A DNA stretch of 25,044 nt from an uncultured Caldisericota bacterium. GTDB lineage: Bacteria > Caldisericota > Caldisericia > UBA6126. How positions within the stretch are numbered: position 1 is the first letter of the stretch; the number at the start of each line of letters is the position of its first letter. The notes under the pieces were generated by a model that was not told the origin of the DNA, did not search any database, and was given only the letters and a program-made list of their open reading frames with translations. Location: positions 1-25,044 of the forward strand of contig CAZMFK010000002.1 of the NCBI GenBank assembly GCA_964565545.1. Direction: 5' to 3'. Shown here one piece after another: positions 1-25,044 of the stretch. The position numbers and the translations under genes were made by a program.

Positions 1-2147
1 GAAAACATCCTGTGAGTTCCGATAACTAGCTCTATTCTCCCTTCCTCCAATTGATGAATTGTTTCTTTTTGTTTTTTTGGAGGGATTAGTCGTGACAAGC
101 AAGCTACATTGATAGGATAAGGAGCATATCGTTCTTTAAAGTTTTCAAAATGTTGACTAGCCAAGATTGTAGTGGGAACAACCAGAGCTACTTGAAAACC
201 ATCCATAATTGCTTTAAAAGCTGCGCGAATAGCTACTTCAGTTTTTCCATATCCTACATCGCCTGTTACCATACGATCCATAATATGAATAGATTCCATA
301 TCCTGTTTAACTTCATGAATAGCCTGTATTTGGTCAATCGTTTCTTCGTATGGAAACATAGATTCCATTTCTTCCTGCCAGGGGGTATCCGGAGCATAAG
401 CAATTCCACTGGATACTTCTCGCTGGGCATACAATTCAAGCAACTCTTTTGCTAAAGCCTCTGCTCCTTCTTTAGCTTTTGTTCGAGTTCTTTCCCATTC
501 TCCTGTACCCAGAGAATTAAGCTGAATCGTCTCAGGATCTCCAATGTATTTGTTAACCATATGAATACGTTCAGGAGGAATATAGAGCTTGTCTTCTTTA
601 GCATACTCCATTAGCATATATTCTTTTTGTTTTCCTTCCGCATCTTTGACAACGGTTAGTCCTCTGTAAATCCCTATTCCATAAGAGTAATGAGACAGGA
701 TATCCCCTAGTTTCAAATCGTCTATAGATTTTATAGGAATACCTTCTTTGAATCGTCGATGGCTCTTGTGTGGGCGTTTCCATCCAAAAAGCTCCAAATC
801 AGTCAGGATAGCGATCTTCTTGTCAGGATAATAGAAACCTTTAGACAAATGGGCATCATGGATAGTTAAGTGAGAATTAAGTAAATCTACTCCCAGATGG
901 GATAGAATTTCAATTACTCGGTTTTTTTGTTTGGTAACAATTAACAAATGTCCCTTTTTTGAAATGTATTGATCAACTGTTGCTTTTAAGTCTCGCTGGA
1001 CAATAGCATCCATATATCGTACGGGCAAAGCAAATTTGGAAGGCATTGACTCGCTCAAAGGCAAAGATTCCAACTCCCAGTTTTTTTTGTGATGAAGAAT
1101 TTTTTGTTTGTTTTCTTCCACAAATAACTCAAACGGAAAATGTAGAATTTCCTTTTTATCTTTTTCGATCGTGCGAATTTCTTCTAATTCTTGCTCCAGA
1201 GCCTCAATGCTTTGTCTAAATTCTTGAGAGTTAAGCCAAATGAGAGGCTCATCGCAACAGAAATAATCAATAAGAGTGCATTCGCGAGATCTGAAAAAGG
1301 GAAAATAGTGCTCAATACCGCTAAAATGTATTCCCTCTTCCATTTTTTCCAAATCATGATCGATTACTTCAGAAACAAGGTGCTTTTGTTTATTCATCCA
1401 TTCACGGATATGCTTTGAAGCATTTTTGTATTGATCTGGAGAAAAAACAAAGTGACTAACGGGCAAAATTGGGTATTGTGTTATTTTTTCGATACTAAGC
1501 TGAGTACTGGGATCAAAAAAACGGATACTTTCCAAAATATTTCCAGCCAATTCCATTCTAACTGGATACTTGGAAGAAGGAGAAAAAATATCGATGATTC
1601 CTCCTTTTACCTTCATGTCACCAATCTTTTCAACACTTGGTTCCTGTCGATACCCCCATTGGTTCAATTTTTCAATTACATCCTCCAGGCGTAAGTTTTG
1701 CCCAGTGGAAATTAACAGAGTATTTTCTTCCAAAACTTCGGGCGCTATCACAGGGTTAAAAAGAGCATAATAAGGAACAAAAACAATAGCATGATCCCTA
1801 ATTACTCTATCTAACACCTGGATTTGTTCACCGATCTGTTCAATGGAAGGAGAAATTTTTTCATAGGGCAACACGGATGAATCAGGAAAAAGTATCATTC
1901 GCTGGCTTTGTTCAGGATCAAGGATTGATTGTAAATCCGCCATCGTATGAGCCAATTGAGATTCATTTTTTGCACAAACCAACATTTTTCCTGAATGATT
2001 TCGAATAATTTCTGCTATGGCTAAAGAAGCAGCAGCGCCAACAGCATTAAACAAGGGGATCCGATATTCAGCATTATTGATAAGTTGAGAGGTTTTGAAA
2101 AAGGGAGTAATTTCAGAAAAAAGATGAACAAATTTTTCCCAAGTCAT
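1..2147 (-). CDS. mfd: Transcription-repair coupling factor Mfd (N-terminal ~715 aa; runs off the left edge)
   Basis: Not in the ORF track (no stop inside the window). Manual translation from ATG 2147 (ATGA overlap with the pth stop) shows no stop: MTWEKFVHLF...FPDSSVLPYE...KGGIIDIFSP...SIRFFDPSTQ (UvrB-homology region), LKLGDILSHYSYGIGIYRG...DKLYIP (RNAP-interacting domain), FPYEETIDQ...MDRMVTGDVGYGKTEVAIRAAFKA (translocase Walker A). pth-mfd adjacency is a common gene order. Confidence 0.97.
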   Translation of the reverse strand, partial: MTWEKFVHLFSEITPFFKTSQLINNAEYRIPLFNAVGAAASLAIAEIIRNHSGKMLVCAKNESQLAHTMADLQSILDPEQSQRMILFPDSSVLPYEKISPSIEQIGEQIQVLDRVIRDHAIVFVPYYALFNPVIAPEVLEENTLLISTGQNLRLEDVIEKLNQWGYRQEPSVEKIGDMKVKGGIIDIFSPSSKYPVRMELAGNILESIRFFDPSTQLSIEKITQYPILPVSHFVFSPDQYKNASKHIREWMNKQKHLVSEVIDHDLEKMEEGIHFSGIEHYFPFFRSRECTLIDYFCCDEPLIWLNSQEFRQSIEALEQELEEIRTIEKDKKEILHFPFELFVEENKQKILHHKKNWELESLPLSESMPSKFALPVRYMDAIVQRDLKATVDQYISKKGHLLIVTKQKNRVIEILSHLGVDLLNSHLTIHDAHLSKGFYYPDKKIAILTDLELFGWKRPHKSHRRFKEGIPIKSIDDLKLGDILSHYSYGIGIYRGLTVVKDAEGKQKEYMLMEYAKEDKLYIPPERIHMVNKYIGDPETIQLNSLGTGEWERTRTKAKEGAEALAKELLELYAQREVSSGIAYAPDTPWQEEMESMFPYEETIDQIQAIHEVKQDMESIHIMDRMVTGDVGYGKTEVAIRAAFKAIMDGFQVALVVPTTILASQHFENFKERYAPYPINVACLSRLIPPKKQKETIHQLEEGRIELVIGTHRMF

Positions 2148-2725
2148 TGAGTTGAATTCTTTTTTCGGGGATATTTGATGGCAGTGTAATCAAAGCCATA
2201 ATCAAGACAATCCAGAACAATATTAACCGAAAGAGCAATAGCTTCTTCAATCAAAGCCCTTTCAGAACTTCGAAAGGGAGTCAGTACATATTCGACTATA
2301 TCATCTTTTTCTGCAGGCCGTCCTATCCCGATACGAATACGGATAAAATCCATCGTGCCAAGTCGCTCAACAATAGATCGCAATCCTCGATGTCCGGCTA
2401 TACTGCCCCCTTTCTTTATCTGCACATTACCCGTATCCAAATCCAGGTCATCATGAATTACTATTAATTGCTGAGGGCTAAAGTTAAATTTTTTTAGCAA
2501 TTGAAAAACTGAATTGCCTGATAAATTCATATAGGTAAATGGCTTTGCAAGGATAAACGAAGGACTAGCTACTCTCTCGATTTTTGCAATTAAAGCCTGA
2601 GATTGCACTAGTTTAATTTTGGTCCGGTACATTGCTGCCAATTGGTCAGCAACCATAAAGCCAACGTTATGTCTTGTTTTTTCGTATTCCGATCCTGGAT
2701 TGCCCAGGCCAGCTACTAAAAACAC
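2144..2725 (-). CDS. pth: Peptidyl-tRNA hydrolase
   Basis: Motifs LVAGLGNPGSEYEKTRHNVGF, KPFTYMNLSG, VIHDDLDL, GHRGLRSI, RIRIGIGRP; GTG start. Confidence 0.97.
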   Translation of the reverse strand: MFLVAGLGNPGSEYEKTRHNVGFMVADQLAAMYRTKIKLVQSQALIAKIERVASPSFILAKPFTYMNLSGNSVFQLLKKFNFSPQQLIVIHDDLDLDTGNVQIKKGGSIAGHRGLRSIVERLGTMDFIRIRIGIGRPAEKDDIVEYVLTPFRSSERALIEEAIALSVNIVLDCLDYGFDYTAIKYPRKKNSTQ

Positions 2726-2730
2726 CGAAT

Positions 2731-3498
2731 TTAGGACTCCTTAAGAGTTTTTTTGATGCTTTTCAATTCTTTTCGAATTTCACTAAGATTTTTAGACATT
2801 TCATACAAAAGATGGATCATAAGATTGCGAACATCATCGTCTGCGAGATCTGAATACCGGGATTGCATATCCGCAGTGAAGCTTTTACGTGTTCGATCCG
2901 GAAAAAAACAAGCGTACAAATCTTTTTCATATTCTTCCAGTTCATCTTCGTCCATATCATAATCTATCGTCATTGAGGGCTTAAGGCCATTGATTTGGGA
3001 AATCAAAGCTACTCGATGCTGCGCTTCTAACTCTTCTTGGGTTCGGCGTTTCCCTTCAGGCACATGTAAAAAGATGGTTGGAAAACAAAAATACTCAACA
3101 CCATTGATAAAAACCATTAAAGGGTACTCTTCCAATATATCCAACAAAACATAAGGAGAAATCATGTATATCTCCCCGCTTTGAATGACAAATACCACCG
3201 TACCTTTTACTGGACGCTCCTTTTTCAAGGATTCAAGTTTTTCTGCAAAATTCTCAAATACAGTTTTTTCAAGCAGCACATGTCTCTTCCAGTGAATATT
3301 TTTGGATGTTTCTGGCAAAAGCAAATCAAGATCTTCCTGGACCTGGTCAAGATACTGAAGTAGGCAAAAGATCCTGTCTGATTGCAATATAGCGGTATTG
3401 GCAGCGATATTGCTTGATCGAAGATGATGTTCGTGAAGTTCGTTTTTAAGAAGCCCTTTGACGACTCGTTTGGCTTCCACAAGATTTTTCGGATTCAA
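2731..3498 (-). CDS. Hypothetical protein, 255 aa, acidic patch and predicted C-terminal coiled coil
   Basis: Long ORF with TTG start preceded by GGGAGGA SD; 5 nt from the pth start; no family recognised. Confidence 0.75.
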   Translation of the reverse strand: MNPKNLVEAKRVVKGLLKNELHEHHLRSSNIAANTAILQSDRIFCLLQYLDQVQEDLDLLLPETSKNIHWKRHVLLEKTVFENFAEKLESLKKERPVKGTVVFVIQSGEIYMISPYVLLDILEEYPLMVFINGVEYFCFPTIFLHVPEGKRRTQEELEAQHRVALISQINGLKPSMTIDYDMDEDELEEYEKDLYACFFPDRTRKSFTADMQSRYSDLADDDVRNLMIHLLYEMSKNLSEIRKELKSIKKTLKES

Positions 3499-3548
3499 CT
3501 AAATTCCTCCCGAGCTAACAAAAAGCTCATAAACAAAATTTACTTTTT

Positions 3549-4664
3549 TTATTCCCTTATATCATACCATAAATTTTCTGTAACGTTAGGGGCTTCGTAC
3601 TCTTTTCTTAACTCAGAAATTAGTTCTTTCACAGATATAATGCTATTAAGCCTCCATGCATTGGCACCTGAAAAAGCAAAACCATGAGTAAAAAGCCCTT
3701 TTTTGGCATTTATCAGTGCTGAGGCAATACAATATGGAGCATTCTTAAAATCGCAGGTAATGATGCAATGGTATGGACAGGAAAAAGGCTTGGTATGGCC
3801 CAATGCAACTTCATTAAGAAATTTATTATTTATTGCTCTTCCAGGCAGTCCTACCGGACTATTAATAATAACTATATCCTGTTGTTTTGAAGAAAGATAG
3901 CTTTGCTTAAAATCATGAGAAGCGTCGCATTCATTGGTTGCTACAAATCGAGTTGCCATTTGAACACCAGCAACTCCTAATTCAATATACTTTCTGATGT
4001 CTTCTCCTGAGTATATTCCTCCTGCAGCAATGACAGGAATTTTCTTTAAGTATTTGGCTTCAATATTTCGAACTTCATCAAGAACTTGAGGTATCAAACA
4101 ATCAAGCTGATATGCTGGGTCATTAATTTGATCTGGTTTGAAGCCTAAATGCCCCCCAGCTTTCGGACCTTCAACAACATAGGCATCAGGTACATAACGA
4201 TACTTTTCATACCACCGCTGAGTTAATATGCGGGCAGCTTTAGCACTGGATATAATGGGCACTAGTTTGGTCTTAACGCTATCTTTCAGATAAGAAGGTA
4301 GATTTAAAGGCAATCCCGCTCCAGCAAATATGATATCGATCCCTTCCTGGATAGCTGCTGTAACATATTCTCCAAAATTGGATAAAGCTGTCATAATATT
4401 CACTCCAATAATACCTTTGGTCAGTGATCTAGCCTTTTTGATTTCTTCTCTTAAAGAGCGAATATTGGCTTGCAAGGTGCTGCCAAAAAAGTCTGGCTCA
4501 TTCATTCCAATACCAGCTACTGCAATGACTCCAATCCCGCCCTGGTTAGCTACCGCGGAAGCTAATCCGGACAAAGATATCCCCACTCCCATTCCTCCCT
4601 GAATAATAGGAATAGAAGCATGCAAATCGCCAATTTGAAGAGAGGGAAATTTTAAAGTAATCAT
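3549..4664 (-). CDS. Nitronate monooxygenase / FabK-like FMN-dependent oxidoreductase
   Basis: PIIQGGMGVGIS, VVEGPKAGGHLG, PVIAAGGI, GVQMATRF motifs; C-terminal Cys cluster CPYHCIITC...YCI. Confidence 0.9.
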   Translation of the reverse strand: MITLKFPSLQIGDLHASIPIIQGGMGVGISLSGLASAVANQGGIGVIAVAGIGMNEPDFFGSTLQANIRSLREEIKKARSLTKGIIGVNIMTALSNFGEYVTAAIQEGIDIIFAGAGLPLNLPSYLKDSVKTKLVPIISSAKAARILTQRWYEKYRYVPDAYVVEGPKAGGHLGFKPDQINDPAYQLDCLIPQVLDEVRNIEAKYLKKIPVIAAGGIYSGEDIRKYIELGVAGVQMATRFVATNECDASHDFKQSYLSSKQQDIVIINSPVGLPGRAINNKFLNEVALGHTKPFSCPYHCIITCDFKNAPYCIASALINAKKGLFTHGFAFSGANAWRLNSIISVKELISELRKEYEAPNVTENLWYDIRE

Positions 4665-4816
4665 TTTACACCTTTGCTCAATTAAGAGAAAACTAATTTT
4701 GATTATTGTAACATAGTATTAGCACAAAGATATATGCGCCTATCAATCCGTTTTTGACACACTATTGAGATAAATAATGAATTGAACAATCCATGCTCGA
4801 AAGCCATTTCAACCTG

Positions 4817-4825
4817 TGATATACT
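4817..4825 (+). promoter_or_regulatory. Putative extended -10 promoter (TGnTATACT) for the GT4-TagA-CsaB operon
   Basis: TG at 4817-4818, TATACT at 4820-4825, weak -35 TCGAAA at 4797-4802 (17-bp spacer); ATG 4834 follows 8 nt later with no SD. Confidence 0.5.
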
Positions 4826-4833
4826 AAGCTGGT

Positions 4834-7755
4834 ATGAATGAACAACCCTTGAGAAGAATTGGCTTTGTGGCAGATGGTGGGGATGCTGGTGGCGCACGAA
4901 CTCACATTTTAGCCTTACTGGCTCGCATGCCTGAACATAATATTGAATGCTATTTTTTTTCACTGGGTGAAGGAGCTCTTTCCAGCTCAGTAAAAAAGCT
5001 TGAAAAAATTCATTTTACCCCTTACCCTTTAAAATCCAAAGCTGACCCTCGTATTTTCAAAGCTATTCAACACTGGGCAAAGGAGCATAGGCTAGATATT
5101 GTTCATACCCATGGCTTGAAAGCTAATATGTATGCACGTTTAGCTCTTTATCGTTCTCCAATGCCAATAGTGACAACTTACCATAGTCATCCTTTTTTCG
5201 ATTATCGAAACCTTTTGTTTGGCATTGCTTTTACCATAATAGACCAACTAAGCCTCCATCGCAGCAATCGTTTTATTGCTGTGTCCTATGAAATTTCGAC
5301 CCAGCTGGAGCATCGTGGGATTAGTAGAGATAAAATTACCATAATTAAAAATGGCGTAGATATTAGTCGTTCGCAGTTCATTGCGGAAAAAAACCTAAGT
5401 GAACAGATTCGCTCACAATGGGATATTCCTTCTGATGCATTTTTAATTGGATCACTGGGAAGGTTGGTCAAAGTTAAAGGGTATCGTGAAATGTTGCATC
5501 TTTTTAAAGAATGTCTCCTGAAAACTGATAAAGAATTGTATTTATTGATCATCGGGGGAGGAGAAGAAGAGCCATCCTTAAAAAAACTAGCTGAAACACT
5601 GAACATTCAAAAAAGAGTGCGGTGGGCTGGATATCAAAAGGATCCCTGGCCTTTAGTTCAAGCATGCGACCTGATGCTGTTTACTCCAAAGTCTGAAGCG
5701 TTGGGTATTGCTATTTTGGAGTGCATGGCTTCTAAAAAAGCTATAGTATCTAAAAAAGTAGGTGGCATACAAGAGCTTCTGCTTGATCGTTATAATGGTA
5801 GAATCCGCTCCAAACGAAACGAATTGGTTAAAATCGTTTTGGAATTAAGTTGCGATTTAGATCAGCGAAAAGCTTTAGCTGAAAATGGTTTTCAAATGGC
5901 TCTTCGCTTTTTTACCCGAGAACAGATGGTAAAAAAAACTGTTCAGCTTTATCGAAGCATTAAAAAAGATAGAGTTTGTTTTCAGGATTTGCCAGTAGAT
6001 AACTACCATAAAGTTGATTTACTGCCAGTTTTATCAAAATGGCTCAACAGTTCTACTTGCCACCAGATAGTAACTATCAACCTGGAGATGATAGCCAGAT
6101 CACAAAAAGATTCTCTTTTTAAAAAAGCCATCAAAGAAGCTGAGCTCGTTATTCCTGATGGCGTAAGCATAATAAAATTAGCTCGATGGATAGACGAGTT
6201 TATAAGTGAAAAAGTTGCTGGAATCGAATTGGGAGAAGATCTACTAAAATTAGCTGAAGCTAACCATAAGGGAGTTTTTTTTCTTGGATCCTCTTCCGAA
6301 AACCTTCAAACGCTAAGAACAAAACTGATTGAACGTTTCCCAAGTCTCAATATAGCTGGAATGCATCATGGCTTCTTTTCTGATTCGGAAGAAAAAGATA
6401 TTGTTGCTTTGATTAATCAAAGTAATGCAGATTTGTTATTTGTAGGAATGGGAGCAGGAAAACAAGACTGCTTCATCCATCGCAACAAAAAAGAGCTTAA
6501 AGCTAAAATTGCAATGGGAATTGGAGGAAGCCTGGATATATGGTCAGGTCGAATGCATCGTGCTCCAGCTTGGGCTATTAAATACAATTTAGAATGGCTT
6601 TATAGAATCATTAGACAGCCCAAGTTGCGTTTATACCGTTTTATTAGCACAGTCCCCGTTTTGTTCTTTTTACGAAAAAGAATCAGAGCTGAAATCTTTC
6701 GGATTTTAATCTCAGGTTATTACGGATACGGAAATATTGGTGATGAAACTATTCTTCAGACACTAGTAAGAGATCTGAAATCATTTTCCAATACTTGTAA
6801 TATGCAATTAACCGTCCTTTCCTCAAATCCTCATATGACTACTTCGTTGGCAGAAGTCAACTCAAGCCGAAGATTTAATCTAATTTCCCTGGTTAGAGAA
6901 ATTATGCGAACAAACGGACTCATCAGTGGCGGAGGGGGTTTGATTCAAGATATTACCAGCATAAAAAGCCCCTGGTATTATTTAGGCATTATTGCTTTGG
7001 CACACATATTAAACAAAAGGGTTTTGGTTTATGCTAACGGCATTGGACCTCTCCATCACCCATTAAATCGTTTTTTAGCCCGGAGCATTCTCTCAAAAGT
7101 TCAACAAATAACTGTCAGAGATGAGCATTCTGAAAATCTTCTTCAATCCTGGGGAATCAAGCACTGTCAATTGACCGTTGATCCCATATTTTCTTATCAA
7201 CCCATACCAATCCAGGATCCATATCAACAATACAATGATTATATTGCTGTTTCCCTTGGACCTTCCAAAGAAACTGCCATAAAAAACAAGCATATTGCGC
7301 ATCACCTTGATTTGTTAAGCCAAAAAACAGGCAAATATTGTCTTTTTACTCCTTTTTATGGCACATATGACAGTCGTTTTTCAGCAAAAATCATAAAGCA
7401 GATGAATGAGAAATCATATTTGATCGATACTTTTTTGCTTCCTGAAGAAATGTTTTCGCTGTTGAAGCGTTCAGCTTTTGGGGTGGGAATGAGGTTGCAT
7501 TTTCTGGTTTTTCTTTCTCTGCTCAACAAACCTATACTACCAATTATGTATGACCCTAAAGTAGAAGCATTTTGTCAACAGCTTGCCCTGCCTTTTGCCT
7601 GGAGGAAAAATATTTCTCAGCAGGAAATGACCCAACAAATGGAATTTTTCATACCCTATTCCCGTCAGGCTGTTTCATATCAAAGTTCCTTGAAAGATCT
7701 ATCATTTCGCAACATAATTAACAAAGAAAATCTTCGGGAATTTATATGTTTTTAA
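4834..7755 (+). CDS. Triple fusion: GT4 glycosyltransferase + WecB/TagA/CpsF (GT26) glycosyltransferase + CsaB-type polysaccharide pyruvyltransferase
   Basis: aa ~1-378 GT4 (DIVHTHG, AVS, EALGIAILE = EX7E); aa ~379-620 TagA-like (VTINLEM, PDGVSI, GMHHGFF, GIGGSLDIWSG..HRAP, NLEWLYR); aa ~621-973 CsaB-like (SGYYGYGNIGDE, GGGGLIQDITS.KS.WYY, VRD..S, GMRLH, YDPKV). One uninterrupted 973-codon ORF. Confidence 0.92.
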   Translation: MNEQPLRRIGFVADGGDAGGARTHILALLARMPEHNIECYFFSLGEGALSSSVKKLEKIHFTPYPLKSKADPRIFKAIQHWAKEHRLDIVHTHGLKANMYARLALYRSPMPIVTTYHSHPFFDYRNLLFGIAFTIIDQLSLHRSNRFIAVSYEISTQLEHRGISRDKITIIKNGVDISRSQFIAEKNLSEQIRSQWDIPSDAFLIGSLGRLVKVKGYREMLHLFKECLLKTDKELYLLIIGGGEEEPSLKKLAETLNIQKRVRWAGYQKDPWPLVQACDLMLFTPKSEALGIAILECMASKKAIVSKKVGGIQELLLDRYNGRIRSKRNELVKIVLELSCDLDQRKALAENGFQMALRFFTREQMVKKTVQLYRSIKKDRVCFQDLPVDNYHKVDLLPVLSKWLNSSTCHQIVTINLEMIARSQKDSLFKKAIKEAELVIPDGVSIIKLARWIDEFISEKVAGIELGEDLLKLAEANHKGVFFLGSSSENLQTLRTKLIERFPSLNIAGMHHGFFSDSEEKDIVALINQSNADLLFVGMGAGKQDCFIHRNKKELKAKIAMGIGGSLDIWSGRMHRAPAWAIKYNLEWLYRIIRQPKLRLYRFISTVPVLFFLRKRIRAEIFRILISGYYGYGNIGDETILQTLVRDLKSFSNTCNMQLTVLSSNPHMTTSLAEVNSSRRFNLISLVREIMRTNGLISGGGGLIQDITSIKSPWYYLGIIALAHILNKRVLVYANGIGPLHHPLNRFLARSILSKVQQITVRDEHSENLLQSWGIKHCQLTVDPIFSYQPIPIQDPYQQYNDYIAVSLGPSKETAIKNKHIAHHLDLLSQKTGKYCLFTPFYGTYDSRFSAKIIKQMNEKSYLIDTFLLPEEMFSLLKRSAFGVGMRLHFLVFLSLLNKPILPIMYDPKVEAFCQQLALPFAWRKNISQQEMTQQMEFFIPYSRQAVSYQSSLKDLSFRNIINKENLREFICF

Positions 7756-8390
7756 CGAATCAAGCATTTTGCCCCATTTGTGAAAGCTCTATTCAACCAA
7801 ACGATAATGTTTTTTGTGCTCTCTGTCAAAACCATATAGAAGAATCAAAAACAAAGTCGCCTTGCCATACCAGTCTTTATGGGGACAGGATCCTCTATGC
7901 TTTTCGATATGTTGGAATCATCCGCCAGTGGATGTTAAAATATAAATATGGAAAACACTTTGTCTTTTCTCGCTTATTTGCCCAAGAGCTTTGGAAGGTT
8001 GTGCAGCAGTATCTTGACTGGAAAGATTTATTGTTAATACCCGTACCCACTACTTGGAATAAATTGCTTCAGCGAAAACATCATCCAGCAGAATTAATTG
8101 CTTACGAGCTACACCTTTGTTCCCAACTAAAAATACTCCCCACTGCGCTCCGCAAAAGATGGAGTTGGACAGATCAAAGCCAATCCAGTTCAAGCCGAAT
8201 TAATAGATTGTATAATCCCAACCTTCTTTTCTCTTGTGCGAGAGGGATAAATCAATATGCTAACCATAAAGGGTGGCTGGTGGTAGATGATGTTTTTACA
8301 ACAGGCAGCACGCTACATGCATGTAAAAAAGCCTTATTAAAAAGCTTTCCTGAAATGCCAGTAGTTTTAGCTTCGGTGGCTCATGGCTAA
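7746..8390 (+). CDS. comF: ComF-family protein (zinc ribbon + phosphoribosyltransferase fold)
   Basis: CPIC...CALC, KYKY, IPVP, PRPP-binding motif VVDDVFTTGSTL. Confidence 0.85.
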   Translation: MFLTNQAFCPICESSIQPNDNVFCALCQNHIEESKTKSPCHTSLYGDRILYAFRYVGIIRQWMLKYKYGKHFVFSRLFAQELWKVVQQYLDWKDLLLIPVPTTWNKLLQRKHHPAELIAYELHLCSQLKILPTALRKRWSWTDQSQSSSSRINRLYNPNLLFSCARGINQYANHKGWLVVDDVFTTGSTLHACKKALLKSFPEMPVVLASVAHG

Positions 8391-9258
8391 AGCCAAATCC
8401 AAATCCGAACATCCTGTACGCCTTGTAGTAATTGATTTGGATGGAACCTTTCTTAGGGATGATAAAAGCATTCCAGAAGAAAACCTAAGAGCCCTGGCCC
8501 TTTTAAATGACTGCAAAATCCCTTATTCAGTTGCAACTGGAAGATCTTATATTTCTGCATTTCCTTTTCTTGAACATTTTTCCAATCAAGTTCCGGTAAT
8601 TCTCCAAAATGGAGCATTGATGTTATGGACAGATTCCCTCAAAAAGCATCGACAAATTTCTTTGAGTAGTCATGTCGCTAGATTTGTTTTTTCAAAGGCA
8701 GATGCCTACGGATTACATTGCGTGGTGTCCCGAGGGTGGCTGGAAGATGCATGTCTTTGGTTGAATAAACCTTATGAAGGCATTTATCTTCCCTACCTCG
8801 AAAAACACGGGATTCAATTTTCACTATCTTGTCCTGAAAAAACTTTTACAAAAGATGATATTAGCGAAGTTGTTTTACTTGGGTGCGAATCCAAAATGCA
8901 TAGGCTGATTTCAGAAACTTTTCATCATTTTAGCAACACCTTTAGCATAATTAAAAGTTTTGAATGGCAGGGAGAAACCTTTTTAGAAATAATGGGCCCC
9001 AATGTTTCAAAAAGCCTTTCGATAAAGCATCTTTGCGATCATTTGAGCATTCCAGTTGAGTCAGTCTTATTTATTGGAGATAATTACAATGATCTGGATG
9101 CTATGACCATGGTGGGATATCCTGTTGCTGTATCCAATGCCCTTGAACCTGTTAAAGACCGGGCATGTTTTGTAAGCAAAAGCAATAACGAAGGCGGAGT
9201 GGGTCATGCTATTAACTATATGCTCCAAAAATGGTCATTTAAAGGTTTAGAGAGGTGA
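8383..9258 (+). CDS. Cof-type HAD-IIB hydrolase
   Basis: DLDGTFL (motif I), ATGR (II), ILQNGA, VSKS (III), IGDNYND (IV), SNNEGGV. Confidence 0.93.
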   Translation: MAKAKSKSEHPVRLVVIDLDGTFLRDDKSIPEENLRALALLNDCKIPYSVATGRSYISAFPFLEHFSNQVPVILQNGALMLWTDSLKKHRQISLSSHVARFVFSKADAYGLHCVVSRGWLEDACLWLNKPYEGIYLPYLEKHGIQFSLSCPEKTFTKDDISEVVLLGCESKMHRLISETFHHFSNTFSIIKSFEWQGETFLEIMGPNVSKSLSIKHLCDHLSIPVESVLFIGDNYNDLDAMTMVGYPVAVSNALEPVKDRACFVSKSNNEGGVGHAINYMLQKWSFKGLER

Positions 9259-9261
9259 ACA

Positions 9262-9945
9262 ATGTCTCTGTTTGATGTTATTGGGCCAATAATGATAGGC
9301 CCTTCCAGTTCTCACACAGCTGGAGCTGCTAAAATTGGTCTTCTTGCCAGACGTATATACCACCGTTCTATCAGCAAAGTATCCATCATTTTATATAATT
9401 CTTTTGCAGACACAGGACCTGGACATGGAACTATGCATGCTTTGGCAGGAGGATTATTAGGATTAGCAATGGATGATGAAAAAATACCATTGTCATTAGA
9501 AATTGCAAAAAACCTTGGAGTGGAATTTGTTTTTCATTTCAGAGAGGATCCGGAAAAACATCCTAATTATGTAACTTTAGAATTTTGGGAAGAAAATGAG
9601 ATTTCTCAAACCATCAGTGGTATATCTATTGGAGGAGGCCATGCAAGAATTATTGAAATTGATGGCAATAAGGTTGAGTTTTCAGGAAGACATGACATGC
9701 TAATCATGACATATAAAGATATTTGCGGCATGGTAGCTTTGGTGGGAGAGCTTTTAGCCAGACATCAGATCAATATAGCTTACATGCAAATATCAAGAGA
9801 TGCTAATCAGGAAAAAGCTTTGGCTGTTTTGAAACTTGATGCTTCCGTCCCTGATAATGTAATTGAAACTTTAAGAAAAAATGAAGCTGTGTTTAGTGTT
9901 GTTGCCATTCCTCGTTGGAAGGAGACCTTGGATGAATCTTCCTAA
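9262..9945 (+). CDS. sdaAB: L-serine dehydratase, iron-sulfur-dependent, beta subunit (C-terminal ACT-like domain)
   Basis: SLFDVIGPIMIGPSSSHTAGA, GHGT..AL.GGLLG, HPN, SIGGG; ACT-like D..GMVA.V..LL..HQINIAYM. Confidence 0.95.
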   Translation: MSLFDVIGPIMIGPSSSHTAGAAKIGLLARRIYHRSISKVSIILYNSFADTGPGHGTMHALAGGLLGLAMDDEKIPLSLEIAKNLGVEFVFHFREDPEKHPNYVTLEFWEENEISQTISGISIGGGHARIIEIDGNKVEFSGRHDMLIMTYKDICGMVALVGELLARHQINIAYMQISRDANQEKALAVLKLDASVPDNVIETLRKNEAVFSVVAIPRWKETLDESS

Positions 9946-10834
9946 AAGAATCCGTATAAAAGGATGGAATGACACATTAAATCAAATGAACAACTTTGGA
10001 TTTGAAGATGTTTTTCGTTTTTTTCTAAACTATGAGGCAAAGAACTCAGAAAATTCTTGCGATTATTTATTAAAAAAAATGCATTTTCATTGGAAAACAA
10101 TGAAAAACGCAATTACAAAAGGCCTTGAAAAGCCAAATATCACTACCAGCAAATTTATTCAGGGCGGTGCGTTTCACATGAAACAATTTGCCTTAAGTGG
10201 ACATTCTCTTCTTGATTCGTCATATTCCATCATGATATCAAGAATATTAGCTGTTGCTGAATTAAATGCCTGCATGGGCAAAATTGTTGCTGCCCCTACC
10301 GCTGGATCTTGCGGGATCATTCCTGGAGTATTATTATCAGTTGCAGAAAAACATAAAATATCTGAAAAAAACTTGGTGGAATCACTTTTTGTTGCTGGAG
10401 GAATTGGCGAAATAATTTCGATCCGGGCATCACTCTCTGGATCCACTCATGGTTGCCAAGCAGAAGTAGGATCTGCAAGCGCTATGGCTGCCGGAGCGTT
10501 AGTTTACATGATGGAGGGAAATTTAGAAATGATCGAAAGCGCAGCAGCTTTTGCATTAAAAAACATCTTAGGATTAGTTTGTGATCCCATAGCCGGAAGA
10601 GTTGAAATACCGTGCATCAAACGCAATGTCCTCGGAGGATGTAATGCTTTAGCCAGCGCAGAAATGGCATTAGCAGGAATAGCCACCAATATTCCTTTAG
10701 ACGAAGTTATTGATGCTATGGCATCTATTGGTAATCTTATTCCCTGCTCATTAAAAGAAACCTCTCAGGGAGGATTGGCGATTACTCCTTCAGCCCTGGT
10801 TCTTCAAAACCAAATAAAAGATTTGAAAGGATAA
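9932..10834 (+). CDS. sdaAA: L-serine dehydratase, iron-sulfur-dependent, alpha subunit
   Basis: ELNACMGKIVAAPTAGSCGIIPG, GCQAEVGSASAMAA, LGLVCDPIAGRVEIPCIKRN, DEVIDAM, LKETSQGGLA. Start moved from 9881 to ATG 9932, which has AAGGAG at 9919-9924 and overlaps the sdaAB stop. Confidence 0.95.
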   Translation: MNLPKRIRIKGWNDTLNQMNNFGFEDVFRFFLNYEAKNSENSCDYLLKKMHFHWKTMKNAITKGLEKPNITTSKFIQGGAFHMKQFALSGHSLLDSSYSIMISRILAVAELNACMGKIVAAPTAGSCGIIPGVLLSVAEKHKISEKNLVESLFVAGGIGEIISIRASLSGSTHGCQAEVGSASAMAAGALVYMMEGNLEMIESAAAFALKNILGLVCDPIAGRVEIPCIKRNVLGGCNALASAEMALAGIATNIPLDEVIDAMASIGNLIPCSLKETSQGGLAITPSALVLQNQIKDLKG

Positions 10835-10837
10835 ATA

Positions 10838-12037
10838 ATGGAAAGAAATGAATTCATTAAGCATTTTAAGATTCCGTCTAGCCTTGCAGGCCTTACGATG
10901 ACACAGGAAGAAGTCATTCAAAAAGGAATAATGTCTTCGAAAGACTGGAATGATATTTGTTTGCAATTCCCTGGAATCAACTTTAAAGGAATGCTTCCTT
11001 TAGGTTTTTCTCCAGAATATGTTTTTCGTAGAAATTTCACCCATTTGATTGCGATGAGAGAATTCATACAAAATGCACTGGACGAAACTGAAGAAGTTTA
11101 TGGTCAGCCCAAGGCTAAAACTTGGCAGGAAGGAAACACTCTTTGGATAGAAGATGATGGCAGAGGAGTCAGCCTTGATGCCTTTCGAATGGGCGGCGTA
11201 TCAAAAAAGCCATGGATGAGAGGATATTATGGAGAGGGGTTAAAACTTGCTGCTGCCCATCTGGTTGCACATCAGATTCCAGTTACCCTTTTTGCTGGAT
11301 TGGATGCTTACCATGTACTTCTATTTCCAAATGACCGGCAGGGATCATTTTTTGTGATGTTGGGAAGCACTGAGGTGCCAGTACATGGCACAAGAATTCA
11401 AATACAAAACACTCCATTGAATGTGGAGGAGCTTTTACCTTTGGTAAGATTTTGGAATCCTGTACTTTCAGAAAAAACAATTGCTGAAGAATGGTACGAA
11501 GACTCCTCAGACAATCCTCCCAAGCCCTCTTGTATTTTTGATTACCCCAACGAGCTTTATGTCCGAAATATGTATGTTGGAAAAATGAGCGAAGTAGCTA
11601 AAAGAGATGCTTTGCTTAGCTATGATCTTTGGTGGTTCCGCTTGGATGTTACAAGAACACTTATGACATCTACCGTTCCTTTGCTTTTTCAAGAAATCAG
11701 CAAAGTCCTTTCAAGGTCTCTCCCTGCTCGTCAGCTATTTGTCAAAAAGATCCATGAAGCTGGTATGCTAAAAATCTCTGAAAGACTCGCTATTCCTTGC
11801 ATTGAATTTAATCCAATTTTTGCCACAGTAGAGGGGCATCTCTTTGTGTATGCCTGTCCAAAGGGCATGATTGATGCATTTATTGATGAGTTGGGATTAA
11901 AAAATAGTCAACACTTGATCCGAAGAGTCAAAGACGACGACGAAGCACGACTAGCTCATCAGCAAGGATTTATTCCAATGCAATTGCATTACGAGTTGAC
12001 CGAGGAACTGGATGTTATCCCCCCTTTCCAGCCATAA
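10838..12037 (+). CDS. Stand-alone GHKL (Bergerat-fold) ATPase of unknown function
   Basis: N-box MREFIQNALDE, G1 IEDDGRGV, G2 RGYYGEGLKLA, G3 HGTRIQI; no histidine-kinase H-box recognised. Confidence 0.8.
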   Translation: MERNEFIKHFKIPSSLAGLTMTQEEVIQKGIMSSKDWNDICLQFPGINFKGMLPLGFSPEYVFRRNFTHLIAMREFIQNALDETEEVYGQPKAKTWQEGNTLWIEDDGRGVSLDAFRMGGVSKKPWMRGYYGEGLKLAAAHLVAHQIPVTLFAGLDAYHVLLFPNDRQGSFFVMLGSTEVPVHGTRIQIQNTPLNVEELLPLVRFWNPVLSEKTIAEEWYEDSSDNPPKPSCIFDYPNELYVRNMYVGKMSEVAKRDALLSYDLWWFRLDVTRTLMTSTVPLLFQEISKVLSRSLPARQLFVKKIHEAGMLKISERLAIPCIEFNPIFATVEGHLFVYACPKGMIDAFIDELGLKNSQHLIRRVKDDDEARLAHQQGFIPMQLHYELTEELDVIPPFQP

Positions 12038-12599
12038 TTCAAATATAGCTCCTCTTCATCAAAAATCTTCTCCCAATCTTACCTGGTGGCTAAGAATTGC
12101 ACTTATGGTGTCATTATTGTCAGTTAGTTCCTGGATTGCTATACCCTTGCCTTTTAGTCCGGTGCCTTTGACTTTGCAAACCGTCATTGTTTTGATGATC
12201 CCTTTCGTACTGGATACACCTGGCGCTATAACAGCAGTATTCATTTATCTGCTGATGGGTGCTTTGGGTTTACCTGTTTTTGCAAAATTGCAGAGCGGTG
12301 TGCATTACATGGTTGGTCCTACGGGAGGATATCTTGTAGGTTTTTTCTTTGCTATGCCTGTCATGGGCTTTTTTGCAAAAAAAAATACAAGTCTTTCTAT
12401 TTTGATCGGATTATTTACAATCTATGCTTTTGGCATGACTTATCTCCATTTTTGGGTGGGACAGACTGTGAGTCAAACCATTTTGCAAGGTTTTGTGGTT
12501 TTCTTTCCCCTGGATGTCTTTAAAGCAATATGGGTGCGTTGGTTGATTAGCAAATACAGAAAGGTACTAAGCATGGAAAACAATCTTAATAAAGAATAA
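12012..12599 (+). CDS. bioY: Biotin ECF transporter S-component BioY
   Basis: IPLPFSPVPLTLQT, IYLLMGALGLPVFA, GPTGGYLVGF; hydrophobic throughout; GAGGA SD at 12002-12006. Confidence 0.93.
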   Translation: MLSPLSSHNSNIAPLHQKSSPNLTWWLRIALMVSLLSVSSWIAIPLPFSPVPLTLQTVIVLMIPFVLDTPGAITAVFIYLLMGALGLPVFAKLQSGVHYMVGPTGGYLVGFFFAMPVMGFFAKKNTSLSILIGLFTIYAFGMTYLHFWVGQTVSQTILQGFVVFFPLDVFKAIWVRWLISKYRKVLSMENNLNKE

Positions 12600-12623
12600 T
12601 AAATATTTCGTCCTATAAAAATC

Positions 12624-13766
12624 TTATTCAGCTTTTCTTCCAATGATAAAGTTGAAAAAAGGTGCTCTTGCCAATAATCCTTCAAAGATAAAGCTCAACG
12701 ATAGCACAGCGATAAATAGAAGAATATAAAAAAGTACAGACGAAGGAACGACACCTGTTAAAATCAATAAATGGTAGCATATTATTAAAATACCAGCATG
12801 AATGAGATAAATACCAAACGACCTATTCCCCAGAATAGTCAGCACATAAAATAATAGATTAGCTCTTGAAGAAAAAATTAAAGAAATCTTTAAGCATATA
12901 ATGATTAAGCTACCATAAAGTAAAGGGAAAAAAATCTTCTCCCCCAAACGAAATGTTTCTGTTATATTGTTGAAAGAACCATATATGCCAATACCTACCA
13001 CCCAAGACTGGCTAACAAAAAGTAATGAAAAAGCTGCAAAAACTGCAAAAGGCCATAAAGGTAGCTTTTCTAAAAAACCCAATTGCCGATCTTTATAATA
13101 TTTAACACCCATATAAACGCCTAAAACAAAAAAGAATATATAAGAGAAAAACGATCGAGAAGCTAGAAGAATTAGAGATGAATAACCAGAAAAGCCTAAA
13201 AGATTATCAGAGAGAAAGGTGGGAACATTGATATGCCATAAGGTCTGAATTATTATAAAGAGAATAAACCATTTCCAGGGATTACGGAGTACTTTTTCCT
13301 GTAAACAGTAACGTGAAAAAAATGGAAAGATAAGGTAAAACTGAAAAATCAAAAAAACAAACCATAAATGGCCATAAGAAGAACCTGTCATTATTTTGAA
13401 AAGAATAATTCTAAAACCGGGAAACTGCCAGCTCCATTGATCAATGCTAAAAGAAGAAAAAACCAAATAAGCCAACGAAGAAACCAGATAGGCTGGAAGA
13501 ACAGAGCTTATTCTTTTTTTATAATATTTGGTCCAGGAAGTTGCGTGAGGATAATTAAATGCCAGCACAAAGCCTGATATCCATATAAACAACGGAACAG
13601 CAAGAACAAAAAGAACAGATCCAAAAGTTAAGAAAGGCAAAAGTGGATGAGCTGGCTTTAAGGATGTAAAAAAACTAAGGGTATGAACCCCTACAACACA
13701 GAGAAGTGCAAATCCACGCAAACTCTGAATAAATGCCAGGGATCGTCCGGCATTGCTTTCTTTCAT
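12624..13766 (-). CDS. Acyltransferase family 3 membrane protein (probable glycan O-acetyltransferase)
   Basis: LRGFALLCVVGVH, AVPLFIWISGFVL, KKRISSVLPAY, HLWFVFLIFQFYLIFP, LGNRSFGIYLIH; many TM segments; no SGNH domain. Confidence 0.9.
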   Translation of the reverse strand: MKESNAGRSLAFIQSLRGFALLCVVGVHTLSFFTSLKPAHPLLPFLTFGSVLFVLAVPLFIWISGFVLAFNYPHATSWTKYYKKRISSVLPAYLVSSLAYLVFSSFSIDQWSWQFPGFRIILFKIMTGSSYGHLWFVFLIFQFYLIFPFFSRYCLQEKVLRNPWKWFILFIIIQTLWHINVPTFLSDNLLGFSGYSSLILLASRSFFSYIFFFVLGVYMGVKYYKDRQLGFLEKLPLWPFAVFAAFSLLFVSQSWVVGIGIYGSFNNITETFRLGEKIFFPLLYGSLIIICLKISLIFSSRANLLFYVLTILGNRSFGIYLIHAGILIICYHLLILTGVVPSSVLFYILLFIAVLSLSFIFEGLLARAPFFNFIIGRKAE

Positions 13767-13783
13767 TAATAAAAAAGCTTAAT

Positions 13784-14152
13784 TTATCCGCAAGCCTCAT
13801 TGCAGCAACATTCTTCGTTGCACTCTTCTTCCCAGTCTTCTTCGTCTTCTTCCATATCTTCATAAACTACACAATAACCCGATGCTGTTTGAAAAACCTG
13901 AAAACAATCCTCTTCTTCGCTTGCAATATCATGCAGATACATTGAAAAATCAATATAATCCACCCAATCTGGCGCTTGATCTTCGACCACTTCGTAAACT
14001 GCATCCATATAGTTTTTTAAAGTAGATGTTACTGGATTTTCAATTTGTTCATGAACACTTTCTAAAACTGCATCCATTTCATCAGAAGTTGATTCACGTT
14101 CAAGTTCAGATAAAGCTTCTCTGATATCATCATAACTTGTTAATCTTTTCAT
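13784..14152 (-). CDS. Small, extremely acidic hypothetical protein with Cys-rich C-terminus
   Basis: 122-aa ORF with AAGGAG SD; about 38 D/E versus 5 K/R; 7 Cys, tail ECNEECCCNEACG. Confidence 0.8.
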   Translation of the reverse strand: MKRLTSYDDIREALSELERESTSDEMDAVLESVHEQIENPVTSTLKNYMDAVYEVVEDQAPDWVDYIDFSMYLHDIASEEEDCFQVFQTASGYCVVYEDMEEDEEDWEEECNEECCCNEACG

Positions 14153-14275
14153 ATTAACTCCTTTTAGGTAGGATTTTCTTTAAGTAGTATACCGCAAGAA
14201 TGCTAAAAATGGATTAATTTTTTATTAAATGTTTAGCTTTCTATGAAATTTAACCAAAAAATGTATAAAAAGGTA

Positions 14276-14304
14276 TTGCATTTTTGAAAATCTTGCATGA
14301 TAAT
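14276..14304 (+). promoter_or_regulatory. sigma70-type promoter for the RRM gene
   Basis: TTGCAT (14276-14281), 17-bp spacer, GATAAT (14299-14304). Confidence 0.6.
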
Positions 14305-14396
14305 TTTAATGTTATTAGCGTGCGGCTTGTTGGTGCGAGTTTTTTGGTGTCCAACATGTTCGGCCTAGTGATAATTTTTAGCATGTTGGAGGAAAC

Positions 14397-14693
14397 ATGA
14401 ATATTTATGTTAGCAATTTGTCGTACGACACCACCGAAGAAGAATTAAGAGACCTTTTCAGCCAATACGGCGAAATCACTTCTCTTAATATCATTAAAGA
14501 CAAATTCACCAATCGTTCCCGTGGCTTTGGCTTCGTGGAAATGCCCGATCAAACTCAGGCTGAAGCAGCAATCCAGGCTACCAATGGAAAAGATTTTGGT
14601 GGACGCAATCTTAATGTTGCAGCTGCTCGTCCCCGAACCGAAGGAAACAGTCGCCCCCGCACAGGCGAACGCACCAATCGTAAAGTTTGGTAG
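14397..14693 (+). CDS. Single-RRM RNA-binding protein
   Basis: RNP2 IYVSNL, RNP1 RGFGFVEM, GRNLNVAAARPR, Arg-rich tail; GGAGG SD at 14388-14392. Confidence 0.96.
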   Translation: MNIYVSNLSYDTTEEELRDLFSQYGEITSLNIIKDKFTNRSRGFGFVEMPDQTQAEAAIQATNGKDFGGRNLNVAAARPRTEGNSRPRTGERTNRKVW

Positions 14694-14714
14694 TTTCTGC
14701 TTAACAAAAACCCT

Positions 14715-14750
14715 AAGCCCTGACCAAAAAGTCAGGGCTTTTTTATTATT
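14715..14750 (+). terminator. Rho-independent terminator after the RRM gene
   Basis: Stem AAGCCCTGAC / GTCAGGGCTT (14715-14724 / 14731-14740), 6-nt loop, followed by a T-rich tract. Confidence 0.9.
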
Positions 14751-14786
14751 CTTTATGTTCAAAAAAAACATTTTTAATACCAACTT

Positions 14787-15227
14787 ATGAGTATTTGGAT
14801 GGTTTTACTTCTTGCTATGACTCCTTTAGGAGAGCTACGTGTGTCAATTCCATTTGGAATAGGCTTACATCAGATGCATTGGTTGTTGGTCTTTTTTCTT
14901 TCTGTGATTGGCAATATGATTCCGCCACTTTTGATTATTGGCTTATTTGACCGAGTGCCTTTTTTAAGAAATTGGAAGATTTTTACGCATCATCCACAAA
15001 AAAAGCAACAATGGATTCAAAAGTATGGATGGATAGGCCTGGTTATTTTAGTTGCTATCCCTTTGCCAGGAACAGGAGCATGGACAGGATCACTGTTAGC
15101 ATGGATCCTTCGTTTGCCAAAAATACCTTCTTTGATGATGGTTTTTTTAGGTGTTTGTATTGCAGGTGCTTTAGTAACAATGGCGAGTCTTGGCTTCATT
15201 CATCTTACAAGCGTACCATCACCTTAA
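14787..15227 (+). CDS. Small multi-drug-export-like membrane protein (COG2426 type)
   Basis: MTPLGELRVSIPFG, GNMIP, LVAIPLPGTGAWTG motifs. Confidence 0.85.
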   Translation: MSIWMVLLLAMTPLGELRVSIPFGIGLHQMHWLLVFFLSVIGNMIPPLLIIGLFDRVPFLRNWKIFTHHPQKKQQWIQKYGWIGLVILVAIPLPGTGAWTGSLLAWILRLPKIPSLMMVFLGVCIAGALVTMASLGFIHLTSVPSP

Positions 15228-15232
15228 TAAAA

Positions 15233-15679
15233 TTAAGGGATCCAAATATAAGACAGCAGAGCAATTCCAATTCCCAGGATAAATCCTGCAATAACTTCCA
15301 AAACGGTATGTCCAACTAGTTCTTCAAGAGTTTCAAAGTTAAACCACTCTTTCAGACGCAACATTTCAAGAATATCATTTAAGGTTTTTGAATGGCGACC
15401 TACTTCCTGCCTGACACCTGTAGCATCGAATATCACAATAATGCTAAATACCGCACTTATAGCAAAAAACGGAGATCCAAAACCAAAATCCCTGCCTATC
15501 CTGGTTAGCAATGCCATTACTGTAGCTGTGTGCGAGCTGGGAAATCCTCCGTTGCTGAAAAACAACTCTAAATCCCATTCCTTTTTTCTGATAAAATGAA
15601 TTGGCACCTTCAGTATCTGTGCAATAATTCCACTTATTAAAGAAATAAGAAGGATGTGATTCTGAAATAATTCTTTCAT
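15233..15679 (-). CDS. Divergent PAP2 / DUF212 (YuiD-like) membrane protein
   Basis: AQILK, GGFPSSHTA, FDATGVRQEVG, LEELVGHT..EVIAG. Confidence 0.9.
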   Translation of the reverse strand: MKELFQNHILLISLISGIIAQILKVPIHFIRKKEWDLELFFSNGGFPSSHTATVMALLTRIGRDFGFGSPFFAISAVFSIIVIFDATGVRQEVGRHSKTLNDILEMLRLKEWFNFETLEELVGHTVLEVIAGFILGIGIALLSYIWIP

Positions 15680-15680
15680 G

Positions 15681-16295
15681 TTAGCTGATTATTTGTATAA
15701 AAGCATAAAAAAAACGAAGCATTAACAATAGGGAAATAAACAAGAAAAAAAAACCATACCAGGAAAATTGCGGGTAAGGTTCCATTCTTTTTATCTGTTG
15801 TAAAGCATATTTTTTTGCCATTAATAATGTTTTTATGCCTTTAGTGCTGTACCAAACACTATAACTCATTGACGAATGATACCAGCTTTGTATCTTTTGT
15901 GGATCCTCCGAGTCAATACGACCTTTTGCAACATTAATTTTATATGGCAATCCTGCTGTTTTTAAAAAATCAATAACCAGATTTCGATAATTATTTTCAG
16001 ATAAATGAAAAATAAAAAACTCTCGGGTCATTTTTGGAATCAAACTGATGAAAAAAACTGTTCCCAGGTAGAACAACCAAATTTTCCACGAAGACATAAG
16101 GTTTGTTGGAATAAATCCTTTGGACGCCAACAAATCTTGATAGACAAGCAACAATAATCCAAGCATCAGCATAGAGCAATATATGGCGCTGCTAAGAACT
16201 AAGGGCTTTTTAGTAATCAGGAGTCGAAAGGAAAGTTTCCCATAAAACACCACCAAAACAAAGCACAGGAAAAGATCAATCCACCAGATCGTCAT
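15681..16295 (-). CDS. Hypothetical membrane protein, 204 aa
   Basis: About three N-terminal and one C-terminal hydrophobic segments; overlaps the DUF169 stop and abuts the DUF212 start. Confidence 0.7.
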   Translation of the reverse strand: MTIWWIDLFLCFVLVVFYGKLSFRLLITKKPLVLSSAIYCSMLMLGLLLLVYQDLLASKGFIPTNLMSSWKIWLFYLGTVFFISLIPKMTREFFIFHLSENNYRNLVIDFLKTAGLPYKINVAKGRIDSEDPQKIQSWYHSSMSYSVWYSTKGIKTLLMAKKYALQQIKRMEPYPQFSWYGFFFLFISLLLMLRFFYAFIQIIS

Positions 16296-17031
16296 CTTGA
16301 AGGGTATATGCTGGTGGCATGACTGGCACCCAGTTCATGGCAGGCGCAACAGGATAAAGCTGAGGATTTGTTTTTGCTTTGGTCTTTAGGTTTTCAATTA
16401 ATGGGGAAAGTAGGGAAATAGGGAAAGCAATAAGTAATTCATGGCTTTGGGTACCTGCAAAACGCCGATCTCCTGCACAAGGAAAACCTATGATTGGTTT
16501 TTTTTCACCCAATGTATACCCCATGCTAGAGCATAAAGCTGCTTCAGCTACGGTATCTGCAGTTATTTTATTCCCGTTATCATATGTAAATGCATGAATA
16601 AAAGGTAATATTTGAGCAGGATTAAGGTATATGACTACTATGTCAGGGTCTTCCATAGAAGCCAAAGGACCCGTGACCATAATATCAAAAATCCGCCCAT
16701 TATCTCCCAGCTTATAAGTATTTTTAATAAACTGTTTTCCGTTTTCAGCGTTGTTGGTATATTTTCCAACCACTGCTTCTCCACTGGTAAACCTTTCAGG
16801 GGTTTTGATCATTCCTAAACAAGCTGCTCCAAGGGAACATATCATTTGATCGGCTGTTTGTGCTACAGTAACACCCTGATACCTGCTCATAGATACCATT
16901 TGGCATATATTAGTTTTGTTTTTTAATAAAGACCCTTTCCATTCTTGTCTATGTGCATAAAGTTTTATTCCAACGGGATGAGTATCAAGATGGACAATCT
17001 CTCTAAGATATGCAGCACTTTCTTTAATCAT
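16276..17031 (-). CDS. DUF169-family protein
   Basis: PVGIK, ICQMV..SR, CSLGAACLG, PDIVVIYLNPAQ, PCAGDRRFAG...ELLIAFP; AGGAG SD. Confidence 0.85.
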   Translation of the reverse strand: MIKESAAYLREIVHLDTHPVGIKLYAHRQEWKGSLLKNKTNICQMVSMSRYQGVTVAQTADQMICSLGAACLGMIKTPERFTSGEAVVGKYTNNAENGKQFIKNTYKLGDNGRIFDIMVTGPLASMEDPDIVVIYLNPAQILPFIHAFTYDNGNKITADTVAEAALCSSMGYTLGEKKPIIGFPCAGDRRFAGTQSHELLIAFPISLLSPLIENLKTKAKTNPQLYPVAPAMNWVPVMPPAYTLQDDDLVD

Positions 17032-17144
17032 GCATTACTCCTGAAATTATTTTCATTAATCTACCTGAACCAGATTCCTGATTACTCATTTTAGTTTATT
17101 CTGGGAAAATTGTAAAATATAGTAAAAAAGATGGAATTCCGAAA

Positions 17145-18656
17145 ATGATTATTTTACGTATAAATTTATATGATCCGGAAACAGAAAAGTACCGTTTGTG
17201 TTTTTTGCATATTGAACAAGGTTTGATAAAAACAATCAGGGACACGAACGACATCGATCATGATTTAAGCTTCATAGATTTGACCGATTTATATGCTTAC
17301 CCCTCATTTATTGATGCACATTGTCACCTAATTAATCTTGGCAAACAGCTCCATGACCCTCCTCTGGATAAAATTGTTGAAATTGATGAATTAACTGAGA
17401 CCATTCGTTATTGTGACGATGAAATTGTATATTTGCGCGGATGGAAACCATTTGCTGCTCCTTTTCTTTTAAATCGATCCCTGCTTGATCGTATAGATCC
17501 CAAACGAGCTGTGTTGTTGATGGGTAAATGCGGTCATGTAGGATACATCAATTCTAAAGCTATTCAGTTGTTTGGCCTTTTACCTTATGATGGCATGGAT
17601 GGATCAGATTTATCAGCTGGTTTCCTTAGGGAAAGGCTTTTGGATGTTGCGCGATCGTTTATCAGCTTTTCTCCTGAACAACTAAAAAAATACTTATCGC
17701 TGGCATCTTCGCATTGTATCAAGTATGGCATTACTTCTGTCCATAGTGATGACTGGAATGCTGCTACAGCAAAACACCTTATTCAGATTCTTTCAAATCA
17801 ATATTCCCTTCGGATTTATGAGCACCTCAACCTGTCTCCCCCATTTTCAATATCCTGGGCAAAAAAGAACCTATCGGTTTTAACTCATTCGAGTGATTTT
17901 TTTTCTCTGTCATCTTTTAAATGGATTTTAGATGGATCGCTGGGAGGAAGGAGCGCTTTTTTATCTAGTCCTTACCATGACGCTCCCAACGAAAGAGGAG
18001 TTTTGTACTATACTTTGCCTGAACTGGCTGATATCCTTGAAAAATCTGAAGAGCTGGGATTTACTTCTGTTATGCACGTAATTGGCGATGAGGCACTTAC
18101 CATTGCGCTTAATGCCTTTTCACGATCAGTTAGTCTAAATAATTCTCTTCAACATCGCTTATTGCATCTTCAAATGGCTTCTGAAAATCAAATTAATGAA
18201 ATGGTCAGACGCAATATTTTCGTTTCAATTCAACCAGTTTTTTTTGATGCTGATCAAGAAATGGCTTTATCGCGTTTGGGCCCAGCTCGAATGTCAAAGC
18301 TATCGTATCCTTTTGCGCAGATGGAAAACGCAGGTGTATCCATGTCAATTTCAACAGATGCACCCATAGAATCCATCAATCCTTTTAAGAATATTGTCTC
18401 TGCTGAAAGATTTATGACTCGGAAGAAAGCTTTTCAAGCTTATACTATAGCTGCTTCAAAATCAGCTTTTCAACAAAAGAAATTAGGTAGAATTCAAAAG
18501 GAGGGTTTTGCAGATTTGTTTTTTCTAGAAGAAGACCTTTTTTCTATTCCATCCCAGCAGTTACCCTTTATACAACCAGTCTTTACTATGTTTCATGGCT
18601 CCTGGACAAATTCACCCCCCCCCCCCCCCATAAGCCAAACAGTGGGAGTCCGTTGA
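17145..18656 (+). CDS. Amidohydrolase family 3 (YtcJ-like)
   Basis: PSFIDAHCHL, KWILDGSLGGRSAFL..PY, MHVIGDEA, HRLLH, SIQP, STDAP, G.I...GFADL. Confidence 0.9.
   Translation: MIILRINLYDPETEKYRLCFLHIEQGLIKTIRDTNDIDHDLSFIDLTDLYAYPSFIDAHCHLINLGKQLHDPPLDKIVEIDELTETIRYCDDEIVYLRGWKPFAAPFLLNRSLLDRIDPKRAVLLMGKCGHVGYINSKAIQLFGLLPYDGMDGSDLSAGFLRERLLDVARSFISFSPEQLKKYLSLASSHCIKYGITSVHSDDWNAATAKHLIQILSNQYSLRIYEHLNLSPPFSISWAKKNLSVLTHSSDFFSLSSFKWILDGSLGGRSAFLSSPYHDAPNERGVLYYTLPELADILEKSEELGFTSVMHVIGDEALTIALNAFSRSVSLNNSLQHRLLHLQMASENQINEMVRRNIFVSIQPVFFDADQEMALSRLGPARMSKLSYPFAQMENAGVSMSISTDAPIESINPFKNIVSAERFMTRKKAFQAYTIAASKSAFQQKKLGRIQKEGFADLFFLEEDLFSIPSQQLPFIQPVFTMFHGSWTNSPPPPPISQTVGVR
18615..18629 (+). repeat. 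Homopolymer C15 tract
   Basis: 15 consecutive C, read as five CCC Pro codons near the 3' end of the amidohydrolase. Confidence 0.95.
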
Positions 18657-18715
18657 CTTTTTAGTTTTGATTTATTTGTTTTTTCATGTAATAAGTTAGT
18701 TATGCGAAGGTGGAT

Positions 18716-20581
18716 ATGAATAATAAATATGATGTTGTCGTGGTAGGAGCAGGTCATGCTGGTTGCGAAGCAGCTTTGGCTTCTGCACGCATGGGGTGCA
18801 AAACCATACTAGTTTCAATAAATCTTGACTCTATCGCATGGATGCCATGCAATCCTGCTGTTGGGGGTTCAGGTAAATCTCAAATCATTGCTGAAATTGA
18901 CGCATTAGGTGGCATTATTGCTCAAAACGCTGAAAAAGCTTTGTCTCAGATTCAGATATTGAACACCTCCAAAGGATTAGCTTTGCGTTCAAAACGGGTT
19001 CAATGTGATAAATGGTTATATAGCCAATTTATGAAACAATGTCTTGAAAACGAACCTTTGCTGGATTTGCATCAAACTATTATTACTTCATTAGTATTAT
19101 GTAATGATAAATGCATTGGGGTTCAGGACATTTTTCAGGAGAAAATTTTTGGTACTGCGATTATTCTGACCACTGGCACTTACTTGAAAGGAAAAATCCA
19201 TTGTGGCTTTACTTCCTATTCCGGGGGAAGAAGCACTGAGCTTAGTGCTGATCAGCTGTCCTCCTGTTTGGAAAATCAGGGCGTTCGACTACGCCGTTTT
19301 AACACAGGAACAACACCAAGAATTGATAAGCGTACAGTTGATTTTAGCAAATTAGTGCCCCAAAATGGTTATACGGATTCTATCCAGTTTTCTTTTTGGT
19401 TGCCTCGAAAAAAGTATGTCGACCAAATTCCTGCATATCTGGGTTGGACTAATGAAAAAACTATTGAAGTTACAAAAAAATACTTATCCAGCCAACCTTC
19501 ATCAACTGGTCAAATGGTTACCATAGGTCCCAGGACCTGCCCTTCCATTGAGGAAAAAGTTAAATGGTTTCCTGATCGAATTCGACATAATTTTTTTCTT
19601 GAGCAGGAAGGTTTTAAAACTAATGAATTATATGCTGCAGGTTTGAATATGAGCGTTTATCCTCAACAACAAGAAGAAATTCTTCAAACAATGAATGGAT
19701 TGGAAAACGTACGTATTTTACGTCCAGCATACGCTATTGCTTATGATTTTGTAGATCCTTCTGAACTCCAAAATACGCTTGAAACAAAAAAAATAAAAAA
19801 TTTATTTTTAGCTGGTCAGATAAACGGAACGACAGGATATGACGAAGCAGCAGCACAGGGTTTATTAGCAGGGATAAACGCTGCATTGATCATTCAAAAT
19901 AAAGAGGCCCTAGCTTTAAGTCGTTACGAATCATATATTGGTGTATTAATTGATGATCTTGTAAACAAAAGGCTCGATGAACCATATCGGATTACTCCAG
20001 CTCACGTGGAATATCGTTTGTTAAATCGAGCTGACAATGCTGATCAACGCCTGACTCCTCTTGGGAGGAATCTCGGACTCATTAATGATAAACAATATGA
20101 ACAGTTTCAAGATAAAATGGAAGCTCTTGAACAAGGAAGAATTATTCTTAATGAGACTTCATTTTCTCCTTCCAAAGAAAATCTTGAGCTTATCCAATCA
20201 ATGAACTTACCAGAAATTTCCCAAAATTGCTCTTTATTTCAATTATTGAAACGTACTGATTATCACAACCAAGATTTGAGCCAAATTTCTCCTGCATATA
20301 ATGACCTTCCCGATGAAGTAAAAGAAGTATTAGAAATTGAAGCGAAATATGAAGGATATATTGCCAGAGAAAAAAACGAACAAAAATTAATGCAACGAAT
20401 GAATAAAACCATTCTGCCGTTAACTTTTCAATTTCAATCGATGGAATTTTTGTCTAAAGAAGCTCGTATTATTTTGGATCAAGAAAAGCCAATTAGTCTT
20501 GAAAAAGCTTCTCGTCTACCTGGAGTGACTCCTGCAGATATTCTTTCCTTGGTGGCTTATTTGAAGAGCCATAAAGAATAA
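18716..20581 (+). CDS. mnmG: tRNA U34 modification flavoprotein MnmG/GidA family (divergent)
   Basis: YDVVVVGAGHAGCEAA, MPCNPAVGG, GPRTCPSIEEK, AGQINGTTGYDEAAAQG, EYRL..RADNADQRL; full length (~620 aa). ATG 18716 preferred over GTG 18710. Confidence 0.9.
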   Translation: MNNKYDVVVVGAGHAGCEAALASARMGCKTILVSINLDSIAWMPCNPAVGGSGKSQIIAEIDALGGIIAQNAEKALSQIQILNTSKGLALRSKRVQCDKWLYSQFMKQCLENEPLLDLHQTIITSLVLCNDKCIGVQDIFQEKIFGTAIILTTGTYLKGKIHCGFTSYSGGRSTELSADQLSSCLENQGVRLRRFNTGTTPRIDKRTVDFSKLVPQNGYTDSIQFSFWLPRKKYVDQIPAYLGWTNEKTIEVTKKYLSSQPSSTGQMVTIGPRTCPSIEEKVKWFPDRIRHNFFLEQEGFKTNELYAAGLNMSVYPQQQEEILQTMNGLENVRILRPAYAIAYDFVDPSELQNTLETKKIKNLFLAGQINGTTGYDEAAAQGLLAGINAALIIQNKEALALSRYESYIGVLIDDLVNKRLDEPYRITPAHVEYRLLNRADNADQRLTPLGRNLGLINDKQYEQFQDKMEALEQGRIILNETSFSPSKENLELIQSMNLPEISQNCSLFQLLKRTDYHNQDLSQISPAYNDLPDEVKEVLEIEAKYEGYIAREKNEQKLMQRMNKTILPLTFQFQSMEFLSKEARIILDQEKPISLEKASRLPGVTPADILSLVAYLKSHKE

Positions 20582-20587
20582 TAATGA

Positions 20588-20603
20588 TGTTTCACGTGAA
20601 ACA
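20588..20603. promoter_or_regulatory. parS centromere site TGTTTCACGTGAAACA, within a 44-bp perfect palindrome (20574-20617)
   Basis: Exact match to the widespread ParB/Spo0J consensus TGTTNCACGTGAAACA; lies next to mnmG, which is typically origin-proximal. Confidence 0.92.
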
Positions 20604-20609
20604 TCATTA

Positions 20610-21320
20610 TTATTCTTCTTCAGTTAAGTACTTTTTGAGTTTTTTCAAACCGGACTGAATTGAGCGAACAACTTTTCCAGTCTTTACACCAAGTTTGTTT
20701 GCAATTTCTTCATAAGTCAGCTCATATTGATACTTTAGAACAATGCTTCTTCTTTCAACAGGCTCTAATTTTTGCAAAGCGGTGTTGATGGTCAACCTTT
20801 GAATAGCCATATTAGCACCATCTTCAGGGTAAGGTATAGTGTCTTGGATTTTAATTTTTTCATCACTTTGGGTTAAAGGTTCATCCAGGGAGAGTGGAAA
20901 TTTTGCGTAAGCAGCTTCTAATGATTCAACTATAACATCTTTTGATAATCCTGTTTCTTTTTGAATTTCTTCAACCGTCGGAGGAACATCATGCTGGTTT
21001 AAATGATTTTGAATCGCATTTTGAATAATTTTATAATTTTCAACAAACTTACGAGGTATACGCAAAATATCGGATCTATCCCTTAAATAGTGCCTGATTT
21101 CGCCCTGCACCATCAGGGTTGCATAGGTAGAAAAGCTGGTTCCCATAGAGTTATCAAAATTATCTACAGCTTTAATTAATCCTATCCCACCGACGGATTT
21201 TAAGTCTTCTACTGATAGATGTTTTCCTTCAGCAAATTTTCGAGCAAGATAGTCTACTATCCATAAATGGTCAACTATTAGCTTATTGCGTTCTTCTTTG
21301 CTCAATGATTTCTGACTCAT
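20610..21320 (-). CDS. RNA polymerase sigma factor, SigB/SigF/SigG-like (sigma70 group 3)
   Basis: RNKLIVDHL.IV..LARKF, EDL.SVG.IGLIKAVDNFD, FSTYA..MVQGEIRHYLRD, LRIPR, PTVEEI, SLDEP, region-4 HTH LTYEEIANKLG. Confidence 0.9.
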   Translation of the reverse strand: MSQKSLSKEERNKLIVDHLWIVDYLARKFAEGKHLSVEDLKSVGGIGLIKAVDNFDNSMGTSFSTYATLMVQGEIRHYLRDRSDILRIPRKFVENYKIIQNAIQNHLNQHDVPPTVEEIQKETGLSKDVIVESLEAAYAKFPLSLDEPLTQSDEKIKIQDTIPYPEDGANMAIQRLTINTALQKLEPVERRSIVLKYQYELTYEEIANKLGVKTGKVVRSIQSGLKKLKKYLTEEE

Positions 21321-21325
21321 AATAT

Positions 21326-23941
21326 TTATTTTTTATCTGGGTATATAAGGGTAATAACCTGCGTGCTTGCCTCCCAACTGACTCTGTAATTAAGGTTTTC
21401 AGCTACAAATCTTAAAGGCAGCATAGTTCTTCCTTGATGTATAAAAGGCACGATTCGAGGATCTGATGGATCAATTAAAGTTTCGCGTTCGTTAACAAGA
21501 GCTTTGGCTTGATCGATAGTAAGTTCAATAGTTGTGTCTTTTAGCTTTAAAATAACTGTACGGGCATCAGGATTCCAAATTAATGTTCCCCCGGTAGGCT
21601 CAAGAATAGCTCTGATAGGCATAAATGTTCTTTGGTTTCTTATAATTGGCGAAGTTCCTCTTCCTGGGTCAACTTCCGTTTTAACTTGATCAATAAGCAT
21701 CATTGGATCGTTTATTTTTAAAATCATCATTTTGATAGTATAAAAAACAAATGTTGAACTCCAGGGCCCATGTCCCAGATCAGTTTCACTTCTAACTCTC
21801 CAATAATAAGCTTGATATTTTTCTAATGTTTTGTCAGGTAAAATGTACTGATCGCCGATGATATTATCTTTGGCATGCAAAAGAGGAATAAATGTATTGT
21901 TGTGGCTTATTTGTATTTGATAACGAATAGGTTCCTCAAAAGACATAGGCTCAACCCAGCTCAAGGTAGGTCGAAGCATGATTATTTCAGCTTGATTCGG
22001 TGGATCGGAAAGTTTGGGTGGCGGAGGCAGATTCTGCATAGAAAATAATCCTCTCCCATAACTTGCAGCTATAAATAAATTTCGTTTTGTGTCCACGAAA
22101 ATATTTCTTATAGATAGCCGCTGTAAGCCAGTACCAAATAATGTCCACTGGGTTGATCCAAATTTGGTCGAATAGGCTCCATTCTCAGTAGAAGCATATA
22201 AAATGTCTGGTCTGGTTTTTTCCATAAAAATACTATAAACAAAAGAGTTCTTCAAGTCCTGATTGATTTCTTGCCAGGATGCCCCGCCGTCAATAGAACG
22301 AAGTACGCCTCCACCAAAAGAACTAGCATAAATAGTATTTGCCTGTGAAGGATGGAACTGCACTGAAGTGATGTGATAATTTGACAAACCGGCATTGGAT
22401 GGTGCCCAGCTTTCTCCTCCGTCTTGAGAAATATGCATTCCAGTTATCTTTGTAGCAGCAATGATGTTTCTATAGTTTCTTGGATTAATTGCAATAGAAA
22501 ATATTTCACCTGTTGGTTGATCAATGTCCCCTGGTCCCAATTTTGCCCATGAGCTTCCATTATCAACTGTTCTATAAATACCCTGCTCAGAGCCTACATA
22601 GAATCTTGATTCATTGAGTGGATCAAAAGCAATGGAATAAATATAACGAGTGTATAAAGTTGGAGACAAAATTCGCTCCCAATTCTCTCCTAAATTTGAA
22701 GTTTTAAAAAGCCCTCCATTAAAAGTACCAACAAAAATTTCATTTTTTGAGTTTTTTTCCATACACAAAATAAAGGGATTAGTGATTCCAAGATTGACTC
22801 TTTTCCATGTTTTTCCTAAATCTCCAGATCTAAATATGCCAGAACCCCAAGTACCTACAAATAAAAAACTACCCTCGTTGTCGTTAAGGATCATTCTTGC
22901 ATGAACATTGTTAATTCCATTACTCAAAGGTTCCCAATGGGTTTGGCTGACATGAATACGATACATACCATCACCCTGAGTTCCAACGATAATCTGTTGT
23001 TTTGCTTCATCCCACAAGAAACAATTTACTTGTGTGTTAAATGGAAGCCTGGTAAAAGCTTCCCATTCCAGCTTAAGGTTTTTTGAAAAATACAATCCAT
23101 CATAAGTTGAAATCCACCAATCATTAGTTTGAGGATGTTGCCATATTTTGGAAACATATAGGTTATCCAATTGCAAATTGTGCCTAGTCCAGGTAGAAGC
23201 GTGGTCTTCAGAGACAATTATGCCTTGTTGATATGTTCCTGCAACCCATCTTTCAGGATTTGTTTGATCGATATAAAGCGTTTGGATTTCAGTTAGTGCA
23301 GGATTTTCTGAAGCCTTCGACCATGTTTTTCCTCCGTCATAAGAGATTAATACCCATTTTCCCAAAGTAGAAGCAATAACAAAATTATTACTTCCAGGAG
23401 AATGAGCAAAAGAAGTTATTTCATATACGTTACTTCCTGTGGGAACATAATTCCATGAAGCACCAAAATCATCTGATCTATATATTCCTTTATTTGTGCC
23501 AGCCAGGCATATTGTTTTATGGTTAAAGTCAAAACAGAGCATATCCCGAACTGTAATCTGTTTTAAATTTTCATCAACCGGCATCCATCTGAACAAAGCT
23601 GAATCATAAAAAAAGATAAAATCTTCAGTTCCAGCAAACACTCCCCGGGGACTAATCATCAAGCTATGAACCCACCAATTGGTTAGTCCCTCCGTTTGAG
23701 CTTGCCAAACATTATTTTTTTCTTTCAGCAAATAAATACCACCACGTATCGTGGAAGCCCACATTTCGTTTTTTTCCTGATAGTTCACAATATCGGAAAT
23801 TACACCAGCATGTAAGCCAAAATTTGATTCCACCCAAACTTGGTTCTCTTCTTGAGCTGATCCTTTTCCATAATCAATTAACAAATTAATGAAAAAAAAG
23901 ACTGTCAGGCATATGGCTGAAATTAATCTTATTCTTTTCAT
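21326..23941 (-). CDS. Secreted Asp-box (BNR/VPS10-like) beta-propeller protein with FN3-like domain and C-terminal copper-amine-oxidase-N-terminal (stalk) domain
   Basis: N-terminal signal/TM segment; about 8 S/T-x-D/N-x-G-x-S/T-W-like repeats; aa ~640-735 PTLSW...YQIQIS...YYWRVR...GPWS; aa ~740-868 DPGRGTSPII..RTFMPIRAI.E..GG...W and RTMLPLRFVAE.L...V.W; AAGGAGG SD. Confidence 0.88.
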   Translation of the reverse strand: MKRIRLISAICLTVFFFINLLIDYGKGSAQEENQVWVESNFGLHAGVISDIVNYQEKNEMWASTIRGGIYLLKEKNNVWQAQTEGLTNWWVHSLMISPRGVFAGTEDFIFFYDSALFRWMPVDENLKQITVRDMLCFDFNHKTICLAGTNKGIYRSDDFGASWNYVPTGSNVYEITSFAHSPGSNNFVIASTLGKWVLISYDGGKTWSKASENPALTEIQTLYIDQTNPERWVAGTYQQGIIVSEDHASTWTRHNLQLDNLYVSKIWQHPQTNDWWISTYDGLYFSKNLKLEWEAFTRLPFNTQVNCFLWDEAKQQIIVGTQGDGMYRIHVSQTHWEPLSNGINNVHARMILNDNEGSFLFVGTWGSGIFRSGDLGKTWKRVNLGITNPFILCMEKNSKNEIFVGTFNGGLFKTSNLGENWERILSPTLYTRYIYSIAFDPLNESRFYVGSEQGIYRTVDNGSSWAKLGPGDIDQPTGEIFSIAINPRNYRNIIAATKITGMHISQDGGESWAPSNAGLSNYHITSVQFHPSQANTIYASSFGGGVLRSIDGGASWQEINQDLKNSFVYSIFMEKTRPDILYASTENGAYSTKFGSTQWTLFGTGLQRLSIRNIFVDTKRNLFIAASYGRGLFSMQNLPPPPKLSDPPNQAEIIMLRPTLSWVEPMSFEEPIRYQIQISHNNTFIPLLHAKDNIIGDQYILPDKTLEKYQAYYWRVRSETDLGHGPWSSTFVFYTIKMMILKINDPMMLIDQVKTEVDPGRGTSPIIRNQRTFMPIRAILEPTGGTLIWNPDARTVILKLKDTTIELTIDQAKALVNERETLIDPSDPRIVPFIHQGRTMLPLRFVAENLNYRVSWEASTQVITLIYPDKK

Positions 23942-23986
23942 GTCTTTCCTCCTTAGAGCTAATTATTAGAATAAATGGATATTTTT

Positions 23987-25044
23987 TTAATTGATAAGGG
24001 CATCAAGGCAATCCAAAGAGTAATTTATTCGTTGATCATTGCTTTGGATATCAAATCGGTAAAAATATTTTAATGCCAATGCGTCAAGCCATGCGTCAAT
24101 TTTTGCAGGCCCTTGCATTAGAACAGTTTTTTGTTTTATGTTTTCTCTTTGTGCAATTGAAATTATCCTGGAAAATGAACCATGCCCAAAACAATTTCTT
24201 GTATTATTCAAAGGGTAAATTTCTGGAAAAAATCTTGCTCTAAGCATCATGGATAATGCGCAACCTGTTGCAAAAATACCATAATTTTGTAAAGCAAATT
24301 CAGAAATAATCTTAACAAAATCGAATTGGGTCCACAAACAACAACATCCAGGGATGACCACCCAGGAAGTAAACTCTGCAATATCTTCATCATCTGGTGT
24401 TTCCATCAGATATTTCTCTGCAGGTAAAGATATTGGTAAAGCATGATTGATTTCGCTGAAAATTTTAATTTCATGGATAAAATCGTCCCATTGCTGGTTC
24501 ATTTCATCGGTTTTAACTAAGGACATATCAATAACCGGAATTTTTCGTTCTTCGAGGGTTTGCAAAACTTCTGGCATAACACAAGCCTTATCAAGAATAA
24601 TTCCATGAAGATAAGGAAGTTGAAAAATATATTCTTGTTCAAGGAATCCTGCGTAATGCTCTGATCCGTAGCGAAGCGAATACTCAATACCTGCGCAACC
24701 CATAGTCAAAATGTTAATGGGCACTTTTCCAGTACGGGATTTATTATTGATGAAAGAGTGATGATGGGCTTGTGTGCCAAAATAAAGAATATTTAATCCG
24801 CAATTATCAGATTTTCCCCAGCTATTTCCAAACAGCCGTTGTTTCAGATTTTTTTTCTGGTTTAAATTTGTTAATAACTCATGGTTTTTTTCAATAATCC
24901 ATTGCAGAGAATTTTTAAGACTTTTTTCATCGGGAATATACCCCTGGACAGAGTAATAGCTTAATTCCTTTGGACAATGAAGATCAATTTCATTAGAAGC
25001 ATTTCGCCACATCAAAGCATCTCTTAAAGACGCTATCCATTTGG
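23987..25044 (-). CDS. Degenerate CO-dehydrogenase (CooS)/prismane-family protein, C-terminal part (runs off the right edge)
   Basis: Frame stays open upstream of the tracked TTG 25015 to the window edge (KWIASLRDA-L...). INILTMGCAGIEYSLRYG...FLEQE...LDKACVMP parallels CooS INL.G.CCTG.E.LMR.G...L.QE...VD.QCIMP; VIPGCCC and ATGCAL parallel V.GCNN and .TGC. Confidence 0.7.
   Translation of the reverse strand, partial: KWIASLRDALMWRNASNEIDLHCPKELSYYSVQGYIPDEKSLKNSLQWIIEKNHELLTNLNQKKNLKQRLFGNSWGKSDNCGLNILYFGTQAHHHSFINNKSRTGKVPINILTMGCAGIEYSLRYGSEHYAGFLEQEYIFQLPYLHGIILDKACVMPEVLQTLEERKIPVIDMSLVKTDEMNQQWDDFIHEIKIFSEINHALPISLPAEKYLMETPDDEDIAEFTSWVVIPGCCCLWTQFDFVKIISEFALQNYGIFATGCALSMMLRARFFPEIYPLNNTRNCFGHGSFSRIISIAQRENIKQKTVLMQGPAKIDAWLDALALKYFYRFDIQSNDQRINYSLDCLDALIN

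Follow-up and report, generated by a model that had tools for sequence, protein, structure and literature searches.

A conserved GT4-TagA-CsaB fusion in Caldisericia predicted to assemble a pyruvylated cell-wall polymer unit

The 25,044-nucleotide stretch of DNA analyzed here (hereafter, the window) comes from an uncultured sludge bacterium of the class Caldisericia and encodes, on its forward strand, a 973-aa protein in which a GT4 glycosyltransferase, a TagA-like glycosyltransferase, and a CsaB-type ketal-pyruvyltransferase are joined in one chain. Judging from its sequence, the protein is probably a peripheral-membrane trifunctional enzyme that makes the pyruvylated lipid-linked unit of a wall polymer bound by SLH-domain proteins. 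The fusion is a real, conserved gene and not an assembly artefact, and the GT4-TagA-CsaB architecture is a fixed feature of a single Caldisericia order, as a variant, particular to this lineage, of an enzyme partnership that is already known and commonly occurs as two-domain fusions.

The fusion gene and its conservation

The gene is a single uninterrupted open reading frame (ORF) that starts with ATG and lacks internal stops (Table 1), and its product contains three complete domains detected by Pfam: an N-terminal module matching Glyco_transf_4 (PF13439) and Glycos_transf_1 (PF00534) at residues 19–354, a middle module matching Glyco_tran_WecG (PF03808, residues 436–597, E = 4.9e-55), and a C-terminal module matching PS_pyruv_trans (PF04230, residues 634–908, E = 1.5e-34). 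Purpose-built HMMs place the domain borders between residues 378 and 379 (nt 5967/5968) and between residues 619 and 620 (nt 6690/6691). The original prediction, which described three complete in-frame domains free of stops and frameshifts, with junctions near positions 5965 and 6690, is thus borne out, and its assignment of the domains to GT4, TagA, and CsaB agrees with the Pfam matches, the CsaB equivalog model, and the TagA catalytic residues; the host is represented by a metagenome-assembled genome (MAG) of Caldisericia, 88.7% complete, and is not a Firmicute. The full-length AlphaFold2 model has a mean pLDDT of 85.8 and a pTM of 0.80.

Table 1 Features of the fusion gene and its flanks in the window
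Feature	Coordinates	Strand	Basis and remarks
Promoter-like site TCGAAA-17-TATACT with TG	4797..4825	+	Consensus match only; ends 8 nt before the ATG
GT4-TagA-CsaB trifunctional protein, whole ORF	4834..7755	+	Predicted from domains; stop codon 7753–7755
GT4 (GT-B, retaining-type) glycosyltransferase domain	4834..5967	+	Residues 1–378; Pfam, fold, residue invariance
TagA/TarA-like GT26 domain	5968..6690	+	Residues 379–619; phmmer, Foldseek, residue invariance
TagA C-terminal tail	6592..6687	+	Residues 587–618; E587, R591, R599, R602
CsaB-type polysaccharide ketal-pyruvyltransferase domain	6691..7752	+	Residues 620–973; TIGR03609, motifs, model
ComF-family (phosphoribosyltransferase-like) gene, 214 aa	7746..8390	+	10-nt overlap with the end of the fusion gene

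The full-length orthologues (about 22 clusters at 90% identity, 45–67% identical) come from independent assemblies, which argues strongly against an artefact of assembly. The length of both junctions is constant across the orthologues, with no gaps other than a single residue in one subclade, and every residue that we checked is invariant in 20 full-length orthologues spanning the same identity range. The original prediction had also called for reads across the junctions, and Logan contigs from sludge-metagenome runs do cross both without an indel; some of these runs may represent the source sample. The one run tagged “RNA-Seq” consists solely of contigs and probably represents DNA, so it is not evidence of expression.

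Promoter-like sites, such as the one listed in Table 1, are no more numerous in the region than expected from shuffled sequence. The ComF-like gene matches TIGR00201 at 57 bits, under the cut-off, and is a conserved neighbour downstream of csaB across families of Caldisericia.

Sequence and structural features of the three domains

The middle domain aligns with the TagA structure 7MPK at E = 1.8e-42 (phmmer), and its model superimposes on 7MPK and 5WB4 with a TM score of 0.95 and an rmsd of 1.5 Å (Foldseek); the profile scores are 186.3 bits for PF03808 (cut-off 27.4) and 148.7 bits for the superfamily model TIGR00696 (cut-off 69). The TarA equivalog model NF041710 scores 164–166 bits, short of its cut-off of 350, and for that reason we classify the domain as a GT26 member working like TagA rather than as a TarA equivalog, and its donor sugar may be ManNAc or ManNAcA. 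With Thermoanaerobacter italicus TagA (5WB4, 5WFG, 7MPK, 7N41; PMC6493773, PMC8784642), the domain shares the GT26 fold and about 32% identity, and D65, R214, R221, R224, N39, Q167, E210, and the tail of that enzyme are all retained. The counterparts are D442 (D65), T414 (T37), N416 (N39), and Q544 (Q167) in the body of the domain and E587, R591, R599, and R602 (E210, R214, R221, and R224, respectively) in the tail, with D442, R591, R599, R602, N416, and Q544 invariant in the 20 orthologues; the tyrosine corresponding to TagA Y137 is replaced by F514 in this genus. The residue roles were taken from the work on T. italicus TagA, where N39 and Q167 contact the 3'-OH and the N-acetyl group of ManNAc and the C-terminal tail is responsible for membrane targeting (PMC8784642). 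Whereas the tail of T. italicus TagA ends freely, that of the fusion protein leads without interruption into the CsaB domain: in the AlphaFold2 model, it is one long helix (residues 596–618) that runs on into the first CsaB strand (residues 621–628), so that the modelled tail is the inter-domain connector.

The C-terminal domain passes the S_layer_CsaB equivalog model TIGR03609 (272.9 bits against a cut-off of 213.1, residues 623–922) as well as PF04230 (120.7 bits against 25.3). It contains the CsaB motifs GN-GD (634–637), GGG-LQD (699–706), R762-D763, D783, D846, R887-L-H889, and YDPK (906–909); GN-GD, GGG-LQD, R762, RLH, and YDPK are invariant in an alignment mixing fused and stand-alone CsaBs (A2), and the motifs, including R887 and H889, are also invariant in the 20 orthologues. 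The model of this domain (pLDDT 91.7) appears to have a GT-B-like fold, for which Foldseek retrieved GT-B enzymes and UDP-GlcNAc 2-epimerases at TM 0.58–0.68, the pyruvyltransferase Pvg1p (5AX7) not being among the 50 matches listed. A search of the CsaB domain against PDB sequences yielded nothing significant, and a profile search against 5AX7 reached only E = 1. Therefore, although some CsaB residues might tentatively be matched to D106, R217, and R337 of Pvg1p (PMC4872226), no residue equivalence is claimed.

The GT4 domain carries the EX7E motif (E288...E296), both glutamates of which are invariant in the 20 orthologues, as are G19, G20, H117, R210, and K215. Structure search places its fold nearest to BshA, MshA, HepE, and PglA (TM by target up to 0.86), and the best named sequence models, BshA among them, score far under their cut-offs. 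With the GT4 domain alone as the query, a word-index search yielded nothing beyond pieces of the fusion family and one 417-aa GT4 (29% identity); the matches of an exhaustive search included stand-alone GT4s (about 386 aa, about 32% identity). A single-protein locus search of genome contigs retrieved only two distant GT4 matches, from Verrucomicrobia.

Genomic context, proposed pathway, and alternatives

Pyruvylated secondary cell-wall polymers (SCWPs) are the ligands of SLH-domain proteins and, in diderm Terrabacteria, also of the OmpM-type outer-membrane tether. The neighbours of the fusion gene are housekeeping genes, that is, neither a glycan operon nor SLH genes. Apart from the fusion gene, no gene in the MAG matches PF03808 or PF04230; the MAG is incomplete, however, and another TagA or CsaB could have escaped assembly. 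The search for tagO, mnaA, a flippase, and SLH proteins that the original prediction had proposed was productive elsewhere in the genome: contig C3 encompasses tagO-like, mnaA, murA, murJ, LCP, and Wzy_C genes along with a UDP-ManNAc-dehydrogenase-like gene and a separate GT4, and a Wzx-like gene is located on contig C73. An initiating phosphotransferase, a UDP-GlcNAc 2-epimerase, flippase- and polymerase/ligase-like proteins, and an LCP protein are thus all encoded away from the fusion gene, and these genes may well serve this particular polymer. At least six secreted SLH proteins are encoded in the MAG (an amidase, a 5'-nucleotidase, two family-5 solute-binding proteins, and two others), one of which has a TRAE motif.

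An outer-membrane tether role for these SLH proteins was considered and rejected. Omp85/BamA was not found in the 88.7%-complete MAG, the SLH proteins do not resemble OmpM, being exoenzymes and binding proteins, and the outer membrane is treated as lost in Caldiserica (preprint 10.1101/2021.05.31.446380).

The closest biochemical precedent is Paenibacillus alvei, where TagA and CsaB, together with MnaA and TagO, are separate enzymes of SCWP synthesis (PMC6030368, PMC6801904, PMC8615578) and where TagA followed by CsaB was shown to act on lipid-PP-GlcNAc (PMC6030368, PMC6801904). By analogy, the Caldisericia protein is predicted to transfer ManNAc to lipid-PP-GlcNAc and then to catalyze PEP-dependent 4,6-ketal pyruvylation at the lipid-linked stage, with an SLH ligand as the product; the genomic linkage of csaB and tagA is another shared feature. 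Unlike in P. alvei, both predicted activities reside, with a GT4, in one chain, and tagO and mnaA are on another contig. In the resulting scheme, a TagO/WecA-like enzyme would make Und-PP-GlcNAc, to which the TagA domain, given its homology and its conserved catalytic and specificity residues, would add beta-ManNAc from UDP-ManNAc supplied by MnaA. The CsaB domain would then place a PEP-derived 4,6-ketal pyruvate on the ManNAc, as suggested by the equivalog model and the P. alvei precedent, and the GT4 domain, which appears to replace an ancestral second TagA, would add one more sugar, probably alpha-linked. Because the membrane-targeting tail of TagA doubles as the TagA-CsaB connector, the fusion probably keeps its active sites close to one another at the membrane, and substrates might be channelled between the fused domains. 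Gene content further suggests that the unit would be flipped by the Wzx-like protein, polymerized by the Wzy-like protein, and joined to peptidoglycan by LCP, the finished polymer serving as the ligand of the SLH-domain exoproteins of this genome.

The chemistry put forward in the original prediction (ManNAc transfer, ketal pyruvylation, and an extra GT4 step) is in line with the equivalog match, the conserved residues, and the partner genes, and its link to SLH proteins gains support from the CsaB equivalog, the SLH genes, and the single TagA/CsaB copy. In one alternative, a WecG-like TagA domain would transfer ManNAcA made by the UDP-ManNAc-dehydrogenase-like enzyme, and CsaB would pyruvylate another sugar, such as that added by GT4, yielding a teichuronic-type polymer rather than the classic pyruvyl-ManNAc epitope. 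The nucleotide-sugar dehydrogenase on C3 is closest to UDP-ManNAc dehydrogenases, such a dehydrogenase is also located directly upstream of the TagA-TagA gene in a sister genome, and the TagA domain matches the WecG equivalog (130–134 bits) while missing the TarA cut-off. We nevertheless consider this variant quite unlikely, given that the TarA score exceeds the WecG score, that N416 and Q544, the counterparts of the residues contacting ManNAc, are invariant, and that the CsaB domain passes the S_layer_CsaB equivalog; furthermore, of the two sister-lineage copies, the one to which the fused TagA is a sister has the lower WecG score (T2, 128 bits, compared to 156 bits for T1), and the separate GT4 beside the dehydrogenase could be the one that acts on the uronic acid.

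A product that belongs to a capsule or exopolysaccharide and plays no part in SLH anchoring is very unlikely. PF04230 is indeed a broad family, many members of which pyruvylate exopolysaccharides, the gene is located away from the SLH genes, and a fused GT4 is typical of exopolysaccharide loci, but the CsaB-specific equivalog goes beyond the broad Pfam model, this is the sole pyruvyltransferase found in a genome with SLH proteins, the LCP ligase clusters with tagO and mnaA, and CsaB and SLH co-occur across Terrabacteria, as noted for Caldiserica (preprint 10.1101/2021.05.31.446380). The splitting of the gene inside the GT4 domain in one relative (G011) and the F514 substitution could hint at a catalytically dead scaffold domain or at an assembly or frameshift artefact; with all the catalytic-type residues checked being invariant in the 20 orthologues, the single frame kept in 12 of the 14 other genomes of the order, and independent contigs bridging both junctions without indels, the probability of this is close to negligible.

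Origin and relatives of the fusion

In the sister families of Caldisericia, the counterpart of the order-specific fusion is a TagA-TagA protein (about 480 aa), with a second GT26 at the N-terminus where the 973-aa protein has GT4, and an adjacent separate CsaB. There, the TagA-TagA, CsaB, ComF-like, tagO, and mnaA genes form one cluster; the downstream ComF-like gene and the tagO and mnaA pathway are shared with the fusion lineage. The csaB gene overlaps the TagA-TagA gene by 4 nt in G033, a single-contig genome of 1,558,103 bp, and directly abuts it in G031. In the TagA tree, the clade of fused TagA domains (support 100/99) is the sister group (99/96) of the CsaB-adjacent TagA copy, which indicates that a GT4 took the place of the first TagA copy, whereas the other copy became fused to CsaB. 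The predicted complex of the second TagA domain and the separate CsaB of G033 scored 0.00 in a run without controls, which speaks neither for nor against binding.

Among the best 150 representatives at 50% identity, there are 61 GT4-CsaB, 46 CsaB-TagA, 5 GT4-TagA, and 3 CsaB-GT4 fusions. The GT4-CsaB proteins (about 740 aa) consist of the same modules without TagA, and the cultured Caldicellulosiruptor bescii, C. kronotskyensis, and C. acetigenus have a 612-aa CsaB-TagA protein without GT4; all the recovered two-domain fusions of TagA and CsaB have CsaB first, barring N-terminally truncated copies of the Caldisericia family (e.g., P0023). A 987-aa metagenomic protein (P0069/P0217) is a permuted triple, GT4-CsaB-TagA, with the same modules as the 973-aa protein but the opposite TagA/CsaB order and only about 32% identity; its TagA falls outside the strongly supported clade of fused and other Caldisericia TagA copies, which points to an independent fusion event. 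A search of AFDB clusters with the whole model found no three-domain representative, the best match being a GT4-TagA fusion. The original prediction took the architecture to be possibly new and proposed an architecture search. Public databases already contain this architecture under no name other than “CsaB”; it is kept in the whole order and has common two-domain relatives and a permuted three-domain one; the order GT4-TagA-CsaB itself appears undescribed, no paper on this triple fusion having been found in the searchable literature.

The gain in understanding is incremental because the core chemistry and the TagA-CsaB partnership were already known. A broader proposal, which we regard as tentative and rather doubtful, is that the recurrent fusions (61, 46, and 5 clusters, and two independent triples) mark a particular GT4 as the general third partner of TagA and CsaB in making the SLH ligand across Terrabacteria, that the GT4-for-GT26 swap changed the wall glycan in the Caldisericia order, and that the chain is a rigid, membrane-docked, three-site line with the TagA tail as a hinge. 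A natural single-chain GT4-TagA-CsaB could simplify the in vitro synthesis of the SLH-binding epitope, and, if the proposal is correct, the 973-aa protein would be a single-polypeptide tool for this purpose. The fusion would also lend itself to testing substrate channelling at the membrane, draws attention to a GT4 step left undefined in the model pathway, and, through the exchange of GT26 for GT4, suggests that the repeat unit of a wall glycan may have been rewired within one phylum.

Integrity and setting of the fusion gene

The ORF listing contains 973 codons from an ATG start with zero internal stops, and the three complete domains that the original prediction had read in a single frame are all recovered by Pfam (see the table). 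HMMs built on the orthologue alignment set the domain boundaries at residues 378/379 and 619/620 (nt 5967/5968 and 6690/6691), in agreement with the predicted junctions at ~5965 and ~6690. The ORF is real and its single frame is no artefact, because full-length orthologues, 45–67% identical, form ~22 clusters (90% identity) from independent assemblies, 12 of the 14 other genomes of the same order carry the gene in one frame, and contigs from sludge metagenomes, some of whose runs may represent the source sample, span both junctions without indels. The runs containing the gene are sludge metagenomes, and the orthologues at 46–48% identity, the level of same-family genomes, are labelled “Caldisericia bacterium” by NCBI.

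The fusion of one relative (G011) is broken within GT4 at about residues 302–307 into parts of 319 aa and 663 aa (TagA-CsaB), and is either a pseudogene with a frameshift or the product of a sequencing error. The four sludge runs compared share five clustered differences from the window within the CsaB domain (C>G at 7266; A>T at 7279, 7286, 7292, and 7294), which reflect either variation between strains or a local difference in assembly. The 4797–4833 region contains a promoter-like site, with an extended -10 and recognized by consensus match only, that ends 8 nt 5' of the ATG; no clear Shine-Dalgarno sequence was found there, and the match may point to a leaderless mRNA or one whose leader is very short.

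The divergent upstream neighbours are mfd, pth, and a nitronate-monooxygenase-like gene, and downstream lie the ComF-like gene, a Cof-type HAD hydrolase, serine dehydratase, and bioY. With these housekeeping genes on either side, in an arrangement that a congener retains, the locus is not a glycan operon. A 255-aa ORF adjoining pth produced no Pfam match. A ComF-like gene (~214–224 aa) sits immediately 3' of csaB or the fusion and overlaps it in the source genome, the order's sister family, and two further families of the class, with just 22–23% identity (E 1e-9 to 1e-11). With csaB or the fusion, it makes a conserved gene pair without an obvious tie to wall-glycan synthesis.

Coordinates of the fusion, its domains and related features
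Feature	Location	Strand	Remarks
Fusion gene	window 4834–7755	+	973 codons
GT4 (Glyco_transf_4 + Glycos_transf_1)	fusion residues 19–354	+	Pfam, complete
WecG/TagA/CpsF (PF03808)	fusion residues 436–597	+	Pfam, complete, E 4.9e-55
PS_pyruv_trans (PF04230)	fusion residues 634–908	+	Pfam, complete, E 1.5e-34
ComF-family, phosphoribosyltransferase-like gene	window 7746–8390	+	directly 3' of fusion, overlapping
255-aa ORF	window 2731–3498	-	adjoins pth
ComF-family gene beside csaB/fusion in relatives	L035:7522–8190; L036:5271–5945; L037:5554–6195	-; -; +	
Insertion-bearing triple fusion P0012	G013, L037:2262–5561	+	1099 aa
Split fusion (P0275 + P0057)	G011:C5:20199–23103	-	
TagA-TagA genes adjoining csaB	L035:9157–10596; L036:6995–8461	-	sister Caldisericia families
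186-aa ORF, unassigned	L015:6040–6600	-	C3 wall cluster, between LCP and Wzy_C genes
Family-5 ABC solute-binding proteins, N-terminal SLH domain	L033 (G000:C140:970–4515); L034 (G000:C159:1642–4062)	-; +	

Domains and predicted activities

The TagA domain aligns with T. italicus TagA (7MPK) with an E-value of 1.8e-42, and its model superposes on that enzyme with a TM of 0.95 and an rmsd of 1.5 Å. Residues D442, R591, R599, and R602 of the fusion are equivalent to D65, R214, R221, and R224, which matter experimentally in T. italicus TagA, and N416 and Q544 to its ManNAc contacts N39 and Q167 (PMC8784642); all six are kept in 20 of 20 orthologues. The counterpart of TagA Y137 is F514 in the source genus and Y in other genera. 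The NCBI TarA equivalog model scores 164 bits on this domain, under its 350-bit cut-off but above WecG, and the superfamily model cut-off is passed. The C-terminal tail is a membrane-targeting element in T. italicus TagA, whereas in the full-length fusion model (pLDDT 85.8, pTM 0.80) it forms a long helix (596–618) that leads straight into strand 1 of CsaB. The orthologue alignment is nearly gap-free at both junctions, and we infer that the active sites would be kept together at the membrane surface.

The GT4 domain retains EX7E (E288, E296) and the other invariant residues of the orthologue alignment, and its fold resembles the retaining enzymes BshA, MshA, HepE, and PglA; no named model and no close stand-alone relative points to any substrate. 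The CsaB domain passes the curated S_layer_CsaB equivalog model (272.9 bits vs a cut-off of 213.1), shares the invariant motifs GN-GD, GGG-LQD, R762, R887-L-H889, and YDPK with stand-alone CsaBs, and, modelled alone (pLDDT 91.7), adopts a GT-B-like fold. Profile comparison with the proposed catalytic residues of Pvg1p (PMC4872226) established no equivalence. In the second family of the order (G013), the triple fusion has a ~120-aa insertion in CsaB, at a point close to residue 800 of the 973-aa fusion, that has no Pfam match.

Distribution and origin of the architecture

We searched 1.84 billion representatives exhaustively with HMMER and classified the best 150 matches with our own domain HMMs. 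Among these matches (representatives at 50% identity), the architectures were GT4-CsaB (61), CsaB-TagA (46), GT4-TagA (5), TagA-TagA (5), CsaB-GT4 (3), GT4-CsaB-GT4 (2), and one each of GT4-TagA-CsaB, the window's own family, and the permuted GT4-CsaB-TagA (P0069, Pfam-confirmed). CsaB-TagA fusions are carried by cultured Caldicellulosiruptor species; every TagA+CsaB fusion recovered has CsaB ahead of TagA, save the GT4-TagA-CsaB family and its N-terminally truncated fragments (such as P0023). The order to which the window belongs has two families, and the triple fusion occurs in each, with separate genes in the other families of the class. The original suggestion that the architecture might be undescribed stands for the literature, where no description of a GT4/TagA/CsaB fusion of any kind was found, but is tempered by the plentiful two-domain fusions and by the presence of such proteins in public databases, named just “CsaB” or “TagA”. 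The sole systematic survey of CsaB sequence space took sequences of 250–600 aa (PMC6801904) and thus excluded these fusions.

In the complete G033 genome (1,558,103 bp) from the same class, the cluster comprises a dehydrogenase, TagA-TagA (479 aa), CsaB (337 aa), ComF-like, glyA, upp, tagO, mnaA, and murA; CsaB overlaps the tandem TagA-TagA by 4 nt, and in G031 the TagA-TagA stop directly abuts the CsaB start. In a maximum likelihood TagA-domain tree (midpoint root only; the copy split is root-independent), the triple-fusion domains form a single clade (support 100/99), sister (99/96) to the C-terminal, CsaB-adjacent copy of Caldisericia TagA-TagA, and the N-terminal copies form their own clade (100/100). 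The most economical reading of these clades is that the second TagA was fused to CsaB through loss of a stop or overlap and a GT4 took the place of the first. The replaced copy is the more WecG-like (156 bits vs 128 bits for the second) and in G033 lies directly downstream of the UDP-ManNAc-dehydrogenase-like gene, a weak hint that a sugar of the ManNAcA type was involved in the swapped step.

Predicted wall-polymer pathway and SLH proteins of the source organism

The sole PF03808 and sole PF04230 matches of the source MAG (1.79 Mb, 335 contigs, 88.7% complete) sit in the fusion gene. The partners sought on the original prediction, tagO, mnaA, a flippase, and SLH proteins, have candidates elsewhere in the genome. 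Contig C3 encodes, all on one strand, a tagO/WecA-like phosphotransferase, mnaA (wecB equivalog), murA, a DUF4330 protein, murJ, an LCP ligase, a Wzy_C protein, a nucleotide-sugar dehydrogenase closest to UDP-ManNAc dehydrogenases, and a stand-alone GT4; contig C73 carries a candidate gene for a Wzx-type flippase. The 186-aa ORF within the C3 cluster has neither a Pfam nor an NCBIfam match.

The genome encodes at least six secreted SLH-domain proteins, one with a TRAE motif. They comprise an amidase, a 5'-nucleotidase, two family-5 solute-binding proteins, one of which also carries Cu_amine_oxidN1 repeats, and two others. The N-terminal SLH domains of the two solute-binding proteins suggest that these transporter components are anchored to the wall polymer. 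No Omp85/BamA was found in this 88.7% complete MAG, in agreement with the reported loss of the outer membrane and retention of SLH/CsaB in Caldiserica (preprint 10.1101/2021.05.31.446380).

For P. alvei and B. anthracis, it is established that TagA and then CsaB act on lipid-PP-GlcNAc and that this chemistry serves SLH anchoring (PMC6030368, PMC6801904, PMC13721041). Homology identifies the domains, conserved catalytic-type residues, gene complement, distribution, and TagA-domain origin; we infer the reaction order, the GT4 substrate, possible channelling between the sites, and an SLH-ligand role in the source organism. The fusion is a lineage-specific form of this known TagA/CsaB system; it is real and conserved, and its three functions in making a pyruvylated wall polymer are probably all active.

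Follow-up and report, generated by a model that had tools for sequence, protein, structure and literature searches.

The single-RRM gene of the window, a 25,044-nucleotide stretch of DNA from an uncultured Caldisericota bacterium, is preceded by a 5' leader that, judged by comparison with its relatives, belongs to a conserved and previously undescribed RNA family of uncultured Caldisericia located before RRM genes. The comparison indicates that one strand of the leader has two conserved pairings, one with a strand near the 5' end and one with the Shine-Dalgarno (SD) region; that the SD-covering helix (B:C) and two helices of the 5' hairpin (P1 and P2) covary; and that the element is restricted to RRM genes. 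From the conserved pairings, the predicted energies and the analogy with known cold-shock leaders, we lean towards reading it as a bistable translational control element of RRM genes, in which cold would favour an open form and warmth and/or the RRM protein would favour a locked form.

The features of the leader and its surroundings are collected in Table 1. The original prediction was built on three hexamers, TGTTGG at 14328-14333 and 14384-14389 and CCAACA at 14351-14356, ahead of an SD sequence GGAGG (14388-14392) and an ATG at 14397, and all of these can be read directly from the sequence. The same is true of the proposed 11-bp stem, in which UCCAACAUGUU (14350-14360) pairs with AGCAUGUUGGA (14380-14390) with a single G-U (14359/14381) and covers the GGA of the SD. 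Random reordering of 14311-14379, with the SD segment left intact, produced an 11-bp helix extending into the SD in only 2 of 20,000 shuffles. The upstream half of the scheme needed revision. Its 6-bp helix does exist, but in the predicted fold it is only the tip of a ~19-bp hairpin spanning 14311-14372, and the SD, which had been expected to be free when this helix forms, is predicted to lie in the loop of a small hairpin in which the start codon is paired. Folding of 14311-14420 gave the large 5' hairpin (14311-14372) together with this small hairpin around the SD and AUG, which had no place in the earlier model. The fold of the window sequence is not exceptional by itself (z = -1.34), and the support therefore comes from comparison with relatives.

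Table 1. Positions of the predicted RNA elements and neighbouring features in the window.
Feature	Position	Strand	Basis or description
Predicted promoter	14276-14304	+	-35 TTGCAT 14276-14281, 17-nt spacer, -10 GATAAT 14299-14304
5' leader RNA, 86 bases, member of the conserved RRM-gene leader family	14311-14396	+	Covariance-model match 14311-14405, E = 7.5e-11
P1 5' strand GUUAUUAG, at predicted +1	14311-14318	+	Pairs with 14365-14372 in the minimum-energy fold
P2 5' strand, imperfect in the window copy	14320-14326	+	Pairs 14320/64, 14321/63, 14324/60, 14325/59 and 14326/58 (minimum-energy fold)
Element A, UGUUGG: putative anti-anti-SD, 5' strand of P3	14328-14333	+	GUUGG invariant
Apical region of the hairpin	14334-14349	+	Length and sequence vary, without conserved unpaired nucleotides (alignments A2, A3)
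Element B, UCCAACAUGUU: putative anti-SD strand, partner of either A or C	14350-14360	+	Sequence and relatives
P1 3' strand CUAGUGAU	14365-14372	+	Minimum-energy fold and relatives
Linker, A/U-rich, length variable	14373-14379	+	Alignments of relatives
Element C, AGCAUGUUGG, with SD GGAGG (14388-14392)	14380-14392	+	Sequence and relatives
Predicted local SD hairpin C:D	14382-14399	+	CAUGUU 14382-14387 / loop GGAGGA / AACAUG 14394-14399, pairs the start codon
Single-RRM RNA-binding protein gene, 98 aa	14397-14693	+	Pfam RRM_1, E = 7.6e-28; ORF listing
Terminator-like hairpin and T run	14715-14748 (hairpin 14715-14740)	+	Ends the monocistronic unit

The 5' UTR of ~86 nt that had been predicted from the promoter fits the promoter spacing conserved among 33 aligned relatives. 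In the window, 6 nt separate the -10 GATAAT from G14311, the predicted +1. This promoter is absent from the listing of a simple sigma-70 consensus scan because its -35 matches at only 3 of 6 positions. When the upstream regions of the relatives were aligned on the first conserved base, a TTGAAc -35 and a TGnTAGTAT-type -10 appeared at a fixed distance, followed by 6-8 variable nt and then by a purine +1 aligned with 14311, where sequence conservation starts. The covariance-model match likewise begins at 14311, and the alignment supports a predicted transcription start site within a few nucleotides of this position. The upstream gene is divergent, and the RRM unit is therefore monocistronic. 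The product of this neighbour (13784-14152, - strand), 122 aa long, is very acidic, has a Cys-rich C-terminus and matches no Pfam family. The hairpin at 14715-14740 comprises 10-11 bp, carries a T run on each strand and resembles a terminator when read from either side; it is situated between the RRM gene and the next + strand gene, Sm_multidrug_ex (14787-15227).

Forty-four instances of the leader were collected, every one immediately before a single-RRM gene, half of them (22) genomic and half (22) metagenomic, and 30 of them are distinct. The consensus GUUAUUAG..CUGUU..GUUGG..CUCCARCA..CUAGUGAU..UGYUGGAGG is found upstream of many RRM genes, and all 22 genomic covariance-model matches stop at the ATG of a single-RRM gene. 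The leader is present in the window's genome and in 11 of the 12 other genomes of one Caldisericota family, with 1-3 copies per genome, and the model gave no match in 80 other genomes of the phylum. Among 80 RRM loci that were searched, the model matched only two same-genus Caldisericia loci; the 78 from outside the window's genus gave no match (best E = 0.49). A pattern scan of metagenomes returned 49 matches, of which 22 were true instances by the covariance model and the remaining 27 correspond roughly to the number estimated beforehand for chance; the pattern fixed most helix positions, so that variants there could not appear. All leader sequences come from one bacterial family and the rows are related. 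No Rfam family matched the leader at the gathering threshold (whole window) or under permissive settings, where no family, including thermoregulators and cold-shock leaders, matched it at E <= 10 in a search of 14200-14760 and none reached E <= 1 in six related loci. The only thermometer among the Rfam rows, OppA_thermometer, scored 11.3 bits against a gathering score of 290 bits and lies upstream of the leader (14216-14282). The suggestion of an unannotated cis-element was borne out in part, by a conserved leader without an Rfam match, in which the CCAACA strand has two mutually exclusive partners.

The window's genome carries a second copy of the leader (contig C78:1500-1594; loci L039, L016) before a paralogous RRM gene with 59.6% protein identity, and position 6 of P1 is C-G in this copy, not U-A. 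The metagenomic orthologue P0002 has an over-extended gene call, a 125-aa protein with a spurious 27-aa extension that stems from translated leader sequence and agrees with conservation of A, B, C and the 3' strand of P1.

The pairing that covers the SD, whose conservation had been left as a test, is present in every relative: (C)UCCARCA(U..) and (..A)UGYUGGAG form 8-11 contiguous pairs in 30/30 distinct sequences. Cells of this helix are paired in 94.4% of cases, against 40-48% when the partner is slid. Covariation is seen at one position, pair 47-90, which is AU in 14 sequences, GC in 12 and GU in 4 and has a covariation score above all 500 shuffles. The RRM protein tree traces the G-C state to one origin (support 100/100), adjoining the G-U rows L036 and L038 and then the A-U row L039; L040 is a second, independent G-U row. 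The path from A-U through G-U to G-C is, as read from this tree, the classical stepwise compensatory route, and it is the one full compensatory event in B:C. Within strand B, the CU before CC is also conserved (C in 27/30, U in 30/30); these bases pair only in B:C, and their conservation is therefore explained only by pairing to the SD. In the window's clade, the C-G pair at this end of B:C was lost and three pairs were gained at the other. The conserved 8-11 pairs thus constitute, at the level of sequence, an anti-RBS:RBS helix mutually exclusive with the upstream pairing of the same strand.

The other partner of the anti-SD strand belongs to a hairpin of ~19 bp that begins at the predicted +1 and consists of P1 (GUUAUUAG/CUAGUGAU), an imperfect P2 and P3 (GUUGG/CCAAC). 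Minimum-energy folding recovers it in the window and in most relatives. In P1, formed by nucleotides 1-8 with CUAGUGAU, 7-8 of the 8 positions are paired in 26/30 sequences, and three G-U pairs are conserved. At position 6, which stays paired throughout the 30 distinct sequences, 21 have U-A, 5 have C-G and 4 have U-G. These pairs were counted by an anchored script; the covariance-model realignment had a one-column shift of the P1 3' strand in about half of the rows. P2 in relatives resembles CUGUUA/UAAUAG and has changed on both sides: columns 16-51 of alignment A3 are UA in 16, CG in 6 and UG in 6 rows, and at position 12 U-A is replaced by A-U in L046 and L051. P2 and P3 together are paired in 87.5% of cases, against 27-47% when slid. 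As for P3, the upstream partner that had been predicted for the CCAACA strand is conserved, with GUUGG invariant and paired with CCARC in 30/30 sequences; otherwise P3 has only U-A/U-G changes. A long 5' hairpin with compensatory changes in P1 and P2 would thus sequester the anti-RBS, as in leaders of the csp type. The reading of an intrinsic terminator following P1 was rejected, since the U run at 14375-14379 occurs only in the window's clade, and the base of the stem is weak and A-U/G-U-rich.

The small hairpin C:D has a predicted stability of -5.8 kcal/mol at 37°C in the window. Hairpins of this type, of about -5 kcal/mol at 37°C and holding the SD or the AUG, are predicted in 26/30 sequences, and a similar strength is reached in three different registers in three clades.

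The relative stability of the two forms was estimated by enforcing each of them in a nearest-neighbour model. At 37°C, the open form is favoured by 1-10 kcal/mol in 26/30 sequences and the locked form by 2-3.5 kcal/mol in the other 4/30. In the window copy the open form is more stable by ~6.0 kcal/mol at 37°C, with values of 5-6 in every estimate. In silico, cooling increases the open form's advantage, measured as E(locked) minus E(open), in 27/30 sequences. In the nested model the crossover lies at ~55-65°C for most copies, which would be too high for a sludge/sediment mesophile unless a pseudoknot or a protein contributes. Element B directly abuts the 3' strand of P2, and P1/P2 and B:C could therefore coexist as an H-type pseudoknot. 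A crude estimate from helix stacking plus a generic penalty of 9.6 kcal/mol, in which sterics are not included, places this structure at about -3 to +8 kcal/mol relative to the open form at 37°C, where the two would be nearly isoenergetic, and farther from it at 15°C. The predicted direction, with cold favouring the open form, agrees across the estimates; the modeled midpoint is not reliable.

These features can be combined in the following scheme for a bistable leader. During transcription the long 5'-terminal hairpin P1-P2-P3, which is A-U- and G-U-rich, would fold first. In the open form, the hairpin tip GUUGG:CCAAC would lock away the anti-SD strand, and the SD and AUG would be held by the weak local hairpin (~-5 kcal/mol), which a ribosome could open. 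In the locked form the upper hairpin would be opened, and the anti-SD strand would pair with UGUUGGAG through 8-11 G-C-rich pairs, all of them Watson-Crick. This helix would cover the SD and may form with P1/P2 still paired, producing an H-type pseudoknot. The most likely trigger would be low temperature, leading to the open form, whereas warmth and/or abundant RRM protein on the G/U/A-rich single strands would lead to the locked form. We infer the interconversion of the two forms in the cell, its effect on translation and the nature of the trigger.

The expected outcome of the bistable scheme, cold induction with negative feedback, would be that of cspB and cspC in Staphylococcus aureus. At 22°C their leaders are in the open form, with the anti-RBS sequestered in a long hairpin; at 37°C the anti-RBS pairs with the RBS instead, and the locked form is promoted by CspA (PMC8034633). 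The Caldisericia leader shares with them a 5' hairpin predicted to sequester the anti-RBS in the open form and an exclusive anti-RBS:RBS helix in the locked form, the preference for the open form in the cold, which is here a prediction in silico, and the association with small RNA-chaperone genes that occur as paralogues with paralogous leaders; a chaperone protein that pushes the RNA to the locked form is in our case a proposal. On the other hand, the Caldisericia leader has no sequence or Rfam relationship to cspB/cspC and its gene encodes an RRM rather than a cold-shock domain. It also has an extra SD/AUG hairpin, giving a 1:2 / 2:3 / 3:4 layout, and a possible pseudoknot form, is without a universally conserved U-rich loop motif, and is known from sequence and predicted folds. 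The E. coli cspA thermosensor, in which alternative folds of a long, structured 5' UTR set the accessibility of the SD and AUG, likewise belongs to an RNA-chaperone gene, and its product acts back on the mRNA that encodes it (PMC9947658), as proposed here for the RRM protein; unlike the Caldisericia leader, the cspA switch spans the whole 5' UTR and the coding region.

Candidate regulatory RNAs have also been described upstream of bacterial RRM genes. The Chlorobi-RRM motif (RF01697) is a lineage-specific candidate cis-regulatory RNA of this kind, not marked as a switch in the table of the original report (PMC2864571). It comes from a different phylum, and its covariance model matched neither the window (E <= 10) nor six relatives of the leader (E <= 1). 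In Bacteroides thetaiotaomicron, the single-RRM genes rbpA, rbpB and rbpC have 5' UTRs of 122-155 nt, are induced by cold and are subject to redundant feedback that acts partly via the 5' UTR, and whether these UTRs are thermosensors is stated to be an open question (PMC13370968). In contrast to the Caldisericia leader, no structural model has been published for them, and the covariance model of that leader did not match Bacteroidota RRM loci. By analogy with the csp genes, the Caldisericia leader is a new, putatively cis-regulatory RNA family with a known mechanistic logic, that of csp-type open and locked forms.

A possible, though rather doubtful, alternative to the bistable thermoresponsive leader is pure protein feedback without temperature sensing, exerted on the leader by the RRM protein or by any one of its 2-4 paralogues. 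Putative binding of the nascent G/U/A-rich 5' strand or of GUUGG, before the hairpin closes, would then free the anti-SD strand for pairing with the SD. This would resemble SD sequestration at trpE of Bacillus subtilis, where TRAP, by binding single-stranded RNA upstream, keeps a large 5' structure from forming and lets an SD-blocking hairpin fold; the protein, ligand and gene class are different, and the comparison is an analogy only. The occurrence of the same leader before several paralogues of one genome suits shared feedback, and the open form is the first to fold and is much more stable, so that access to the locked form seems to require a factor. RbpB of Bacteroides binds G/U/A-rich single-stranded RNA with a GUAGGAUA-like motif (10.1101/2021.04.27.441718); the composition of this RNA resembles that of the leader's 5' strand, and CUAGUGAUA in P1 loosely resembles the motif. 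The redundant feedback reported for the rbp 5' UTRs (PMC13370968) points in the same direction. However, no unpaired motif is kept in all copies of the leader, the apical loop and the linker vary, and the helices alone explain all conserved bases.

It is improbable that the leader is instead a static element, in which the 5' hairpin stabilises the mRNA against 5'-end-dependent decay, the SD hairpin tunes translation and B:C is a by-product that is never formed. That P1 starts at the predicted +1, that most copies have the open form as their minimum-energy fold and that B:C has a single compensatory event would all be compatible with such an element. It leaves unexplained, however, the conserved CU of the anti-SD strand, the 8-11 contiguous pairs of B:C in 30/30 sequences, the A-U to G-U to G-C path, and the loss of a C-G pair at one end of B:C with the gain of three pairs at the other in the window's clade.

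Less probable still is a constitutive pseudoknot of P1/P2 and B:C that always represses and is relieved only by an RNA helicase or chaperone, with GUUGG serving as a protein or ribosome contact. The topology, with B abutting the 3' strand of P2, permits coaxial stacking, A-rich linkers are frequent, and the crude energy estimate lies near that of the hairpin form. Against this, GUUGG pairs with CCARC in 30/30 sequences and extends P2, the window's clade has a U-rich linker, and the energies come from a crude model. Despite a helix layout (1:2 / 2:3 / 3:4) that resembles attenuators and a 27-codon GUG...UGA frame in the window leader (14320-14400) whose stop overlaps the ATG (AUGA), we give almost no credence to a metabolite riboswitch, because there is no conserved unpaired pocket or junction (all conserved columns are in helices, and neither the apical loop, 14-19 nt long, nor the linker is constant in sequence or length), or to ribosome-stalling leader-peptide attenuation, because the small frame is not conserved: it has no SD-like word upstream and is not kept among relatives, apical-loop lengths differ by non-multiples of three, an apical-loop indel in P0002 fuses it to the RRM frame, and most copies have stop codons in all frames.

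Single-RRM proteins of bacteria are increasingly recognised as global RNA-binding factors and for a role in cold adaptation, and how the long 5' UTRs of their genes work is explicitly described as an open question (PMC13370968). The leader offers a compact model of ~85 nt with four named strands (A, B, C and D) that is backed by relatives, and it adds an RNA family missing from Rfam in a poorly studied uncultured phylum. If the bistable mechanism is true, thermoswitch/feedback logic is not tied to cold-shock-domain genes and would recur on functionally analogous RNA-chaperone genes. A more speculative and rather unlikely extension, for a lineage whose RRM genes have multiplied to 2-4 per genome and in which one genus yielded no cold-shock-domain gene in 8/8 genomes, is that the leader acts as the shared sensor of an RRM-based cold-shock/feedback circuit, in which RRM proteins flip the 5' hairpin to an SD-blocking H-type pseudoknot. 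Such a circuit, if real, would be the RRM counterpart of the CspA system.

With the query used, RRM genes were found in 15/15 genomes of the order (14 others and the window's) and in 0/26 genomes sampled from other families of the class; genomes of genus g2 have 2-4 RRM genes each. A cold-shock-domain gene is present in the window's genus (g1) and in one of two genomes each of g3 and g4, and none was found in 8/8 g2 genomes, which are 78-94% complete. The csp gene of the window's genome (L182, C4:11450-12050) is preceded by a near-consensus promoter (TTGACA, 16 nt, TATGTT), and its leader, only ~35 nt long, is unrelated to the RRM leader and unlike the long cspA-type leaders.

Other RRM genes of the order have leaders of different kinds. 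The other RRM paralogue of g2 (L006-L009, L014, L015) has a different conserved leader of ~110 nt upstream of the ATG, in which a GCCAUG/CAUGGY helix ends 4-5 nt upstream of AGAGGAG and a small hairpin lies over the AUG; no SD-covering helix is predicted in this second family. The RRM genes L011 and L012 (family f2) and L017 and L018 (genus g3) have further unrelated long leaders. These carry CUUUCC-type words complementary to GGAAAGGAGG at the ribosome-binding site, and from sequence they may represent independent anti-SD arrangements.
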